A stretch of DNA of 64,000 bases from a bacterium (GTDB taxonomy: Bacteria; Bacteroidota; Ignavibacteria; UBA10030). Every line of letters starts with the position of its first letter. Positions within the stretch are counted from its first letter, which is position 1. The DNA is taken from the NCBI GenBank assembly GCA_043803945.1, contig JAZDJN010000091.1, forward strand, positions 13,671 to 77,670, read 5' to 3'. This document shows positions 1 to 64,000 of the stretch, in pieces. The notes beneath the pieces were generated by a model. It was not told where the DNA came from, made no database searches, and saw only the letters and a program-made list of their open reading frames with translations. Position numbers and translations under genes: made by a program.

Positions 1-292
1 GTGCATGGATGACATCCAGGACATAGTTGCGATCATACGTGAGATGAAGGTAGAGATGCATGGGATTGGTGACCGTTTCTGCCGAGGGATTTTTCACAAA
101 GACTCCCTTGCCTTTGACGATGGTTACCAAACCACGACCGCTCAGCATGCGCAATGCTTCTCGGATGGCCGTTCTGCTGACTCCGAATTGAGAACAGAGT
201 TCTTGTTCGGAAGGAAGCTTCGAACCGGGAGAGATCGTTTTCGAGAGAATCGCTTCCTCGATTTTTGCTTCGATAGACTTGCTGAGAAGCAT
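1..292 (-). CDS. GntR/FadR-family transcriptional regulator, N-terminal wHTH part (gene runs off the left edge)
   Basis: Manual reverse translation from the ATG at 292-290 gives MLLSKSIEAKIEEAILSKTISPGSKLPSEQELCSQFGVSRTAIREALRMLSGRGLVTIVKGKGVFV..., the classic GntR helix-turn-helix signature. It is absent from the ORF track because it is open-ended. The + ORF 5..343 is its antisense shadow. Confidence 0.75.
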   Translation of the reverse strand, partial: MLLSKSIEAKIEEAILSKTISPGSKLPSEQELCSQFGVSRTAIREALRMLSGRGLVTIVKGKGVFVKNPSAETVTNPMHLYLHLTYDRNYVLDVIHA

Positions 293-536
293 CCGTTCAC
301 CAATGGGAGTAAAGATAGTTCTGTCTCCTTATATGATGTATGACATCATACCAACGGTAAAAAAAAAGAAGTTGGATGTCAAGGATTTTATTAAAGTGAA
401 GAATATTTTTCACCCGCCATATAGTATCCCCGCAGCAGCCTGCCCTGCCTAACGTTGGTGGCAACTTCACTGCAGCATGAATTCGTCGGCGAACGGAGTG
501 AAAGGAAAGCCAGAGAAATGTTCAACAGGAAATGCG

Positions 537-1832
537 TTAAGCCGATTTGCGTTTAATAACAATCAGAGACAAATCATCGGCAGTGGAATTCGCATCGTAA
601 AATTTCTGAATATCTTCATGAATCGAGCTTACCAGCTCCGAGCATGGTTTGGTCCTGTTCTCTTGGACACTGGCGATCAGGCGTCCTTCACCAAACTCCA
701 CACCATTATTGTTGGTGGCATGAAGAACGCCATCGGAGTACAGGAGGAGAACATCACCAGCATTTAACTGAACAGTATCCTGGCCGTAGGGAAATCCTTC
801 AAGTGCCCCCAGGAGTATTCCACCAGTACTAAGCTGCTTTGGCCATCCATCGCTCTGGAAATAGTAGGGATGCTCATGGCCCGCATTGCAAAAGGTGAAG
901 ATCCCCGTTGCAGGATCCAGAATTCCAAAGAAAAGGCTTAACTGGCCGATATTCAGATCGGCCTGGATAATCAGATCATTCCACCTGCGGGCATAGTCAC
1001 GCGGTTCCGCCTCGTGAAGAAGCTGACCCCGGAATGCCATCTGCAGCCTTGCAATCCTCAGCGCTGCATCGATACTCTCACCGCTTACATCAATCAGGTA
1101 AAGGGCCACCTTTCGATTTGGCAGATGGACGATGTCAAAAAAATCTCCACGAATTATTCTTGCCGGAATCAGGCTTCCCGCAATCTCATACTCCGTCAGT
1201 TCGAGATTGGTCTTCGGAAGCATGCCTGCCTGGATATGTTGTGCCAGCCGATCGCGCTCTGCACGTTGAATCCGGGCGAGTTCCTCCCTCTTCCCTCGCA
1301 CCATTTCAAATATCTGGTCGATCTGTTGTGCTACAAGCGGCAGGAGGTGGGTATCCGCCCGGGAGAAATCCGATTCCTCCGGGAGATTGAAGAGAGCGAT
1401 AATCCCTTCCGAAGTATTTTGGTGAAGGATCGGAGCGGCAAGGAAATTTGTCGGACAGGTGATCCATGGAAGTTTTCTCGGAAATTCCTGAATAAGCGGA
1501 TGATTGAGAAGAATGGAATTCCGACCTTCTTCAATCCATCTGATGAGATCATCCGTGATTGAAAATTGCTGCCGCGTTCCACTTGTTACCTGGAGTGGGT
1601 GCAGCACGGCATTTGCAACGGGGCGAAAAAGGATGCTGCATTGACCGACATTGTAAGCACGCACAAGACAATCGGCAATCGTCGTGAGAATCTGCTCCTG
1701 ACTTTGATTAACATCGACAAGGGTATTAATTTCATAGAGCAGTGAAAGCTCACGGAGAGATTCACGTAACCGGTTCACTTCATCATCGGGTGGCGTCGTA
1801 ACTATCCCCATGGGATTGCTTTTCACGGTCAC
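537..1832 (-). CDS. GAF-domain / PP2C-type (SpoIIE/RsbU-like) serine phosphatase
   Basis: 431-aa ORF with an N-terminal GAF-like sensor region. C-terminal PP2C motifs are present (RGDFFDIV, LYLIDVSGESIDAAL, LLLYSDGVLHATN, DDLSLIVIKR). GTG start at 1832, alternative ATG at 1811. Confidence 0.85.
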   Translation of the reverse strand: MTVKSNPMGIVTTPPDDEVNRLRESLRELSLLYEINTLVDVNQSQEQILTTIADCLVRAYNVGQCSILFRPVANAVLHPLQVTSGTRQQFSITDDLIRWIEEGRNSILLNHPLIQEFPRKLPWITCPTNFLAAPILHQNTSEGIIALFNLPEESDFSRADTHLLPLVAQQIDQIFEMVRGKREELARIQRAERDRLAQHIQAGMLPKTNLELTEYEIAGSLIPARIIRGDFFDIVHLPNRKVALYLIDVSGESIDAALRIARLQMAFRGQLLHEAEPRDYARRWNDLIIQADLNIGQLSLFFGILDPATGIFTFCNAGHEHPYYFQSDGWPKQLSTGGILLGALEGFPYGQDTVQLNAGDVLLLYSDGVLHATNNNGVEFGEGRLIASVQENRTKPCSELVSSIHEDIQKFYDANSTADDLSLIVIKRKSA

Positions 1833-2003
1833 ATCTCATTTATTGGTGATGGGGTGCAAACATCATAACGGAAAGAGTATTAAAAAAAATCGTTTGAAGT
1901 TCCACATAAAATTTCATTCTTTTTCCTAAGTCATTGATGTACTTTCATCCTCAGAGATGGGATAGGTGAGTTCACCTTTCCTTGAGGTGAGTAATAAAAG
2001 TGC

Positions 2004-4610
2004 CTACCCTCCCGATCCCTTCTCCCCCATTGCCAGCACTTCGTTGACCTTCTGTGAAAATTGGCGTGTCGAAAATGGTTTTTGTATGAAATGAACTCCT
2101 TCATCAAGAATGCCATGTTTGTTGATCACTTCTGCTGTATAGCCGGACATAAACAGCACTTTTAATCCGGGTATGATGGCACTTAATTGCTTGTAGAGAT
2201 TCTTCCCGTCACCGTCCGGAAGAACCACATCGGTAATCAACATGTTAATCTCTTTCCCTTCTTTCGTCTCCAGGATGGAAAGCGCCGTTCGTACATCCTT
2301 TGCCTCGAGCGTCGTGAATCCTTTTTCTTCCAGTGATTCGACCAACATCGAGAGTACCTGTTCCTGATCTTCTACCACCAGCACCGTTCCACTGCCCTGC
2401 ACCGGGAGAGGTGGGGGTATGGATTGTTTGATTGGCAGCGCATTGCCATAATATTGGGGGAAAAAAATCTTAAACGTCGTTCCTGAACCCTCTTCGCTAT
2501 AGACCGTAATAAATCCTCTATGCTGCCTGACTATTCCATAAATCATCGAAAGCCCAAGGCCCGTTCCTTTCCCAAGGCCTTTGGTTGTAAAAAATGGTTC
2601 AAATATTTTATCCAGATATTCTTTGCCAATCCCAACTCCTGTATCGCTGAACGACATCAGAATATATTCTCCGGCAATGGCGCCTTCATATTGCTTTGCG
2701 AGATCTTCATCCACAAAAATTGGCGATGTTTCGACAATGATTGTTCCCCCTCTGGGCATTGCATCCTGTGCGTTTACAGCCAGATTGAGAATAATCTGTG
2801 TGAGCTGCCCATGGTCAGCCCGAATGGCCGGGAGCGAGCCTGCAAGCACATACGTAATCTGGATATCTTCTCTGAGTGTTCGACGAATAATGTCATGCAT
2901 ATCAGAAAGAATCGTATTAAGATCGAATGGCTTCATCTCCAGTGTCTGTTTGCGAGCAAAGGCGAGTAGTTGACCGACAAGATCGCGCGATTTCAAAGCC
3001 GCACGCACAATATGTTCGACTCTGCCCTGCTCCGTCTCGTTTAGCCGTGGAGAAGATTGCAGCATCTCGGCATATCCGATGATCGGTGTTAACATATTAT
3101 TGAAATCATGAGCGATTCCTCCCGCGAGACGCCCGACCGATTCCATCTTCACGGCCTGGATGAGTTGCTCCTCGAGCCGTTCGCGCTGCTGCTCCGCCAA
3201 TTTTCGTTCGCTGATATCACGACTGACACCGATAAGTCCCACCGGTATTCCTTGCGCATCTTTCAGAAATCGAACTGCCAACTCGCTCCAAAAGCGTGAC
3301 CTATCTTTCTTAACCTGTTCGAGCTCCAGAACAACGATTTTATATGGAGACCGCTGGTGTGCCCTCTCTAGCGCAAGTTCTTTTGCCAGGACGGCTGATG
3401 CGCTCTCAACAGATTCCGGCGTCATGAAATCACTCAGTTTCATCGTGAGCATCTCTTCTGCCTTCCAACCGCTGAACCGTTCTATAGAAGGACTGATGTA
3501 TGTCAGATTGAAGGAGAGGTCTGTTGTCCAAATCACATCGGAAATATTTTCAGCGAGAATGCGGTATCGTTCCTCGCTGGTACGGAGGATTTCCTCTGCC
3601 TGCCTTCGATCGGTAATATCCTGAAGGATCCCCACTGAACCTTTGACATTTCCCTGTTCATCCCAGACCGGGACAGCAGAATCTGTAATCCATTTCAGCG
3701 TACCATCACGCATACGGATTTGGCAGTCGGATTTCCATACCTTCAATTTGCCTTCGGCAGCGCGATGGATCGCCTCTTGCATCGGAAGGCCTGCGGCTTC
3801 GCCGATCGGAAATGTTTTGAGCACAAGTGAATTCCAGATCTCGGGAGTCATCTCACTCGCGGAATAGCCTGTGAGTTGCAGGATCCCCTCGCCCATGAAC
3901 GTGTACGTATGAGGCTGCAGCGTGTCCGAGTAAGGAACCGCTCCAATCGTTTCAATCGCCTGGCGATAGAGCAACTCTGACCTGCGGAATTGTTCTTCAA
4001 TCTTTTCTTTCTCCTGCATCCGCTTATTGGCTACCGAGAGTGCACGACGGATACTTAGATTGATGGCGAAGACAACGATCCAACCGATCAGGAAAAAACC
4101 TGTGGTGACACTCAAATTGCGGAGCTGAGATTGAGCTGCAGAAACCGGCATCATTCCGTGCGAATCGAGGACCATGAACAACACACCGGAAAGTGCACTG
4201 AGGAGAACCAGTATGAGTGAAGGAAGCCATCCAAACACGGCACCGGAGGCAATGATAGGAATGAGGAAACCGGTGAATGCTGCCGCCTTAAGTCCACCTG
4301 CTGTATAGGCAGCAAAAAAAACGGTGAGCCAGGCTCCACCAATGACGGTGCCACCTGCAATGCGAACATACCCGCGGCGTGCGAGAATCATTCCGGCAAA
4401 AGCCACTACCGTCATCGTGCCGCCGATGACAAGCCGGCGGAAAAACGCACTTGGATCGATTACCGTATACCCAATATACCAGATTGAAACAACAAACAAG
4501 CTCCAGAGCATCGCCTGGATCATGACACTCTGATGCATAAGTAGTTCATCGGTTCGCGGGGAATCGGGGTGACTGCTTTGATCCGATTGTTCGAGCATTG
4601 ATCTGTCCAC
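2004..4610 (-). CDS. Hybrid sensor histidine kinase (multi-TM N-terminus, PAS domains, HisKA, HATPase, C-terminal receiver)
   Basis: 868-aa ORF with about 6 N-terminal TM helices and PAS-like repeats. H-box GGIAHDFNNML, then G-boxes DTGVGI and GTGLGLS, then a receiver domain (VLVVEDQE...ITDVVLPDGDG...SGY). Confidence 0.9.
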   Translation of the reverse strand: MDRSMLEQSDQSSHPDSPRTDELLMHQSVMIQAMLWSLFVVSIWYIGYTVIDPSAFFRRLVIGGTMTVVAFAGMILARRGYVRIAGGTVIGGAWLTVFFAAYTAGGLKAAAFTGFLIPIIASGAVFGWLPSLILVLLSALSGVLFMVLDSHGMMPVSAAQSQLRNLSVTTGFFLIGWIVVFAINLSIRRALSVANKRMQEKEKIEEQFRRSELLYRQAIETIGAVPYSDTLQPHTYTFMGEGILQLTGYSASEMTPEIWNSLVLKTFPIGEAAGLPMQEAIHRAAEGKLKVWKSDCQIRMRDGTLKWITDSAVPVWDEQGNVKGSVGILQDITDRRQAEEILRTSEERYRILAENISDVIWTTDLSFNLTYISPSIERFSGWKAEEMLTMKLSDFMTPESVESASAVLAKELALERAHQRSPYKIVVLELEQVKKDRSRFWSELAVRFLKDAQGIPVGLIGVSRDISERKLAEQQRERLEEQLIQAVKMESVGRLAGGIAHDFNNMLTPIIGYAEMLQSSPRLNETEQGRVEHIVRAALKSRDLVGQLLAFARKQTLEMKPFDLNTILSDMHDIIRRTLREDIQITYVLAGSLPAIRADHGQLTQIILNLAVNAQDAMPRGGTIIVETSPIFVDEDLAKQYEGAIAGEYILMSFSDTGVGIGKEYLDKIFEPFFTTKGLGKGTGLGLSMIYGIVRQHRGFITVYSEEGSGTTFKIFFPQYYGNALPIKQSIPPPLPVQGSGTVLVVEDQEQVLSMLVESLEEKGFTTLEAKDVRTALSILETKEGKEINMLITDVVLPDGDGKNLYKQLSAIIPGLKVLFMSGYTAEVINKHGILDEGVHFIQKPFSTRQFSQKVNEVLAMGEKGSGG

Positions 4611-4962
4611 CTTTTGTGTGATGCTGCTAACCTCGGCGGGCCCACATTTTTATAAAACGTCGATATCCGTAACGGCCGTTTGCTATGCTCTTGTGTCTCC
4701 ATTCACGGAACCACCATCGAATTAACCTTCATCCAGGTTTTAATGGCGATCGTATGAGGTGAGTGATCGGAGATCTGATGCAGACTCTCCTGCAACACTT
4801 CCTGTGATAATGGATCTCTTCAAACGAACAGTGGATGAGAGTCTCTGCGATGAATTCTCAATCCCGGTTGATAGGTACTCGAAATTTTTAAATTGTGCAA
4901 ATATTCTTTACTCAATTCTGGATCCAGAATAGCAAGGCATCAGGCCCAGGGATTCAATCCTT

Positions 4963-4991
4963 ACACAAAAGCCCAGCAACTGCCGGGCTTT
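4963..4991 (-). terminator. Rho-independent terminator downstream of the T9SS protein gene
   Basis: On the minus strand, AAGCCC-loop-GGGCTT is followed by TTTTGTGT, about 40 nt after the stop at 5031. Confidence 0.55.
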
Positions 4992-5030
4992 CGCTTTGAG
5001 TTCAACCATCACATGATTGAGTAATGAACC

Positions 5031-8000
5031 TTACCGAATGAGCATCAACTTACGTGTCAGGCGGAATTCACCCGCTGTGAGCGAATAGAAGTATGTTCCG
5101 CTTGGGAGCGATGCCGCATTAAATTGAATCTGATACTCACCTGCCTTGAGCATTCTCTCCACAAGTGTTGCTACGTTCTTTCCAAGGAGACTGAACACTT
5201 CCAGCGTTACTTTGGAATCCGTTGGAATAGAATACCTGATCGTCGTCGACGGATTGAATGGGTTGGGGAAGTTTTGTTCAAGCACAAATCCAGCCGGTAC
5301 CATCTTCTCATGGCCAATCTCACTTACAGAAATTGGTGTGATTGTCAGGAAAGCAGTTGCAGGCTGTGCCGCTCCATCGGACGATGAATGATACGCCGGG
5401 TTTGCTTTTACTGATCCCATAGAAAGATAGTTCACTTTATCGACAATCAGTGTATAGGATCCCGGCGTAAGGTCCTGAATTGTAAAGTTACCGCTCTGGT
5501 CCGTTATGCCGTACCCGGCAACATCTTCGGAATTCACCAACGCGTACACCATGACACCGGCAAGCGTACCTGCCTCACTGTTCCTGGCTGCTCCTCCACT
5601 TAGAGCAACAACACCTTGAATGGAGGTATATCCTGCCATTGCTTTTACAAGCGGCTTCACGATAATCGTGATCGCTGCAACTGAATTTCCATTGATCGGG
5701 ATTCTCGTTGCTTTCTCCCAGCTTGTGGTTGGACCCGAAATGCAATAGAATGTCGGTGTGTAATGCCCCAGCGGCAATGCGAAAATGATATAATTCCCCG
5801 GCGGCAGATTATTGAAATTATAGGCCCCGGTCGAATCGGTATCAGTCGTATAGGAGAGGGGAAGATTGGTGTATGTCTTCACAGCCGGATCAAGATAGGC
5901 CACTACTCTCGCCCTCAGCCCGGCTTTGGTTGCTGAATCCACAACTGTGCCGCTGATCTTGCCGGTTGAGACGGAGCTGATTTTCTTTAGCGTAAAGCTG
6001 ATCTTCGTGGTATCTTTCGTTAACTTTATGACATTGGCGGTGAGCAAATCCGATTTTCCATCGAAGAAGACATTCAAGTATCCGGGAGCCGTCGCCATTG
6101 CCGTATACGACCCTTGAGGCACCTTTACTGAGTATTTGCCGGTCGAATCCACACGAACTTTGTAAACATATTCCGAGGTCCCATCAATCCTTCCATCACC
6201 GTTAATCTGGATCGTGCTCACAAGCGGATCTGTTGGCTTTGGAATTTGTGAATTCATCGAATCGAAAAGATCACGGGTGCTGACTGTGCCCGATTCGCCA
6301 GGCATAAGTGAGACTCCGGCATTCAGACTGAATCCTGATGCGGTGAACACAACAGTAGCTTCCCGCATTGGTTTCTGGGTATCATCGAGAACGGATCCAC
6401 TTACCGTATACAATGGAAGAACCACTTTTGCCTTCATAATGAAGTTCACTGTCGATGTTGCATTGGGACGCACGAGAATGAGTGTGGCTTTATCCGAACT
6501 CGCAGCTCCATCGTACCACTGTTCGAGATAGTCGCCGCGACTTGAGGTCGCCCGCGCGACATAGGTACCCGAATCGACACGAGTGATTGTATACGTACCG
6601 TCTGAGCCGGTTACACCTTTGATCTCCAGTACCTGGAATGCATCCTTCTTATAGAGGCGCACATAGATTCCGGCAAGAGGTTTTCCAAGTGAATCCTTTA
6701 CCACTCCTGCGACAGTTCCGGTCGGACCTTGAACTGCGACAGAGAATGATTGATCTGCCCGCCCGCCTTTTGTCGAGGTCACTAACAGTGCAGCTTTGAA
6801 TATCCCTTTTTGATCCGGTACCCACTTGATCAGTCCGGTGGCAGATTCAATCGTCATGCCATTCGGTTTGGCACTTAATTGATACGTTAGTGTTGCCGTT
6901 GGATCGGTTGAGGTGGCAATCACTTGATAGGTATAAGGAATATTGAGCGTTGCACTCTCTGCAGCTTTCGATGTTATCCTGACGATATCGCCTTTGGCGG
7001 TCAATTTAAAATTGACTGTCGTCGTAGTGTTCGTCTTCACAGGGAAATATGTTGCCTGCTCAACACTCATCACACCATCGTACCATTGTTCGAGATAATT
7101 CGAATTATAGGGTATTGCACGAGCAACGTACGATCCGGTATCAACACGGATAATCGTATACTTGCCCAACGAATCAGTGATGCCCCTAATCTCAAAATAT
7201 TGTATCGTATTTTTTTGATACAAACGGATAGTCACTTTGGTTAATGGTTTTCCCTCAGAATCTGTAACGATACCGGTAACGCTACCTGTTGGACCGCTAA
7301 TGGTGACTCCAAACATCTGTTCAGCACGTCCTCCCCGTGATGAGGTAACGAGCAGTGAAGCTTTAAAGGTACCTTTCGACTGAGGAATCCAATTGATAAG
7401 TCCGGTAACTGCATCAATTGTCATGCCCTCTGGTTTCATGGTGAGCTGGTAACTCAATAAAACAGTTGGATCGGATGAGGTTGCTTTCACCTGGTAGGAG
7501 TAAAGTGTTCCAACGACTCCGCTTTCCAGAGGTTTTGAGGAAATGGCGATTACATCGTTTTTTACACTCAGTTTAAAATTCACGGTGACTGGCGCGTTTG
7601 GCTTCACTGTTATCGGAGTTGCTAACTCTGCATTGGTCACTCCATCGAACCATTGCTCATAAAGATCGCTGCGATTTGGAGTAGCACGGACAAGGTAGAG
7701 GCCCGAATCGACTTTACTGATGGTGTAATTACCAAGCGAATCGGTGATACCTTTAAATTGGATTGAGAGTAAACTATTTTTGGGATAGAGATAAACAGTA
7801 GCTCCTTTCACAGATTTTCCTGCAGGATCTGTTACGCTCCCTGCAACTGTCCCCGTCGGGCCATTGACAACCACCGTAAACGGTTGTTCAGCGCGGCCCC
7901 CTCGCGTAGAGGTGACAACCACTACTACTTTGAAGGTACCTTTCTGCAGTGGGATCCATTTCAATAATCCAGTGGCCGGATCAATTGTCATACCTTCAGG

Positions 8001-8495
8001 TTTCATCGATAATTGATAGCTCAACGTTACAGCGGGATCGGTTGTCGTCGCGACGACCTGATACGTGTATTGAACATTCAACGATGCCGACTCGGCCGGT
8101 TTCGAGGTGACACGAACCACATCGGTAACATTGATGTTTACCATGTTGCTATAACGCATTGAACCATTTTTCATCACTGCTACCACATAATAGACGAAGA
8201 TCGGTGGATTAACCGAGACTGGCGGGCGATCGACCGATTCAATCGTTGTCGTAGAGTCAGTCCGGATAAATGCGAGTATCCCCGATGTTTGACCACGATA
8301 CACCAGGAAGTATTTCACGGAATCTCCTGCTGGAGCGTTCCATTTGAGATACGTCGCTCCTCCTTCGTACTTCCCGCTTAAGGCAAAGTCAATCTTCGTG
8401 GATTGAGACCACAGTAACGTCGAGCAAAGAAGGATGCCGAGAATCAGCATTCCGAAAATAGAAAATATTTTTCGTTCCATATAGCGTACCCCCAT
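5031..8495 (-). CDS. Large T9SS-secreted surface protein with FN3-like N-terminus, 3 tandem (Ig-like + carboxypeptidase-regulatory-like) modules, further CarboxypepD_reg-like domains and a Por/T9SS C-terminal sorting domain
   Basis: 1154-aa ORF with a signal peptide (FSIFGMLILGILLCSTLLWSQ). It has three 189-aa internal repeats. The C-terminus, LEQNFPNPFNPSTTIRYSIP...GTYFYSLTAGEF..RKLMLIR, is a typical T9SS type-A CTD. Confidence 0.85.
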   Translation of the reverse strand: MGVRYMERKIFSIFGMLILGILLCSTLLWSQSTKIDFALSGKYEGGATYLKWNAPAGDSVKYFLVYRGQTSGILAFIRTDSTTTIESVDRPPVSVNPPIFVYYVVAVMKNGSMRYSNMVNINVTDVVRVTSKPAESASLNVQYTYQVVATTTDPAVTLSYQLSMKPEGMTIDPATGLLKWIPLQKGTFKVVVVVTSTRGGRAEQPFTVVVNGPTGTVAGSVTDPAGKSVKGATVYLYPKNSLLSIQFKGITDSLGNYTISKVDSGLYLVRATPNRSDLYEQWFDGVTNAELATPITVKPNAPVTVNFKLSVKNDVIAISSKPLESGVVGTLYSYQVKATSSDPTVLLSYQLTMKPEGMTIDAVTGLINWIPQSKGTFKASLLVTSSRGGRAEQMFGVTISGPTGSVTGIVTDSEGKPLTKVTIRLYQKNTIQYFEIRGITDSLGKYTIIRVDTGSYVARAIPYNSNYLEQWYDGVMSVEQATYFPVKTNTTTTVNFKLTAKGDIVRITSKAAESATLNIPYTYQVIATSTDPTATLTYQLSAKPNGMTIESATGLIKWVPDQKGIFKAALLVTSTKGGRADQSFSVAVQGPTGTVAGVVKDSLGKPLAGIYVRLYKKDAFQVLEIKGVTGSDGTYTITRVDSGTYVARATSSRGDYLEQWYDGAASSDKATLILVRPNATSTVNFIMKAKVVLPLYTVSGSVLDDTQKPMREATVVFTASGFSLNAGVSLMPGESGTVSTRDLFDSMNSQIPKPTDPLVSTIQINGDGRIDGTSEYVYKVRVDSTGKYSVKVPQGSYTAMATAPGYLNVFFDGKSDLLTANVIKLTKDTTKISFTLKKISSVSTGKISGTVVDSATKAGLRARVVAYLDPAVKTYTNLPLSYTTDTDSTGAYNFNNLPPGNYIIFALPLGHYTPTFYCISGPTTSWEKATRIPINGNSVAAITIIVKPLVKAMAGYTSIQGVVALSGGAARNSEAGTLAGVMVYALVNSEDVAGYGITDQSGNFTIQDLTPGSYTLIVDKVNYLSMGSVKANPAYHSSSDGAAQPATAFLTITPISVSEIGHEKMVPAGFVLEQNFPNPFNPSTTIRYSIPTDSKVTLEVFSLLGKNVATLVERMLKAGEYQIQFNAASLPSGTYFYSLTAGEFRLTRKLMLIR
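6420..8120 (-). repeat. Three tandem 567-bp (189-aa) in-frame coding repeats inside the T9SS protein gene
   Basis: Residues 126-314, 315-503 and 504-692 align colinearly (..TSKP.ES..L...Y.YQV.AT..DP...L.YQL..KP.GMTI....GL..W.P..KG.FK...VTS..GGRA.Q.F.V...GPTG.V.G.V.D..GK.....LY.K........GIT.S.G.YTI..VD.G.Y..RA......Y.EQW.DG.......V..N...TVNF). Confidence 0.85.
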
Positions 8496-8669
8496 TTAAA
8501 CTAATGTTATGAACTATATCAACAAAACACTCTAGATCGAATGTGTTTACACCTCTTGATAGAATTATAGAAGTGAACACATACCAGAAATTATTCCCAT
8601 GAAATTTACATCAATAGCAATTGATAGTCAATAAGACGAACAGCGGCGTATCTGCAATCACCCACCTCT

Positions 8670-11009
8670 TTACCTTGAACTCTCCTTCTTGAGCCCCGAC
8701 AAAGCTTTGCCTGGCAGTGGTTTAGCCATTTCAACCAGCAGGGCCAGCATCATCCGGGTACAATTCTGGACAAGCTGTGGATCGAGCTTGCCGGCTGTAT
8801 CCGCAGGTTTGTGATAATAAGGATCGAGCCCACCCCAAATCTCCATCGCTGTTCCCTCGGAGATTTCCAGCGCCTGATAGCCCATCTGGAGAAATGATGC
8901 ATGATCGCTTCCGCCGTAGCGTTCGAGGTGTGCATCAAGGGTAAAATTCAGATTGTACCGGCGATTCAGGATAAGCGCCGAATCCAGCAAGGGGCTCCAT
9001 GGAGGGCTTGTACTTAGCGAGATACGAGCTGGATCGTTGAGGATTGGATAACCCAGCATATCGCCATTGACGACTGCATTAATGTTCATCCCCTGTTCTC
9101 TTGCATATTCTGCATAATAACGACTTCCAACCAAACCAAGCTCTTCGGCTGCGACAGCCAGAAATTTAATTGTGTGGTTGAACCGGTACTTGCTGCAGAT
9201 TCGAGCTGCCTCCATCACGGCAGCGACACCAGTTGCATTATCATTTGCACCCGGCACATCTTTCGCTGCTGAATCATAATGTCCAACAATGATTGAGACG
9301 ATATCGGGATTTTCCGATCCGCGAAGCGTGGCACAAATGTTTTTTGATAGTGGACGGGTTGGGGAAAGAAGCTTCGAACCGAGAGATGACCATGATTGTC
9401 CGCGATTGTTGCTTATCAAAACAGATCCATAGAAACCATATCCGGCAATGAGACTATCCTTGTATCGAATCCATCGCTGGATATATCGTAGTGGTGGAGA
9501 GACATCCTGCCAACTCTTTCCTCCATCTGATGTTTCCGATACTCCGGAAGGATACCCTTTTCGAATCAGCAATCCTCTGACGCTATCGATAAAATAGACA
9601 TCTGCCGGAATTCTTCCTTTCAATGTGATTTCAAATGTCTTCCAGGTCATTCCGCCATCGGTGGTTTTAAGAACTGTAGAATTATCTCCGGTGATCGTTC
9701 CATTATTCTGATCCCAAAAATGTATTGTATACAAATTCACTGCAACTCCAGAAGCCAGCTTCGACCATGTTACTCCTGTATCGGTTGACCGGAGAAGAAT
9801 ACCGGAAGCGCATGGAATCCACAGGATGTTATTCCCGATATACTCCAATGTAGAGAGTTCCATATCGACACCAGAGTTTATCCGTTTCCACTCTTTGCCG
9901 CCATTCACAGTCAACTGTATTATTCCATTTCGTCCGATAACAATACACCGATCAGAGTTCAAACACTTCAGGTCAAGGGGCACGAGTGTTGGATCCATTT
10001 TTTGAGTCGTCCAGAGCTTTCCCTCATTTGTTGTTTTATAAATTTTACCGTCCATGCCTACACTAAACCCGATTTGAGTCGTGGCAAAAGATATTTTGCA
10101 GAGCGGTGGTGAATTCTTCCCTTCCAGACATGTGAATGTCTCTCCGCCATTGCGAGAAGAGTACAAATCATTTCCATCCATCAATATCAGGAGGGTTTTC
10201 GAATCAATAATATTCATATCCAGGCAATCTGGTTTTCTTGTCTCAAACCTGAATGGTTCAACCTCGAGTCCGTACTGTTGAAATGTTTGCGTCAGATAAG
10301 CCGCAGCCGAGTCTTCTTGTGGAGAGTTTTCAACACGTGTGCCAAAGTTTTCAAGTGTTCTGATTGAGCGCATGAGTGAATCCTGAGAAACCATCCGGAT
10401 CATTTCTTCGATCTGTGGGTTGGGAGTACCGGCTGGCATGGCATTTATTTTCTCGACGAACATTCGCTCTTTCGGTCCCTGGATTGGTATGATCGCAACC
10501 ATCTTTCGGCTGAGTGTGATGGCATCACGCTTTGATACCTCCACACGATACATTCCCTCCTTGCCATTGAGAATTCTGAGTGTCGGAGCATACTTTTTCA
10601 CATCGCTGATTGTTTTCCCGGGACTGAGTTTGAGCGTTGCAAGATAGATGTCGTCAAAATCGGCTAGGAAAAGAATTGCTGGAAGGAATATGTAGATAGT
10701 AAGAATTGGAATAACCACAGCAAGTGTAACTTTACTCCAGTTGATTCTCAATACATCCGGATGAATCCGTTGTGATACTACCAGTCCTATAATTGTGAAA
10801 CCGATCGCCGCTAAAACAAAAGAGAATTTAAATAATATGCTGGCATACATAAGCTTCTTCAAAATCAGATAGAAGACCGAACCCCACATGAGAAGGAGAA
10901 GAATGATGAGAAGCAGAGCGAGAACCTTGCTTGCCAATCCAGCAACTTTTACACTCTCTGAGGATGAATCAGTATGGTGATTATCTGAAGGGGAATTTGT
11001 GTGTTCCAT
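8670..11009 (-). CDS. Membrane-anchored M28-family aminopeptidase fused to a BNR/Asp-box (Ycf48/sialidase-like) beta-propeller
   Basis: 779-aa ORF with N-terminal TM helices. Repeated Asp-box motifs occur (NGGETF, TNEGKLW, NGGKEWK, TDTGVTWS, TDGGMTWK, SDGGKSWQ, NNRGQSWS). C-terminal M28 motifs are HYDS...GANDNATGVAAVMEAARI, AAEELGLVGSRYYA and GGSDHASF. Confidence 0.8.
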   Translation of the reverse strand: MEHTNSPSDNHHTDSSSESVKVAGLASKVLALLLIILLLLMWGSVFYLILKKLMYASILFKFSFVLAAIGFTIIGLVVSQRIHPDVLRINWSKVTLAVVIPILTIYIFLPAILFLADFDDIYLATLKLSPGKTISDVKKYAPTLRILNGKEGMYRVEVSKRDAITLSRKMVAIIPIQGPKERMFVEKINAMPAGTPNPQIEEMIRMVSQDSLMRSIRTLENFGTRVENSPQEDSAAAYLTQTFQQYGLEVEPFRFETRKPDCLDMNIIDSKTLLILMDGNDLYSSRNGGETFTCLEGKNSPPLCKISFATTQIGFSVGMDGKIYKTTNEGKLWTTQKMDPTLVPLDLKCLNSDRCIVIGRNGIIQLTVNGGKEWKRINSGVDMELSTLEYIGNNILWIPCASGILLRSTDTGVTWSKLASGVAVNLYTIHFWDQNNGTITGDNSTVLKTTDGGMTWKTFEITLKGRIPADVYFIDSVRGLLIRKGYPSGVSETSDGGKSWQDVSPPLRYIQRWIRYKDSLIAGYGFYGSVLISNNRGQSWSSLGSKLLSPTRPLSKNICATLRGSENPDIVSIIVGHYDSAAKDVPGANDNATGVAAVMEAARICSKYRFNHTIKFLAVAAEELGLVGSRYYAEYAREQGMNINAVVNGDMLGYPILNDPARISLSTSPPWSPLLDSALILNRRYNLNFTLDAHLERYGGSDHASFLQMGYQALEISEGTAMEIWGGLDPYYHKPADTAGKLDPQLVQNCTRMMLALLVEMAKPLPGKALSGLKKESSR

Positions 11010-11365
11010 TGGATCTCCTTAGGGGCTTACCGGCAGATGGGGATTTAGTGTCAGGCATTTTGGACCATCCATCGACTGAACTCCTGCTTTGTCGGAGGAT
11101 GAGAAGCACTTCTGAAAAACATTCGGTGAAAGAATTTGTGCAAAAGAGAGAGGAGATGCAAATGAGACAGAAAGTGATTCCAAAGTGCATGAGTTTGGAA
11201 TATTATCGTTCCCAAGTTCCCGCTTGGGAACGTCTACTGTAAGCTCAGCTTATCACTCCAAGGTATCATTGCGACCATTGAGATGAAGCAGAGCTTCTCA
11301 AACCGTGTTCCCAAATAAGAAAAGCATAGCGCTTCGAACATCTCCTCCTTCACTTGCAGTATGGC

Positions 11366-11396
11366 TAAAAAAAACACCCGAGAAACTTTCGGGTGT
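11366..11396 (-). terminator. Rho-independent terminator after the thioredoxin-like/TPR gene
   Basis: On the minus strand, ACACCCGAAAGTTTCTCGGGTGT is followed by TTTTTTTT, 34 nt after the stop at 11430. Confidence 0.7.
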
Positions 11397-11429
11397 TTTC
11401 ACCGTCCACATTGTCATGCGAATGATCTT

Positions 11430-12752
11430 CTACTTTATTTCTGTAACTTTCATTATCGTCTCCAGACGAGTTTTGAACATTGCCTTCTGCGCTTCGGGAG
11501 CCAACTCGATAGCTTTTTCTCCGGCTTTCTTTGCTTCATCCAATTGCTTGTTTTTCACATAGATATTTGCAAGGGTCATATAGGCAGATGCAGAGGGATT
11601 CATTGTTACCACTTTCTTTGCGGCATCGAGAGCCCCCTCTAAATTCTTCCCTTGATTAGCCCAGAAATTGGCATAGGTAGAAAGAGCGTATTGATACATC
11701 GAAGTCTCGCGACTAATGAAATCCTTTCCATAAACCTCTTCAGCCTTTGCTTGATCGGCTTTAAGCATGTACAATTCTGCAAGCATACTCACATACTGTG
11801 AATTGCTGCCATTTTTAGGAAGGTCGACTGCTTTTTGTGCAAGCTCGATTCCCTTGTCGAGGTTCTCTTTGCTCCGAATAATTCTCCGTACAACGGCACT
11901 CAGAACCATCGGATCGTCGGGATACTTTGCCAGGTAGTCCTCAAAGAACTTTTTTGCTTCAACACTATGTTTTGCGGAGTCTTCTGGCGTTGCATTCCTG
12001 GGTGTGGACATATAATAGGAGGAGAGTCGCTGGTAACCTGATTTTGCCATCTCCGTCGAGCCATACTTCTTGAGAAATGCTTTCATCGGCTCAGCATTGA
12101 TTTTTGCACCTCTCAGTGTTTGGCCGGCGACCTGGAATTCTGCAAACTGGGTGTAGGATACTTTCTCCTTGCCGTACTCCGTCGTACCCAACTTTCCATT
12201 TGGATCGAGAGCAATCAACTCTGCGTACAACGCGGCAGCTTTGTCTTGATTGTACCGGCTGTCGTATTTTTTGGCAAGGTTAAAGATGACGGGAATATTT
12301 TTTGGATCTTTTTTGTACTGATCGGAATAGGACTTGAAGGTTTCTTTGCCTTTTACGGCATTGTCTACTTGCTCGTGGTATTTCTCAACTGCACCGCCGA
12401 ATCCGACAATCCAATCGACTTCAGCTCCATCATTGGCAAGAAACATTACTGTGGGAGTGGCACGGATGCTATACTTTGTAAAGATTGCTTTACCATCATC
12501 CTTGCTGTTATCAGCACGGAACATGATAAAGTTTGCATTGAAATAATCAGCGTACTTTTTATTCTCATAATATTGCTCACCGAGCAATTTGCAGAATCCT
12601 CACGTAGGAGAATAAAAATCTATTAATACCAACTTCTTCTCACTCTTTGCCTTCGCAAGCGCTTCGTCCAGGTTACCTGTAAACCAGACCTGGGAAAAAG
12701 CTGTGCCGACGAAAATGAGCAAGAGTAGTCCCAAAATAATTGCCCTTTTCAT
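11430..12752 (-). CDS. Exported thioredoxin-fold + TPR-repeat protein; full length requires decoding of an in-frame TGA (12602-12600) as selenocysteine (candidate UxxC selenoprotein)
   Basis: The track ORF 11430..12587 starts at a TTG 15 nt after an in-frame TGA. The same frame stays open for 50 more codons up to the ATG at 12752. Those codons encode signal peptide MKRAIILGLLLLIFVGTAFSQ plus ...KKLVLIDFYSPT[TGA]GFCKLLGEQ. That matches the DF.A.WC..CK thioredoxin redox-motif context. The C-terminal half has TPR-like repeats. Confidence 0.6.
12561..12599 (-). promoter_or_regulatory. SECIS-like recoding hairpin immediately 3' of the in-frame UGA
   Basis: mRNA: UGA GG AUUCU GCAA AUUGCU CGGUG AGCAAU AUUAUG AGAAU. 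The lower 5-bp stem and upper 6-bp stem were checked base by base. The upper stem begins 11 nt after the UGA, and the apical loop contains GGU. Confidence 0.5.
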
Positions 12753-13054
12753 CTCGATAAATCCTTCTAAATGTTAATGGTTGATAGTGAATTATCCATA
12801 CGTTCTCCCTGGCAAAAGGTAATCGAATTTAACCTATGAATCAATTACTGTGTTTCAAAATTGATATCACATTAGGAAGACCGACGATATTGAATGAAAG
12901 ATTAAATGGCTCGACATTGCTGCCGGACCCGCTTATGGATTGAGAGAAATCTGAACCTGCATGATTCCCGCTATCTTCGTCTGCACGAACGCCCCTGCTT
13001 GCGGGATCACTCTGGAAAAGCTTGGTTTTTATTTTTCATTCTGCCGGAACTGTG

Positions 13055-14404
13055 TCAGTTGCCTTGTTTCTTTTTCTCCCGGTTGGCATGCCTGCCTGTG
13101 CCGTCTCCTTCGTCCAGAATTCCACCGGTGGGATTCAATTGATCGAGTGCCGCCTGCAACCGCTTGCGCACGGCGATTGCCGCGGGGGCTTTCGTATCGG
13201 CTGCTAAGAGTTTCTCTTCGAACGGAGCGTTACTCATGTCGAACAGTTCGCCCGCTTGATTCAATTTCCATCCGGCATCCCGGACATACCACTGCCGGGC
13301 GAGTTGAATGAAGATCAATTCGCGCGACTGCCCTTTATTACCATAAACTTGCGCGGCGAAACTGCGTCCGTCAATGGTGGTGTTTTGGGGAAGTTTCGCT
13401 CCTGCCAGATCAGCAAACGTCGGGAGGAAATCGCTGGAATCGATCATCTCATGGGAAACTTTACCAGCGGGTGTCGTACCGGGCCAGTTGACGATCAGCG
13501 GCTCACGGCTGCCTCCTTCGAGCATCGAACCCTTTTGACCGGAGAGGCGTCGACCGCCGATTGTCGCCCGGTCTGCATGTCCACCTGCAGTGCCGTTGTC
13601 GCTGAAGAAAACGATCAGGGTTTTCTCGCGAAGCTTCAGGCGATCGAGTTCAGCAATCAACTTACCGACAAGCATGTCCATGTAGGTAACGTTGTCCGCG
13701 TAAAAGTCTTTGCTGTTCGGCGCGCTATCGGGTGTGGGCAGGATTTCTGCATGCACATGCGACATTGAGTAATAGAGATAGAACGGTTTTTCTTGGTGCA
13801 TTGTGATGAAGTCAATAACATGCTGATGCATCACATCGGGCATGTATTCTTTATCGTGAAGGACTTTTTCCTCGCCGTTGACGAGATAGGTTCGGCCTTT
13901 GGCCTGCGTGTTCCAGTAGATACCGCTTCCGGTAAACTTCAGGTAGTAGTCGAAACCAAAGTCGTCCGGATTCAGTGGAAGCTGGCCCCATTTACCGATC
14001 GCAGCAGTGACGTAGCCCGCCGGCTTCAGGACATTGGGAATCATGGTTTCGACTGAGGGTTTCATGAGCCCAGTGCTATCCTGGTTCGTGGCACCGGTGC
14101 GAAACAAGTAGCGCCCCGTCAGGATGGTTGCACGGGATGGTCCGCACAACGATGGCGTATAAGCATGGGTGAAGCGAACACCACCGCGTGCAAGCTGGTC
14201 AATGTTTGGCGTCTTGTAATTGTCCGCACCGTAGCAACTCACCTCGCCGATACCGTAGTCATCTGCAAGAATGAAGATGATGTTGGGCTTCTTGTCTTGG
14301 AGCAGCATGCCAGGAAGGAGATCATTGCCAAACACATAGTCATGCGCTGCTGCGCTCCCGGCAGCAATTACGCCGGCAGCTTTGATAAAGTTACGTCGTT
14401 GCAT
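13055..14404 (-). CDS. Arylsulfatase (sulfatase family, formylglycine-dependent), TAT-type signal
   Basis: 449-aa ORF. Twin-arginine signal MQRRNFIKAAGVIAAGSAAA, sulfatase signature SLCGPSRATILTGRY (C-x-P-x-R), and IIFILADDYG. Confidence 0.9.
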   Translation of the reverse strand: MQRRNFIKAAGVIAAGSAAAHDYVFGNDLLPGMLLQDKKPNIIFILADDYGIGEVSCYGADNYKTPNIDQLARGGVRFTHAYTPSLCGPSRATILTGRYLFRTGATNQDSTGLMKPSVETMIPNVLKPAGYVTAAIGKWGQLPLNPDDFGFDYYLKFTGSGIYWNTQAKGRTYLVNGEEKVLHDKEYMPDVMHQHVIDFITMHQEKPFYLYYSMSHVHAEILPTPDSAPNSKDFYADNVTYMDMLVGKLIAELDRLKLREKTLIVFFSDNGTAGGHADRATIGGRRLSGQKGSMLEGGSREPLIVNWPGTTPAGKVSHEMIDSSDFLPTFADLAGAKLPQNTTIDGRSFAAQVYGNKGQSRELIFIQLARQWYVRDAGWKLNQAGELFDMSNAPFEEKLLAADTKAPAAIAVRKRLQAALDQLNPTGGILDEGDGTGRHANREKKKQGN

Positions 14405-14651
14405 CGTACAGCCTCCATCATTTGATGAGTTCAGAATAATCTATGAGTCGTTTCTCCGAAAGCCGATTGCATACTCCGAAAAGAAGAAATGAAATCGAAC
14501 TACAACAAGTAACTGCCTGACACAGTTTTACAGATTTGACGCTTCGTGAGAATGTAGAGATGTTTACCAGAATAGCCAACGGCAGCAGTAGATGGTTGAA
14601 GAGAAATCTATCGTATATACTCTCGTAGAGGGCAATAGGTGAATATATTCA

Positions 14652-15336
14652 TTATATCCTGAAGCGAATTCCAAACATTGAGGTGATGACAAACGGTGCT
14701 CCAGGGATCACAGACCATTGAAACTCCATTGTATCGTTCAACCTGCGGAGATATTCAAACTCAACTGCATACCAGATGAATCGATATTGCCATCCTTGGT
14801 AAACTCGGTCGCCGTAAAACTCATCATCTTGATATTCTTTAAATCGATGCCAATCCCCGCGATAGAACAATCCTGGCCCAATGCCTCCGTTGATCGCATT
14901 ATTTCCCCAGGAGAACTGGAATCGCGTTCCAAGATGGACACAACCTGATGTAACGAATGCACAATCTTGATAAAGAGCAGTTGTAAATCGGAAGAAGAGA
15001 TTCTCACTCAGCGCATAATCGACATTGCATACACCGCCGAGGTCTAAGACAAGGTATGCTTTCTTATCGAGCTTTAAGGGATATACTTCAGGCGTATTCC
15101 CTCCATCCGGATGATAGGTCAATCCAATATACTGAAAGGAGAGATGCCATGAAGGGGTAGGGTTTGATAGTTGAATCAGGAGTTTGAGCGAATAGCAATC
15201 TCGGCCAGAACACTAGAACAAGTAGGGCAACCGGCTTGAATATTCTGGAGACACTCGTCTTCAAGAAATTGAGAGGTGTTCCACTCAAGCCACATCCATT
15301 GCTGCTTTGAGAGGGATCACCATACATATTCTTCAT
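14652..15336 (-). pseudogene. Small outer-membrane beta-barrel protein gene split by a 1-nt frame change (pseudogene or assembly error)
   Basis: The signal peptide (..SRIFKPVALLVLVFWPRLLFAQTPDSTIKPYP) is in one frame (ORF 15088..15336). The barrel body (..PSWHLSFQYIGLTYHPDGG...FGIRFRI, aromatic C-terminus) is in the +1 frame (ORF 14652..15122). That second frame has no ATG or signal of its own. The junction is at a C/G run near 15154-15157. Confidence 0.5.
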
Positions 15337-15637
15337 CAGTTATTGAGAAAGTATGTATTTAGATGAGGTGAGCTTCGATGCGGGAATTTCAAAAAAAGAT
15401 ATTTGAGATGCAAGAAAGAAATACTCTTCGTTGGGAGATGTATTAGCTACCAAGGGGAAAAGGATATTTCACTTTTATTTATAGGGAAAAAAATGTCCAG
15501 AGTTGTTCGCTCTCGGCTCTCATTACTTTTCTCTATCCTGTTTTCGGCGGATTCTCAAAGTTTTTCAAACTTAGTCCCGCTTCTAAGGATTCCGCCTTCG
15601 AGCGGGATTCCAGAAGGCGGAACTTTGCCCTGTACAT

Positions 15638-15667
15638 AAAAAAGCCTGGGAGGTAATCCCCCCAGGC
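15638..15667 (-). terminator. Rho-independent terminator (minus strand) after repeat copy B
   Basis: On the minus strand, GCCTGGGGGGATTACCTCCCAGGC is followed by TTTTTT. Confidence 0.6.
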
Positions 15668-15760
15668 CGGTGAGCGATATGGTTCCAGATGCTATCCGCC
15701 AAACAGACGGCGGATTCTCAAAGTTCATCAGACTTAGCTGCGCCCTTCGGGTGTCAGCGC

Positions 15761-15795
15761 AATAAAAAGAAACCCAGAAAGTACTTTTCTGGGTT
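15761..15795 (-). terminator. Rho-independent terminator (minus strand) after tRNA-Phe + repeat copy C
   Basis: Perfect 10-bp stem AACCCAGAAA/TTTCTGGGTT, followed on the minus strand by TCTTTTTATT. Confidence 0.65.
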
Positions 15796-15895
15796 CGTTA
15801 ATTCCGTTCCTATCCGCCAAACAGACGGCGGATTCTCAAAGTTTCTCAAACTTAGCTTCACCCTTCGGGTTCGCTAAGTTTGGAAACTTTGGAAG

Positions 15896-15968
15896 TGGAC
15901 AGGGAGGGAATTGAACCCCCGACACATGGATTTTCAGTCCATTGCTCTACCAACTGAGCTACCTGTCC
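15896..15968 (-). tRNA. tRNA-Phe (anticodon GAA)
   Basis: Minus strand: GGACAGGTAGCTCAGTTGGTAGAGCAATGGACTGAAAATCCATGTGTCGGGGGTTCAATTCCCTCCCTGTCCA. This gives a cloverleaf with anticodon loop CTGAAAA and T-loop GGTTCAATTCC. No encoded CCA. Confidence 0.95.
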
Positions 15969-16016
15969 GAAAATTTCCACACTTAGTGAACCCGCAGGGT
16001 GAAACTACGTGTGTTG

Positions 16017-16255
16017 AAATTTTCAGGATCCGCCATCTTCTTGGCGGATCCGAATTACAACTAATTTCAAAAACGAAGTGAAGCTAACTTCATTGTAAAA
16101 TTCAGGATCCGCCATCTTCTCGGTGGATCCGAATTACAGCTAATTTCAAACACGAAGTGAAGCTAACTTCATTGTAAAATTCAGGATCCGCCATCTTCTC
16201 GGTGGATCCGAACAACATCTCATTTCAAAAACGAAGAGGTGCTAATTTCAAACTA
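16017..16255. repeat. Three tandem ~79-bp direct repeats, each with a 9-bp GGATCCGCC/GG(C/T)GGATCC hairpin
   Basis: Units start at about 16017, 16098 and 16177. Copies 1 and 2 are nearly identical; copy 3 diverges in its 3' half. They lie between the acyl-CoA dehydrogenase terminator and tRNA-Phe. Confidence 0.8.
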
Positions 16256-16269
16256 AAATTTATTCACGC

Positions 16270-16304
16270 AAAAACAAAACCGGTGCGTTTACCACTCGCA
16301 CCGG
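16270..16304 (-). terminator. Rho-independent terminator after the acyl-CoA dehydrogenase gene
   Basis: On the minus strand, CCGGTGCG-loop-CGCACCGG (8 bp) is followed by TTTTGTTTTT. Confidence 0.7.
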
Positions 16305-16339
16305 AGCAAAAATAGCAGACTTTTGGTAGAAAGTCAATA

Positions 16340-17485
16340 CTACAATAGCACACCATTTTTCTTGAGGACATCACGGGCAATCACCAGGCGTTGCACTTCG
16401 CTTGTCCCTTCAAAAATCCGGTTGATGCGATTGTCACGATAATATCTCTCGATGGGTAGATCGCGTGAATAACCCATCCCCCCATGAATCTGAACCGCCC
16501 AGTCGACAATCCGATCCAATGATTCTGAGCAGAAGAGTTTTACCTGGGCAGTATGACGGGAGACAGACTTTTTTGCATCATAGGCCGCCGCTGTGCGATA
16601 GACCATCGATTCCATTGCATAGATAAGCGTCGCCATATCGGCGAGCATAAATTGTATGGCCTGAAATTGTGCAATAGGTACATCGAATTGTACTCGCTGT
16701 TTAGCAAAGCGTGTCGAGAGTTCAAGCATCTCTTTTGCCGCACCGACACTTGCTGCACCCAACCCGAGCCGACCTGCATCGAGCGTTTTCATCGCTATCA
16801 AAAAACCACGTCCATCTTCGCCGATGATATTCTCTTTAGGAATACGAACATTATCGAAGGTGAGAGCATTGGTTATGCTGCCGCGCTGACCCATCTTCTT
16901 CTCTTTCGGACCGGCACTGAATCCGGGAGTATTCGTCTCGACCACAAAACCCGTTATTCCACGTTCTGTCCGGGCAAACACAGAGATCACATCGGCAAAT
17001 CCGCCATTGGTGATCCAGAGCTTCTCACCATTGATGACCCATTCATTGCCATCGAGATGAGCGTGGGTTTTCAAGTTAAAGGAATCAGAACCTGCCTGTG
17101 CTTCGGTCAATCCAAACGCACCGATCATCTTCCCCTCCGCAAGCGGGACAAGATATTTCTTCTTCAGTTCCTCAGAACCGCCAATGTAGATGGCATTCGC
17201 TCCAATCGATTGATGAGCTCCGATAAATGTTCCAACCGACATATCGCCGCGGACAATTTCTTCCTGAACAATGCAATAGCCAACCTCGCCAAATCCTCCC
17301 CCGCCATATTCAGGAGGGAACACTGCGCCGAGAATTCCCAGATCCCTTATTTTCTGTATCAATTCTTTTGGAATTTCTTCGTCTTCATCAATCTTCTGCG
17401 CAATCGGTTTAATTTCTGCATTTGTGAAATCACGCACCATCTGCCTGAGCATAGTTTGTTCTTCGCTGAATTCGAATTCGAACAT
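16340..17485 (-). CDS. Acyl-CoA dehydrogenase
   Basis: 381-aa ORF with full-length ACAD-like architecture. Motifs include GAFGLTEAQAGSD, WITNGGFAD and QIHGGMGYSRDLPIERYYRDNRI..IFEGTSEVQR. Confidence 0.9.
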   Translation of the reverse strand: MFEFEFSEEQTMLRQMVRDFTNAEIKPIAQKIDEDEEIPKELIQKIRDLGILGAVFPPEYGGGGFGEVGYCIVQEEIVRGDMSVGTFIGAHQSIGANAIYIGGSEELKKKYLVPLAEGKMIGAFGLTEAQAGSDSFNLKTHAHLDGNEWVINGEKLWITNGGFADVISVFARTERGITGFVVETNTPGFSAGPKEKKMGQRGSITNALTFDNVRIPKENIIGEDGRGFLIAMKTLDAGRLGLGAASVGAAKEMLELSTRFAKQRVQFDVPIAQFQAIQFMLADMATLIYAMESMVYRTAAAYDAKKSVSRHTAQVKLFCSESLDRIVDWAVQIHGGMGYSRDLPIERYYRDNRINRIFEGTSEVQRLVIARDVLKKNGVLL

Positions 17486-17535
17486 AGTTCTCCTTGAAGA
17501 ATAATAATTGGGGATTTAAAATATATAATCAGTGA

Positions 17536-18414
17536 TTATTCGTCTGCACCAGCTTTGTGACCAGGTATCCCTACAATATCCTCTCCACCATCAACCCCGA
17601 TCACGTTCCCTGTAACCCAATGTGCGCCATCCTGTGCAAGAAGTGCAATGGCCTTCGCGACATCTTCAGGTGTGGTCAACCGGCCATGGGGATTCTTCCC
17701 TTTGGCATATTCACGCATCTTTACATGACCGGGAATTTTTCGGAGAGCCGGCGTATCCGTAACACCGGCCATAATTGAATTTGCAGTAATTCCCCAAGTG
17801 CCTAATTCCATGGCGAGTTGGCGAATATGAGATTCGAGACTAGCTTTAGCTGCAGAGATTGCACCATAATGAGGAATGATGGAATGTCCACCCGAGCTTG
17901 TCAACGCAAAAACTCGAGCTCCACGTTTCATCAAATTTCTCGTTATTAATCCCTGAGTCCAGTACACCAGGCTATGCGCCATGACATCGAGAGTCATTTC
18001 CATTTGTGCCTGGTTAATGGTCTCATCGGATTTCTTTGAGATGAATGGTTTCAGCGTACCAAATGCAAGGGAGTGAACAAGGACTTTGACGGTTGTGGTA
18101 TTATCTTTCCCGAAGCGTTCCTGAATCTCATCAAGAGCTTCTTCACGTTTGATGGAATCAGCCGCATTAATGTTAAAAAATACAGCATCGCTTCCAACGT
18201 GTTTAATATCTTTAATCAACTGCTGCACTGCGGGCATCGTTGCCTGACGGTCCAAATGGACACCAAAAATGTTCATTCCGTGTCGTGCCAATTCCAGTGC
18301 AATCGCGCCGCCAAAACCGCTGGATGCTCCAAGGATTAAAGCCCATTCAACCGATTTAAATCGGTGCTCCGTCTTCAACCTCAACTCCTCATTTTTGATA
18401 ATTGTCGGACACAA
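17536..18414 (-). CDS. Short-chain dehydrogenase/reductase (enoyl-ACP-reductase-like SDR)
   Basis: 292-aa ORF with Rossmann motif ILGASSGFGGAIA and a Y-x3-K catalytic pair (YGAISAAKASL). The start is uncertain: TTG at 18414, or TTG at 18378 preceded by GAGGAG. Confidence 0.75.
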   Translation of the reverse strand: MCPTIIKNEELRLKTEHRFKSVEWALILGASSGFGGAIALELARHGMNIFGVHLDRQATMPAVQQLIKDIKHVGSDAVFFNINAADSIKREEALDEIQERFGKDNTTTVKVLVHSLAFGTLKPFISKKSDETINQAQMEMTLDVMAHSLVYWTQGLITRNLMKRGARVFALTSSGGHSIIPHYGAISAAKASLESHIRQLAMELGTWGITANSIMAGVTDTPALRKIPGHVKMREYAKGKNPHGRLTTPEDVAKAIALLAQDGAHWVTGNVIGVDGGEDIVGIPGHKAGADE

Positions 18415-18448
18415 GATAGCAGAAAATCAGCGAAAATCAAAGGTTTCA

Positions 18449-20281
18449 TTATTCAACCGTTACACTTTTTGCCAGATTTCTTGGCTGGTCAACGTTCGTT
18501 CCGCGGGCAACGGCAATGTAATATGCAAGCAACTGCAACGGAATGACATTCAGAATAGGACCGAAGAAACCATAGGTACGAGGTACGCGGATTACATACT
18601 CGGACAGAGCGTCGATGTCGTGGTCATCTTCATTCGCAATGGCAATGACTCTGCCTTTCCGCGCCCGAACTTCCTGAACGTTACTCATCACTTTGTCATA
18701 GATAGCGTCTTTAGGTACTATGCAGACCACCGGCATCCGTTCATCAATGAGGGCGATCGGGCCATGTTTCATTTCGGCAGCCGGATATCCTTCAGCATGA
18801 ATGTAGGATATCTCCTTCAGTTTCAATGCACCTTCAAGTGCCACCGGAAAATTTGAACCGCGTCCGAGATAAAGAAAATTTTGAACATTCTTGAACTGCG
18901 CGGCGATCACCTGGATTTGGGTAAGATTGCTGAGAACCTGCTGCACCTTCCCCGGTATGGCGGCCAACTCATGGGTAAGAACACGAGCCTCCTCTTTCGT
19001 CATTCCCCGCAATCGGGCAGCGAAGAGTGTGATTAAGGCAAGCACTGTAAGCTGTGATGTGAATGCCTTTGTCGATGCGACACCGATTTCCGGGCCGGCA
19101 TGGATATAAACGCCGCCTTCTGTTTCCCGTGCAATCGAACTGCCCACGACATTCACAATTCCAAGAACTGTCGCACCCTTCGCTTTTGCCTCCCGTACGG
19201 CAGCGAGTGTGTCTGCAGTCTCACCGCTTTGACTAATTACAAAAACGACATCCTGACTTGAAACCAGCGGATTGCGATAGCGAAATTCAGAGGCGTATTC
19301 CACCTCGGTCGGAATTTTGGCAATTTGCTCAAGCATATATTCGCCAACGAGCGCGGCGTGCCACGATGTTCCGCAAGCGACGAGAATGATCCGGTTTGCG
19401 GATTTGAGTTTTTCTGTAACCTGTTCCAATCCGCCCAGCTTCACTTCTCCCTCTTCCACCAGAAGGCGCCCCCTCATCGCGTTCTGCACTGTCTCGGGCT
19501 GCTCGAAGATTTCCTTCAGCATAAAATGATCATAACCGCCACGTTCGATCTGCTCCAGTTCCAGTGTGGTACGTTCAACCTCTTTCGTAATGGTAACATC
19601 GCCGAGAGTTTTTGTATGAACACCCTCTCTGGTAACAATAGCCACTTCCTCATCATCCAGATAGGAAATCTTCCGCGTATGTGCAACAAGTGCCGCAGCG
19701 TCGGAAGCAATGAGGTATTCATCATCACCATACCCGATGACAATTGGGCTTCCTTTTCGGGCGACGATCAAGGCATCCGGCTGATGTTCGCTCATTACGA
19801 CAAGTCCATAGGTTCCTTCAACCTGGATAAGGGTTTTTCGAACTGCCTCCTCTAATGATCGGCTCTCTTGCATAAACTGCTCGATGAGATGGGAGAGCAC
19901 TTCGGTATCGGTTTCAGAACGGAACTGATGTCCGTCGTGTAACAGCTTCTGCTTTAGCACCCGATAATTCTCTATGACCCCATTATGGATGACCACGAGC
20001 TTTTGATGACAGTCATAATGCGGATGTGCATTGATTTCTGTTGGCTCCCCGTGAGTCGCCCATCGTGTGTGTCCAATACCGATGGTCGATTGCGATGATT
20101 CCGGAGGTAGTGCCTTGATAAGGGTTGAGACTTTACCGACGCGCCTGGTGATTGCGAGCCTGGCATCGGCAAGATAGGCAACGCCAGCCGAATCGTACCC
20201 GCGATATTCCAGCCGCCGTAAACCTTCAACGACTATTCCTACTGCCTGTCGAGACCCGATATAACCAACAATTCCACACAT
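18449..20281 (-). CDS. glmS: Glutamine--fructose-6-phosphate aminotransferase (isomerizing)
   Basis: 610-aa ORF. It has the N-terminal MCGIVGY Ntn-amidotransferase start, two SIS domains, and the C-terminal ...NLAKSVTVE. Confidence 0.97.
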   Translation of the reverse strand: MCGIVGYIGSRQAVGIVVEGLRRLEYRGYDSAGVAYLADARLAITRRVGKVSTLIKALPPESSQSTIGIGHTRWATHGEPTEINAHPHYDCHQKLVVIHNGVIENYRVLKQKLLHDGHQFRSETDTEVLSHLIEQFMQESRSLEEAVRKTLIQVEGTYGLVVMSEHQPDALIVARKGSPIVIGYGDDEYLIASDAAALVAHTRKISYLDDEEVAIVTREGVHTKTLGDVTITKEVERTTLELEQIERGGYDHFMLKEIFEQPETVQNAMRGRLLVEEGEVKLGGLEQVTEKLKSANRIILVACGTSWHAALVGEYMLEQIAKIPTEVEYASEFRYRNPLVSSQDVVFVISQSGETADTLAAVREAKAKGATVLGIVNVVGSSIARETEGGVYIHAGPEIGVASTKAFTSQLTVLALITLFAARLRGMTKEEARVLTHELAAIPGKVQQVLSNLTQIQVIAAQFKNVQNFLYLGRGSNFPVALEGALKLKEISYIHAEGYPAAEMKHGPIALIDERMPVVCIVPKDAIYDKVMSNVQEVRARKGRVIAIANEDDHDIDALSEYVIRVPRTYGFFGPILNVIPLQLLAYYIAVARGTNVDQPRNLAKSVTVE

Positions 20282-20293
20282 GGTAATCCCTTT

Positions 20294-21043
20294 CTATGGT
20301 TGCTTCATAACGATACTCGCCATCATTCTCCCCGATTTCTCGCGGTCACGTCTGTAAGAATGAAAGAGTTGAGCATTGCAGATTGTACAATGGGGTGCAA
20401 TTTCAATATTTGTCTGACTCAATCCCTGCCGGAGCAATTGAAACTGATTTGCAGATTTCAGATCGAGAACTATTCTCTCCCCCCGCCGTTGTATGAATAT
20501 TGCCTGGAATTGCGAGGCTACATCTTCTCCAACTTCATAGCAGCAAGGTCCAGCCGATGGGCCGATATAGGCTTTGAATGATGAGGGAGAACAGGAATAT
20601 TTTTCGATCATTTGTTGAACCGCTCGTTCGACAATTCCCTGGGCAGTTCCTCGCCAGCCAGCATGGATTGCTGCAATGACCATCCTCTCCGGATCAAAGA
20701 GCAAAATTGGCGTACAATCGGCTATTGTTACTGCAAGTGCAAGGTTCGGCCTGTCAGTTATGAGTGCATCACATTCACCAACCGGCCCGGGCACAGTGAC
20801 TGATTCCACCCGGCAGGAATGGATTTGCCTGGGATAGATAACAAGCGAGGGCTCGATTTCAAGCTGAGAAAAAAATAGCTCCCGATTCCTGATTACATTT
20901 TCCCGAGCATCGCCGATATTAAAACTCAGGCTCATCGAGAGCGGATCCGGACTGACACCGCCAAGGCGTGTACTGACAGCACACCGAATCTGTGGAAATA
21001 GAAGAAAGACAGATGGAATGATAATGGGAATCTCAGGTTTCAT
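20294..21043 (-). CDS. pgeF: Peptidoglycan editing factor PgeF / YfiH-family (DUF152) protein
   Basis: 249-aa ORF. Motifs are QIHS..V, CDALITD, DCTPILLFDP, IHAGWRGT, GPCCYEVG and HSYRRD. Confidence 0.85.
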   Translation of the reverse strand: MKPEIPIIIPSVFLLFPQIRCAVSTRLGGVSPDPLSMSLSFNIGDARENVIRNRELFFSQLEIEPSLVIYPRQIHSCRVESVTVPGPVGECDALITDRPNLALAVTIADCTPILLFDPERMVIAAIHAGWRGTAQGIVERAVQQMIEKYSCSPSSFKAYIGPSAGPCCYEVGEDVASQFQAIFIQRRGERIVLDLKSANQFQLLRQGLSQTNIEIAPHCTICNAQLFHSYRRDREKSGRMMASIVMKQP

Positions 21044-24000
21044 ATCCGGAGGTCAATGGAATCTGAATCTCAATCGTTGTTCCCACTCTAACACTGCTTC
21101 GAATCCCGATAGTTCCATTTAAATCTTCGATGATCTTACGGCAGATTGCCAGCCCTAATCCCATCCCTTCTGTTTTTGTTGAAAAGTTCGGTTCAAACAC
21201 CTTCGACTGTAATTCCTCTGGAATTCCAGGCCCGGTATCGGTGATCATGATCCGGCATCGATTATCATTCACGATGGATTCAACAGTCACCATTCCATTG
21301 CTGCCCATCGCCTGGATACTGTTGCGGAAGAGATTGATAAACACTCTCCGGAGTTCATCACTATCGGCGATCAATTCCACCGGATCATTTCCAATCCGGG
21401 TTTGAAATTCGACGCCCTTGATCTCAGAGAAAAGATGAATTGTATCCTGAATGATTTTTTGAAGGTCGACGCGCTCGAACCGCCGGTGCGGCATTCGTGC
21501 GAAGTTAGAGAACTCTGACGCGATCCGTGTCAATGTATCGATCTGATCGAGAATAGTCTGACTTACCCGTTCAAGAATAGAACCGAACTCCGCAACACTG
21601 TCTTTATAAGCCTGCTGAAGGTGTTGAATCGAGAGTTTAATGGGGGTCAGCGGGTTTTTAATTTCGTGAGCAACCTGTTTAGCCATCTCCTTCCAGGCCA
21701 GTTCCCGTTCAGCGCGTGCCAGATTCGCCCTGTTGGCTTCCAATTCCTCAATCATGGTATTGAAGGAGCGGACCAACCTTCCGACTTCATCGTCGCTGTG
21801 CGGAGTAATCCGGACGGAGAGATCACCATGGCCAACTTGTTCAGCGGCGTACGATAAATCCTGAAGAGGTTTGGATAATTTACTGGCGATGAAGAAAGCG
21901 ATGATTCCAATACCCCCCAGCACGGAAGCGTAAAGGCCAATGAGGAATGCGTTCCTTTGTGCAATGTCTTCCTCAATTTCATCCTGTCGATTAAGAACTG
22001 CGACAGAAAGTACTCCCAGCAATAGATCGTCTTTAATAATCGGGCGGTATCCAACGACATATTCAACTTCGCCAATACGTTCGATGTCCTTAAAAAATTC
22101 ACGTTGCAGCAACGCGGCGTTGACGAAAGCGTTTGCACTCAGTCGTTCGTCGAGGATGGCAGCTTTGAACAGCTCTGGCCGGCTGCTCGCATGCACAAGG
22201 GAGGTGCCATACACCGTAAAATCGGTCCCCAACTCCGAAGAGATACTTTCACAGTAATCGTCTGTGATGCCCCGTATAAAATCTTCTTCACTTTCGATCG
22301 TCTGAGAAATCCTCTGATGGAGAAGGTCGAGATCACGTGAGAGCCGCCGTGTCACACTCTCATCCACCCGTTCAATGGCAAGTTCTCTATTGTAGTAGGC
22401 CATTACAAAGAGTGGAACAATCGCCAGCAGAGTAAATGTAAGGATGAGTTTATCGCGGAAATCGAGCCCGATCGCTTTCCCCCGCAACAGCCGCTGGATA
22501 AGCCATCCGAGAAGAACGATTCCAGAATAAAATAAATAAAGGCTGAGGGATTTCACAAAATTATAAATATACCAACGAATCGTAAGCGGCGGGACACTGA
22601 TTCCTAGGATTCGCTCCGGGGAAACCTCATCACGCACAAACAAGATATCACGCTGGACGTTGTCATTGTCATAATCGTACCACATCATCCTGAGGCCTCG
22701 GTTGTTCAGTTCCTCCGGAACTCCCTGCGGCAACGGCATACCACGATAGAAAGCATCGTCGGTGGTTGATTGAAGAATTCCATCACGATATTCACTGATG
22801 GAAAGCGTTCTGAGGCCCAGTTTCAATTTCTCTTCGGTAAGCGACCTCAGTGGAGCCGGAGCTTCTCCCTGGAATAATGTGTGCTGACCTGCAGAAAGCA
22901 TGAGTGCGACATACCCAAAAGGACGCCCCTCCTCATCGAGTAATGGGCTCCACTCTCCATAGTCCCGTAACGTCCCTTCCGAGGTTCCTCGTTCTTGAAC
23001 ATTGAGAGATTCCTCTTCCTTTGAAAAAATGTTCGCCAAAATTTCACGCTGCTGGTAAGCGGTGATCCCGACGGAAAACCGGCTGATTTCTCTTCGCTGT
23101 GCATTGTAGACATACAACGCAGAATTATAACCTTCCCGGCTGATCTGCGTTTGAACCCAGAGAGAGAATGCCAGTGTCGAGGAGCGTAATGAATCGAAGT
23201 CACCCGATTTAAACAATTCATGAGCTTTATCAGCGACTGAACGAACACCATCCGAAACAAGAAACGAATGCCACCGATCAATCGGCTGGGATATTTCGTA
23301 CGCTAATTCTTCAATTTTCTGCTGTTCACGAATATACAGCTTTGAGTCAAGTATGAGATTAGAGAGGATAAAGACTGCTCCCATGGCAAGAAATAAGTAC
23401 CTGATTTTTTGGCGCGGGAGGATTTTCTTCCCTCCGAGGAAATGTTCAAGACTCCAAACTGCAAAGAGGACAATTCCGAGTATCAGTCCGGTAAGCAGCG
23501 GTGACACTTGGGGAGTCTTATCAAGCAAGTAGTAGAAGAGCCATCCGATAACGAGGAGCAGTATCATGAGCAGCCATTCAACAGATTCCTGCAGCCGTTT
23601 CCCGCTGATCTCCTGGAGAATTCTCCTGAGGAACGAAACGATCATGCCGGCTATGACAAGGAAACAGAAAGTTACAGCAGCAATGTTAAGGTGCATCAGA
23701 AGAAGCGAGGCATCCGGTGTCATCGATCGGGGATCTTGATAGTTGATTGTCGAGTCGAACACCACACTCCGTAACGCCGCTCCATAGCCACGGATTAACC
23801 AGAAGACAACCGTGCTTATTACAAGCATAATAAGTACGGCGACAATTTCCCTCAATGGAGTCCTGAGCCTGAGCAGCAGCCGTGGAGGCCGAATCTCAAA
23901 CCTGAACACTGTTGTTGCCAGGAGGGAGACCGATAACACCAGAGCAACTGTGGAGATTGTAAGATCGCCCAGAGAGCTGACTATGTCGAACCCGAATGGC

Positions 24001-24968
24001 GACCCAAATGGAATAGAGGAAAACAATGATCCGCCGATAAGTTGGGAGGGAAAATCCAGCAGCCTCCATCCATAACGCACTGCCCAAATCAGAAGTATTT
24101 GCAGACTCACCCGGAACAATACTCTCAAGCGATTCAGAACAGGGAAAAGTATAGCGGCGAGCAGAATCATCGCAAAGGAAGTCCAGGCATTAATCCAATT
24201 CGTGATTAAACGATCAAATTCTTCGAGATCAACTTCGGGGCTAAGTTTGGGTGAAGTTAACGAGGCGAGAACTTTTCCCTGCAAATCCAGGAGCGAAATG
24301 GAATAATTCTCCAGCGCTGCAATCCCCTGCTGAGCTTCTCCCACACTCAATTCCATCGGCAGCGACAGCTCACGTGAAAGGTCATCCGCGAAACTTGAAG
24401 GAGCTATGAATCGATTGGAGATCGGATAATTGACCTCTAAGGGAGCGCTCACCAGGATATAACATTGCATCCGCGGCACGTAGGTGCCGAACATGAGATT
24501 GGTACGAAGATCAGCACGCAAAATTGTGAGGAAGGTATCCGCTGCTGCATCATGGAGTAAAACCTCGTATTCAGATCTGATCGCTCTTCCCGACCAGGCC
24601 AGAACCACACCATGCGGATCAACAAGATCGACAGTAATTTTCTCCGGAAAGAGATATTGCTGCAAACGTTTAAAGAGTCGAGCCAAATCATCCGGGTTGG
24701 TCGGAGCAGTGGGAACCATCAGCAGTGTATCATGGTAGAGTCTGGTGGAAATGCTCCGGAGTTCATCCACACGCTGGTGAAACCGATTTCGGATAACTTC
24801 CCGGATATTCTGCTGCAGAATTGCTTCCCGTTCAGACCACCGGCTCGCACTGTACGAATGGACCATCTGCTTGTAGAGACTCAAACCGAGTACGATGGCC
24901 AGAGAAATAAAAAAGCCCCAGACGGCGGGGCGCTTCCGAAGAGAACTGGTCAAGAATGCAGAAGTCAT
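21033..24968 (-). CDS. Very large multi-TM sensor histidine kinase (extracytoplasmic + polytopic region, HAMP, HisKA, HATPase)
   Basis: 1311-aa ORF with many TM helices. HAMP (LSKPLQDLSYAAEQVGHGDLSVRI..DEVGRLVRSFNTM), H-box AHEIKNPLTPI, then N/G boxes NLFRNSIQA, DTGPGI and GMGLGLAI. Confidence 0.85.
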   Translation of the reverse strand: MTSAFLTSSLRKRPAVWGFFISLAIVLGLSLYKQMVHSYSASRWSEREAILQQNIREVIRNRFHQRVDELRSISTRLYHDTLLMVPTAPTNPDDLARLFKRLQQYLFPEKITVDLVDPHGVVLAWSGRAIRSEYEVLLHDAAADTFLTILRADLRTNLMFGTYVPRMQCYILVSAPLEVNYPISNRFIAPSSFADDLSRELSLPMELSVGEAQQGIAALENYSISLLDLQGKVLASLTSPKLSPEVDLEEFDRLITNWINAWTSFAMILLAAILFPVLNRLRVLFRVSLQILLIWAVRYGWRLLDFPSQLIGGSLFSSIPFGSPFGFDIVSSLGDLTISTVALVLSVSLLATTVFRFEIRPPRLLLRLRTPLREIVAVLIMLVISTVVFWLIRGYGAALRSVVFDSTINYQDPRSMTPDASLLLMHLNIAAVTFCFLVIAGMIVSFLRRILQEISGKRLQESVEWLLMILLLVIGWLFYYLLDKTPQVSPLLTGLILGIVLFAVWSLEHFLGGKKILPRQKIRYLFLAMGAVFILSNLILDSKLYIREQQKIEELAYEISQPIDRWHSFLVSDGVRSVADKAHELFKSGDFDSLRSSTLAFSLWVQTQISREGYNSALYVYNAQRREISRFSVGITAYQQREILANIFSKEEESLNVQERGTSEGTLRDYGEWSPLLDEEGRPFGYVALMLSAGQHTLFQGEAPAPLRSLTEEKLKLGLRTLSISEYRDGILQSTTDDAFYRGMPLPQGVPEELNNRGLRMMWYDYDNDNVQRDILFVRDEVSPERILGISVPPLTIRWYIYNFVKSLSLYLFYSGIVLLGWLIQRLLRGKAIGLDFRDKLILTFTLLAIVPLFVMAYYNRELAIERVDESVTRRLSRDLDLLHQRISQTIESEEDFIRGITDDYCESISSELGTDFTVYGTSLVHASSRPELFKAAILDERLSANAFVNAALLQREFFKDIERIGEVEYVVGYRPIIKDDLLLGVLSVAVLNRQDEIEEDIAQRNAFLIGLYASVLGGIGIIAFFIASKLSKPLQDLSYAAEQVGHGDLSVRITPHSDDEVGRLVRSFNTMIEELEANRANLARAERELAWKEMAKQVAHEIKNPLTPIKLSIQHLQQAYKDSVAEFGSILERVSQTILDQIDTLTRIASEFSNFARMPHRRFERVDLQKIIQDTIHLFSEIKGVEFQTRIGNDPVELIADSDELRRVFINLFRNSIQAMGSNGMVTVESIVNDNRCRIMITDTGPGIPEELQSKVFEPNFSTKTEGMGLGLAICRKIIEDLNGTIGIRSSVRVGTTIEIQIPLTSGYET

Positions 24969-24979
24969 TCAGATTGTTA

Positions 24980-25456
24980 TTAATAAATATTGAACTGGTT
25001 AATCACCCACTGCGATTGCTGCTTGACGAGGGAAACATACACCTGAGCGTACTCTTTTACCCCCTTTTTCACAAAAGTCAGCCTTCCAATAGCGAAAGGA
25101 GGAGATCCATCATCATGAAATCGTGAAAACGAAAAGGACGAAGGTCTTTGCTGGATAAAATAGCTTCGGATGATGGAGGCCGCCTGATTGGCAGAATAGT
25201 ATCCGCCTTCCGAGCCATGGACATTGACAAGAACCTGACGTGCGAAGCGATCGGACGATGATCCTATGGCGGACTCAAGTATTTCTCGTTCAATCTCTGA
25301 GAATAACTCACGGACCTGCGCCACGGGAGGGCGATTCCTATCAGTGAGCGTGTTACTAACGGATTCTTTTTTTTGCCTTCGGGGTATAAGTGAACGAATC
25401 TGTGCATCGGCAGAAACGACATAGACGATCATCAATATGACGAGCACCCTGTTCAT
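24980..25456 (-). CDS. Hypothetical secreted protein
   Basis: The likely start is the internal ATG at 25456, giving signal peptide MNRVLVILMIVYVVSADAQ. No recognisable catalytic motif. Confidence 0.45.
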   Translation of the reverse strand: MNRVLVILMIVYVVSADAQIRSLIPRRQKKESVSNTLTDRNRPPVAQVRELFSEIEREILESAIGSSSDRFARQVLVNVHGSEGGYYSANQAASIIRSYFIQQRPSSFSFSRFHDDGSPPFAIGRLTFVKKGVKEYAQVYVSLVKQQSQWVINQFNIY

Positions 25457-25615
25457 GATTAGTGGCAAAGTATCAGAAAAGCATCTAAAAATCAACCAGT
25501 CCACGTTTTCCTTTTTTTCAAGTCGCTTTCAATAAAAAGCGACACTTTCTTCTTCCAGATTGCCTCTCGCCTTGGTGATAGAAAGTGTCGCCAATATACT
25601 GCTTCCTCGTGCTGC

Positions 25616-26416
25616 TTATTCTCCGGGATGATGTAGCTTCATTTCAATCTTTCGTTTTCCATCGGGGGGCAGATTGCGCTTCAGTGCAAGATTTCCCTTT
25701 ACAAGTTGGTATGCCCAATCGAATTTAATCTGCAGATCCTTCGCCTCTCTGACACGAACCTTGGCGTAGTGATCATCCCATGTCCAGATGATGTAGAGAT
25801 GACCCGGAACAGCTTCAACGGATCGTGACGGCACCCACCCAGCAGTCGGAGCAATGGTGATGTCATCGAGCGATTCCGTATAGCCCATATCCAAAATATC
25901 GCTGTCCTCCCACACATTGAGATAATAACGACCATTATAGGTTTCATAATAGACATCCGTATATTCATCATTGAACTTGCCAATCGAGTAGGTCGAGAAA
26001 TCATAACCGGCATTGTTGGGTGAAGTCGCAAAGTTTGAGAGCCAGACTCCAAATCCTTCAGGACGCGGTGTAGCATAAATCACATCACGGCTCATTTCGC
26101 TTTCATTTCCTTCAAAATCGTACGCCGTCACTCCATAGTAATAGAGCAGAGCGTTCTTGGCATCCAGGTCTTCAAACGTTGTTCTGGTTGTGGTACCAAT
26201 TTTCAAGTAGCGTCCATCATATCGCTCACTCACCCAAATATGATAGCCGGCGACATCCGGTTCAGTATTTTTTAGCCAATCAATCTGAACGGAATTATCG
26301 AGCGCCAGTACCTGCAAGCCACGCGGCGAAGCAGGCGGCGTGGTATCGATTAGAAAGTCTTTATCGCAGCCGAAAAAGATGAGGCTGAAGAGTAGTATGG
26401 TCATTTGCTTTTTCAT
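25616..26416 (-). CDS. Hypothetical lipoprotein with FN3-like N-terminal domain
   Basis: 266-aa ORF with lipobox MKKQMTILLFSLIFFGC. An FN3-like segment is present (PPASPRGLQVLALDNSVQIDW...GYHIWVS...YYYGVTAYDFEGNES). Confidence 0.55.
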   Translation of the reverse strand: MKKQMTILLFSLIFFGCDKDFLIDTTPPASPRGLQVLALDNSVQIDWLKNTEPDVAGYHIWVSERYDGRYLKIGTTTRTTFEDLDAKNALLYYYGVTAYDFEGNESEMSRDVIYATPRPEGFGVWLSNFATSPNNAGYDFSTYSIGKFNDEYTDVYYETYNGRYYLNVWEDSDILDMGYTESLDDITIAPTAGWVPSRSVEAVPGHLYIIWTWDDHYAKVRVREAKDLQIKFDWAYQLVKGNLALKRNLPPDGKRKIEMKLHHPGE

Positions 26417-26557
26417 AGATCCTCCAGAAATTGAATTCTACACTATGAAGTTCAAAGGGTGTGCCAAAAACAGCAGGTGTAATTTTTGCCGTAAAATACA
26501 GAGGCAAGCACAGAAGTGTCTGATTTCCTGGAGGTTTCGTTCAGAAATGTAAACAAC

Positions 26558-26585
26558 AAAGGCGGCCCCGACGAGGACCGCCTTT
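26558..26585 (-). terminator. Rho-independent terminator (minus strand) about 265 nt downstream of pyrC
   Basis: On the minus strand, AAAGGCGG-loop-CCGCCTTT is followed by GTTGTTTAC. Confidence 0.5.
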
Positions 26586-26729
26586 CTGATCCGAGGTAGT
26601 TGCCGAAAAATCCACTCTCAGCAAAGGAGTGAACCGCCCCCGATGAATCGGGGCCAAGAACACCAAGAGATTTTATAATTCTGATTGAAAATGCAATTCT
26701 AATACCACTATGGCGCTCTCGGCGTCTTG

Positions 26730-26834
26730 CCCGCCTGCGTGCCTGCCTGCGCTGCCGCTCCGGCAGACAGGCCGAAGGCGCTTCCGCCTACACTTCGTTT
26801 CGGACAGGTCGGCAGGCAGGGCGGTTTAATTTTT
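26730..26834. ncRNA. GC-rich, highly base-paired ~105-nt element of unknown function (candidate sRNA or 3'-UTR structure; strand unresolved)
   Basis: The outer stem is CCGCCTGC..CTGCC pairing with GGCAG..GCAGGGCGG. Inner perfect hairpins are CTGCCG-CTC-CGGCAG and AGGCG-CTTC-CGCCT. On the + strand it is followed by TTTAATTTTT. No ORF is present. It is visibly GC-rich against AT-rich flanks. Confidence 0.3.
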
Positions 26835-26850
26835 CAGCACTTGCTAGACC

Positions 26851-28134
26851 TTACTGAAGGTAACTCTTATCGTTATTTATAATGCCAATTGCCCTCCCTT
26901 TCAATTTGCGGCCATGGAAAGGAGAGTTCTTGGATTTGGACTTGAATGCTTTGATATCAACGACCCACTCCCCATAAGGATCGAGCAGCGTGAGATTTGC
27001 CTTCTCACCTTCAGCAATGGTAATCTGCGGGAGTGAGAGGATGTGTCGCGGATTGGTTGTGAATTTTTCAATGAGCTGGAAAAGAGTGAGATACTTCGAT
27101 TCAACAAGTTCAGAGATAGAGAGGCCGATGGCTGTCTCGAGTCCCACAATGCCAAACGGTGCCTGGGTGTACTCCACCTCCTTTTCGTCGATGGTATGCG
27201 GGGCATGATCAGTCGCAATGGCATCAATCGTCCCATCGCGTAAACCTTCCTTGATGGCCATAACATCGTCACGGGAACGCAATGGCGGATTCATCTTGGT
27301 ATTCGTATCAAAGCTGCCGACGGCTTCCTCCGTGAGAGAGAAATGATGCGGTGCTACTTCGCATGTGGCCAACAATCGTTCGACTTTTGCTTTCCGCACC
27401 AAGTCGATCGATGGAGCCGTACTGATATGATCAACGTGGTACCGTGCTTTCTGGATATATCGAAGGAGAATAAGATCGCGTGCAATAATCAACTCTTCGG
27501 CTACCGGCGGAATTCCAACCATGCCGAGTCTGGTCGAGGTGAAGCTTTCATTCATGAGTCCGCCTTGAGTAAGCGTGGGTTCCTCGGCATGCTGCATGAT
27601 CGGCAAGCCGAACATCGAGGAATATTCCAACGCACGTCGCATGATCCCGGCACTCGCCACAACATTGCCATCGTCGGTAAAACCGACAACCCCGGCTTCA
27701 GCAAGTTCCGCCATGGGAGCAAGTTCTTCTCCTTTGCGCCCTTTCGTAATGGCAGCCACAGGATAGACATCAACGATGCCATCGCATACCTGTTTTCCTT
27801 TTTCGTGAACGTAGCGTGCGACCGATTCATCGTCGATACAGGGATGTGTATTAGGCATGCAGCAGACCGCAGTGAATCCACCCGCCGCCGCCGACCGGCA
27901 TCCGGTCTCTATTGTTTCTTTATGTTCAAACCCCGGTTCACGGAGATGGACATGCATATCGATGAAGCCGGGCGAAATGACCTTTCCCTTCAGATCGATT
28001 GTTTGATACGATGCATCTGCAGAAAGATTCTTCCCCAGTTTCTCAATCCGTCCGTTAAGCAAAAGCAGATCGAGAGCTTCATCCCTTCCCGATGCCGGAT
28101 CGATGAGTTGTCCGTTTTTCAATAACAGTTTCAT
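26851..28134 (-). CDS. pyrC: Dihydroorotase
   Basis: 427-aa ORF. Metal-binding DMHVHLREPG, plus CCMPNT and ATDHAPH motifs. Sits in an operon with pyrB and pyrR. Confidence 0.93.
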   Translation of the reverse strand: MKLLLKNGQLIDPASGRDEALDLLLLNGRIEKLGKNLSADASYQTIDLKGKVISPGFIDMHVHLREPGFEHKETIETGCRSAAAGGFTAVCCMPNTHPCIDDESVARYVHEKGKQVCDGIVDVYPVAAITKGRKGEELAPMAELAEAGVVGFTDDGNVVASAGIMRRALEYSSMFGLPIMQHAEEPTLTQGGLMNESFTSTRLGMVGIPPVAEELIIARDLILLRYIQKARYHVDHISTAPSIDLVRKAKVERLLATCEVAPHHFSLTEEAVGSFDTNTKMNPPLRSRDDVMAIKEGLRDGTIDAIATDHAPHTIDEKEVEYTQAPFGIVGLETAIGLSISELVESKYLTLFQLIEKFTTNPRHILSLPQITIAEGEKANLTLLDPYGEWVVDIKAFKSKSKNSPFHGRKLKGRAIGIINNDKSYLQ

Positions 28135-28146
28135 ACTTCCCTCTTT

Positions 28147-29067
28147 CTAATTTGTTGTTCCTAAGAGATAGAGAACAGCCATCCGGATCGCAACGCCATT
28201 TGTCACCTGTTCGAGGATGACCGAATGTTCGCCATCCGCGAGATCGGCGGAGAGCTCAACATCGCGGTTGATGGGACCGGGATGCATAATCGTGATCGGT
28301 TTAGGAGCGCTGTCCACGCGCTCTTTTGTGACGCCAAAATAGCGGTGATATTCACGCAAGGATGGAAACAATCCGCTCTTCTGGCGTTCCAGTTGAATCC
28401 GAAGAACATTCAAGACGTCAATACGCGGAATGATATCTTCGAGGCGATGGTACACGTTGACGCCGAGTTTTTCAATATCGCGGGGAATGAGTGTCTCCGG
28501 TCCGCAAACCGAAACTTCTGCTCCCATGGTGATCAGCCCGTAGATGTTCGAGCGGGCCACACGGCTGTGGAGGATATCACCGACGATGCACACACGTAAT
28601 CCCTCAAGTGTTCCGAACTTTTGCCTCAGTGTATACATATCGAGCAATCCCTGGGTAGGATGTTCGTGAGCTCCGTCCCCCGCATTAATGACGTTAGCGT
28701 CGACAACCCTGCTGAGAAAATGGGCAGAACCCGGAGAGGCATGGCGAATTACCACCATATCGATTTTCATGGCTTCAATGTTCCGGGCAGTATCTTTCAT
28801 CGTCTCGCCTTTACTCACACTGCTTCCCGAGCTGGTAAAGTTGACGACATCGGCCGAGAGGCGGCGTTCGGCAAGTTCAAATGATATTCTCGTGCGAGTC
28901 GAGCTTTCGAAAAATAAATTGACAACGGTTTTCCCCTGAAGCGGGGGGACCTTTTTTATCGGCCGATCGATAATCTCCCGGAATGAAACAGCGGTATCGA
29001 GGATCAGCGCCAGTTCCTCCCTTGTCATTCCTTCGAGACCCAACAAATGTCGGCTGCGCAATTTCAT
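28147..29067 (-). CDS. pyrB: Aspartate carbamoyltransferase catalytic subunit
   Basis: 306-aa ORF. Motifs are FFESSTRTR, HPTQGLLD and MHPGPINR. Confidence 0.95.
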   Translation of the reverse strand: MKLRSRHLLGLEGMTREELALILDTAVSFREIIDRPIKKVPPLQGKTVVNLFFESSTRTRISFELAERRLSADVVNFTSSGSSVSKGETMKDTARNIEAMKIDMVVIRHASPGSAHFLSRVVDANVINAGDGAHEHPTQGLLDMYTLRQKFGTLEGLRVCIVGDILHSRVARSNIYGLITMGAEVSVCGPETLIPRDIEKLGVNVYHRLEDIIPRIDVLNVLRIQLERQKSGLFPSLREYHRYFGVTKERVDSAPKPITIMHPGPINRDVELSADLADGEHSVILEQVTNGVAIRMAVLYLLGTTN

Positions 29068-29624
29068 GCTCCACCCTCCTTCCGTTCATCATCAATATCG
29101 ATCAGTGTAACATTATCTTCTCCGTCCACCTCGGCAATCATCACCTTAATCTCCTGATTCGCCGAAGTAGGGATGTTCTTTCCAATGAAATCGGCTTTAA
29201 TGGGAAGCTCCCGATGCCCCCGGTCGATCAGCACAAGCAGTTCAATGAGCGCAGGCCGCCCGAGATCCATTATAGCGTTCAAAGCCGATCGGATTGTTCT
29301 GCCGGTGAACAACACATCATCGACAAGTACAAGCACTTTGCCTGTGACATCGAATAATATTTCTGTACTTTTTAGTTGCGGTTGGTCAAGCCTGCCTCGC
29401 AGATCATCACGGTAAAGGGTGATGTCGAGAATTCCCACCGGTACTCTCCTTCCTTCAATCTCTTCAATTTTCTTCGCCAACCGTTGCGCAAGAAATTCAC
29501 CACGGGTACGGATGCCAACGATACAGACATTTTCCGCCCCCTTATGATTCTCGACAACTTCATGGGCCAATCGGTTCACAGTCCGACGGAAACCCTCGTT
29601 ATCGATGACGATAGTTTTTTTCAT
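29064..29624 (-). CDS. pyrR: Bifunctional pyrimidine operon regulator / uracil phosphoribosyltransferase PyrR
   Basis: PRPP-binding loop VLVLVDDVLFTGRTIRSAL. The start is taken at the ATG at 29624 (MKKTIVID..), preceded by GGAG. The track ORF extends 10 codons further. A 4-nt overlap links it to pyrB. Confidence 0.9.
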   Translation of the reverse strand: MKKTIVIDNEGFRRTVNRLAHEVVENHKGAENVCIVGIRTRGEFLAQRLAKKIEEIEGRRVPVGILDITLYRDDLRGRLDQPQLKSTEILFDVTGKVLVLVDDVLFTGRTIRSALNAIMDLGRPALIELLVLIDRGHRELPIKADFIGKNIPTSANQEIKVMIAEVDGEDNVTLIDIDDERKEGGA

Positions 29625-29630
29625 AGCTGC

Positions 29631-29736
29631 TCCATAAAAATGAAAAACCTCCAATCCCGGAGATTCGGAAAAGGAGGGTCATCAAGAATCATTAACTTGT
29701 CATAGACAACGGAGAGCCGTGCCCCCTCTCCTTGTC
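29631..29736 (-). promoter_or_regulatory. Structured pyr leader: candidate PyrR-binding hairpin plus intrinsic terminator (transcription attenuator)
   Basis: On the minus strand, a hairpin GACAA-GGAGAG-(9-nt loop)-CTCTCC-G-TTGTC lies at 29736..29705, containing the purine-rich GGACAAGGAGAGG. It is followed by hairpin CCTCC...GGAGG (29677..29648) and TTTTTCATTTTT just before the pyrR start. Confidence 0.5.
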
Positions 29737-29911
29737 CAGCGTGGATATCGATTGTTTCCTTTCCTACCTCGCAGGATAGGGTTTAAAGGATGGATTCAAA
29801 GAACTGAAATTCGCTGCGTCAATATAGCATGCAAGTTTTCAGGAATCAAGCAGCACGCAATTTCAACGATGAGTACTTTCTCTCAACCGATGCGATCGCT
29901 GGGAGATGGCC

Positions 29912-30811
29912 TCAAAGAATTCTATCAAGTACCATTAAACTCATCAATGCGGAGAGATAGATGAGGGAAAAGGTAAAGAGCAATTTTGCACTTTCATTTG
30001 AGCGATCACGGTAATGGCGAAAGGCTATCCATAGGAAGATACTTGTGAAGACTGCCGCCCCGATAAAGTAGACAATACCTAATAGTCCGACAAGAGTGGG
30101 CATCAACGCAGCGGGAAATAATGCAACGGCATAGATCAGCATTTGCCGGCTTGCAACAATGCCCGAGGGATCGACCACGGTCAGGATTTTATGGTCGGCA
30201 CGGGCATAGTCTACTCGATAGATCCAGGCAAGTGCGAGGAAGTGCGGCATCTGCCAGAAGAAAAGAATGAAAAAGAGTGACCACGCTTCAATTGTAATAG
30301 CGCCCCGCCCTACCGCCCATCCAATCAGTGTCGGTAGTGCACCGGGAATCCCCCCAAGAATTGTTGCAAAAGGAGTCTTTCGTTTCATCGGAGTATACAG
30401 CAGCAGATAAAGAAGCAGTGTCAGCAAGCCGGTTCCTGCGGCCCAGAGGTTCGTGGCAACAGCGAGATACAGCACACCCAGAAGAGCCAGGATTATCCCA
30501 AACCATAATGCTTTGTGCGGTTCGATGCGTTGAGCGGGCAGCTGGCGGTTGCGCGTTCGTTTCATGACCGCATCGAGGAGCCGTTCCGCATATTGATTCA
30601 ATGTTCCAGCCGCCCCCCCAACGAGCCATGTGCCAACAAAGGTATGGACGATGAGGAGGAAATGAAAATTTTCACCGGAGGCCAGGTAGGTGGATCCGAC
30701 CGCCGTTAGAACCGAGAGGAGCGTCAATCGGGGTTTTGTGAGAGAAAAATATTCACCAACACGCGATGCCGGATGCTCCATTGTGGGTGGAGTAGTACGT
30801 TCGTTGTTCAT
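29912..30811 (-). CDS. ctaB: Protoheme IX farnesyltransferase (heme O synthase)
   Basis: Polytopic UbiA-family protein with the motif GAAGTLNQYAERLLDAVMKRTRNR. The start is taken at the ATG at 30811, since the track ORF overlaps the upstream gene. Confidence 0.88.
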   Translation of the reverse strand: MNNERTTPPTMEHPASRVGEYFSLTKPRLTLLSVLTAVGSTYLASGENFHFLLIVHTFVGTWLVGGAAGTLNQYAERLLDAVMKRTRNRQLPAQRIEPHKALWFGIILALLGVLYLAVATNLWAAGTGLLTLLLYLLLYTPMKRKTPFATILGGIPGALPTLIGWAVGRGAITIEAWSLFFILFFWQMPHFLALAWIYRVDYARADHKILTVVDPSGIVASRQMLIYAVALFPAALMPTLVGLLGIVYFIGAAVFTSIFLWIAFRHYRDRSNESAKLLFTFSLIYLSALMSLMVLDRIL

Positions 30812-30812
30812 C

Positions 30813-32207
30813 CTACTTCGAAGGAACCGACGTACTATCCTTCTGGGGATTTTGCACGCCAACCTTTGCCAGCAAATACGTGATGATGGAATCTGCCTCC
30901 GAAGGTTTCAATCCCTGGGCTGGCATAGACGGATACGCAGGATTAATTTTGACAGGGTTCAGGACAAAAGAAATCAGTTGTGCTTTCTTTCCGGCATACT
31001 TGGGGAGTACATCCTTGTAAGCAGGACCAACCTTCTTCTGATCAAACTGATGGCAAGCGGAGCATTTTGCATTAAATATATCTTCACCCGTGAGTGCAAC
31101 GGATGCAATACCTAATTTCGCCTTCAACTCCTCAGTTAAAAGGTCATGCCTATAGGTGAGGATGGAAGCATGAGTTCTTGTGGCATTATACATCATCACC
31201 TGATCGTTCATTACAGAACATGCCGCGGCGAATCCAAAAATAAAGAAGGCACTTGATACCCTGCTGACCTGAGAATCGCCCGAATACGCGTAAAGAAAAT
31301 GCGCTGCCAGGAATAAGAGAACAATAGTGACACCGGCAAGCATAAAGAGCAATCCGGAAAGCGACGTCTGGGGAAGCAGGAAAACCGTTACAAGGATGAG
31401 GAGCGGTTGTATCAGAAGAGAGCCCGTTGTCAGACGGAGGGTCAGCCTGCGCACCAGCATGGCATATTCAGAACCGGTCTCAAAGGATTTTGTTCGCCAG
31501 GCAAATAAGAAAAAGAGAATACCAATACCGGTAATACCGGCAGAGAAAGCGATAAACAGAATAAACCTCAGCCAGACATCAATCGCCAAAATTGCAGCGA
31601 AGATCGAATCGATGGCGATCCAGTTTTCCCGATTGACGGCAACAGTGGTTGCACTCGTGAAGAGCAGTGTGGCAAGGACTATGGTGACGACACCCCAACG
31701 GCCCGTTTTTGCATGAACGCTGCTGTTCTGCTTCCGATACTCTTCGATTTCCAGCGCCTCCTTACCCATTCCCTTTCCCTTCGCTAGTGAATTGCCAAGC
31801 ACTTCCAAAAGATCATGCAAGCGGAAGGTATATCGATAACTCGAGAGCAGAATTGTTGCTGCGAGGAAGAGAATGAAACCAAATCCTGCAAGACTGACGA
31901 CGATTGCATCTGTTAATTGAAAGAGCTGTGCATAGATGAACATTAGCGAGAATGCCGGAATAATGCCGAGGAATGTCGGGATTAACTTGTTGGTGAGCGG
32001 AATATCGATGAGATCTTTTGCAAACCGGAGATAGAGCTTGTTACCTTCACGCGTTCCTTTCCGGTTGTATGCATAGGAAAGGATGGAAGACCCGCCGAGA
32101 AATGCCAAATACGGGATAAACACCAGAGAGAGCAATCCGCTGATGAGCAACAGGAGATGAAAATGCTCAGTCGATTGTGGAAGGGCAAGATGTTTTAGGA
32201 ATTCCAT
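30813..32207 (-). CDS. Polytopic membrane protein with C-terminal class-I cytochrome c domain
   Basis: 464-aa ORF with about 9-10 predicted TM helices. C-terminal domain: FNAKCSACHQFDQKKVGPAYKDV...YPSMPAQGL (CxxCH plus a distal Met). Confidence 0.7.
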   Translation of the reverse strand: MEFLKHLALPQSTEHFHLLLLISGLLSLVFIPYLAFLGGSSILSYAYNRKGTREGNKLYLRFAKDLIDIPLTNKLIPTFLGIIPAFSLMFIYAQLFQLTDAIVVSLAGFGFILFLAATILLSSYRYTFRLHDLLEVLGNSLAKGKGMGKEALEIEEYRKQNSSVHAKTGRWGVVTIVLATLLFTSATTVAVNRENWIAIDSIFAAILAIDVWLRFILFIAFSAGITGIGILFFLFAWRTKSFETGSEYAMLVRRLTLRLTTGSLLIQPLLILVTVFLLPQTSLSGLLFMLAGVTIVLLFLAAHFLYAYSGDSQVSRVSSAFFIFGFAAACSVMNDQVMMYNATRTHASILTYRHDLLTEELKAKLGIASVALTGEDIFNAKCSACHQFDQKKVGPAYKDVLPKYAGKKAQLISFVLNPVKINPAYPSMPAQGLKPSEADSIITYLLAKVGVQNPQKDSTSVPSK

Positions 32208-32242
32208 GAAATTTCAGCTTATTCTCTTAGATGTTCTTTCGG

Positions 32243-32896
32243 TTAGTTCGTCAGCATGCTTGGTAATGAAATATTCTGTTTCGCTTGTGCTGCCGACACA
32301 CGCTCAAACCATGCCACAAACTGTGAGGAATCATTTGACACAACCTTTGTGTACATATACGCGTGCCTCAAGCCGCAATACTCAGCGCAAGCGATATCAT
32401 ACGAGGCATTCTCTTTGGTCTTGAACCACATTTCATTCTCGCGGTTCGGTATCACATCCTTCTTGATCCTGAATGCCGGGATGTACATCGAATGATTAAC
32501 ATCTAGTGAGTGAAGTGTCAGTTTCACCGGAATGTTCATCGGTACATACAGGGTATCGGTTTGCACTCCATTGGGGTATTCAAACGTCCAGCTCCACATT
32601 CGTGCCGTCACTTTAATCGGCAATGCTCCGGAGGGAATTTGGGATATCTTGAGGTATCCCTCCCAACCCAAATAGAACATTCCCATAAAGAGCCCCAGCG
32701 GAATCACAGTCCAGGCAATTTCGAGAGGAACGTTACCTTCAATATTGGTTGGATATGGATGTTTTTCCCGATTATACTTGACAACGAAAAAAACCATGGC
32801 AATGAGGAGACCGATCAGCACCAGGAGCGAGATTCCTACGATGGTAAGGAATGTCGCGTCAATATAATCTGCAAAAGGCGATTTGCCTTCGAACAT
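32243..32896 (-). CDS. coxB: Cytochrome c oxidase subunit II (CuA; no fused cytochrome c domain)
   Basis: 217-aa ORF with two N-terminal TM helices. CuA site HSMYIP...CAEYCGLRHAYM. Confidence 0.9.
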   Translation of the reverse strand: MFEGKSPFADYIDATFLTIVGISLLVLIGLLIAMVFFVVKYNREKHPYPTNIEGNVPLEIAWTVIPLGLFMGMFYLGWEGYLKISQIPSGALPIKVTARMWSWTFEYPNGVQTDTLYVPMNIPVKLTLHSLDVNHSMYIPAFRIKKDVIPNRENEMWFKTKENASYDIACAEYCGLRHAYMYTKVVSNDSSQFVAWFERVSAAQAKQNISLPSMLTN

Positions 32897-32910
32897 AAGG
32901 GTATCCTGTC

Positions 32911-33210
32911 TTACCGAAACGCGTAGTCAAAGAATGTGAGAACGATAAAAATCATCAGCGTGACGACTGCGACGAGTACAAAAATCCTGAATATTTTATC
33001 CTCAAATTTCAGGTGCATGAATATGCCAAGCACAAGCGCTGCCTTAATGGAGGCGATGGAGAGTGACGTAATAATGATCCAATGGCCAAGTTCAATCCCT
33101 GCCAGCGATACGGTAGCTCCCGTCAACACGATCAAGCCCAGCCAAATGAGCAGATAGTGTCCGTAGCTTACTCGATGAACATGTTCTTCATGTTGCCCGT
33201 GTGATTCCAT
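32911..33210 (-). CDS. Cytochrome c oxidase subunit IV (prokaryotic small subunit)
   Basis: 99-aa ORF with three TM helices. Its position between coxC and coxB and the ..ASIKAALVLGIFMHLKFE.. motif are typical of bacterial subunit IV. Confidence 0.7.
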   Translation of the reverse strand: MESHGQHEEHVHRVSYGHYLLIWLGLIVLTGATVSLAGIELGHWIIITSLSIASIKAALVLGIFMHLKFEDKIFRIFVLVAVVTLMIFIVLTFFDYAFR

Positions 33211-33221
33211 GCGTCCTTACC

Positions 33222-33848
33222 TTACTGCAAAAGATAGAAAAGCGGGAAAAGAAAGATCCAAATGATATCGACCAGGTGCCAGTACAAGCCGCCGGCCTCC
33301 AGGCGAACATACGAACGTTCATTGATTATCCCGCGACTGATAAACACCATCATGACGGCCAGGATGATCATTCCGATGACGACGTGAAGAGCATGTAATC
33401 CCGTCATCACAAAATAGAGCCCGAAGTATAATATCTCTCCCGAAGGTTTGCCGAGGAGATCGGGAGAACCTGGATAGATTCCCAGTTCGAATTTATGCCC
33501 CCACTCAAAATACTTATTCACGAGAAATGCCAATGCCAAAACGAGGGTCATACCTATCAACATCTGGGCAAGGCTTTTCTTCCCCTCCTGAATTGCCGTG
33601 ATCGACATGGCGACAGTAAGGCTGCTGGTGAGGAGAATAATGGTGTTCACCGTACCGATCAAAGTATCAAGTTCTTTCGATGCCAATTGAAACTCAGCCG
33701 GATACTTGAAGCGGTATACGGCATACACAAGAAATAATCCGCCGAACAGGATCAACTCGGTGAAGAGAAAGAGCCACATTCCCATCCGGGAGCCGATGTT
33801 GTCGCGATGCGTCTGTTCATGTGCAACGTGGATCGACGGCGTACTCAC
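33222..33848 (-). CDS. coxC: Cytochrome c oxidase subunit III
   Basis: 208-aa polytopic ORF (..GMWLFLFTELILFGGLF.., ..GLHALHVVIGMI.., ..YWHLVDIIWIFLFPLFYL). Confidence 0.9.
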   Translation of the reverse strand: MSTPSIHVAHEQTHRDNIGSRMGMWLFLFTELILFGGLFLVYAVYRFKYPAEFQLASKELDTLIGTVNTIILLTSSLTVAMSITAIQEGKKSLAQMLIGMTLVLALAFLVNKYFEWGHKFELGIYPGSPDLLGKPSGEILYFGLYFVMTGLHALHVVIGMIILAVMMVFISRGIINERSYVRLEAGGLYWHLVDIIWIFLFPLFYLLQ

Positions 33849-35491
33849 GATGCCGCCTCCAATGGTTTTTCATATTGGCTGTAATCATACGGCCCGGTGG
33901 TCACAACAGGAATTTCGTGGAAGTTTTCCAGGGGTGGCGGTGAGGGGACTTTCCATTCAAGGGTTTGTCCGCCCCAGGGATTTGCCGGCGCCTTCTTTCC
34001 TTTCAACAGCGAGACGATGAGATTCACGATCAGGATGAGAATTCCGGCATAGAGTATCCAAGATCCTGCTGACGCAATGCGATGCAGGGTTAAAAACTCC
34101 GGAAGTGAATCGTAGTAACGCCGCGGCATCCCTTGATAACCCAGAATAAAAAACGGGAAATAGAGCAAATTGAAGCCGACCGTGAGGAGCAACCAGGAAA
34201 GTTTTGCCGCTCCTTTCTTGTACATCTTACCAAACATCTTCGGAAACCAGTAGTGGATGGCAGCAAATAAACCAAATCCTGTCCCGCCAAACATGACATA
34301 ATGAAAGTGCCCAACGACAAAGTAGGTATCCTGAACATGAATGTTGATCGCGAGCGCACCGAGCATTAATCCCGTAAATCCTCCGATGCTGAATTGGATA
34401 ATGAACGAGAGGACAAAAAGCATCGGCACTTCAAGTTCAATGGAGCCTTTATAGAGTGTCGCAATCCAATTAAAGATCTTAATAGCACTCGGGATGGAGA
34501 CGAGAAATGTCAGGAGCGAGAAGACAAACACACCGGTATTGCTCATACCAACGGTAAACATATGATGTGCCCATACCAGCGAACCGAAGAAGGCGATGGC
34601 AAGACTTGAAAAAGCGATGAATTTATATCCAAAAATTGTTCGCCGCGCAAAGACCGGCAAGATTTCCGAGACCACACCAAGCCCCGGTAAGATCATGATG
34701 TAAACCGCAGGATGAGAATAGATCCAGAACAGGTGCTGATAGAGCACAGGATCGCCACCCATCGTAGGGTCAAAAATCCCAACCCCGAACCAGCGTTCGA
34801 GCACAACAAGGAGCAGTGTAATTCCAATAATGGGTGTGGCAAGAATTTGTACCCAGCCAGTAGAATATAGCGACCAGATAAACAAGGGCATTTTGAACCA
34901 GGTCATCCCCGGTGCCCTCATTCGATGGATCGTGGTGATAAAATTCAATCCGGTTAAAATCGAAGAGAATCCGAGAATGAAGGCCGCCATCAATGCCGGG
35001 AAGACATTGGTTGATGTCCGGATACTGTAGGGAACATAGAAGGTCCATCCCGTATCCGCAGCTCCGCCCGGAAGAAAAACTGAAACCAGTGCCAGAAGTC
35101 CGCCAGTGAGAAACAACCACCAGGAGAGAAGGTTGAGCCGCGGGAAGAAAACATCGTTTGCGCCAATCATCAGCGGCATCATAAAATTGCCAAAAACTGC
35201 CGGCAATCCCGGAATGATGAATAAGAAGATCATCATAATTCCGTGAAGCGTAAAGAAGGTATTATATGTTTGCGGCTCGACGATTGTTTTTCCAACCGTC
35301 ATCAGCTCCAGACGCATCAAAACGCCGAGCGTTGCAGCCGTAAGAAAGAATACAGACATCGTAACAAGGTAGAGGATTCCAATACGCTTGTGATCGGTGC
35401 TAAGAATCCAACCGAGCACTCCCTTATCCTTCGTTTCAGCGTGATAAAAATCAGGCTCAACCTTCTCAGCGATAGACGCTGATGTTGCCAT
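33845..35491 (-). CDS. ctaD: Cytochrome c oxidase subunit I (heme-copper oxidase, A-type)
   Basis: Motifs are HKRIGILY, WFFGHP-like LFWIYSHPAVYI, GHFHYVMFGG and HFLGYQGMPRRY-like ILGYQGMPRRY. Start taken at the ATG at 35491. Confidence 0.95.
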   Translation of the reverse strand: MATSASIAEKVEPDFYHAETKDKGVLGWILSTDHKRIGILYLVTMSVFFLTAATLGVLMRLELMTVGKTIVEPQTYNTFFTLHGIMMIFLFIIPGLPAVFGNFMMPLMIGANDVFFPRLNLLSWWLFLTGGLLALVSVFLPGGAADTGWTFYVPYSIRTSTNVFPALMAAFILGFSSILTGLNFITTIHRMRAPGMTWFKMPLFIWSLYSTGWVQILATPIIGITLLLVVLERWFGVGIFDPTMGGDPVLYQHLFWIYSHPAVYIMILPGLGVVSEILPVFARRTIFGYKFIAFSSLAIAFFGSLVWAHHMFTVGMSNTGVFVFSLLTFLVSIPSAIKIFNWIATLYKGSIELEVPMLFVLSFIIQFSIGGFTGLMLGALAINIHVQDTYFVVGHFHYVMFGGTGFGLFAAIHYWFPKMFGKMYKKGAAKLSWLLLTVGFNLLYFPFFILGYQGMPRRYYDSLPEFLTLHRIASAGSWILYAGILILIVNLIVSLLKGKKAPANPWGGQTLEWKVPSPPPLENFHEIPVVTTGPYDYSQYEKPLEAAS

Positions 35492-35498
35492 ACGTCTC

Positions 35499-36269
35499 CT
35501 ACCCTTCTGTTTTCTTCTTTGGTTTGATAATGAACACCACCACAAATATTCCGACTAAACCTAAAATAATGACCATGCTCACGCGGAGTACATTAAACGT
35601 GTACGTTCTCGCTTCTGGATCATAACTGAAGCAGAAGCTGAGTACTTTCGCGATCGTTGGTCCGACTTTTCCTTCGCCCGCCTCGATAACTGCCATCTTA
35701 ATATCGAAGGGAAGATACTGAATGCCATTGATATACCGTGTAATTTTCCCTTCCGGAGAGACGATGATGAGGACACCGGCGTGAACATAATTTTCACCGC
35801 TGCGCTGGAAATAAAATCCTGCTCCATCAGTGATGGTATAAATGTTGACACTATCACCGGTGAAGAATCTCCACCCATCCGGATTGACCGGTTTGCCAAT
35901 GGCTTTCAGGTAATTCTCGCGTTTCTCTTTAGCGAGTTCCGGTTTCTCCCGATGATCGAATCCCACAGTGAGAATTTGATAGTCCTTCCCGAGCTCAAGA
36001 TCGATTTTCGGGATGATCTTCGAAAGTTCTGTCATCAATGGATTACAAATCCCAGGACATCGATAGTACACGAATGTAAATATTGTCGGTTTATTGACAA
36101 ACTGCCTCATCGTGGCAATATTCCCTGACTCATCATAGAATTCCACATCCAAAGGAATTTGTTGACCAAGTTTTTCAACAATTCCGATCGGAGGCCTCTG
36201 CTCCTGCTGAGCAAAACCGATGCTCACGGCCAGAGAAACGACAATCAGCAAACTCATCACTCGTGGCAT
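35499..36269 (-). CDS. SCO1/SenC-family copper chaperone
   Basis: Signal anchor, thioredoxin fold with CPGIC (CxxxC), and a C-terminal TM helix. Start taken at the ATG at 36269. Confidence 0.85.
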   Translation of the reverse strand: MPRVMSLLIVVSLAVSIGFAQQEQRPPIGIVEKLGQQIPLDVEFYDESGNIATMRQFVNKPTIFTFVYYRCPGICNPLMTELSKIIPKIDLELGKDYQILTVGFDHREKPELAKEKRENYLKAIGKPVNPDGWRFFTGDSVNIYTITDGAGFYFQRSGENYVHAGVLIIVSPEGKITRYINGIQYLPFDIKMAVIEAGEGKVGPTIAKVLSFCFSYDPEARTYTFNVLRVSMVIILGLVGIFVVVFIIKPKKKTEG

Positions 36270-36271
36270 AA

Positions 36272-37219
36272 TTATCCTTTTCGGATTTTCAATCCCGATA
36301 CATATTGATAAAGCAAATTCCAATCGGTTGAAGAAAGTTGGAGCACTTCTCCATTAAATCCAAGTTGTACAGGATCTGCGGAGATAATTTTGATAAACCG
36401 ATTGACCGTTGCCAATTCCTGTTCACTATGGACCAACATGGTGAAGATTCTCTTCTTATCCCGTGCAACTCGTCGAAAGAGCTCTGACCTTTTTTCCTGC
36501 AGGAGGCCATCTGAAGCAGAAGACAATCGATCAATTACTTTACCATTATCTGAAAACTCCTGCTCAATAATTTGTGCGGCTTTTTTGACCGGGATCTGTC
36601 CCGGGATATTACTTCCTTTTGAAAGCTGATAGGTTGTCTCAAGCGCTTGAATTTCTTGAGGAGAATCCTGAGGATGGCCATTCACAAAATTTCGGACATA
36701 ATGAATCAATGCAAACCGGTCGTCCGGAGGAAGATAGTTGTACGATGCCATGCCATTCTTGACGATTCCCTCTTGCAGCGTTTTATAAATTTGCGATAGT
36801 TTGGATCCGTTTGTCCAACCTGTCAGTGTATGAAAATTCCTGGGTCTCGGATTGAGCACGATACCAGCCGGCCCGTCTCCCATACCATTATCACCGTGGC
36901 ACGATGCACAAGTAGTTTTGTAAAGATCCTTTCCTTTCGCAACCATCTGCGCTGATGAAACGCTTGCTTTCATCACATCGACAGGCGGCGATACTCGCGG
37001 ACTCTGAAATGCGATATCCTGAACGAAGGCGGAAGAGTCTTTCAAAACAACCGGCAGAATTTTGTTCTTCCCTATCTGTGTGAGATTTTGGACATAGAGA
37101 ATACCTAATCCCAGCAGAACGAGGAGAACATAGAAATAGGAATAGCCGAATAACTTTACCGGCTTTCTCACCAGGTCGCGAAAATCGATTTCTGCTTTAT
37201 ATTCAGGTTTCTGATCCAT
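36272..37219 (-). CDS. Membrane-anchored monoheme class-I cytochrome c
   Basis: 315-aa ORF with one N-terminal TM helix. Heme site TCASCHGDNGMGDG and distal NGMASY. Lies between actF and SCO1. Confidence 0.8.
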   Translation of the reverse strand: MDQKPEYKAEIDFRDLVRKPVKLFGYSYFYVLLVLLGLGILYVQNLTQIGKNKILPVVLKDSSAFVQDIAFQSPRVSPPVDVMKASVSSAQMVAKGKDLYKTTCASCHGDNGMGDGPAGIVLNPRPRNFHTLTGWTNGSKLSQIYKTLQEGIVKNGMASYNYLPPDDRFALIHYVRNFVNGHPQDSPQEIQALETTYQLSKGSNIPGQIPVKKAAQIIEQEFSDNGKVIDRLSSASDGLLQEKRSELFRRVARDKKRIFTMLVHSEQELATVNRFIKIISADPVQLGFNGEVLQLSSTDWNLLYQYVSGLKIRKG

Positions 37220-37234
37220 AGTTCCTTTTTACCA

Positions 37235-38416
37235 TTACAGCCGAAAATCCAGGCCCCGTTGAAGCTTCGGATCACCGACAGGGACCAGATTATTTCTCTT
37301 GAGCTTGATTGAGAAGACAACCAGAATAAGGCCGATAAGGAGCACGGGGAATCCAAGTTCTATCCAACTAAAGACCGGGCTCGCGGAATAGGTCGGCATC
37401 ACCAACCAGTAGAGATCGAAGAGATGAGCAAACAGTATCCAGAGTGCCATTATCCTTAATCGTTTCAGATCCATTTTGGAATTTTGTGTCAACAGCATAA
37501 CATAAGGAACTGCAAATTGGACGATAATCAATCCTACTGAGACATACTCCCAGCCGTTCTTCCATCGATTGATAAACCAGAATGTTTCCTCAGGCAGGTT
37601 GGCATACCAGATTAGCAGAAACTGGCTGAAGGCAATGTATGCCCAGAAATTCACAAAAGCGAACATCAATGCACCAAGACTGTAAAAGTGATCGCGTTTC
37701 AGTTTGGGGAAAAAACCATGCTCAGACAATTGAACTATGGCAAATGTTGCGATGGCGACTGCGGCCAGAACTGTACCGGAAAAATAATAGATGCCATAGA
37801 TTGTGGAGTACCAGTGAGGTTCGAGGCTCATGGCCCAATCGATGGCCGTAACAGTCAATGTAATGGCAAAGACCGGAAGAAACACTGCCGCAAGTCTGAC
37901 GTTCTTCGTTGTGAGTTGCTGGTCGCCGGTAGTATCCTGCTTTCTGGAGTTGCGGGTAAAAGCAATATAGAACAACGACCACAAGACAAACACAGCAATG
38001 AAGCGGATAAGAAAGAACTGAAAATTCAGATAAGGCGCTTTTGCCTGCAGTAATACATCGGCAGAGACAGCATCTTCATGGGTCCAATGGTACAGCTCGT
38101 GCATATTGAATAAGAGTGGAATGGCAAGGAACGGTACAACAAACGTCAGTGCACCGAGGAATTCGTTCACGCGCCGCATCGGAACGCTCCAGACTGCACC
38201 GGCAATGTACTCAAGTGCAACAAGGAAGATCGCGCCACCGGCGATACTGGCGAGGAAGAGAAATGAAATGATAGTATTAAACGCACTTCGCTTCGCATCG
38301 ATAGCATAACCGCCAATCCAGATTAGAAGCCCAAATGCCAGGAGCACCCATCCTATGCGAGTGACGCTGGCAGGCAGCTCTTTTTTCAATTCATCAAAAG
38401 AGGTGTGGCTGCTCAT
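37235..38416 (-). CDS. actF: Alternative complex III subunit ActF (NrfD/PsrC-like polytopic membrane subunit)
   Basis: About 10 TM helices. Its position as the last Act membrane subunit supports the call. The start ATG at 38416 overlaps the actDE stop (ATGA). Confidence 0.78.
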   Translation of the reverse strand: MSSHTSFDELKKELPASVTRIGWVLLAFGLLIWIGGYAIDAKRSAFNTIISFLFLASIAGGAIFLVALEYIAGAVWSVPMRRVNEFLGALTFVVPFLAIPLLFNMHELYHWTHEDAVSADVLLQAKAPYLNFQFFLIRFIAVFVLWSLFYIAFTRNSRKQDTTGDQQLTTKNVRLAAVFLPVFAITLTVTAIDWAMSLEPHWYSTIYGIYYFSGTVLAAVAIATFAIVQLSEHGFFPKLKRDHFYSLGALMFAFVNFWAYIAFSQFLLIWYANLPEETFWFINRWKNGWEYVSVGLIIVQFAVPYVMLLTQNSKMDLKRLRIMALWILFAHLFDLYWLVMPTYSASPVFSWIELGFPVLLIGLILVVFSIKLKRNNLVPVGDPKLQRGLDFRL

Positions 38417-39552
38417 TGAAAATCGGACTCCTTTGCATTGTGTGCACGCTGTAATACCCTGATGTAGTGAACTATCGCCCACCGGTCATCCCGCGAAATT
38501 TGTGATGCATAGGAAGGCATTATGTTCTGGCCTTCTGTGATCACGTGATAGACATTTCCATCCGGCCAGTTTCGAACTTTGTCGGAATGAAGGGTTGGAG
38601 GATTTGGAAATTGCCCCGCCAACCGGCTGTCGCCCGTACCAAAATTGCCATGACATGGACTGCAATAGGTGAGGAACCTCTCTTTACCGCGCATCAGAAC
38701 CTGTTTTGTAGGACCCAGCGGATTGATCAGTAACTTTCCGGCATCGTCGGGTTTTCCCTTGAAGGCGTAAGGAATGAAACTACGGGCGACAGTACCATCT
38801 ACCGGCGGACGCATGCCAATGCCATCCTTGAATAGTTCACTCGATCGCTGAGCTTTTTGTTTTTCCTGAGTCATCATCCATGAGAACGGTTCCATATACA
38901 CCAGCTTGTTCAATGTAAAATATCCGGCTGCGCTGACAACCAGTGCGGTAACTGCAAGAACTCCCAAAAACCTTAGATCGAAGATCCGCTGACCATGGTT
39001 CATCTCCTCGAGATCGAAATAGACGGGAGTGATTTCTTTGGAACCCAATGATTTGAAGAGAGCATCAATTTCCTTTTGATTGAATTTCGGATCCTCGGCT
39101 TCGATATAGATCCCAAATCGATTGGCAGAAACCCGCTTCATATAGGGAGTATCATGAAGCGGATGGGTATTGTTCGGAAATTTAAAGTAAAGCACAATCA
39201 TTGTGACAGTCGATAGAACAGAGGCAAGGAGAACCGTCAGCTCGAATGAGATTGGGACAAACGCGGGCCATGACCAGAATGGCTTGCCGCCAATGACGAG
39301 CGGATAATCCTGCAGCGTCACCCAACTGATAAACGAAATGGCTGTCAGTGCACCCATAGCACCGAATACCAATGCAAAATATCCGAGCTTCGACGGTTTG
39401 CTTTTCATCGCCAGATCCATCCCATGGAGAGGATAGGGCGTGTTGACATCGAAGCGCGAATAACCGGCACTGCTCACCGCCTCAGCCGCATGAGTGATCT
39501 CATCGGGAGTATCGAACAATGCCGTTATTGCATAGAGTGGATTTTCGTTCAT
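38413..39552 (-). CDS. Fused ActD-ActE (DUF3341-type membrane subunit + monoheme cytochrome c) of alternative complex III
   Basis: 379-aa ORF. The N-terminus MNENPLYAITALFDTPDEITHAAEAVSSAGYSRFDVNTPYPLHGMD plus 2 TM helices is ActD-like. The C-terminus, with CSPCHGNFGTGDS and IMPSY, is ActE-like. Confidence 0.78.
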   Translation of the reverse strand: MNENPLYAITALFDTPDEITHAAEAVSSAGYSRFDVNTPYPLHGMDLAMKSKPSKLGYFALVFGAMGALTAISFISWVTLQDYPLVIGGKPFWSWPAFVPISFELTVLLASVLSTVTMIVLYFKFPNNTHPLHDTPYMKRVSANRFGIYIEAEDPKFNQKEIDALFKSLGSKEITPVYFDLEEMNHGQRIFDLRFLGVLAVTALVVSAAGYFTLNKLVYMEPFSWMMTQEKQKAQRSSELFKDGIGMRPPVDGTVARSFIPYAFKGKPDDAGKLLINPLGPTKQVLMRGKERFLTYCSPCHGNFGTGDSRLAGQFPNPPTLHSDKVRNWPDGNVYHVITEGQNIMPSYASQISRDDRWAIVHYIRVLQRAHNAKESDFQ

Positions 39553-39567
39553 ACAATCTGCACTCGA

Positions 39568-40938
39568 CTAATGTTTGCCTGGTTGCGCATTCGGTATCAC
39601 TGCTTTCATTTCGGCAATCGAGACTGCCGGCAGGAAGCGGACAAAGAGCAACACGAGCGTGAAGAATAAACCAAATCCCAGCAGGAGAATTCCAAAGTCA
39701 AAAATTGTCGGTGTAAAATGCCCCCAGCTTGAAGGAAGAAAATCACGGGAGAGCGTTGTCACAATAATCACATACCGCTCGAACCACATCCCGACATTCA
39801 CAAGTATGCCGATGATGAACATTAGCGGAATATTGGTACGGATTTTTTTGAACCAGAACAACTGAGGAAAGATTACATTACAGGAGACCATCGTCCAGTA
39901 TGCCCATGCATAAGGGCCAAGGGCCCTGTTTAAAAAGACAAATCGTTCAAATTGACTGCCGCTGTACCAGGCAATGAAAAATTCCATCGCATACGCATAG
40001 CCGACCATGCTCCCTGTCAGGAGAATTACTTTGTTCATGTTCTCAAGGTGACGGAGTGTAATGATCGGCTCCAGCTTGAAATACTTTCTTACAAAGATGA
40101 GAACGTTCTGGACCATCGCAAATCCGGAAAAGACTGCACCTGCAACAAAGTATGGCGGGAAGATTGTGGCATGCCATCCGGGATTCACAGAGACTGCAAA
40201 ATCGAAACTGACGATGGTATGAACAGAAAGAACGAGTGGTGTTGCGAACCCGGCAAGGATGAGATACATCTTCTCGTAATGGCTCCAGTGACGATTTGAA
40301 AATCGCCAGCCGAGGCTCAGTACAGAATAAGCCAGTTTTTTATATTTACTCGTCGTTCGATCGCGCAGCGTCGCAAAATCCGGGATCAAGCCAAGATACC
40401 AGAATACGAGCGACACCGTGAAGTAGGTTGAGACTGCGAAGACATCCCACACAAGGGGTGACATGAAATTCACCCAGAGGGAATGTTGATTCGGATAGGG
40501 CATTAGGTACCCTGCCAGCCATGGGCGGCCCAGATGGGCAACCGTAACAAACATTCCGGCGCATATAACTGCAAAAATAGTCATTGCTTCCGCAAACCGC
40601 GCTATCGCATTTCGCCACCGCTGGCGCATCAAAAAAAGAATCGCTGAGATTAATGTGCCGGCATGACCAATGCCAACCCAGAAGACGAAATTTGTCACAT
40701 CGAATGCCCATGCTACTGGTTGGTTGAATCCAAGAAGTCCTATGCCCTGGAAGAGCAGGAGCGTCACAGTTCCAAGCCCGACAGCGAGGAGTGTCAGGGC
40801 TACACCAAATGCGATCCACCACCGTCTGGAGGGGAAGCGGTCGAGAGGAGCAGAAATAGCTGCGTCGAGATGTGCAGCCTCAACTGTTCCAACAGTAATC
40901 TCAGGCTCATGACGATAATCGACTGCCGTCAGGCTCAA
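39568..40938 (-). CDS. actC: Alternative complex III subunit ActC (NrfD/PsrC-like quinol-interacting membrane subunit)
   Basis: 456-aa polytopic ORF directly downstream of, and overlapping, actB. Confidence 0.85.
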
Positions 40939-43900
40939 GCGACATTCTCCGATTCAATGTTTCGTAATTTTGCAAGATAGGTAACGTTCGGCCTGGCATT
41001 CGTTTCTTCAAGAATATGATATCCCAGCTTATGCTTTCGATAATGCGACACCTCAGATTGAGGATCGTTCATATCGCCAAAGACAATCGCTGTAGCCGGA
41101 CATGCATCCTGGCAGGCGGTTCTAACCTCGCTCCCCTTCAGTTCACGCCCCTGCTCGGCAGCATGTTGACGAGTCTCCATGATTCGCTGTACACAGAATG
41201 TACATTTCTCCATCACTCCCCGCGACCGCACTGTCACTTCCGGATTATGCATTAGATTTATCGGCTGCTGCTCATAATATCCCTCTGCCAGATGATCACG
41301 CCAGTTAAAGAAATTATAGCGGCGGACTTTGAAGGGACAGTTGTTTGAACAGTATTTCGTTCCCACGCAGCGGTTGTAGACCATTTGGTTCAAACCATCG
41401 GGGCTATGATTCGTCGCAACAACCGGGCAGACATTTTCGCATGGAGCGTTATCACAGTGCTGGCACAACATCGGCTGTTGGCTCAGCGATGGTTGATCGG
41501 CAGAGCCGGCATAATACCGGTCAATCCGAATCCAATGCATCTCACGCCCATTCTTAACCTGCTCCTTGCCAACCACTGGAATATTGTTTTCAACATTACA
41601 GCCCGCCACACAAGCATTGCAGCCGATGCATTTATTCAGGTCTATCGCCATCGCCCATTTCAGACCATGGTATTCCACTTCCTTAGTGATGCTCGGGAGC
41701 TCTTTCTTGCGGTGATGGAGAAAGTTCTGATCTTTCTCAAATTGTTTTATCGTTCCTTCGCGGATGATTTCGCGCTTCAGATGCAGTTCTTTGACAAATT
41801 CATCATCCAGCGAGTGATGCTCCTGAGTTGAAACGAGCTCGTGTTGGCCTGTCCTCTTATTCACCCGGGCCCCGGAAAAATATCTTGCTCCTGTGAGCGA
41901 TTCAGCCGAAAGCAGCGCTTGTGCATCAAAACCCACTTCGGTTCCTATTGGCCCGGCATTGGTCCTGCCATAGCCCAATTCGATAGTGATCGTCTGATCA
42001 GCCTGGCCGGGCTGGATGAATACCGGAAGCGAAAGCGATCCATGTGGCAGTGTAATCTCGATGAGATCATTAATTTCGACACCCAATTCTTTTGCCGTGC
42101 CGGAAGAAATGGCTGCATAATTATCCCAGACAATCTTCGAGACGGGATGGGGAAGTTCCTGCAGCCAGCCATTGTTGGCATAGCGTCCATCGCCAATGTA
42201 ATAGTTTTCTACAAGAGCGACGGTATAGCCGCTCGCCGAATTCAGAGTGAGCGCATTGAATGCCTCCATCTTGAATTTCAGAGAAGGCTGCTGAAGATCT
42301 TCTGCCTTGAAGGCACCATCATGAAGCGATGCAAACCAGAACGCTTGAAAATCCACTGGTCTGTTGAACGCGGGATAAAGTTTTTTCTCCCAATGAGATT
42401 TCAGATATTCATGATACAGTGCCTCTTTATAACTATCCTTTCCACTCATCCACGTGAGCAGGACCGTTTCTTTCTGTCGTGTTTCATAAAGCGGGGCAAT
42501 GACCGGCTGCTGGAACGAATAAACGCCGCGCCTCACCTCGTAATCACCCCAGGATTCGAGCGTGTGGTTCACCGGCAATACATACGTGCAGTGTCTTGAT
42601 GTCTCATCGTCTGCCTCAACAAGGCTGATGCTGACAGGAACGGATTTCAATGCCTCTTCGTACCCTAAAGACTTTGGGAGATGATAAACTGGATTGGTGT
42701 CAACATGGATTACTATGCCAACTTCTCCTGCTTTCATTCTGCCTATCAAATCATCGAATTCTTTTGGAGACGTGAGATCGCCGAAAGAGACCGAGCGAGA
42801 TGAGGAGTAGAGTTTCCCATTGCCAAGAAGCTCGTTGAGGTAAATCACGGCGATATGCACTTCAGCAGGAAGAATGTCTCCAGCCCAAACCATCGACGAA
42901 CCAGCATGCACCAGGAGATCGTTGACCAGCCGGTCTGCCGCTTCTTTTGAGAGAGAATACTTCTCTGCGATGCGCGAGAGTGTGAGTGTTGTAGGCCATT
43001 GCTTCGAAGAAACCGGCAGCTTCCCTTTGCTTTGCCTTCCTACAATCTCGTTAATCAGGGCAATCACAAATTCAAGCTGCGCATCGGGCCGTAAGCGCAT
43101 CCGATAATCGGCATTTGCGCCTGTCAGGCTCATCCGGCTTTCGATCACATAGAGCCGGTTTAACTCCTTTGACTTCATGATATCGCGGCTATCGGTGAAT
43201 CGGCGGATTTGGTCGAGCGAATCTCCTTCTGTCCCAAGGAAGTCTGATTCCAATGCCAACACGACCTTTGCATTCTCCCACTCCACAACGGGTATTTCCG
43301 TAGTGGCATAGGACTGCACCCAGGCCTGTCGCCGTGTGGCATTATTATGAAGTGCATAGGTATAGAGACGCGTGGCAGGATATTTTTTTCTGAATTCTTC
43401 CAGCAAGTTTGCAGCGGTCGGCGATTGGAGTGGATGAGAAATAAGAGCAATCTCTTTTTTCGCTGTACTGCATTGCTCAAGCGATTTTACAATTTCGGCA
43501 TCGGCCTGCTTCCAACTCAGGTGGCCCGTCTTTCCTGATGAGGTTCCAAATTGCGGTTCTCGTAATCGCACGGGATCATAGAGATTGAGAATGCTCGCCT
43601 GCCCCTTGGCACAGATCTTACCACGATTGATAGGATGGTCAGGATTACCATCAATTTTTATTGGCCTGCCCTCCCGGGTCTTCACAAGAATTCCGCATGA
43701 TTGCGAGCAGCCATCGCATGTCGAGGCGTAATAATTTGCAGCGCCCGGAGTCACTTCTTCCGGTTTTTTATTGTACGGTACGATTTCACCGCGATCGTTA
43801 TAACTGCTGCATCCGGCCGATGTGAATGCCGCTGAAGCTGTCAGGAGAGCCAGAAACTGTTTACGGGATAACGAGGAAACCTGTGAAAGGTCGAACTCAT

Positions 43901-44000
43901 CCGTCACGCCGGCCATAAATTCATTTGCCTTTTCAGCACTGACCGATTTGCCGTCGTATAATTCGCGGAGACTCTTCCAGTATTTCGATTCATAAGACAT
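40935..44000 (-). CDS. actB: Alternative complex III subunit ActB (molybdopterin-oxidoreductase-like domain fused to 4Fe-4S ferredoxin domain; variant TAT-like signal)
   Basis: The start is taken at [16 protein letters not shown].. (ATG at 44000). It has a variant signal [21 protein letters not shown]-terminal Cys clusters are [42 protein letters not shown] and CTFC. Confidence 0.9.
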
Positions 44001-44208
44001 TCGACTTCGAACTTTCTTTCGTCCTTGAGATAGCCATCGGGTGCGTTGAGATGGTAATCGATTTCTCTTCTGAGGCCGTGCCGCGCCGGAACGATCCAAT
44101 GGATCGTAACAGATTCCCTCCGAACATGCCTCCGCCGAGAGCGGTAGCCAGTTGGAGGAAAAATGTCCTTCGATTCTTTATAGTCTCCACCTTTTCGATC
44201 TTCTTCAC
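43990..44208 (-). CDS. Small ORF (72 aa) between actA and actB with twin-arginine-like N-terminus; hypothetical
   Basis: A GTG start lies 9 nt after AAGGAG. The product begins MKKIEKVETIKNRRTFFLQLATALGGGMFGG. Its stop overlaps the actB start by 11 nt. No homology can be judged by eye. Confidence 0.35.
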   Translation of the reverse strand: MKKIEKVETIKNRRTFFLQLATALGGGMFGGNLLRSIGSFRRGTASEEKSITISTHPMAISRTKESSKSNVL

Positions 44209-44221
44209 CTCTCTTTACTCC

Positions 44222-44791
44222 TTACCGATGGCATGCTGCACAGTGTTCGGGTCCAACTTTAATCCCGGAGATATGGGCAAGTTGTTTTGGTGCCGTCCGA
44301 TGGCACTCCAAACAAGCTCCCATCGTAAATTTCGAGACTTGACTCACGACATCCATTGCCTCAATTGTTCCATGGCAATTGACACAATCGATGCCCTTGT
44401 TGACATGCACGCTATGATTGAAGTAGGCATAATCCGGTACTTTGTGGACTCGCTTCCACGGAAGTGCGACTCCCTCTTCAAAGTACTTCGTCAATTTAAC
44501 TATTTCCGGCCGGTTCTTACGGGCAACAGAGTGGCAATTCATACAGATAGAGACCGCGGGCACACTTGCATGGGGCGAGGAGGTGGCTGCCGTATGACAA
44601 TATTTGCAGTCAATGCGCATCGTTCCCGCGTGCAATTTATGGGAAAAGGCGATTGGCTGCACCGGGGCAAAGCCGACACCATCACGCTCAGCACGGGAAA
44701 TAAAATAGGTTGCCAGAAATGATGCGGCAGCGACAAAAAGGACGATCGGTAATCTTATGCGTAGTGTATAGTCGAGTAGAGATTTTTTCAT
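44222..44791 (-). CDS. actA: Alternative complex III subunit ActA (membrane-anchored pentaheme cytochrome c)
   Basis: 189-aa ORF with an N-terminal TM helix and five CxxCH motifs (CKYCH, CMNCH, CVNCH, CLECH, CAACH). Confidence 0.88.
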   Translation of the reverse strand: MKKSLLDYTLRIRLPIVLFVAAASFLATYFISRAERDGVGFAPVQPIAFSHKLHAGTMRIDCKYCHTAATSSPHASVPAVSICMNCHSVARKNRPEIVKLTKYFEEGVALPWKRVHKVPDYAYFNHSVHVNKGIDCVNCHGTIEAMDVVSQVSKFTMGACLECHRTAPKQLAHISGIKVGPEHCAACHR

Positions 44792-45137
44792 TCCAAGATC
44801 AGAGTGAAACGATGATATCGTTCAATTTCCCCAAAACGTGTGCCAATGTTAAGAAATCTTCTTCTTCGACGCAATCATTTATCGAAGCATTTCTTCTGCA
44901 CTTTTCAACAGAACATCAGATTTATTTGTTCCAATCAGTTCAGGGACAAAACAGAATTTATCGATCCTCAGGAAATAATCTTCCCGCTTTCACTATCATG
45001 CAATTGTTCCTCCTATTCCATTACCCAAACGTTTCCATGGTTAAAGTTCAATCATCAAACAAGCGCTGACTTTTCTTTTCTCCCAACAAATCGTATTATT
45101 ACTCAATGCTACTCTATCACAACAAGTTCCTCTCAGA

Positions 45138-47543
45138 ATGAACGAGTCGGACAGACAATCTGCAGTAGTATGTTACCATTGCGGTGCTCCTGCACTCGTT
45201 ACCCGAATTGATGATGAAGGCAAGAGCTTTTGCTGCGCCGGATGCAAAGCAGTCTATGAGATTCTATCACAGGCGGATCTCTGCAACTATTATGAGTTCC
45301 AGCAGAATCCCGGCATCACTCCTTCGATCCGCCCCGCGAAAAAATTCGCGTACCTCGATAATCCCGAACTGAAGCGCCAATTAGTGGAATTCTCTAACGG
45401 CGAGTTGAGCGTCATCAATCTTGTAATCCCTCAGATGCATTGCAGCTCTTGCATCTGGCTCCTTGAGCATCTTCAACGCCTTCATTCCGGTATTCTGTTT
45501 TCCCGGGTCGATTTTCTGAAAAAACAGCTCCTCATTCGGTTTTACGAAAAGAAGATTTCACTCAGAGAAGTTATCGAGTTGCTTTCCTCGCTGGGCTATG
45601 AACCGGAATTGAACCTTGGCTCCGTTCAATCGCAGCAAAAAAACACAATCGATCGAAGCCTCTATCTGAAGATTGGTGTCGCAGCGTTCTGTTTTGGAAA
45701 TATCATGCTCTTCAGTCTCCCCGAATACCTAGCAACATCCCAGGAGGATCTCGGTTCACGAATATATTTTGGGTACCTCAATCTTGTTCTCTCAATTCCT
45801 GTTGTTCTGTACAGCAGTTCGATCTTCTTTAGCTCAGGATTTAAAAACCTCTTGCGAGGAGTCATTACAATCGACCTGCCTATTGCGCTCGGCATTGCCA
45901 TCGTTTTCTTAAGAAGCGCTGCCGATGTTCTCTTTCAAACCGGTCCCGGTTACTTCGATTCGCTGACCGGATTAGTCTTCTTTCTTCTTCTCGGCAGGCT
46001 CTTTCAGAATAAGACATTTGACAGTCTGAATTTCGAACGGAAGTATCATTCCTATTTTCCTCTCGCTGCTGCAATAAAAACTGCTGAGGGGGAAACTACA
46101 GTCCCGCTTACTGCGCTGAGGCCCGGTCAGAGAGTTATCATCCGGAATAATGAAATCATACCGGCAGATGGTGTTGTGATGCAAGGGAAAGCCACAATTG
46201 ATTACAGTTTTGTAACGGGCGAATCTGAGCCTACTACAAAGACCATAGGAGATCTGGTGTACGCAGGCGGGAAGCAGGCAGGGGCTGCCGTGGAAATTGA
46301 ACTGGTGAAGGAAGTTGCCGAAAGCGAGTTGATACAACTCTGGAGCGATTTTGGAGCGTCGGAACGCACAAAATCACATTTACTGACTCTCTCTAACACT
46401 GCCGGTAAGTATTTCACGATAGCAATTCTTCTCATTGCAGCAGTCACTGCGCTGTATTGGTGGCTCATGAATCCTTCAATCATTCTCAACGCTGTTACTG
46501 CTATTCTCATTGTGTCCTGCCCATGTGCACTGGCGCTTGCGGCACCATTTGCGTTTGGAAGCACTATGAGAATCTTCGGGAAGAAAGGATTCTACCTGAA
46601 ACAGGCGGCAGTGATTGAGAGTTTGGCAAAAGTCTATACCATTGTATTCGATAAAACAGGCACATTGACCGAAACGAAACGTGCATCCATCCGGTTCATC
46701 GGAAAGGAGCTCACCGCAAATGAACGCTCACTCATTTCATCCGTTGCCAGATGCTCGACACATCCTCTGAGCCGAACGATCAGCGAGTATTTTGCTGCGA
46801 GTCCTTTCGAAGTTCACGACTTCGAGGAAGTTCAGGCGGCAGGGATTGCAGGCCGGGTAAATGGTTCACAAGTACGGCTCGGAACTGGACAATGGGTACA
46901 TGTCGACTATTCCGCGACGGAGAACGAAGATCAGCCGACTGCAGTGCACGCCGCTATCGATAATCAGTATCTTGGACACTTTGTGGTCAGTAACATCTAT
47001 CGGTCTGGTGTCAGAGAGGTTCTGAAAAATCTTGGCGATCACCATGCAGTGTTCCTCCTGTCGGGCGATAGTTCAAAAGAGGAAGCGACACTGCGAGTAC
47101 TCTACCCCGGATTCGTCGATATGCGCTTCCGCCAACAGCCGCATGACAAACTTGAGTCTATCAAACAACTTCAACATGACGGCAGGACCGTTATGATGAT
47201 TGGTGACGGCTTGAACGATGCAGGTGCACTCTGGCAGGCTGATCTTGGCATAGCGGTAACAGAGCGGAGTTCTGCTTTTTCACCGGCATGCGATGCCATC
47301 CTCACAAGTGCTTCATTTCACCAGCTCGATCGCTTCATACATTTTTCTACGACCTCACTCCATATCGTTTATGCTGCGTTCACTCTTTCTATAGTCTACA
47401 ATATCGTGGGATTATATTTTGCCGTGCAGGGTGCGCTCTCCCCCATTCTCGCAGCGATTTTAATGCCGCTCAGTTCCATTAGTGTTGTGGCATTTTCAAC
47501 GCTCATCACCCAGATGCTTGCTCGGCGGAAAGGTCTCCTCTAA
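45138..47543 (+). CDS. ccoI: Copper-translocating P1B-type ATPase of the cbb3 assembly cluster (CcoI/FixI)
   Basis: 801-aa ORF with an N-terminal Cys-rich metal-binding domain (CYHCGAP..CCAGCK). Other motifs are CPC (SCPCALALAAP), DKTGTLT and GDGLNDAGAL. Confidence 0.9.
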   Translation: MNESDRQSAVVCYHCGAPALVTRIDDEGKSFCCAGCKAVYEILSQADLCNYYEFQQNPGITPSIRPAKKFAYLDNPELKRQLVEFSNGELSVINLVIPQMHCSSCIWLLEHLQRLHSGILFSRVDFLKKQLLIRFYEKKISLREVIELLSSLGYEPELNLGSVQSQQKNTIDRSLYLKIGVAAFCFGNIMLFSLPEYLATSQEDLGSRIYFGYLNLVLSIPVVLYSSSIFFSSGFKNLLRGVITIDLPIALGIAIVFLRSAADVLFQTGPGYFDSLTGLVFFLLLGRLFQNKTFDSLNFERKYHSYFPLAAAIKTAEGETTVPLTALRPGQRVIIRNNEIIPADGVVMQGKATIDYSFVTGESEPTTKTIGDLVYAGGKQAGAAVEIELVKEVAESELIQLWSDFGASERTKSHLLTLSNTAGKYFTIAILLIAAVTALYWWLMNPSIILNAVTAILIVSCPCALALAAPFAFGSTMRIFGKKGFYLKQAAVIESLAKVYTIVFDKTGTLTETKRASIRFIGKELTANERSLISSVARCSTHPLSRTISEYFAASPFEVHDFEEVQAAGIAGRVNGSQVRLGTGQWVHVDYSATENEDQPTAVHAAIDNQYLGHFVVSNIYRSGVREVLKNLGDHHAVFLLSGDSSKEEATLRVLYPGFVDMRFRQQPHDKLESIKQLQHDGRTVMMIGDGLNDAGALWQADLGIAVTERSSAFSPACDAILTSASFHQLDRFIHFSTTSLHIVYAAFTLSIVYNIVGLYFAVQGALSPILAAILMPLSSISVVAFSTLITQMLARRKGLL

Positions 47544-47767
47544 TGTCGGTGGTCGTCGTCTTAATAGGATTTAGTGTTCTTGTTGCTCTGGGATTTCTCA
47601 TCGCGTTTATTTGGGCGGTGCGATCGGGTCAATACGACGATAAGTACACACCCTCGGTAAGAATTCTCTTTGATGATCAAAAGAAAACGAGTAATTTTGA
47701 CCAACATCCAACCACCACTGGAGAAGAAAGTCCTGATCATGCAGATGGAAAAGATCAGATACGATAA
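47543..47767 (+). CDS. ccoS: cbb3 oxidase maturation protein CcoS/FixS
   Basis: 74-aa ORF with a single TM helix followed by WAVRSGQYDD. Its start overlaps the ccoI stop (TAATG). Confidence 0.8.
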   Translation: MSVVVVLIGFSVLVALGFLIAFIWAVRSGQYDDKYTPSVRILFDDQKKTSNFDQHPTTTGEESPDHADGKDQIR

Positions 47768-49850
47768 CGGAATCGTCCGCAATTTCGTCATTGCTACAGC
47801 CCTGTGGGGAGCAGTGGGAATGCTTGTGGGAATCCTTATCGCACTGCAACTCTTCGAGCCCGCATTCAATGCCAAACTTCAATTTATTACTTTCGGACGC
47901 ATCCGTCCGCTTCATACCAATGCCGTTGTCTTTGCATTTGTTGGGAATGGTATTTTTATGGGATTATATTACTCCCTTCAGCGTCTCTGCAAAGCACGGA
48001 TGTTCAGCGATCTCCTCAGCAAGATTCACTTTTGGGGATGGCAGACAATCATCGTTTCCGCCGCTCTCACACTCCCCCTCGGATTTACATCGGGAAAGGA
48101 ATATGCCGAACTGGAATGGCCGATTGACATCGCCATTACACTTATATGGGCAGTCTTGACAGTGAACGTTGTCGGGACGATCGTGAAGCGTCGCGAAAAG
48201 CATATGTACGTTGCCATCTGGTTTTATCTGGCAACGCTGGTGACTGTTGCTGTGCTCCATATCGTAAACTCCATTGAGCTGCCGGTCTCCTATCTCAAGA
48301 GTTACCCGGTCTATGCCGGCGTGCAGGATGCTCTGGTACAATGGTGGTACGGGCATAATGCTGTTGCGTTTTTTCTCACCACGCCATATTTGGGATTGAT
48401 GTATTACTTTCTCCCCAAAGCGGCAAACCGGCCCGTCTATTCGTACCGGCTCTCAATTGTTCACTTCTGGTCGTTGATCTTCCTCTATATTTGGGCTGGC
48501 CCGCATCACCTTCTCTATACCGCGCTTCCTGATTGGGCACAGTCTCTCGGTACGGTATTCTCTGTGATGCTCCTTGCTCCATCGTGGGGTGGTGCTATCA
48601 ATGGACTGCTGACATTGCGCGGAGCCTGGGATAAAGTGCGGGAAGAGCCGGTATTAAAATTCATGGTAATTGCTGTTACAGCGTACGGTATGTCCACGCT
48701 CGAAGGGCCTTTGCTCTCATTAAAAAATGTGAATGCAATATCTCACTACACCGATTGGACAATCTCCCATGCCCACATTGGAGCGTTGGGATGGAACGGG
48801 TTTCTGACATTTGGAATTCTCTACTGGATCGTTCCAAAATTATGGAACACGCAGATATATTCCCGCAAATTGGCAAATTTCCATTTCTGGATTGGCACGC
48901 TTGGCATTGTATTCTATGCCGTTGGATTATACTGGGCTGGTATTACACAATCATTGATGTGGAAACAATTCACTTCCTTTGGCGTTCTTCAGTATCCCAA
49001 TTTTCTTGAGACGGTAACACAGATCCTTCCCTTCTATATGATTCGAGCGTTTGGCGGCACTCTCTATTTCATCGGAGCACTCGTGATGATCTATACCCTC
49101 TTCAAAACCGCCAGACAGGGAAAGCTGGTGAAGAATGAGGAGGTCGAGGTTCCAAGCCGTTGGACCGACACCCACGCTGTTAAGGAAAACAAACATCGCT
49201 GGCTCGAAAAAAGGCCGATTCAATTCGCCGTCCTTTCTGCCGTTGTGATCTTGATCGGGGGCCTGGTGGAACTTATCCCCACGTTTCTGATCAAATCAAA
49301 TATTCCAACGATCAGCTCGGTAAAACCCTATACGCCGTTGGAATTGGAGGGGCGTGATATCTACATCCGAGAAGGGTGCAACACTTGTCACTCGCAGATG
49401 ATACGGCCATTCAGGTCCGAGACAGAACGATACGGCGAATATTCCAAAGCGGGAGAGTACGTCTATGATCATCCGTTCCTCTGGGGTTCAAAACGGACAG
49501 GTCCGGATCTGCATCGCGAAGGCAAGAAGTATCCTAACCTCTGGCATTTCATGCACATGGAAAATCCACAATCTGTTTCACCGGGATCGATTATGCCTTC
49601 CTATCCCTGGTTGTTTACAAGTGATGCAGACGTCTCGATTGCACAATTAAAAATCCGTGCCATGCAGAGGCTCGGTGTTCCATATCCAAAAGGATATGAT
49701 AAGCAGGCAGCGGCAGATCTCCGGTCACAGGCTGAGAATATTGCCGCAGATTTACAGAAACAGAATGCACCTGCCGATCCCGGGAAAGAGATCATCGCAC
49801 TCATTGCCTACCTGCAGCGGTTGGGCATTGATATTGCAGTTCAGCAATAA
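47739..49850 (+). CDS. ccoNO: cbb3-type cytochrome c oxidase, fused subunits I and II (CcoN-CcoO)
   Basis: Heme-copper oxidase core (..HNAVAFF.., ..HHLLYT.., ..SHAHIGALGW..) followed by the CcoO part with CNTCHSQMIRP. Start taken at the ATG at 47739 after GGAGAAG. Confidence 0.92.
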   Translation: MQMEKIRYDNGIVRNFVIATALWGAVGMLVGILIALQLFEPAFNAKLQFITFGRIRPLHTNAVVFAFVGNGIFMGLYYSLQRLCKARMFSDLLSKIHFWGWQTIIVSAALTLPLGFTSGKEYAELEWPIDIAITLIWAVLTVNVVGTIVKRREKHMYVAIWFYLATLVTVAVLHIVNSIELPVSYLKSYPVYAGVQDALVQWWYGHNAVAFFLTTPYLGLMYYFLPKAANRPVYSYRLSIVHFWSLIFLYIWAGPHHLLYTALPDWAQSLGTVFSVMLLAPSWGGAINGLLTLRGAWDKVREEPVLKFMVIAVTAYGMSTLEGPLLSLKNVNAISHYTDWTISHAHIGALGWNGFLTFGILYWIVPKLWNTQIYSRKLANFHFWIGTLGIVFYAVGLYWAGITQSLMWKQFTSFGVLQYPNFLETVTQILPFYMIRAFGGTLYFIGALVMIYTLFKTARQGKLVKNEEVEVPSRWTDTHAVKENKHRWLEKRPIQFAVLSAVVILIGGLVELIPTFLIKSNIPTISSVKPYTPLELEGRDIYIREGCNTCHSQMIRPFRSETERYGEYSKAGEYVYDHPFLWGSKRTGPDLHREGKKYPNLWHFMHMENPQSVSPGSIMPSYPWLFTSDADVSIAQLKIRAMQRLGVPYPKGYDKQAAADLRSQAENIAADLQKQNAPADPGKEIIALIAYLQRLGIDIAVQQ

Positions 49851-49862
49851 GGAGCTACAGTA

Positions 49863-50018
49863 ATGCTGGGAAATTATCTGAATGCCATTGAAGGCATCGC
49901 AACGTATCCTCTGGTGACGTTGATGATCTTCTTTTCGTTTTTCATCGCGGTTCTCGTGATGGTTGTTCGCATGAAGAAAGAACATATTGACAAGATGAGG
50001 CAACTCCCATTGGAGTAA
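49863..50018 (+). CDS. ccoQ: CcoQ/FixQ-like small membrane subunit (51 aa; below ORF-track cutoff)
   Basis: Manual translation gives MLGNYLNAIEGIATYPLVTLMIFFSFFIAVLVMVVRMKKEHIDKMRQLPLE. It has a single TM helix and starts 12 nt after ccoNO. Confidence 0.6.
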   Translation: MLGNYLNAIEGIATYPLVTLMIFFSFFIAVLVMVVRMKKEHIDKMRQLPLE

Positions 50019-50029
50019 GTATTGGTAAT

Positions 50030-50350
50030 TTCGACTAAGCTTTTATAGGAAGGCTCCGTAGGAGCTATATATTTCTAACAAACACGATAAACTAAGTTTG
50101 AGCTCCATAGGAGCGAGACAAGGATTGGTTACAATTCTATTTAAAGAAAGGTTCGAATACTTCGAAGATTATATCGCTCCGAATGGAGCTTGATTACTCT
50201 TAGTTTTTAGGTTACAAACATTCTGAGGGTGTCTGAAAAGTTTTGAATAGGTTATCTTCAATATTCAAAATTGTGCAATCCAATGAATTATCGCAACTCC
50301 AACGTGGACGAGTTGGCAACTCGTCCTACATTTCAGACACCCTCATCCTC
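50030..50350. repeat. Non-coding insert with three GCTCC-N3/4-GGAGC hairpins and a 15-bp perfect inverted repeat enclosing nested hairpins (MITE-like or structured RNA)
   Basis: Hairpins lie at 50053-50065, 50102-50114 and 50176-50189. The inverted repeat is TGAGGGTGTCTGAAA (50224-50238) / TTTCAGACACCCTCA (50331-50345). Inner stems are TTGAATA/TATTCAA and GGACGAGTT/AACTCGTCC. Confidence 0.5.
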
Positions 50351-50428
50351 TGTAAATTGCACTCATGCTTTTACATTTTTTGGATAACGATTCTGTCTAA
50401 GTGCGGAGATGTTAGAACTGTTGAATAT

Positions 50429-51298
50429 ATGAGGTATAATAAGATGAGCAAGATTTTATTCCCAGGATTGTATCGCGTCTTCGCTTTAGCGAGTGCTCTT
50501 ATTGTCATCAGCTCGTCAGCAATGGCCGACAGCGGCACCATCGACAAAGGTGGAGAACTGGCATTAATCATCACCGGAGCATTGACGGCGTTCTTCATCG
50601 TACTCATTTTCTTTGTCATCTTTGTGCTGAATGGCAACATCGATCCGCTGACTGCGATTCTGAGGGCCGTATGGGAACACATCGTTCCGCAGGATGCCGA
50701 CAAGGCGATTGCGATGGATGAGGATTTCGATGGAATTACCGAACTCGACAACCAAATACCGCCCTGGTTCAATTATCTCTTTGCAGGATCGGTTGTCTTC
50801 GCTCTTATGTACATGCTCGATTATCACGTCTGGGGAACAAGTCCACTGCCCGGTACTGAATTTTCGCAGGAAGTCGCGGCGGCAGATCTCCTTCGGCGGG
50901 TACGAATTGCATCCGAAGGTACCATCGATGAAAACCAGCTCACGGCCCTGAAAGATTCTGAATCGATAAAGTCCGGCTCTGAAAAATTCATGAAGAATTG
51001 TGTGAGCTGCCATGGGAACAAGGGCGAGGGAATCGTCGGGCCAAACCTGACCGATCAATTCTGGATTCATGGCGGCGGTGTGAAAGAGATCTATGCAACC
51101 ATTAAAAACGGAATCCCCGCAAAAGGGATGATCAGTTGGAAATTAGTCTTCACTCCAAAAGAGATTCAACTGCTCTCGAGTTTTATCCTCTCTCTGCAAG
51201 GTACCAATCCACCGAATGCAAAGAAGGCCGAAGGAGTACTCTATGTTGCTCCGAAGATGGCTGTAAAAGATTCAACAAAACAGAAGGCAACATCGTAA
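50429..51298 (+). CDS. ccoP: cbb3-type cytochrome c oxidase subunit III (CcoP), monoheme form
   Basis: It has a FixP N-terminal motif (DGITELDNQIPPWFNY) and a single CVSCHG heme site. Start at the ATG at 50429 or 50444. The track ORF start at 50243 reads through the non-coding insert. Confidence 0.8.
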   Translation: MRYNKMSKILFPGLYRVFALASALIVISSSAMADSGTIDKGGELALIITGALTAFFIVLIFFVIFVLNGNIDPLTAILRAVWEHIVPQDADKAIAMDEDFDGITELDNQIPPWFNYLFAGSVVFALMYMLDYHVWGTSPLPGTEFSQEVAAADLLRRVRIASEGTIDENQLTALKDSESIKSGSEKFMKNCVSCHGNKGEGIVGPNLTDQFWIHGGGVKEIYATIKNGIPAKGMISWKLVFTPKEIQLLSSFILSLQGTNPPNAKKAEGVLYVAPKMAVKDSTKQKATS

Positions 51299-51313
51299 GA
51301 ATCGAGCATTGAC

Positions 51314-52732
51314 GTGGAAAATAGAGAATTACAGAGCCAGCCCTCCTTCCGGGATCAGCTCGGTATCGTCTCGAAGGAAGGGAAACGGAAATGGGTCTAC
51401 CCGCGTAAACCGAGCGGCCCCTTCCATCGCGCACGTCTCATCCTTAGCTGGATTCTTTGTGCAATTTTACTCGGTGTACCCTTCATCCGGCTGAATGGCC
51501 ATCCGGTCATGTTGTTCGACATCACAGAACGAAAATTCATCATCCTTGGATTGATCTTTGGCCCGCACGATTTCTTCCTGCTCGCGCTGACGATGATTAC
51601 AGTGATCGTCTTCATTTTTCTCTTCACTGTCGTGTTCGGCAGACTCTTCTGCGGTTGGATCTGTCCGCAGACCGTGTTCATGGAAATGGTCTTCCGGAAG
51701 ATCGATTATTGGATTGAAGGGAATCATCGGGAACAACGTGCACTCAACGAATCGTCGATGAATGGCACAAAAGCATGGAAGAAGTTATTCAAGCATTCTT
51801 TGTACTTTACCATTTCGTTTATCATTGCCAACATGCTCCTGGCATGGGTCATAGGAACAGACAAACTCTTCACGATCATCGCCGACCCACCTTCACAACA
51901 TCTTGCCGGATTAACGGCAATCGTCGCCTTCACCGGAGTGTTTCATTGGATTTTTGGCTGGTTTCGCGAACAGGCTTGCATCCTCATCTGTCCCTATGGA
52001 CGGCTTCAGGGTGTCTTATTGGATCGCCGGTCCACTGTGATTGCGTACGATTTCATTCGGGGAGAACCGCGGAGAAAATATAAGAAAAGTGAATCCCGTG
52101 AATTGGGAGATTGCATCGATTGCCATCAATGTGTTGAGGTCTGCCCGACAGGAATAGATATCCGTAATGGAACACAACTCGAATGCGTGAACTGTACAGC
52201 ATGCATCGACGCATGTAATACGATCATGGACTCGATCGAGCGGCCGCGTGAATTAATCCGCTACGACTCTATCGAGGGTATAGAGAAAAAAGCCCCGTCT
52301 CTGGTTACAATGCGAAGTGTTGGTTACTCGGTTGTCCTGCTCCTTCTCATCTCCGTATTGAGTTACTTGCTTTACAATCGGTCGGAGATCGATGTGACAA
52401 TCCTCAGAACTCCCGGTCTGTTCTTCCAGGAGCAACCCGATAAGCAGGTGAGCAACCTCTACGACGTTAAGGCCATCAATAAAACATTTGAGGAATTCCC
52501 CCTCACGTTCAAACTCAAAAATATTGAAGGATCTATTTCAGTTCTTGGCGATGTTCACACTCTCAAGCCTCAGGAAGCAGCCTCCGCCCGTCTCTTTGTT
52601 ATACTTCACCGGAGTCAACTTCGTACGATGAACACTCCATTCGAAATTGAAATATTCCGGGGCACACAGCTCGTTAACGTCGTCCAGACATCGTTCCTCG
52701 GACCCCTACAAATGAAAGGAAAAACGGAGTGA
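51314..52732 (+). CDS. ccoG: cbb3 oxidase accessory 4Fe-4S protein CcoG/FixG
   Basis: 472-aa ORF with TM helices and ferredoxin clusters CIDCHQCVEVCP and CVNCTACIDAC. GTG start. Confidence 0.9.
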   Translation: MENRELQSQPSFRDQLGIVSKEGKRKWVYPRKPSGPFHRARLILSWILCAILLGVPFIRLNGHPVMLFDITERKFIILGLIFGPHDFFLLALTMITVIVFIFLFTVVFGRLFCGWICPQTVFMEMVFRKIDYWIEGNHREQRALNESSMNGTKAWKKLFKHSLYFTISFIIANMLLAWVIGTDKLFTIIADPPSQHLAGLTAIVAFTGVFHWIFGWFREQACILICPYGRLQGVLLDRRSTVIAYDFIRGEPRRKYKKSESRELGDCIDCHQCVEVCPTGIDIRNGTQLECVNCTACIDACNTIMDSIERPRELIRYDSIEGIEKKAPSLVTMRSVGYSVVLLLLISVLSYLLYNRSEIDVTILRTPGLFFQEQPDKQVSNLYDVKAINKTFEEFPLTFKLKNIEGSISVLGDVHTLKPQEAASARLFVILHRSQLRTMNTPFEIEIFRGTQLVNVVQTSFLGPLQMKGKTE

Positions 52733-53172
52733 AGCTTCATTGGGGAATCGGTCTTGGTATCGGTTTCGCCTTCTTCGCGCTGGGGATTCTGGCGCTGGTT
52801 ATCATTTCCATGAATCAGAAAATCGATCTGGTCAGCGACGATTACTATCAGAAAGAATTACGTCATCAAGAGCAGATCGAGAGAACTCAGCGCTCGACAG
52901 CACTAAAAGAGCGGCTCGAGGTAACGAGCGTTGGAACCCGTATCTCAATTCGTTTCCCAAAGATGTTTTCACCAGGCAATCTTAAAGGGACACTTTCTTT
53001 TTACAGGCCGGCAGACCGCTCGAATGATTTCTCGATCTCAATCTCCCTCGATTCAACCAATGCGCAAAGTGTCATCACTGATTCACTTGTTAAAGGTTTG
53101 TGGAGGTTGAAAGCATTCTGGACAAGCGCTCAGCTTGAGTATTATCACGAAGAAGCATTGATTATCCAATAA
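52729..53172 (+). CDS. FixH-family protein
   Basis: 147-aa ORF with an N-terminal TM helix followed by SDDYYQKE.. Its position after ccoG supports the call, and it overlaps the ccoG stop. Confidence 0.72.
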   Translation: MKLHWGIGLGIGFAFFALGILALVIISMNQKIDLVSDDYYQKELRHQEQIERTQRSTALKERLEVTSVGTRISIRFPKMFSPGNLKGTLSFYRPADRSNDFSISISLDSTNAQSVITDSLVKGLWRLKAFWTSAQLEYYHEEALIIQ

Positions 53173-53173
53173 G

Positions 53174-53887
53174 GTGTTTATGGAATTTTTTGCAGGACTG
53201 ATGTTTGGTTTCGCCGGTAGTCTGCATTGCATTGGGATGTGCGGCCCCATCGTACTGGCACTTTCCACCGGACAACAATCTTTCTCCAAACTCCTTCTGG
53301 GGCGGCTAGCCTACAACCTTGGAAGAGTCTTCACATACACCATGGTGGGAGCAATTGTCGGATGGATCGGCGGTGCTTTGCTGATTCCGTTACTTCAGGA
53401 AAAACTCACCATCATCATGGGAGTTGTCATTCTGATAGGCGCACTTTTTCCGCTGCTCGTTAAATCCGCTTCAACTATTCGCTTGCTTCCCCAGCCGTTG
53501 TATCAACGATTAATCTCTCAGATCGCATCGCTTCTTACGACACAATCAGTTCACACGCTGTTTCTTCTTGGCATATTGAATGGATTGCTTCCCTGTGGAT
53601 TTGTGTATATGGGTATTGCCGGAGCAGTGGCTACCGGCTCGTTGATTGGCGGTGTATTGTTTATGGCTGGATTCGGTGTTGGTACGATTCCAGCAATGTT
53701 GAGCTTTGCGATTTCACCGAGACTTATTTCGGTCAATGCCCGCACCAAACTCGCACGCATGCTCCCCGCGTTCACAATACTAGTTGGGATTTTGCTGATC
53801 GTTCGGGGTTTGGCTTTGGGGATTCCTTATCTCAGCCCAAAACTTCAGGATCGGGCCGCTTCGATGCAAATGGAACACCATCACTAA
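53174..53887 (+). CDS. DsbD_2 / TauE-SafE-like polytopic membrane protein of the cco cluster
   Basis: 237-aa ORF with 6 TM helices and the N-terminal motif GSLHCIGMCGPIV. An alternative ATG lies at 53180. Confidence 0.68.
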   Translation: MFMEFFAGLMFGFAGSLHCIGMCGPIVLALSTGQQSFSKLLLGRLAYNLGRVFTYTMVGAIVGWIGGALLIPLLQEKLTIIMGVVILIGALFPLLVKSASTIRLLPQPLYQRLISQIASLLTTQSVHTLFLLGILNGLLPCGFVYMGIAGAVATGSLIGGVLFMAGFGVGTIPAMLSFAISPRLISVNARTKLARMLPAFTILVGILLIVRGLALGIPYLSPKLQDRAASMQMEHHH

Positions 53888-53937
53888 TTTTTTTTAAACT
53901 AGAAAGTACTCCAACATTCCTAAAAGAAAAAGCTTTG

Positions 53938-54843
53938 ATGAATACACTGCAGCGTTGTCTCAATACGATTTTCTGTTTGCTTGTGCTGTCGGCAAATTTA
54001 TCACTGCTGCAATCCCAGCCATCCGCTAACGATTCAATTCAACTCTTAATTCGTTGCGATGATCTCGGCATGTGCCACAGTGTGAACCTTGCTGCGAAAC
54101 GACTCTTCGAGTCAGGACTTCCAGTCTCAGTATCCATTATGTTCGCCTGTCCCTGGTATCAGGAAGCGGTCGACCTCCTGAAGCAGTACCCGGATGTATC
54201 GGCAGGAGTTCACTTAACGCTTAATGCAGAATGGAAGAATTATCGTTGGGGACCAGTGTTAGGAAAAGTTGCTGTACCAAGTTTGGTAGACAGCATCGGC
54301 TTTTTTTTTCCTTCAAGAGCAACATTTTTTGCCAACAATCCTAAGATTGCTGAGGTCGAGAAAGAGCTGCGCGCACAAATTGAGCGGGCATTAAGCTCAG
54401 GAATCAGGATCGATTATCTCGATTACCATATGGGTACTGTTGTGGACACACCTGAGCTCCGGGCATTGCTTGAGAGATTAGCGAACGAATATCACCTTGG
54501 CATCTCTCGCTACTTTGGAGAAAGGGATGTTGCCGGCGTTTATAAGCTCGCTCCCGAAACAAAGACAGACTCACTTCTTGCTACGATCTCGGGTTTAAAG
54601 AATGGACCAGTGCAACTTCTTGTTTGCCATATCGGCCTGGATACTCCCGAGATGAGCGCTCTCATCGATCTGAACACTTTTGGTTTGGCTCAGATGAGTA
54701 AGCATCGTGAAGCTGAACTCAATGCACTTCTTTCAAACGATTTTCGGAAGATCATCAAGGATAAGAAGATACGATTGTTGACTTATAGGGATATTATTAG
54801 ACGAATGGGTCTCGACAAGATGCAGAGGCCAGGAGTAGAGTGA
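53938..54843 (+). CDS. ChbG/HpnK (YdjC-like) family carbohydrate deacetylase, secreted
   Basis: Signal peptide present. The motifs LLIRCDDLGMCHSVN, HLTLNAEW and DYHMG are typical of the YdjC family. Confidence 0.78.
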   Translation: MNTLQRCLNTIFCLLVLSANLSLLQSQPSANDSIQLLIRCDDLGMCHSVNLAAKRLFESGLPVSVSIMFACPWYQEAVDLLKQYPDVSAGVHLTLNAEWKNYRWGPVLGKVAVPSLVDSIGFFFPSRATFFANNPKIAEVEKELRAQIERALSSGIRIDYLDYHMGTVVDTPELRALLERLANEYHLGISRYFGERDVAGVYKLAPETKTDSLLATISGLKNGPVQLLVCHIGLDTPEMSALIDLNTFGLAQMSKHREAELNALLSNDFRKIIKDKKIRLLTYRDIIRRMGLDKMQRPGVE

Positions 54844-55391
54844 GCAGTTGATGTTAGACATCTGAAGTGTTTTACTGAAATCTGGATTGAGTGTAATACC
54901 GCAAGGCACGCTGAGGACACCAAAGAAAATCCTAAAATGAAAGAGTAGATAGAGAAAGACATTTCGTATTTACTCAACTCGCTTAGTAATCCTACTACTT
55001 TCACTTATCTTTCGCCCACTTTCCCAAGAGGGCTGGGAGGATTCTACAAGCTGCTGCAGATAAATCTCATTGAGAACTCCGACTCCATCGACAAATCCCC
55101 CTTCCCCCCTTTTCGAAAGGGGGAAATTGTGCCCGCAGAAGAACAACAATCATCAACACATCCAGTCATTATCTTGCCCCGATATACACAAATGGAAACC
55201 AAATTGCCCTTTGCGTGAACTGTGTTGAGCAATTATATCATTCCTTAAAATACCTTTGTGCACCTTGTGTCCTCGGCAGTAGTATCTCTTTATGCGATCC
55301 AATCGTACTTGTTTTGTGAAATGCAGAAGAGTAAGCCGTTCCTGAAAAACTAAAAAAACGCTTTCAGGAGACTTCTGAAAGCGCTTTTTTT

Positions 55392-55520
55392 TGTGGGCAC
55401 TACTGGGGTCCCCGCCCGACCGCATTTGAGTCTGATTATCGGTCGGGCGGGTCCACCAGAGGCGGATGAGCTTTCCGCCAAAAAGACGACGGACAAACTG
55501 GCTCAGAACCAGTGACCTTA
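55392..55520 (-). repeat. Partial direct copies of the tRNA-Val 3' part (T-arm copy 55497-55520; T-stem/acceptor copy 55392-55409) separated by unrelated hairpins
   Basis: Minus strand TAAGGTCACTGGTTC..CCAGT matches the tRNA variable/T-arm. Minus strand ACCCCAGTAGTGCCCACA matches tRNA ACCCCAGTAGCGCCCACA at 17 of 18 positions. A 12-bp perfect hairpin, CCCGCCCGACCG/CGGTCGGGCGGG, lies between them. Confidence 0.6.
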
Positions 55521-55540
55521 TCCTTGGAGCAGTGAGTTCA

Positions 55541-55582
55541 ATGAAAGAAAAAAGCACTTTGAATTCACCTTTCAAAGTGCTT
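55541..55582 (-). terminator. Rho-independent terminator directly after tRNA-Val
   Basis: On the minus strand, the 12-bp stem AAGCACTTTGAA/TTCAAAGTGCTT is followed by TTTTCTTTC. Confidence 0.7.
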
Positions 55583-55586
55583 TATG

Positions 55587-55661
55587 TGGGCGCTACTGGG
55601 GTCGAACCAGTGACCTTACGCGTGTGAGGCGTACGCTCTGAACCAACTGAGCTAAGCGCCC
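55587..55661 (-). tRNA. tRNA-Val (anticodon CAC)
   Basis: Minus strand: GGGCGCTTAGCTCAGTTGGTTCAGAGCGTACGCCTCACACGCGTAAGGTCACTGGTTCGACCCCAGTAGCGCCCA. Anticodon stem TACGC/GCGTA with loop CTCACAC. Confidence 0.93.
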
Positions 55662-55714
55662 AAAGAACATAAAAACCAACTGTTTACCCGCCGGAATACG
55701 AAGTACTCGGCGGA

Positions 55715-55726
55715 AGCTAAGCGCCC
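55715..55726 (-). repeat. 12-nt copy of the tRNA-Val 5' acceptor/D-arm start (GGGCGCTTAGCT) about 55 nt upstream of the tRNA
   Basis: + strand AGCTAAGCGCCC at 55715-55726 is identical to 55650-55661. A CCGCCG/CGGCGG hairpin lies between the two. Confidence 0.5.
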
Positions 55727-55965
55727 TCTCTTAAAACTTGGGCAATTCAAATAACAACTATCACGAATTCTGTTGAGTGTAGAATCACTATAAAAGCGTT
55801 CTACAATTTTCTCTACTGAGTAGCACTAACCTCTTGATGAATATAATAGATAGTGTTTGAAAAAACAACTTCCGGTAGGGTTGAGCTGCAAGGGTTTGAT
55901 TTGCACATTGATTCAATAGTGTCCCACTTCCTGGTGGGGAGCGAGGGAAAGTGATTGCAGGACCC

Positions 55966-56295
55966 CTAGGAAATAATAGTCACGATTATTTCCACGACCT
56001 CGCGATATTTTCCCGGTATAATCGTTCCAATCTTTTTCTCGATTATTCGACTTTCAGCAGTAAATAATTTGTTCGGACGGGCATAGGAAGGGTCTTGAGT
56101 CAGGGAGCCTATAGCAAAATCGATTCGTTTCAACTCCACCGAATAGATGTCGCTTCGCGATGCAGTTATCTGGCAGAGAATGACATCCTCACCAAGGGGG
56201 TCCGAAATGACCAAAGCAGGACGTCTCTTTACTGTAGAAAGGTCTGAAAATGGGAATGGCAGAGTTACACCATCCCCTTTTACAAATCTAACCAT
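55966..56295 (-). CDS. PemK/MazF-family type II toxin (mRNA interferase fold)
   Basis: 109-aa ORF: MVRFVKGDGVTLPFPFSDLSTVKRRPALVISDP..DVILCQITAS.. This matches the MazF/PemK pattern (GD.v...FPF.D....KRRPALV.S.......I..ITS). It overlaps the upstream small gene by 16 nt. Confidence 0.8.
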   Translation of the reverse strand: MVRFVKGDGVTLPFPFSDLSTVKRRPALVISDPLGEDVILCQITASRSDIYSVELKRIDFAIGSLTQDPSYARPNKLFTAESRIIEKKIGTIIPGKYREVVEIIVTIIS

Positions 56296-56516
56296 GCAGC
56301 ATCCTCTTCAGGAGAGTCCCAGTCTTTTGCAAGTGCCTTCTCTGATGCTAACATCGTATCCGGGAATGGCCTAATCAACTCATGGATGAAGAACGGCCTG
56401 GTCTTCAAGGGACTTCCTGTAGAGCTAGATTCGATGCCAAGAGCAAGTGAGATTATTACTTGCCCTGATGCTAGCCATGTGCTGGAATCCACAGAACATG
56501 TCTCGTCAGGATTCAT
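56280..56516 (-). CDS. Putative cognate antitoxin (weak AbrB/MazE-like core, acidic C-terminal tail)
   Basis: 78-aa ORF. The C-terminal tail LASEKALAKDWDSPEEDAAWLDL is typical of small antitoxins. The segment SGQVIISLALGIES..GSPL.....I.L.RP is only loosely AbrB-like. Its ATG overlaps the upstream stop (ATGA). Confidence 0.5.
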   Translation of the reverse strand: MNPDETCSVDSSTWLASGQVIISLALGIESSSTGSPLKTRPFFIHELIRPFPDTMLASEKALAKDWDSPEEDAAWLDL

Positions 56517-57334
56517 CGTGTGTTCCTTGGATTGAATAGTTTCGCCACGTCTTTCTCTTTGATGGGTTGGAAGCCACCCGTCTTCGTTATTGCCGCAATA
56601 TCTATATTGCCTCCGACACCACGCAAGCCAACATAGAAGGATTGCATTTCCATGGTTGTCCGAACGAGCAACGCCGAAAGATTTATACAGTCTTGAAGTG
56701 GCAAGAATTGATACGGGATTTGTACCTGCAATTGTGACAACGCTTTCGAAAGCAATGTAGTTTGCTCTGCAGTAAGGCCTAAGGTTTTCTGGACAAATGG
56801 TACGAGTTGAGGGTCATAACCGTGTATTAACCTCCCAACGAACTCCTGCTGGCCTCCCCACACTGGGCCGAAATCCGACGTGTGCCACTCCTTTGGAACT
56901 GGTCGGGAAGGAATGTCTATCTCATAAACGCGTCCATAGGCTTCTCCCTCATCATAACCGCCTAGCATGAACACCATATCTGGCTGACCAGCCCACTGTT
57001 CAGGATTTGGCATCTTTTGGCCTATCCACATCTGCATGAAGAAATCACCGAGCTTTTCCGCTACCTCTCCCACCTTGAGTCTTTTCTTCTCGATTGAAGC
57101 TTCGAACTCGGGGATATAGCTGTGGGCTGTCCTTGGATTCTGCTGACCAATGGCTCCCAAACCGTAAGTCACAATGCCGACATAATCCTGCCCGTTAACG
57201 CGCAGCAGTTTCGTAGTATTATCAAACGTTGCCGGTAAAACGGGACCTCCTGGAATCTGGGCCATGAGGGTGACCCTGCTATCTGCGGCGAGGACTATCC
57301 CCTCTGGGCCTTTGAAAACAATACCTAGGGACAT
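56513..57334 (-). CDS. Proteasome beta-subunit/HslV-like Ntn hydrolase, no propeptide, Ser at position 1
   Basis: 273-aa ORF beginning M-SLGIVFKGPEGIVLAADSRVT. It aligns in register with proteasome beta TTxxxxxxxxxVxxAxDxRxT, giving S1, D17, R19 and T21. K41-LLRV fits K33 after an 8-aa insertion. Further matches are LGGYDE (GG.D) and the C-terminal GVGGNIDIAAITKTGGF (GG.I.V..I.K.G). Confidence 0.7.
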   Translation of the reverse strand: MSLGIVFKGPEGIVLAADSRVTLMAQIPGGPVLPATFDNTTKLLRVNGQDYVGIVTYGLGAIGQQNPRTAHSYIPEFEASIEKKRLKVGEVAEKLGDFFMQMWIGQKMPNPEQWAGQPDMVFMLGGYDEGEAYGRVYEIDIPSRPVPKEWHTSDFGPVWGGQQEFVGRLIHGYDPQLVPFVQKTLGLTAEQTTLLSKALSQLQVQIPYQFLPLQDCINLSALLVRTTMEMQSFYVGLRGVGGNIDIAAITKTGGFQPIKEKDVAKLFNPRNTR

Positions 57335-57369
57335 TTTCGTTCCAATGATATGCTTGGGAATTGCTATGA

Positions 57370-57398
57370 AGTATAGAGAATATTTTCTATCAGATCAA
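57370..57398 (-). promoter_or_regulatory. Sigma-70-like promoter for the hydrolase-antitoxin-toxin operon
   Basis: On the minus strand, TTGATC-N17-TATACT, with the -10 element ending 35 nt upstream of the ATG at 57334. Confidence 0.4.
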
Positions 57399-57438
57399 GT
57401 GCTAATGACCCAGCAAGAACAGCTTCAAAATGAAATCT

Positions 57439-57830
57439 TTAGTTGGAAGACAGCGTTATTCTGTTCACAGTACTGTGCATTTGCTCAGGCTGAAGATGCG
57501 GGTAGATTTCCGTCACCTTGCTCAAAGGTTGTCCAAGTAGTTTCTGTACTCCGTCGAGAGAAGCTCCATCCTGCACCAACCATCGGCACGCCGAGAGTTG
57601 CTCTTCCTTCAGAGGTGTCCGCATGATGGACCTCCTTGGTACCATGGAGCCAGAGCGTACTACGTGGAAGATAATCGGTGCTTTGGGAGTGGTTACAACT
57701 ATGCAGTTTCAAGTGACAAAGTCAACGTCCGGAAAGTACGCTTCCTTACAGTGAACTCAGAAACGAAGTATTGCTCTCAATCTGGCAGACGTAATTGCCT
57801 CCGCGTTCCAAACGGACAAGCGCGGTATCC
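57439..57830 (-). pseudogene. Degraded tyrosine recombinase (phage-type integrase) remnant
   Basis: The C-terminal frame gives ..WLVQDGASLDGVQKLLGQPLSKVTEIYPHLQPEQMHSTVNRI. This matches the integrase box II pattern WLVQ.G.SL..VQKLLGH.S...TEIY.HL, with His replaced by Gln. Upstream pieces (..VVRSGSMVPRRSI..PLKEEQL..) lie in broken frames, and about 100 aa of the catalytic core are missing. Confidence 0.55.
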
Positions 57831-57865
57831 CTACCCACACATGAGAGCCACGAGAAATGCGGAAA

Positions 57866-58636
57866 TCAATAGTTCCTGGCAATACGAAAGCCGACGTTAA
57901 CAAACCGGATGTCTGGACCACCACCACCCCGAAGGACAATGCGACAACCGTTGTCGCTGCTGTACCACCCACCTCCGCGGCTCATTCGTACCACACCACT
58001 TTCTGGACCTGTTGGGTTTGTTTGAGCACTCGTTGTGCATGGTCCATCCCAATCATTCACCCATTCGTCGACATTGCCACTCATATCAAAGATGCCAAGC
58101 TCATTTGCCTTCATCGTTCCGACTGAATGAGGCCTGTAGTCTGAATTGCCAAGATGCCACGCCACCGAATCCAATGTGTTGCTCCCGCAATATGTGTACC
58201 CCTGGCTGCGGTTCCCGCCACGGGCCGAATACTCCCATTCCGCTTCTGTCGGTAGGCGGTATTTCGTCGTCCCTTCCCTCTGATTGAGATAGCTCAACCA
58301 GTCTTGAATGTCATACCAACTTACTTGCCCCACGGGCAGACTATCTCCCTTGAACTCGCTGCTCGGAGACTCACTCAAGCTAGTTCCCCCGTTCGCCTGC
58401 TTCCAGAGGACGATTTCGCGCCAGAGCTTCTGCGTCACCTCATACTTGCCAATGTAGAAATCGCTCAGCGTGACCGAATGAGATGGCTGTGTGTACACCT
58501 CAGTGCTGCCGCTCCCCATCTGAAATGTGCCACCTTGCACAACCACCATGTTTGGCAGCATTGAAGGTATGGGCTTGCAGCCAATTGAGATCACAATCGC
58601 ACAGAAAAAAAAGTAAGGCAGGATGAGAGTCTTCAT
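57866..58636 (-). CDS. Formylglycine-generating-enzyme (SUMF1/FGE-sulfatase) domain lipoprotein
   Basis: Lipobox MKTLILPYFFFCAIVISIGC. Motifs are RLPTEAEWEYSARGG, GNVDEWVNDW and RGGGW. The start ATG at 58636 is preceded by AGGAG. Confidence 0.85.
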   Translation of the reverse strand: MKTLILPYFFFCAIVISIGCKPIPSMLPNMVVVQGGTFQMGSGSTEVYTQPSHSVTLSDFYIGKYEVTQKLWREIVLWKQANGGTSLSESPSSEFKGDSLPVGQVSWYDIQDWLSYLNQREGTTKYRLPTEAEWEYSARGGNRSQGYTYCGSNTLDSVAWHLGNSDYRPHSVGTMKANELGIFDMSGNVDEWVNDWDGPCTTSAQTNPTGPESGVVRMSRGGGWYSSDNGCRIVLRGGGGPDIRFVNVGFRIARNY

Positions 58637-58954
58637 TTGAATCTCCTTCGACCCATGATTCACTGCGGATTAAAGATACAAAACAAAGAAGGACAAGGCA
58701 ATAACAATTTCAGCCTTCCCCCCTTTTGTAACATATGTGAAGCAAATGTTTTGCCTCAGGTATACACCTCAATATGACTGGGGATACACCTTAGTTGGCG
58801 AAGAGTCGAACACTGATGATACTGATCGAACAGATACTCACCCATCTGTGGTGATCTGTGCTTTTTCTGTGTAATCAGTGTTCTATCTCTTAAGAAAAAT
58901 AGCTGAGGGGCTATTCCTCTTTAATGAGTTACCTCAGCGAAATAATCCGCTTCC

Positions 58955-59668
58955 CTATTTCACCAATCGCTTTTGGAGATAGTGTATCTCCGCGTCAATG
59001 GTTTTCAATCTCTTCTGTTCATACTCCGATGAAGCATTCTCTGCAATGGATAAGAGATCTTCTTCCCAATCACCCGGCAGATATTCCCTTACAGTAAATC
59101 CGCCTGAAGTGCTTCCCGAAGTGGTTTCGATTATTTCATACTCACGTGAGTTATCCGCAAGCAGCATGAGAGCGGCGGGAGAATAACTATCCCGATTTTT
59201 TCTCTCCTCACACTCGAGGACCACTTCATCCTGCAGGCATACCTTCAGACTATTACCGCCATTCATTTCAATTGTTAATGATCGCGATTTTGAGGTTGCA
59301 CGATAAATGCCCTCCTCCCCATACACAGACAGAATCTTGAATGCCGCCTGAGGGAGCTCAGCCTTCGACGCCTTCGCCAGCCGGCGTTCCAGCTTTCGCT
59401 TTAACCGACTCATTTCCCTCTTCTTCTTATCGAGATTTCGCTCGAATGCCGGCTTGACTGCCCGTTCGATAGAAGCCCAGATGGCAGCAAATATCATTAT
59501 TGGAAGCAGCAGATGAAACAGCAATCCCAACAATGTCGAAAAGCCCCATAGACTTTTATACCAGGAGAATGGCAGGATATTAAACGAGAGGTAGATCAAA
59601 AAAATGCATACTATCACAGCAATAATATTCAATACACTGCGGAGAAAGCGATATGATACCGTGGTCAT
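58955..59668 (-). CDS. Hypothetical membrane protein (3 N-terminal TM helices, K/R-rich coiled segment, soluble C-terminal domain)
   Basis: 237-aa ORF with no recognisable motif. Confidence 0.45.
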   Translation of the reverse strand: MTTVSYRFLRSVLNIIAVIVCIFLIYLSFNILPFSWYKSLWGFSTLLGLLFHLLLPIMIFAAIWASIERAVKPAFERNLDKKKREMSRLKRKLERRLAKASKAELPQAAFKILSVYGEEGIYRATSKSRSLTIEMNGGNSLKVCLQDEVVLECEERKNRDSYSPAALMLLADNSREYEIIETTSGSTSGGFTVREYLPGDWEEDLLSIAENASSEYEQKRLKTIDAEIHYLQKRLVK

Positions 59669-59973
59669 AATGTGCCTCCTGGTGAGAACATACCCTGGAT
59701 GGTAAATTGACGATAAGATTCAGCCATGATTGATGATGAATAATATGACAATCCCTCGCACAATGCTGTTAATCACGTCACAGATAAAACGGGAATACTC
59801 ATAGAGCTGCGAAAGAGAGCCAATTGGAAAGGTTAATTCTTTTCACCGATTCTTAGGAACAATTTTTCCAGACCCATACTCCTTGCCCTTAAAAAAGTTT
59901 TTCACTGAAAATCCTTGCATCAAGCTTGGAATTGCAATATTATTCGACAATTCCTCGAAGGGGATACCCTACT

Positions 59974-62226
59974 ATGATGGTACTTTCAGAACAAGAGGTT
60001 GAAGCAATCCTGGAAAACATGAGCGATGGATTGTTGATCCTCAACAGTTCATTAGTCATCGAATATGCTAACATTCAGTCATCTAAAAACCTAAACCAGG
60101 ATCATCTTCCCGGGAAATCATTTTATGAGATCTTTCCAGGCGCTTCAAGCTCACTCAAAAAGCTTGGGATAGACGATCTCCTCAGCCTCCAGCAGCCAAT
60201 TTCATTCGAAACATCTCTGGGAGATTCCAAATCACCAAATAACTTCTCCATCCAAATTCAACCCTTCAACCTTCGATTCTTTGTGATCCTAAGACTCTTC
60301 GCTGAGCCAAATGCAGTAAAAGATTCACCATCATTAGCGTGGGCTCAATTGAGGACAATAATCGAGAGTATCCCTGACGAGGTGGCATTTAAAGATTGTC
60401 AGCGCCGCTTTCTCCTCGCTAATTCAGCCTCGGTGCAAGCATTGAAACAATCCTCCGAAGCGGATGTGCTTGGTAAGAGAGATGAAGACCTACTCCCCCT
60501 CCATGTAGCACAAGTCCATGTGAGAGAAGAGGAAGAAATCATTGCTACCGGTAAATCGATTTTAAATTTTGAAAATACTAAAGTTGATAGCACAACAGGC
60601 GAGGTGATCGGGTGTAAGCTCATTTCTAAAGTCCCTGTCCGCAATCCTCGCGGAGATATTATCGGCCTCCTCGTTGTGAACAGGTCCATCACGGAACGGA
60701 AAAGATACCTGGTAGCCCTCAAAGAGAGCGAGGAATTGTTCCGCAAAGTCATCGAGAGTACCGGCGAAGGTGTTGCCCTTCTCAGTAAAGATGGCCGTTT
60801 TATCCTTGTCAACCTCGCGACGGAAGAACTGTTCGGACTTTCAAGAAGCCAACTGCTTTCAAGAAGCCTATTCGATTGTATCTCACCCAATTGCTCCGAA
60901 CATCTGAAATCAGAACTCTTCAAGCGAAAAGGCAAACAGGCGAGTACGTTTGAATTAGAAATCCATCGCTCCGATGGTTCCAAACGAATGGTGCTGGTTA
61001 CTGCGACCTCCGTTCTTCAGACCGATGGAAGCTATGCAGGCTCACTGGGAATATTCCGTGACATGACCGAACACAAGCGGACTGAAGAGGCGCTCCGTGA
61101 GACGCAAAAGATGAAGAGCCTCGGTATCCTTGCCGGCGGAATCGCTCACGACTTCAACAATTTGCTGCAAGCTGTCCTCGGTCACGCGTCCCTTGCGCTT
61201 CAGCGGCTCGATCGGCATCATGCTGCTTACGCCAACATCCAGAAACTGGAGACGGCGGCAATGCGAGCTAGTGAACTAACCCAACAGTTGCTTGCCTATT
61301 CAGGCAGAGGGAAATTTCAGACAACTCCAATCTTTTTGAATACGTTCATCAGGGACAACCTTCATTTCTTCGAAGTCTCGATTCCCAAATACATCCAGCT
61401 TCACACCGCTCTCGCCGCTGATCTTCCTCACATTGAAGCAGATTCAGGCCAGATTCAGCAAATCGTAATGAACCTCATCATCAATGCTACGGAGGCCATT
61501 GGAGATCGTGCTGGAAATATTCACATCGCCACCTCGTCACTCTACATTCCGGCAGATGACCGGGCATGCTGGGTGAGAGCTGGAGAAGAACTTGACGCAG
61601 GGACTTATGTCCTCCTGGATGTGCATGATGATGGAAGCGGCATGGCCGAAGAAACACAGCAGCGAATATTCGATCCATTTTTCTCAACAAAATTTACCGG
61701 TCGCGGGTTAGGGCTTGCCGCGGTCCTGGGAATCATACGAGGTCATAAAGGCGGGATCCAGGTCCAGAGCAACGTGGGAGTGGGAACAACATTTCGTATT
61801 GCCCTTCCGGCTGTACAATCATTCGCTCTCAACGAGAGGAAATCCATGGCGGAAGAAAAAGAAATTACAGGCGCTATCCTTGTCATTGATGATGAAGAGT
61901 ACGTTCGGGATCTGGTGGCCGATATCCTCGATACATTTCACATCGCTGTCGTCACCGCAGAGAATGGAGAGGGGGGATTAAGTATTTACTCCGACCACCG
62001 CGATAAAATTAGTGCTGTGCTCCTGGATTTATCAATGCCAGGTATCGGAGGCGAAGAAACATTCAAACGACTTAAAGCCCTAAATCCGAACGTCAAAGTC
62101 ATTCTCTCTTCGGGGTATTCCGAGGTAGAAGCGGTTGAGCGATTCGCCGGACAGGGCCTTGCCGGCTTTCTTCAAAAACCCTATAAACCGGAACTCCTGA
62201 TCTCCGTTCTGAAAAGCCAGATGTGA
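59974..62226 (+). CDS. Cytoplasmic PAS-domain hybrid sensor histidine kinase with C-terminal receiver
   Basis: Several PAS-like domains. H-box GGIAHDFNNLL, then G-boxes DDGSGM and GRGLGLA, then a receiver (ILVIDDEE...LLDLSMPGIGG...SGY). Start taken at the ATG at 59974 (track start is TTG at 59926). Confidence 0.9.
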   Translation: MMVLSEQEVEAILENMSDGLLILNSSLVIEYANIQSSKNLNQDHLPGKSFYEIFPGASSSLKKLGIDDLLSLQQPISFETSLGDSKSPNNFSIQIQPFNLRFFVILRLFAEPNAVKDSPSLAWAQLRTIIESIPDEVAFKDCQRRFLLANSASVQALKQSSEADVLGKRDEDLLPLHVAQVHVREEEEIIATGKSILNFENTKVDSTTGEVIGCKLISKVPVRNPRGDIIGLLVVNRSITERKRYLVALKESEELFRKVIESTGEGVALLSKDGRFILVNLATEELFGLSRSQLLSRSLFDCISPNCSEHLKSELFKRKGKQASTFELEIHRSDGSKRMVLVTATSVLQTDGSYAGSLGIFRDMTEHKRTEEALRETQKMKSLGILAGGIAHDFNNLLQAVLGHASLALQRLDRHHAAYANIQKLETAAMRASELTQQLLAYSGRGKFQTTPIFLNTFIRDNLHFFEVSIPKYIQLHTALAADLPHIEADSGQIQQIVMNLIINATEAIGDRAGNIHIATSSLYIPADDRACWVRAGEELDAGTYVLLDVHDDGSGMAEETQQRIFDPFFSTKFTGRGLGLAAVLGIIRGHKGGIQVQSNVGVGTTFRIALPAVQSFALNERKSMAEEKEITGAILVIDDEEYVRDLVADILDTFHIAVVTAENGEGGLSIYSDHRDKISAVLLDLSMPGIGGEETFKRLKALNPNVKVILSSGYSEVEAVERFAGQGLAGFLQKPYKPELLISVLKSQM

Positions 62227-62431
62227 GGCGAAAGCGTTTTGATGATCAGAATTCAAACCACGAAGTCACACGAAGTGACGAAGTAATAAAAGAACCTCAT
62301 CCACTATAATTCCTTTTCTAGATCTTCGTGTTCCTTCGTGGATGAGTATTTTTTCTTTATCCCATATCTGTGCAAATCGGTGTGTCATCTGTGGTGGATT
62401 AACTGTGGGGTAAAATATATTTTTCTATTAT

Positions 62432-64000
62432 TCAGTTTTCTTTTTGTTCTTCGCGTCCTTTGTGTCCTTCGTGGTTGAACTTTTCGTCCAAGCTTCTAGG
62501 TGTGGAATCAACATCCGGAATTGATTCTGCAAAATACTCTTTGATCTTTTGTGAGACCTTTGCTCCGACGATTTCAGATAATTGCTCTTCTGAAGCAAAC
62601 CGAACTCCTTGAACAGATCCAAATGCCTCCAGGAGTTCCTGCGCCCGTTTTTTCCCGATCCCGCGAATGAGATCTAACTCCGTATTGAGAATCCGTTTTG
62701 ATCGTACAGTACGGTGGTAGGTGATAGCAAACCGGTGTGCTTCATCTCGAATCTGCTGCAACAAGCGCAAACTCGAGGAGGTGCGCGGCAAGACAATGGG
62801 ATCCTGGTGGGCAGGCAGAAATATCTCTTCCAGCCGTTTTGCAAGACCGATCGAAGGAATAGTGTGAATGCCAATGTTTTCCAGGACTTCCACTGCGCTG
62901 GAGAGCTGACCTTTTCCTCCATCGATCATGATCAGATCCGGGAGTGTTTCCTTTTCTTCCAGAACCCGTGTATACCGCCGGCGAATCACCTCCTGCATGC
63001 TCGCAAAATCGTCGGGGCCCTGGACCGTCCGGATCCGGAATTTACGATACTCGCTCTTTTTCGGTTTGGCATCGACAAACACGACCAGCGAGGCAACTGT
63101 ATCACTTCCCTGAATATTTGAAATATCGAAACATTCGATCCGTCGCGGCGCCGCCGGTAAGCGAAGGTCACGCTGAAGCGATTGCACTGAATGTGGAATC
63201 AATTCGCCGCGCTTGAGCAGCTGCAGTTCGAGTTCCTGCAACAGATACTCGGCATTCCTCTTAACCAGTCCAACGAGCTTATACTTCTCACCCGCTTTGG
63301 GAACCTCAAAAGAAATTTTTTTCTGATATCGTTCCGAAAGCCAATCTTGTAGAAGCTGGATCGAAGAGACAGCAGCGGAGAGAACAATTTCATCGGGCAT
63401 ATCATCGACATCGAGATAATAACGCTCCAGAAGAGTCTCAAGGATCTCGCCCTCCTCCTTCCCTGCAACATTCGCCATGGCAAAATGCCTGCTGCCGATG
63501 AGTTTACCATCCCGTACCCGAAAGACGACACCGAAAGCATCGTCATCTTTCAGAGCGACGCCGAGGATATCACGATCCACCTTATTGGGATCGAGAACTT
63601 TTTGCCGCTGAGAATACACCGAGAGGGCGCGCAGCCGATCACGCGTCATGGCAGCGTCCTCAAACCGGAGATTCCCGGCATGCTCTTCCATTTCTTGATG
63701 GAGCACAACGACGACAGATTCTGTCTTCCCTCTGAGGATCTGTGCTACCTTCTCAATCATCGCATGGTACTTCTCCCGGGTAACGTACCCCTCACACGGT
63801 CCGTCACATTTTTTTATGTGATAATCCAGGCAGATTTTAAACTTCCCGGCGGTAATGGACTCCGCTGACAAATCGTAATTGCAGCTCCGGATCATAAAAA
63901 TATCACGTACCGTTTTGAGTGCAGAACGCATGGAACGGACATCGGTATAGGGGCCGAAGTATCGCGAGCCATCATTCACGATGCGGCGGGTGACAAAGAC
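62432..64000 (-). CDS. uvrC: Excinuclease ABC subunit C (N-terminal GIY-YIG part lies beyond the right edge)
   Basis: The frame is open to the window end (..VTRRIVNDGSRYFGPYT..). It has UVR, RNase-H-like endonuclease and C-terminal (HhH)2 regions (IRGIGKKRAQELLEAFGSVQGV). The last ~15 codons (..NHEGHKGREEQKEN) read into a heptamer-repeat element. Confidence 0.93.
   Translation of the reverse strand, partial: VFVTRRIVNDGSRYFGPYTDVRSMRSALKTVRDIFMIRSCNYDLSAESITAGKFKICLDYHIKKCDGPCEGYVTREKYHAMIEKVAQILRGKTESVVVVLHQEMEEHAGNLRFEDAAMTRDRLRALSVYSQRQKVLDPNKVDRDILGVALKDDDAFGVVFRVRDGKLIGSRHFAMANVAGKEEGEILETLLERYYLDVDDMPDEIVLSAAVSSIQLLQDWLSERYQKKISFEVPKAGEKYKLVGLVKRNAEYLLQELELQLLKRGELIPHSVQSLQRDLRLPAAPRRIECFDISNIQGSDTVASLVVFVDAKPKKSEYRKFRIRTVQGPDDFASMQEVIRRRYTRVLEEKETLPDLIMIDGGKGQLSSAVEVLENIGIHTIPSIGLAKRLEEIFLPAHQDPIVLPRTSSSLRLLQQIRDEAHRFAITYHRTVRSKRILNTELDLIRGIGKKRAQELLEAFGSVQGVRFASEEQLSEIVGAKVSQKIKEYFAESIPDVDSTPRSLDEKFNHEGHKGREEQKEN

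Follow-up and report, generated by a model that had tools for sequence, protein, structure and literature searches.

A reading frame crossed by a single TGA

On the minus strand of the window (the whole 64-kb stretch of DNA that was analysed), a reading frame opens with the ATG at 12752, runs for 50 codons to a TGA at 12602-12600, and continues for another 389 codons to a TAG stop at 11432-11430. Counted across the UGA, the gene at 12752..11430 has 440 sense codons, and this TGA is the only one in frame. ORF calling begins the protein (11430..12587) at a TTG, the fifth codon past the TGA. An earlier note on this DNA had described the frame, the position of the TGA, and the TTG start in the same way, and the peptide that it gave, ...LVLIDFYSPT-[TGA]-GFCKLLGEQYY, is identical in our minus-strand translation. 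The locus contains the following features:

11430..12752, minus strand: full gene of the very likely selenoprotein (translation, Pfam domains, conservation among homologues 5' and 3' of the TGA, AlphaFold model of the homologue P0071)
12690..12752, minus strand: signal peptide MKRAIILGLLLLIFVGTAFSQ, Sec-type (read by eye from the translation; family consensus)
12600..12602, minus strand: in-frame TGA, read as selenocysteine, residue 51, first position of U-x-x-C (189/189 family copies; Cys relatives; homologue model)
12591..12593, minus strand: TGC, resolving Cys, residue 54 of U-G-F-C (TGC/TGT invariant in 148/148 distinct sequences)
12585..12587, minus strand: TTG, false start of the ORF callers, Leu56, within the SECIS stem (ORF calls; family codons)
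12572..12588, minus strand: conserved SECIS core, AUUGCUC (12588-12582) paired with GAGCAAU (12578-12572) around the triloop GGU (12581-12579) (fold, family covariation, RNAalifold, codon-usage control, bSECIS criteria)
12561..12597, minus strand: window-specific lower stem, AUUCU (12597-12593) paired with AGAAU (12565-12561) (in the minimum free energy (MFE) structure of the window; absent from the family consensus)
12453..12461, minus strand: T-P-T (ACT CCC ACA), residues 98-100, putative cis-proline loop (invariant in alignment A1, T99 P100 T101 of its first sequence)
11367..11396, minus strand: hairpin resembling an intrinsic terminator, ACACCCGA/TCGGGTGT with a T-run after it, about 35 nt past the stop codon (read from the sequence)

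The hairpin at 11367..11396 was not listed by a consensus scan. An alternative genetic code was considered and rejected: of the 37 longest ORFs in the window, 15 end in TGA, which shows that the standard code is in use here. We found no other convincing candidate for a gene with an in-frame TGA in the 64 kb. A sulfatase lies next to the gene both in the window and in one related locus (L138), and is not a recurrent neighbor (2/160 loci). The evidence set out below makes it very likely that 12752..11430 encodes, as one gene, an exported selenoprotein that combines a thioredoxin (Trx) fold with a TPR-like solenoid.

The TGA is invariant and occupies the position of a catalytic cysteine

We placed 189 homologous copies of the gene, at 34-60% identity, in 160 related loci; all 189 have TGA at this site, and none has a Cys codon (TGC/TGT) there. 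For alignments of the site and of the hairpin, we used the 148 distinct sequences. Among these, the U-G-F-C of the window is unique; the others mostly read U-G-S/G/A-C. The family was found in genomes of Aminicenantes and Ignavibacteria.

The sequence upstream of the TGA is conserved as coding sequence. Over the 28 codons 5' of the TGA, column entropy in the family alignment is 0.75, 0.46, and 1.20 bits at codon positions 1, 2, and 3, a periodicity indicating that the upstream frame is conserved as protein. Aligning homologues, a check that the earlier note had proposed, showed that the N-terminal 50 residues are kept together with a contiguous, in-frame signal peptide. The UGA is thus flanked on both sides by conserved coding sequence, with a Trx domain that spans it.

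Cysteine stands at this site in more distant proteins, as expected for a Sec/Cys pair. The relative P0121 (509 aa, 526 bits) has C-Q-G-C there, motifs such as WCGPC and WCVPC occur in many distant relatives that are likewise exported Trx-TPR proteins, and the first Cys of WCGPC in PDB 2KUC aligns with the TGA. These alignments bear out the proposal that the TGA lies where the first redox Cys would be. Four read-through homologues carry Trp at the site and had suggested that TGA is read as Trp; in the two whose DNA was checked (P0071 and P0005) the codon is TGA, and the Trp is an artefact of gene calling under code 4. Together with the hairpin and the linkage to sel genes described below, these data indicate that the "stop" codon almost certainly encodes selenocysteine. 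By analogy with its relatives, the source organism probably inserts selenocysteine here, and the family as a whole is apparently obligately Sec-dependent.

Public gene calls of the family are truncated at the TGA in almost every case, and nearly all database homologues begin at the same Leu-Leu position as the called ORF of the window. Hundreds of database entries are in this way truncated "tetratricopeptide repeat proteins" that lack the signal peptide and the catalytic residue, and in others, calling under code 4 has put a Trp into the active site. With a corrected annotation, the predicted location shifts from cytoplasmic to exported and the predicted function from scaffold to redox enzyme.

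A compact hairpin downstream of the TGA is supported by covariation

The earlier note had proposed a SECIS-like hairpin directly 3' of the UGA. The fold and its start 11 nt past the UGA are borne out, while the 6-bp upper stem and CGGUG loop that it described are better drawn as 7 bp closed by a GGU triloop. The loop G is the 19th nucleotide after the UGA, giving a spacing of 18 nt. Taken alone, the window hairpin is no better than chance: its MFE is -11.7 kcal/mol compared to -9.7 +/- 2.5 for shuffled sequences (z = -0.79), and 35 of the 200 shuffles are at least as stable. The significance of the hairpin therefore comes only from the family.

In the family, stem columns 15-21 are paired with 25-31 in all 148 distinct sequences, with no broken pair among those that covary. 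Pair 16-30 is CG in 121 sequences and UA in 27; pair 21-25 is GC in 118 and CG in 30; and pair 15-31 is AU in 139, GU in 6, and CG in 3. The covariation score, uncorrected for phylogeny, is 0.222, compared to 0.095 in shuffled alignments (0/500 reach 0.222) and 0.02-0.07 in slid controls. RNAalifold recovers the same upper helix from the family alignment, but not the AUUCU/AGAAU lower stem that the earlier note had counted as part of the element and that is specific to the window.

Codon usage provides a control. Where the loop codon encodes Gly, it is GGT in 81 of 83 cases, although GGT accounts for only 9% of the Gly codons in the rest of these genes; GTT reaches 75% at the loop codon, compared to 15% elsewhere. 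CTC is the commonest Leu codon (42%) and never occurs at codon 6. The choice of codons for the Leu-Leu pair in the stem covaries with the Gln/Glu codons 3' of the loop. Compensatory changes fall at synonymous sites, and synonymous sites are frozen. The resulting consensus is a stem of 7-8 bp with a G-N-Y triloop, mostly G-N-U, whose first G is invariant.

By published criteria (PMC13188914), a bacterial SECIS element (bSECIS) has an upper stem of 4-16 bp and an apical loop of 3-9 nt with a G among its first two positions; the loop lies 16-37 nt from the UGA, and the MFE is -7.5 kcal/mol or lower. The family element falls within these limits, with a median core MFE of -9.7 kcal/mol and 137 of 148 sequences at or below -7.5. 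The core of the window is at -7.1 kcal/mol and reaches the threshold with its own lower stem (-9.6 for 47 nt, -11.7 for 66 nt). Together with the covariation in the family, this answers the call in the earlier note for a bacterial SECIS prediction on the hairpin.

Compared to the fdhF and fdnG elements of E. coli (bSECIS consensus, PMC13188914 Fig. 2A), the hairpin likewise lies in the coding region right 3' of the UGA, has G first in the loop followed by G or U, keeps the spacing within 16-37 nt, and has an energy at or below -7.5 kcal/mol, the core of the window on its own excepted. It is, however, much smaller, with 7-8 bp and a 3-nt loop, and lacks the conserved bulged U, so the description of its geometry as "fdhF-type" does not hold in detail. 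A compact element with a 7-bp stem and a G-N-U triloop, supported by covariation, could improve SECIS models.

An exported thioredoxin domain followed by a TPR-like solenoid

The Pfam models Thioredoxin_2, Thioredoxin_7, and Thioredoxin match residues 24-118 (PF13098, 47.5 bits against a cutoff of 27; PF13899, 43.5 bits; PF00085, 40.3 bits), so that the Trx domain spans the TGA. Residues 369-425 match TPR profiles above cutoff (TPR_2, 36 bits; TPR_19, 34.6 bits). An AlphaFold2 model of the homologue P0071 (pLDDT 92.1) has a Trx fold at 27-130 and a helical solenoid at 136-501; a strand at 40-44 is followed by a helix at 51-61, with the Sec site, residue 50, at the helix N-cap. The UxxC motif thus sits at the N-terminus of the first long helix and is accompanied by the cis-Pro loop, as in Trx-fold oxidoreductases. 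The cis-proline loop of the Trx fold packs against the active site, a role that T-P-T would play here. Pfam profiles, the modeled solenoid, and Foldseek all identify a TPR repeat protein: the top Foldseek matches of the P0071 model are TPR superhelices such as OGT and SPY. A Foldseek search for a solved two-domain relative returned only generic TPR matches, CnoX not being among them.

The signal peptide contains no lipobox Cys. In the family consensus, ...ASAQ|NWF, the cleavage site is of the classical AxA type, and the window protein is probably cleaved around AFS|Q; judging from these residues, it would be exported through the Sec pathway.

Selenocysteine machinery adjoins other members of the family

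No selA, selB, selD, or tRNA-Sec was found in the 64-kb window, as the earlier note had reported; because 64 kb is a small fraction of the genome, this is expected by chance. Genes of this machinery do adjoin family members in about 20 of the 160 loci, with the family gene sometimes inside the cluster. The complete selA-selD-selB-tRNA-Sec set is present in locus L111, in the order selA (568 bits), selD (368), family gene, DsbDalpha-like ORF, selB (368), tRNA-Sec. In L011, NCBIfam and Rfam give the order selD, family gene, MarR, selB, tRNA-Sec, and a 76%-identical tblastn match to SelA lies about 5 kb upstream. The tRNA-Sec genes (UCA anticodon) in L009, L011, and L111 score 72-73 bits against Rfam RF01852. 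Beside the family gene in L089/L091, which belong to the clade closest to the window, stands selA (589 bits). The gene is embedded in the sel operon in one clade, and the family often occurs as tandem paralogues. These sel clusters join the conservation of the TGA, the Cys relatives, and the SECIS properties in supporting the selenoprotein reading that the earlier note had put forward; every check proposed there that was carried out spoke in its favor.

Other readings of the TGA

If the family is a true selenoprotein family, the window copy might still be a relic in a genome that has lost the Sec machinery, where the UGA terminates and at most the product starting at TTG 12587 is made. Such a copy would account for the lack of a sel gene or tRNA-Sec in the window, for a hairpin core weaker than the family median (-7.1 compared to -9.7 kcal/mol), and for the atypical Phe at x2 of the motif. 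The gene has no other lesion, however: its frame, signal peptide, resolving Cys, T-P-T, and seven stem pairs are intact, and a decaying gene would lose pairing at synonymous sites. Missing sel genes are in any case expected by chance in so small a part of a genome, and the nearest clade has selA beside the gene. We regard a relic as unlikely. An artefact or lesion restricted to this contig, whether an error of sequencing or assembly or a pseudogene, has in its favor that a lone in-frame stop is the commonest signature of such events; given the same codon at the same position in 189/189 independent copies from many samples, assemblers, and phyla, its probability is negligible.

Every gene caller working under code 11 takes the TGA as a true stop, yielding a secreted peptide of 50 residues and a separate, cytoplasmic TPR protein of 385 residues from TTG 12587. 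This would split the Trx fold in two and remove its nucleophile, whereas the Cys homologues are single polypeptides; moreover, the Leu-Leu codons at the supposed start are SECIS stem and covary with the Gln/Glu codons 3' of the loop. Two separate products are therefore highly improbable. The UGA could also be read through without selenium, by near-cognate tRNA-Trp, tRNA-Cys, or tRNA-Arg, with the hairpin as a general stimulator: UGA is the leakiest stop codon in bacteria, and downstream structures can stimulate read-through. But a CxxC-type motif has its catalytic nucleophile at this site, a role that only Cys or Sec can fill, and relatives carry Cys there. Three features are of the SelB type: the small loop of the hairpin opens with G, U is selected at its third position, and the spacing is 18 nt. 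The family is also physically linked to selA, selB, selC, and selD. Selenium-free read-through is, in our view, very unlikely.

Proposed decoding and function

We propose that when the ribosome meets the UGA at codon 51, the mRNA starting 11 nt past it would fold into the 7-8 bp stem with its G-N-U triloop, a minimal bacterial SECIS. SelB carrying Sec-tRNA(Sec) would bind this hairpin and insert selenocysteine, and translation would then run to the TAG at 11430-11432. After secretion through the Sec pathway and removal of the cleavable signal peptide, the mature product would consist of a U-G-x-C Trx domain with the T-P-T cis-Pro loop and a TPR-like solenoid of about 300 residues. The solenoid may keep a partner or an unfolded protein in place, and the Sec-Cys pair would meanwhile reduce or isomerise the disulfides of that protein.

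The protein is most likely a periplasmic selenol/thiol-disulfide oxidoreductase in a reducing, DsbD-gamma-like relay; this assignment, and with it the presumed substrate and direction of electron flow, we infer from sequence relationships and gene neighborhoods. Within NCBIfam, the Trx domain best matches the gamma-domain region of DsbD (PRK00293 456-562; TsoB 455-550). An ORF like DsbD_N, the alpha domain (PF11412, 34.6 bits), lies directly 3' of the family gene in 15 loci, and a NapH-like membrane ferredoxin is near it in 5 loci. The window gene has neither a DsbDalpha-like nor a NapH-like neighbor, so the relay hypothesis rests on other genomes. We looked for a common downstream partner and rejected one candidate pairing: the 177-aa ORF in L089 shows no relationship to the 180-aa ORF in L111, and only the DsbD_N-like type of L111 recurs.

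A more speculative idea, to which we give a small chance, is that the family handles selenium: with its DsbDalpha-like partner and the NapH-like ferredoxin, it might capture or reduce extracellular or periplasmic selenium and feed it to SelD. This would explain both the position of the gene between selD and selB-selC in one clade and the invariable Sec. According to a 2026 review, prokaryotes have no known uptake system that is specific for selenium and of high affinity, and the donor that delivers selenium to SelD is not established. Because the gene recurs in or beside sel operons, with a DsbDalpha-like partner, it becomes testable whether selenium metabolism is linked to redox chemistry in the periplasm.

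Comparison with known families

Neither NCBIfam release 20 nor a list from 2026, which covers 119 selenoprotein families of prokaryotes, includes this family. No NCBIfam selenoprotein model reached its cutoff; the best, seleno_TsoB (NF045694), scored 43 bits against 805, over the Trx region only. Three further models, NF041046 (UGSC family), NF040730 (SaoT), and NF047660 (HUIPC Trx-like), gave no match even at E <= 0.01. Our literature searches on selenoproteins of Aminicenantes and Ignavibacteria and on Trx-TPR selenoproteins turned up nothing relevant, and we found no mention of TPR, Aminicenantes, or Ignavibacteria for deep-Sep or BSepDB. The family is new, of a well-known kind, the Trx-fold UxxC selenoproteins, and adds to the bacterial selenoproteome a member that is widespread in uncultured phyla (Aminicenantes, Ignavibacteria).

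Its listed kin are the "thiol:disulfide interchange protein" selenoproteins (PF13098, UxxC) and the Trx-like, DsbA-like, and DsbG-like Sec families (PMC13188914 Table 1). With these it shares a Thioredoxin_2-type fold, Sec in place of the first Cys of CxxC, a SECIS directly 3' of the UGA, the existence of Cys homologues, and a probably periplasmic location. It differs from them in its C-terminal TPR-like solenoid of about 300 residues, its family-specific G-N-U SECIS, a TGA in every sampled copy, frequent tandem paralogues, and the embedding in the sel operon in one clade. For the listed representative WP_011366075.1, the comparison covers described features.

The likeness to the gamma and alpha domains of E. 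coli DsbD lies in the best match of the Trx domain, which falls in the C-terminal region of DsbD, in the DsbD_N-like ORF that follows the gene in 15 loci, and in the character of both as exported relay modules. Unlike DsbD, the family has no fused beta (membrane) domain, has Sec for Cys, and has an added TPR domain; its score against PRK00293 is far below cutoff (37.9 compared to 330 bits) and covers the gamma-domain region only, and the window copy has no DsbDalpha-like neighbor.

The "chaperedoxin" CnoX/YbbN likewise consists of a Trx domain and a TPR domain. It is cytoplasmic, without a signal peptide, and the E. coli protein has no CxxC. What the window family shares with it is an N-terminal Trx fold followed by TPR repeats, a likeness of architecture only: the TPR domain of CnoX is much shorter, and we obtained no significant sequence or fold match between the family and CnoX. 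By analogy, the common order of the domains suggests that redox chemistry may be coupled to client binding. JGI annotates one homologue as a "thioredoxin-like negative regulator of GroEL".

Results

An in-frame TGA lies within a single thioredoxin-TPR gene

Translation of the minus strand from the ATG at 12752 gives 50 codons, a TGA at 12602-12600, and then 389 further codons to a TAG at 11432-11430. This agrees with the earlier note, which had placed the TGA in the frame of this ATG and the start of the called ORF at the TTG at 12587. In the mechanical ORF listing the gene appears in two pieces:

12600..12752, minus strand: ORF of 50 aa
11430..12587, minus strand: ORF of 385 aa; its TTG start is the fifth codon past the TGA

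When the TGA is read as Cys, the Pfam models Thioredoxin_2 (47.5 bits), Thioredoxin_7, and Thioredoxin match residues 24-118, so that the domain spans the TGA, as expected from the thioredoxin fold proposed at this site; TPR repeats match the C-terminus. TGA terminates 15 of the 37 longest ORFs in the window, so the standard code is in use there; we found no second in-frame-TGA gene candidate within the window.

The neighboring genes encode a sulfatase, an M28-type peptidase, and a T9SS-tailed protein, none of which recurs beside the family gene across loci. The sulfatase (13055-14404, minus strand) lies immediately upstream, an arrangement also seen in the related locus L138 but in only 2 of 160 loci; a 1154-aa protein at 5031-8495 (minus strand) has a sorting domain of T9SS type A (TIGR04183, 36 bits), which suggests a host of the FCB group resembling Ignavibacteria and agrees with the nearest homologues of the family gene. 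The window gene appears to be monocistronic, with a terminator-like hairpin after it:

11396-11367, minus strand: intrinsic-terminator-like hairpin past the stop codon, ACACCCGA / TCGGGTGT followed by a T-run; read from the sequence and absent from the output of a consensus terminator scan

The TGA is conserved in every copy of the family

A protein search returned 131 relatives, nearly all called from "[M/L]LGQQ...", just past the TGA, or from further downstream. Two collection scans added 158 loci, the majority from Aminicenantes MAGs; the clade closest to the window consists of Ignavibacteria, Ignavibacteriales, and Ignavibacteriota MAGs (48-57% identity). The codon aligned with the window TGA is TGA in 178 of 178 automatically placed copies, a count reproduced by an independent motif scan. 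With 11 copies resolved by hand the total is 189 of 189; TGC or TGT occurs in none of these 189 copies. The family also keeps the signal peptide and "WFKGTLDEALAKAK..LVLIDF" in frame ahead of the TGA. Over the 28 codons preceding it, column entropy is 0.75 bits at the first codon position, 0.46 at the second, and 1.20 at the third, a pattern that is the signature of coding sequence. Judged from these alignments, the TGA is a family feature rather than a lesion.

Tandem paralogues are common, each with a TGA and a SECIS hairpin of its own. Besides 22 two-copy loci, there are two larger arrays:

L033 (four copies, the maximum): TGA at 8430, 10148, 11976, 13766
L018 (three copies): TGA at 7416, 9026, 10692

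Four read-through database entries (P0005, P0011, P0071, P0119) have Trp at the site, as P0170 and P0186 probably do. The DNA behind P0071 and P0005 is TGA (L001 283-285 and L002 280-282), so we attribute Trp to gene calling with code 4 on short contigs and reject it as a true variant; the contigs called this way are those where the family gene dominates. One more family member, the 153-aa P0210 found among the representatives, has Ser at the position (...FFSAG-S-GGCKLLGEQ...) in its protein sequence, which could reflect a genuine variant, a sequencing difference between TCA and TGA, or an artefact of translation. Many TPA MAGs with family members bear the title 'uncultured Eubacteriales bacterium' (L005, L006, L008-L011, L017, L026, L031, L034, L035, and others); this label looks unreliable, since their copies cluster with those from Aminicenantes-labelled MAGs.

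The UGA occupies the position of the first active-site Cys

A profile search against 1.84 billion representatives again returned mostly truncated calls. It also yielded P0121, a homologue of the same architecture (509 aa, 526 bits) that reads ...HAFG-C-QG-C-DLL... at the Sec site. Exported Trx-TPR proteins of a wider group (~350 aa) carry WCGPC, WCVPC, NCGAC, and similar motifs. Among solved structures, 2KUC (a "putative disulphide-isomerase") comes closest to the Trx domain, and the first Cys of its WCGPC aligns with the TGA. The comparison with homologues proposed in the earlier note finds Cys at the site in relatives and, in the TGA-bearing family members, an in-frame signal peptide upstream. 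Most family members have U-G-[S/G/A]-C and some, including some tandem copies, U-P-[G/S]-C; the U-G-F-C of the window protein is unique. A T-P-T loop, presumably the Trx cis-Pro loop, is invariant in the alignment.

A compact hairpin follows the UGA

The SECIS-like hairpin described in the earlier note is present in the window, yet on its own it is no better than chance (MFE -11.7 kcal/mol versus -9.7 +/- 2.5 for shuffled sequences; z = -0.79). Its lower stem, AUUCU/AGAAU, is not conserved in the family. We therefore turn to the gap-free alignment of 148 distinct 60-nt segments, numbered from the TGA, in which columns 15-21 pair with 25-31 in 148 of 148 sequences. Pair 16-30 is C-G (121) or U-A (27), pair 21-25 is G-C (118) or C-G (30), and pair 15-31 is A-U (139), G-U (6), or C-G (3), with no broken cells among covarying pairs. 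The changes fall largely on synonymous sites: Leu UUG pairs with Gln CAA and Leu CUG with Gln CAG, and at pair 21-25 Leu CUG occurs with CAG (Gln) and Leu CUC with GAG (Glu). In statistics that ignore phylogeny, the covariation score is 0.222 versus 0.095 +/- 0.007 for shuffles (0 of 500 reach 0.222) and 0.02-0.07 for registers with the 3' partners shifted, and RNAalifold, unprompted, recovers the same helix. All four stem haplotypes are present, combined with several loop types.

Codon usage in the hairpin is also constrained. Of 83 Gly loop codons, 81 are GGU, a codon that accounts for 9% of Gly usage in the rest of these genes; of 48 Val loop codons, 36 are GUU, compared with 15% elsewhere; and codon 6 is never CUC, although this is the most frequent choice for Leu (42%). 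Together, the alignment, covariation, and codon usage define the conserved element as a 7-8 bp stem with a G-N-U triloop, whose G sits 19 nt past the UGA. Published bSECIS criteria are a loop of 3-9 nt, a stem of 4-16 bp, 16-37 nt spacing, a G within the first two loop positions, and MFE <= -7.5 kcal/mol (PMC13188914); the family hairpin falls within these bounds. The core MFE has a family median of -9.7, with 137 of 148 sequences passing <= -7.5 kcal/mol; the window core is at -7.1 and reaches -9.6 to -11.7 once the lower stem specific to the window is included.

Selenocysteine genes lie beside the family gene in some loci

Using proteins of locus L111 as probes, we found none of the sel genes in the window, which also holds no tRNA-Sec, as the earlier note had observed; its two tRNAs are Phe and Val, and there is no other Rfam match. 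Across the window and loci (~2 Mb), ARAGORN called only 9 tRNAs, 4 of them tRNA-Sec (UCA), and 3 of these 4 were confirmed by Rfam RF01852 at 72-73 bits (gathering score 47). The same probes place sel genes beside the family gene in ~20 of 160 loci. Assignments by NCBIfam equivalog models give, for example:

L111: selA (568 bits, cutoff 268), selD (368, cutoff 125), family gene, 180-aa ORF, selB (368, cutoff 242), tRNA-Sec
L011: selD, family gene, MarR, selB (362), tRNA-Sec

The ~20 loci include L089 and L091, which belong to the Ignavibacteria-like clade closest to the window and have selA (589 bits) 1.4 kb downstream. From these linkages we infer the Sec trait of the window's own genome.

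Fold and candidate redox partners

In the confident AlphaFold model of the full-length homologue P0071 (pLDDT 92.1, pTM 0.80), the signal peptide is disordered, residues 27-130 form a Trx fold in which the Sec position caps helix 51-61, like a classical CxxC site, and residues 136-501 form an all-helical solenoid. Foldseek against PDB returned generic TPR superhelices only, among them the periplasmic adaptor LbcA (rank 9), and no solved structure sharing the two-domain architecture. The Trx domain has its best NCBIfam scores against the models for DsbD, in the gamma-domain region, and for the selenoprotein TsoB, in the C-terminal part; both scores fall far short of the family cutoffs.

Directly 3' of the family gene, 15 loci carry a DsbD_N (alpha-domain)-like ORF (PF11412, 34.6 bits); none lies beside the gene in the window:

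L111, 4535-5077: the 180-aa ORF of the sel cluster
L047, 11634-12002: on an Ignavibacteriota contig
Further loci: L141, L096, L137, L024, L100, L132, L109/L110, L125, L008, L017, L102, L097

This gene order suggests that the two proteins may form a periplasmic thiol relay. A NapH/MauN-like 4Fe-4S membrane protein is encoded near the family gene in 5 loci (L089, at 5028-5924 between the family gene and selA; L091, L008, L017, L134) and could donate electrons across the membrane. In L089 its gene ends overlap those of its neighbors, as in an operon.

Discussion

These results establish that the gene is continuous and that in every family copy UGA stands where a Trx active site has its nucleophile, a position filled by Cys in relatives. 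They also show that a SelB-type hairpin lies at the right distance, is conserved, and covaries, and that the family is physically linked to selA, selB, selC, and selD. Together they support the reading of the window gene as a selenoprotein, and the finding is real. In the window's organism, SelB with Sec-tRNA(Sec) would decode the UGA and the signal peptide would export the protein, which would act as a periplasmic selenol/thiol-disulfide reductase or isomerase while the TPR solenoid holds a client or partner protein. Electron exchange with the DsbDalpha-like protein, and possibly with the NapH-like membrane ferredoxin, may occur in some lineages.

The gene could instead be a relic copy in a Sec-less genome, be read through independently of selenium, end at a true stop to give two products, or contain a sequencing error. 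Each of these readings is contradicted by several of the lines of evidence described here, and even taken jointly they are unlikely.

Trx-fold UxxC selenoproteins are a classical kind, and among them the Trx-TPR family appears new: in NCBIfam release 20 the window protein passes the cutoff of no model. The 2026 list of 119 prokaryotic selenoprotein families has no entry for a Trx-TPR family (PMC13188914), and TPR, Aminicenantes, and Ignavibacteria go unmentioned there and in BSepDB and deep-Sep. As far as published descriptions go, the family appears distinct from the PF13098 family; its public annotation is "tetratricopeptide repeat protein". It is distinguished by Sec in all sampled copies, a very compact SECIS with covariation support, tandem paralogue expansion, and, in one clade, a position within the sel operon. 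For the selenoprotein field it is a solid and useful addition, not a surprise.

The embedding of the family gene in a sel operon suggests a role in selenium acquisition or delivery, which we regard as improbable. In L011, a MarR-family regulator (12092-12505) separates the family gene and its DsbDalpha-like ORF from selB-tRNA-Sec; the same arrangement occurs in L141, L096, and L137, all of one Aminicenantes-like clade, and the regulator may control the sel cluster.

Follow-up and report, generated by a model that had tools for sequence, protein, structure and literature searches.

A recurrent gene cassette joining a proteasome-fold hydrolase, a hybrid antitoxin-like protein and exchangeable toxins

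In canonical type II toxin–antitoxin systems of the MazEF/PemIK kind the antitoxin is degraded by the host proteases Lon or Clp (reviewed in PMC4963847 and PMC8165232). In the omega-epsilon-zeta and PaaR2-PaaA2-ParE2 systems the antitoxin carries no DNA-binding domain and the third gene of the operon encodes a transcription factor. The removal of antitoxins, and whether housekeeping proteases really activate toxin–antitoxin systems, is the subject of a long-running dispute. In addition to the well known proteasome homologues, 22 further families were described by Fuchs, Alva & Lupas (2021; PMC8665760), where no informative genomic context was found for them; the archaeal Connectase lacks helices H1 and H2 and has an S3/S4 insertion (PMC8665760). 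Literature searches returned no link between proteasome homologues and toxin–antitoxin or defence systems and no description of a three-part toxin–antitoxin design around a proteasome homologue, the sole lead being that the housekeeping Pup-proteasome of M. tuberculosis may play a part (PMC8165232).

The cassette described here consists of three overlapping minus-strand genes (1.45 kb, from the ORF list) in the window, the whole 64,000-nucleotide stretch of DNA that was analysed. Gene 1 (56513..57334, 273 aa, minus strand) encodes a propeptide-less proteasome-fold Ntn hydrolase (MSLGIVFKGPEGIVLAADSRVT...), as assigned from the ORF list, AF2, Foldseek and hhalign; gene 2 (56280..56516, 78 aa, minus strand) encodes a hybrid adaptor/antitoxin, as assigned from the ORF list and an alignment of homologues; and gene 3 (55966..56295, 109 aa, minus strand) encodes a PemK/MazF-family toxin, as assigned from the ORF list and Pfam PF02452. 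The coupling of the three genes reported in the initial annotation was reproduced from the ORF list: the ATGA at 56516-56513 contains the stop of gene 1 and the start of gene 2, and genes 2 and 3 overlap by 16 nt (56280-56295). A promoter had also been claimed. The site, TTGATC-N17-TATACT at 57370..57398 on the minus strand, is present and matches 9/12 consensus positions, a match which alone is not above chance (four promoter-like sites in the region versus 3.0 ± 1.8 in shuffles); both hexamers and the spacing are kept as TTGACC-N17-TATACT in the cassettes of two related contigs (L007 and L008), which are about 80-86% identical overall. What stands of the claim is the site and its retention in these relatives.

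When the window was compared by blastn with related Ignavibacteria contigs (L007 and L087, 86%; L008, 79%), the match ended at the cassette limits (55966..57420, minus strand), which enclose the sole DNA in common. In these three genomes the cassette sits between tRNA-Pro(CGG) and der. In the window, tRNA-Val(CAC) was located by ARAGORN at 55586..55661 (minus strand), 305 nt downstream of the MazF stop, and a 68-aa ORF (57442..57645, minus strand) resembles an integrase remnant; its match to Pfam Phage_integrase (E = 0.0074) is under the cut-off and covers profile positions 135-171 of 172, no more than the final ~37 positions of the tyrosine-recombinase domain. Att-like direct repeats that might delimit an island were searched for, and a 24-nt partial tRNA copy beyond tRNA-Val was all that emerged. 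Of the decayed integrative region beside tRNA-Val that had been proposed, the tRNA is there and the integrase remnant is sub-threshold, and the bounding repeats are reduced to that one partial copy; the integrative reading draws on the remnant together with the differing locations of the cassette. The cassette is a discrete unit, apparently mobile, at different tRNA-adjacent sites.

The MazF/PemK signature noticed in the last gene was borne out by Pfam, as gene 3 passes the PemK_toxin model PF02452 with E = 4.9e-6 and 27.2 bits (cut-off 23.1). The protein shares 48% identity with the PemK that belongs to a canonical RelB-type pair (P0134) and had no PADLOC match.

Gene 1 had no match in Pfam, NCBIfam or PADLOC scans. 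The Pfam Proteasome model PF00227 did not match it, and one homologue reached just E = 0.0079, because the family is too divergent for that model, as are the families of PMC8665760. Searches with phmmer and hmmsearch against PDB sequences gave spurious nanobody matches and, below threshold, a similarity between the C-terminal motif and archaeal beta subunits (E = 0.1). The AF2 model (pLDDT 78, pTM 0.76) was searched against the PDB with Foldseek and matched 20S proteasome subunits with E = 1e-8, a probability of 1.0 and target-normalised TM values of 0.55-0.71; there were 527 matches at E ≤ 0.001, and the best 50 of the 527 were all proteasome-complex chains. A position outside the Ntn/proteasome fold had been named beforehand as the outcome that would refute the initial annotation, and the search places the protein within that fold. 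Alignment of the gene 1 family profile with the beta subunit of T. acidophilum by hhalign gave E = 3.5e-5 over 187 columns and paired Ser2 with Thr1, D18 with E17, R20 with R19, T22 with T21, K42 with K33 and G58 with G47. The N-terminal register with Thr1/Asp17/Arg19/Thr21 and the Lys in the context of K33, both of which had been read from the letters alone, were thus recovered, and so was the GG.IDIAAI-type signature at the C-terminus: the family motif RGVGGxIDVAxITxxGF was paired with SASGGMIDVAVITRKDGY of the T. acidophilum subunit. HslV was considered as an identity for gene 1 and was rejected: hhalign against E. coli HslV gave a probability of just 0.2%, and the cassette has no AAA+ gene.

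In this register the predicted nucleophile, Ser2 (codon 57329-57331, minus strand), directly follows the initiator Met, and this position is Ser in 245 of the 251 homologues and Thr in three; removal of the initiator Met is expected before Ser. Asp18 (codon 57281-57283, minus strand) is kept in 240/251 and replaced by Glu in nine, which brings Asp or Glu to 249/251, and Lys42 (codon 57209-57211, minus strand) and Gly58 (codon 57161-57163, minus strand) are kept in 251/251. Gene 1 thus encodes a proteasome-fold hydrolase with the Ser/Thr1-Asp17-Lys33-Gly47 constellation, and the near-invariance of the catalytic residues argues for a working enzyme. Ser129, Asp166 and Ser169 have no conserved equivalents in gene 1, as had been suspected; hhalign places W159/G160 and G239-V240 there, and the chemistry may therefore differ from that of 20S and HslV. 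A helical insertion at residues ~163-235 (56630..56848, minus strand; AF2 secondary structure) falls in a gap versus the T. acidophilum beta subunit in the hhalign alignment. In the AF2 model its four helices come after the S8 strand and before the final pair of strands, i.e. between H3 and H4, and it contains an invariant LPLQDC motif, in which Q214 and D215 are present in 251/251 homologues. Insertions between H3 and H4 could prevent double-ring assembly (PMC8665760), and given this insertion in the monomer model the label 'self-compartmentalising' that had been given to the hydrolase may be wrong.

Full-length homologues of gene 2 (n = 10) are all of 78-81 aa. No Pfam, NCBIfam or PADLOC match was found for gene 2, and no DNA-binding domain (AbrB, RHH or HTH) was found in it by Pfam/NCBIfam. 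The AF2 model is of low confidence (pLDDT 50) and largely disordered, with a β-hairpin at residues 5-14/19-28. The N-terminal module (residues 3-28, PDETCSVDSSTWLASGQVIISLALGI; 56433..56510, minus strand) is similar to the class-A motif, T-N-x-x-x-[ST]-x-[DE]-W-L-x-x-x-x-G-x-x-I-x-A-Y, which recurs at the equivalent position of small ORFs that follow homologous hydrolases. The similarity is weak: comparison by hhalign (A2 versus A3) gave P = 5.6e-4 and a probability of 30% over residues 3-24. Gene 2 did not stand out in a search with an ungapped HMM of 79 class-A N-terminal segments (E = 1.3, rank 4 of the 711 window ORFs), and the weaker profile–profile match and the position were relied upon for this reason. 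In the loci examined, the N-module was met only beside this hydrolase. The putative MazF-binding-type tail (residues 53-78, DTMLASEKALAKDWDSPEEDAAWLDL; 56283..56360, minus strand) is acidic (..ASEKALAKDWDSPEEDAAWLDL) and is also found on DUF2281-type antitoxins (P0131 and P0132) and on the RelB-type antitoxin of P0134, which on inspection of its neighbourhood simply forms a two-gene unit with a PemK toxin. The N-terminal half of gene 2 bears no relation to the DUF2281 or RelB domains that these tail-sharing antitoxins carry. Gene 2 is thus a chimera in which a hydrolase-linked N-terminal module is joined to a tail of the last ~25 residues that is specific to the toxin; its earlier description as a small antitoxin with an acidic tail is right as to the tail, which is common to canonical antitoxins, and too narrow as to the rest.

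Recurrence of this arrangement was surveyed in 136 loci from more than ten phyla, namely 78 GTDB loci in which the hydrolase is followed by at least 700 nt of sequence and 58 metagenome loci. A recognised toxin gene occupies the slot of gene 3 in 35/78 GTDB loci and in 28/58 metagenome loci, in all 63/136, and five toxin families are represented. The GTDB slots contain MazF (19), Doc (7), ParE/RelE (5), ParE-like (2) and PIN (2) genes and an uncharacterised 200-aa gene (5) that had no match in Pfam, NCBIfam, PADLOC or the PDB; the metagenome slots contain MazF (25), ParE (1), Doc (1) and ParE-like (1) genes. With the 200-aa gene counted in, the slot is occupied in about half of the 136 loci. 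The slot genes are on the same strand as the hydrolase, and in the GTDB loci they start 155-700 nt after its stop (37/40 at 190-362 nt). Elsewhere in the ±5 kb flanks there was one toxin-model match in the GTDB loci and two over all 136 loci. Almost every hydrolase is followed by a small ORF, including most loci first scored without one, and toxin-less two-gene forms of hydrolase and small protein, counted by eye, make up ~19/78 GTDB loci, about a quarter, in which basic tails are common. The family is patchy across bacteria and some Euryarchaeota (methanogens), with distant relatives in phages, and counts ~2,300 representatives; no plasmid match was obtained by tblastn of the hydrolase. The hydrolase–adaptor–toxin architecture is therefore recurrent and its toxins are swappable. 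An absence of recurrent linkage to toxin–antitoxin genes had been the other outcome named against the proposal; the linkage found is much broader than first guessed.

The two ends of the small proteins vary separately. Their N-motif (~25 residues) lies at a fixed distance from the N-terminus and falls into at least four dissimilar classes. The tails are paired with toxins: T1 tails with MazF in 12/12 loci, T2 tails with MazF in 20/24 (no toxin gene was found in the remaining four) and Y.DIW..LA tails with Doc in 5/5, and the T1 tail occurs with each of the N-classes A, B and D. Hydrolase identity correlates more strongly with the N-terminus of the small protein (Mantel r = 0.57) than with its tail (r = 0.34). 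The N-terminus tracks the hydrolase clade and the tail the toxin. In the reverse direction, searches from four small proteins with the N-motif led to a hydrolase homologue directly upstream in 4/4 cases, one of which was the contig of a GTDB locus already in the set (L053). Two natural fusions of hydrolase and small protein were found (P0154 and P0174), which could be assembly or frameshift artefacts.

The reading we prefer, with a probability of roughly 0.5, is that the cassette is a mobile three-gene type II toxin–antitoxin unit in which the proteasome-family Ser1 hydrolase degrades or cleaves the adaptor. The C-terminal ~25 residues of the adaptor would be a tail of the usual MazE type, by which MazF is bound and blocked, and its N-terminal ~30-50 residues would be a module of the co-encoded hydrolase that replaces the usual DNA-binding domain. 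The hydrolase would dock on this module and degrade or cleave the adaptor, so that the antitoxin would be short-lived through the cassette's own enzyme and not through host Lon or Clp. As long as the operon is being expressed, newly made adaptor would keep MazF bound; if expression stopped (by loss of the element or phage host shut-off) or the hydrolase were switched on, the adaptor would disappear, MazF would cleave RNA and growth would be arrested. We infer N-module binding by the hydrolase, adaptor proteolysis and the nature of the biological trigger. Two difficulties attach to this scheme: the two-gene forms without a toxin are not explained by a pure antitoxin degrader, and a protease that is co-produced with its own substrate calls for a means of keeping the toxin blocked during normal growth, of which none is evident. 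More tentatively, the hydrolase and N-module may form a portable tag-and-protease pair, a minimal targeted-degradation system that has spread horizontally through more than ten bacterial phyla and methanogens and renders the cargo behind the tag conditionally unstable; the toxin-linked forms would then be a built-in timer or phage-triggered switch without host Lon/Clp. On this view the cargo would comprise antitoxin tails for MazF, Doc, ParE/RelE and PIN, a putative uncharacterised 200-aa effector, basic peptides and a GntR-like domain.

Other roles for the hydrolase were weighed against this. The conserved ~25-residue motif at a fixed N-terminal distance might be a sequence-specific site for Connectase-like processing or ligation, a single cut or fragment transfer maturing, activating or re-targeting the small protein. 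Connectase shows that a proteasome homologue which has no propeptide and probably forms no ring can serve as a motif-specific ligase (PMC7980362, PMC8665760), and two-gene forms would fit an enzyme with its own substrate. We nevertheless regard this as unlikely: the motif comes in no fewer than four dissimilar classes, loss of a short N-terminal piece would not obviously alter the C-terminal toxin-binding tail, and a second ligation substrate is not evident. A chaperone or scaffold like SecB in TAC would instead fold, stabilise or oligomerise an unstable adaptor, with no proteolysis, standing in for the lost DNA-binding/dimerisation domain. The adaptor does lack the usual folded N-terminal domain and is predicted to be largely disordered, the hydrolase and N-module co-vary, natural fusions of hydrolase and small protein exist, and TAC systems provide the precedent of an antitoxin extension that depends on a third protein (PMC5105189, PMC6377645). 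That the catalytic Ser, Asp, Lys and Gly hardly vary among 251 homologues would be unexpected for a pure binder, however, and we regard this explanation as rather improbable.

It is also conceivable that the hydrolase itself is the harmful component and is inhibited by the N-module, the core pair being the toxin–antitoxin system and MazF, Doc, ParE or PIN being added effectors under the same inhibitor. Such a role would suit a two-gene core that is universal, with a small ORF in nearly all loci and toxin genes that are optional, but it would put the toxin first, an unusual type II gene order, in a family that shows high conservation across phyla and has ordinary chromosomal surroundings, and nothing else suggests toxicity; we consider it quite improbable. 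Least probable by far is that a MazEF pair landed by accident beside an unrelated housekeeping hydrolase. Toxin–antitoxin genes are mobile and common, and nothing more speaks for such an accident; it is contradicted by the union of the antitoxin tail and the hydrolase-linked module in one ORF, by the five toxin families in the same slot (63/136 loci, versus two toxin-model matches elsewhere in the flanks) and by the movement of the three genes as one cassette.

Under the preferred reading of a toxin–antitoxin unit with its own candidate protease, the question of how antitoxins are removed would become directly testable, and the cassette would, for the first time, place one of the many uncharacterised proteasome homologues in a functional context. 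The swappable design of tag, tail and toxin hints at a general route to conditional protein instability, and a short recognition module with a small dedicated enzyme might be of use as a tool.

The cassette shares with canonical MazEF/PemIK systems the PemK/MazF toxin, the antitoxin directly upstream (here with a 16-nt overlap) and the acidic W..PEED.AW..L tail, and differs from them in that gene 2 lacks a DNA-binding domain and is coupled to a hydrolase gene that precedes it. As in omega-epsilon-zeta and PaaR2-PaaA2-ParE2, a third gene may supply the missing function; here that gene encodes an enzyme without a DNA-binding domain. The anti-phage defence models of PADLOC-DB 2.0 matched none of the three proteins. 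TAC systems (PMC5105189, PMC6377645) combine a SecB-like chaperone with HigBA, MqsRA or HicAB and are similar in having a co-encoded third protein, an extra antitoxin segment and several toxin families. In TAC the accessory is a SecB chaperone with a protective effect and the extra segment is a C-terminal extension, whereas here the accessory is a proteasome-fold hydrolase with a predicted intact catalytic set, from which a destabilising effect would be expected, and the segment is N-terminal, in place of the DNA-binding domain. Connectase (PMC7980362) is likewise a propeptide-less proteasome homologue, and the hydrolase may resemble it in acting on a defined motif of a specific partner; the two have no detectable close sequence relationship, and the Connectase substrate is MtrA and not a neighbouring small ORF. 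Panacea/PanA (NetFlax, PMC10440598) also combines one module on the neutralisation side with many unrelated toxin families; there the promiscuous domain is inside the antitoxin, whereas in the cassette an enzyme and a short N-module stay constant and the tail is the part specific to the toxin. Compared by description, the closest likeness of the hydrolase is to the PMI group ('proteasome homolog with multiple insertions', PMI-1 to PMI-6, with reference sequences such as WP_137109689.1 and HDY66466.1; PMC8665760), with which it has in common the lack of a propeptide, the Thr1/Ser1-Asp17-Lys33-Gly47 set, the H3/H4 insertion and a patchy bacterial spread that includes some Euryarchaeota and distant phage relatives; it is set apart from the families described there by a strict partner ORF and by toxin genes.

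Three minus-strand genes were found as described in the initial annotation: gene 1 (56513-57334; 273 aa) encodes a proteasome-fold hydrolase, gene 2 (56280-56516; 78 aa) a small protein of hybrid make-up and gene 3 (55966-56295; 109 aa) a PemK/MazF toxin. The ATGA common to the gene 1 stop and the gene 2 start and the 16 nt overlap of genes 2 and 3 were both confirmed. The promoter-like site TTGATC-N17-TATACT is present (57398-57370, minus strand), but its consensus match is at chance level (four sites in the region versus 3.0 ± 1.8 in shuffles); both hexamers and their spacing are retained in the two closest related cassettes. DNA similarity to the closest contigs (loci L007 and L087, 86%; L008, 79%) is limited to 55966-57420, which covers all three genes and 86 nt of upstream sequence. 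In the related genomes the cassette is flanked by tRNA-Pro(CGG) and der, and in the window by tRNA-Val and a putative integrase remnant; the three genes are a discrete cassette. As to the decayed integrative setting proposed earlier, tRNA-Val(CAC) is located 305 nt past gene 3, and the 68-aa integrase-like ORF just upstream of the cassette matches a tyrosine-recombinase domain below threshold (E 0.0074) and at the C-terminal end only. A 24-nt direct repeat (55497-55520 and 55595-55618; 83% identical) copies part of tRNA-Val ∼98 nt past the tRNA 3' end, on the side opposite the cassette, and may be an old attachment-site scar.

Gene 1 had no match in sequence libraries (Pfam, NCBIfam, PDB sequences, PADLOC). 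An AF2 model (31 homologues as input, pLDDT 78) was compared with the PDB using Foldseek and matched 20S proteasome alpha and beta subunits with an E value of 1e-8 and a probability of 1.0 (527 PDB chains at E<=0.001). Alignment of the family profile with the Thermoplasma acidophilum beta subunit using hhalign (E 3.5e-5, 187 columns) likewise supports the proteasome-family fold claimed initially; it pairs D18 with Glu17, R20 with R19, T22 with T21, K42 with Lys33 and G58 with Gly47, and places the motif RGVGGxIDVAxITxxGF opposite SASGGMIDVAVITRKDGY. The N-terminal register first proposed holds for D18, R20 and T22 (on 17, 19 and 21), and Ser2 falls on Thr1 when residues 1-10 are aligned without the two-residue gap inserted there by hhalign. 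Across the 251 distinct homologues examined, Ser occupies position 2 in 245 and Thr in three, Asp occupies position 18 in 240 and Glu in nine, and K42 and G58 are invariant; Ser129, Asp166 and Ser169 lack a conserved counterpart in the family, as had been noticed before. The model has four helices at residues ∼163-235, where 20S beta has just H3/H4. HslV was ruled out as a close relative by hhalign (E. coli HslV). Gene 1 encodes an enzyme of the proteasome fold whose catalytic set is conserved, and it is clearly under selection for catalysis.

The hydrolase family comprises 2,098 clusters at 90% identity in a word-indexed search; an exhaustive profile search gave 247 representatives at E <= 1e-30, 1,160 at 1e-10 and 2,304 at 1e-3, and all members are without a name. 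None was found on plasmids. A 26%-identical relative occurs in 16 P. aeruginosa temperate phages (vB_Pae_LESphi2, OQ594955.1 40815-41837, locus L167, and 15 others), where it lies behind the tail-fibre genes at the end of the genome. Its N-terminus is extended, the nucleophile position is occupied by Thr (..PLTINIAIATYDSIVLGCDS..), and one record labels it 'proteasome subunit beta'; no small partner ORF was observed downstream of it.

Gene neighbourhoods were sampled from 80 metagenome contigs and 80 loci in GTDB genomes of Ignavibacteria, Chloroflexota, Acidobacteriota, Desulfobacterota, Actinomycetota, Armatimonadota, Zixibacteria, Verrucomicrobiota, Methanobacterium and others. Directly 3' of nearly every hydrolase gene lies a 60-120-aa ORF, often with overlapping stop and start; most loci at first scored as lacking it have one on inspection. 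In the GTDB loci the start of a co-directional third gene lies 155-700 nt past the hydrolase stop (190-362 nt in 37/40). In 35 of the 78 GTDB loci with enough downstream sequence this gene, called by Pfam and family HMMs, belongs to a recognised toxin family (PemK/MazF in 19, Fic/Doc in seven, ParE/RelE in five, ParE_like and PIN in two each), and in five it encodes a ∼200-aa protein of no recognised family. A toxin occupies the same slot in 28 of 58 usable metagenome loci (25 MazF; one each ParE, Doc and ParE-like), so that the toxin linkage proposed for gene 1 is recurrent among its homologues. Both fractions are lower bounds because some loci scored as 'none' carry further ParE-like or uncharacterised small genes there. 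Elsewhere in all ±5 kb flanks of the GTDB loci the toxin models matched only one other ORF.

Features of the ∼200-aa protein (L020:6048-6698, L057:6063-6716, L072:6118-6741, L018:6095-6679, L011:6163-6684) are an invariant QGD close to the N-terminus, a Cys within SQCCD/SHDC, and an Asp and an Arg. The protein matched nothing in Pfam, NCBIfam, PADLOC or PDB sequences and is a candidate new toxin. At L027 (1136-1504, minus strand), L152, L154, L155 and L156 a convergent Fic/Doc-like ORF, different from the co-directional toxins of other loci, directly follows the small ORF on the opposite strand. Archaeal copies in Methanobacterium MAGs (L079, L085) combine a class-D small ORF (classes below) with a ParE/RelE-like gene; the hydrolase frame of L079 is split and may be a pseudogene. 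At one locus (L052:2347-3171) a TIGR04255-family protein (E 1.9e-13) follows the small ORF.

Gene 3 passed the Pfam PemK_toxin cut-off, in agreement with its initial assignment. With gene 2 as the query, ten full-length relatives were retrieved, together with three antitoxins (database entries P0131, P0132 and P0134) that resemble it in its last ∼25 residues only: P0131 and P0132 consist of a DUF2281 N-domain followed by ..SE.ALAKDWDSPEEDAAW..L, and P0134 of a RelB/DinJ domain followed by LASEKALAKDWLLPNEDAAWKDL. P0134 belongs to a plain two-gene pair, without a hydrolase and with an identical 16-nt overlap, whose PemK toxin is 48% identical to that of the window. The antitoxin-type tail recognized earlier is therefore a standard MazF-neutralizing tail, and gene 3 and the gene 2 tail are an ordinary MazEF pair. 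The N-terminal ∼50 residues of gene 2 matched no known domain in Pfam and NCBIfam scans.

Across the family the N-terminal segment of the small protein falls into a few classes: A, the commonest (x-T-N-x-x-x-[ST]-x-[DE]-W-L-x-x-x-x-G-x-x-I-x-A-Y, starting ∼5-10 residues past Met), B (TITIT...), C (TEsTD..W..GW.) and D (FG..iP..S...LTA.Y....W..L...W.I.MY). When mapped onto a neighbour-joining hydrolase tree, these classes form clades, and toxin type varies inside the clades. The tail W..PEED.AW..L, which occurs with classes A, B and D, is followed by MazF in 12/12 loci, W..LSDEAL..FE by MazF in 20/24 (no toxin gene was found at the other four), Y.DIW..LA by Doc in 5/5 and the DFD tail by PIN. 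Hydrolase identity correlates more strongly with similarity of the N-terminal segment (Mantel r = 0.57) than with that of the tail (0.34). In a reverse test with the class-A profile a hydrolase homologue ended 1-27 nt upstream in all four matches inspected, one of which is on the same contig as GTDB locus L053. The hydrolase-adaptor-toxin architecture is widespread; toxin and matching tail are exchangeable, and hydrolase and N-terminal module are kept together.

Gene 2 has the position, size and tail typical of the family. Its N-terminus (ETCSVDSSTWLASGQVIISLA) is class A-like by eye with modest statistical support: an ungapped HMM does not single it out among 711 window ORFs (E 1.3), and when the profile of its clade was compared with that of 24 class-A N-termini, P was 5.6e-4 at just 30% probability (residues 3-24). 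The N-terminal half is conserved inside its clade, and a low-confidence model shows a beta-hairpin in this half and a helical tail. In two family representatives, P0154 (356 aa) and P0174 (407 aa), a single ORF spans the hydrolase and, directly behind it, a class-A-like motif (..GESDMQDEIICSAGTQDWLAALRASHATIISA..); each is either a natural fusion or an artefact of assembly or frameshift, and both are good structure-prediction targets. Longer 'small' proteins (L017:5847-6287, L164, L034:2855-3337) carry folded cargo behind the class-A motif, in one case a PHD_like antitoxin-type domain (E 4.7e-4, sub-threshold) and in another a winged helix of the GntR type (E 4.4e-6; at 26.7 bits narrowly short of the 27-bit cut-off).

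On these sequence grounds gene 2 is a hybrid adaptor bearing a known antitoxin tail. Its N-terminal module would be recognized by the hydrolase, which would then degrade or cleave the adaptor. Degradation is the favoured reading, at about even odds (roughly 0.5), since the enzyme is clearly selected for catalysis, the adaptor lacks the domain that normally folds and dimerizes an antitoxin, and a cassette with its own antitoxin-destabilizing protease would function whatever its host, in keeping with the spread across phyla. Its rivals are that the hydrolase might, by analogy with TAC systems, stabilize the adaptor, that it might process or ligate it at a single site as Connectase does, or that the hydrolase might itself be the toxin.

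The main fact left over by degradation of the adaptor is a toxin-less form consisting of hydrolase and small protein, which makes up about a quarter of the GTDB loci (∼19/78, counted by eye) and suggests a hydrolase-tag pair with its own function onto which toxins were added. Two-gene forms often carry a basic tail, ..FTKxEFExAxKKVxRKIKK, which is accounted for by none of the models considered here. Those with a class-A small protein include L004:6794-7021, L012:5848-6054, L042 (after 2271), L117, L143 and L144. In one lineage (L171:21-4204, L172) the two-gene module has an ECF sigma-factor gene on one side and lon on the other, a placement that is probably coincidental.

Fuchs, Alva and Lupas described 22 new proteasome-homologue families, several of which ('PMI') have an H3/H4 insertion, and reported that genomic context gave no functional hint (PMC8665760). 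Gene 1 resembles the PMI groups in this insertion. Full-text literature searches found no paper in which toxin-antitoxin or defence operons are tied to a proteasome homologue; the sole link was that the housekeeping Pup-proteasome may play a part in M. tuberculosis (PMC8165232). Conceptually closest is the TAC system, whose third component is a chaperone, whereas here it is a hydrolase; the cassette is therefore rated as a tripartite type II toxin-antitoxin module in which the class of the third component is new.
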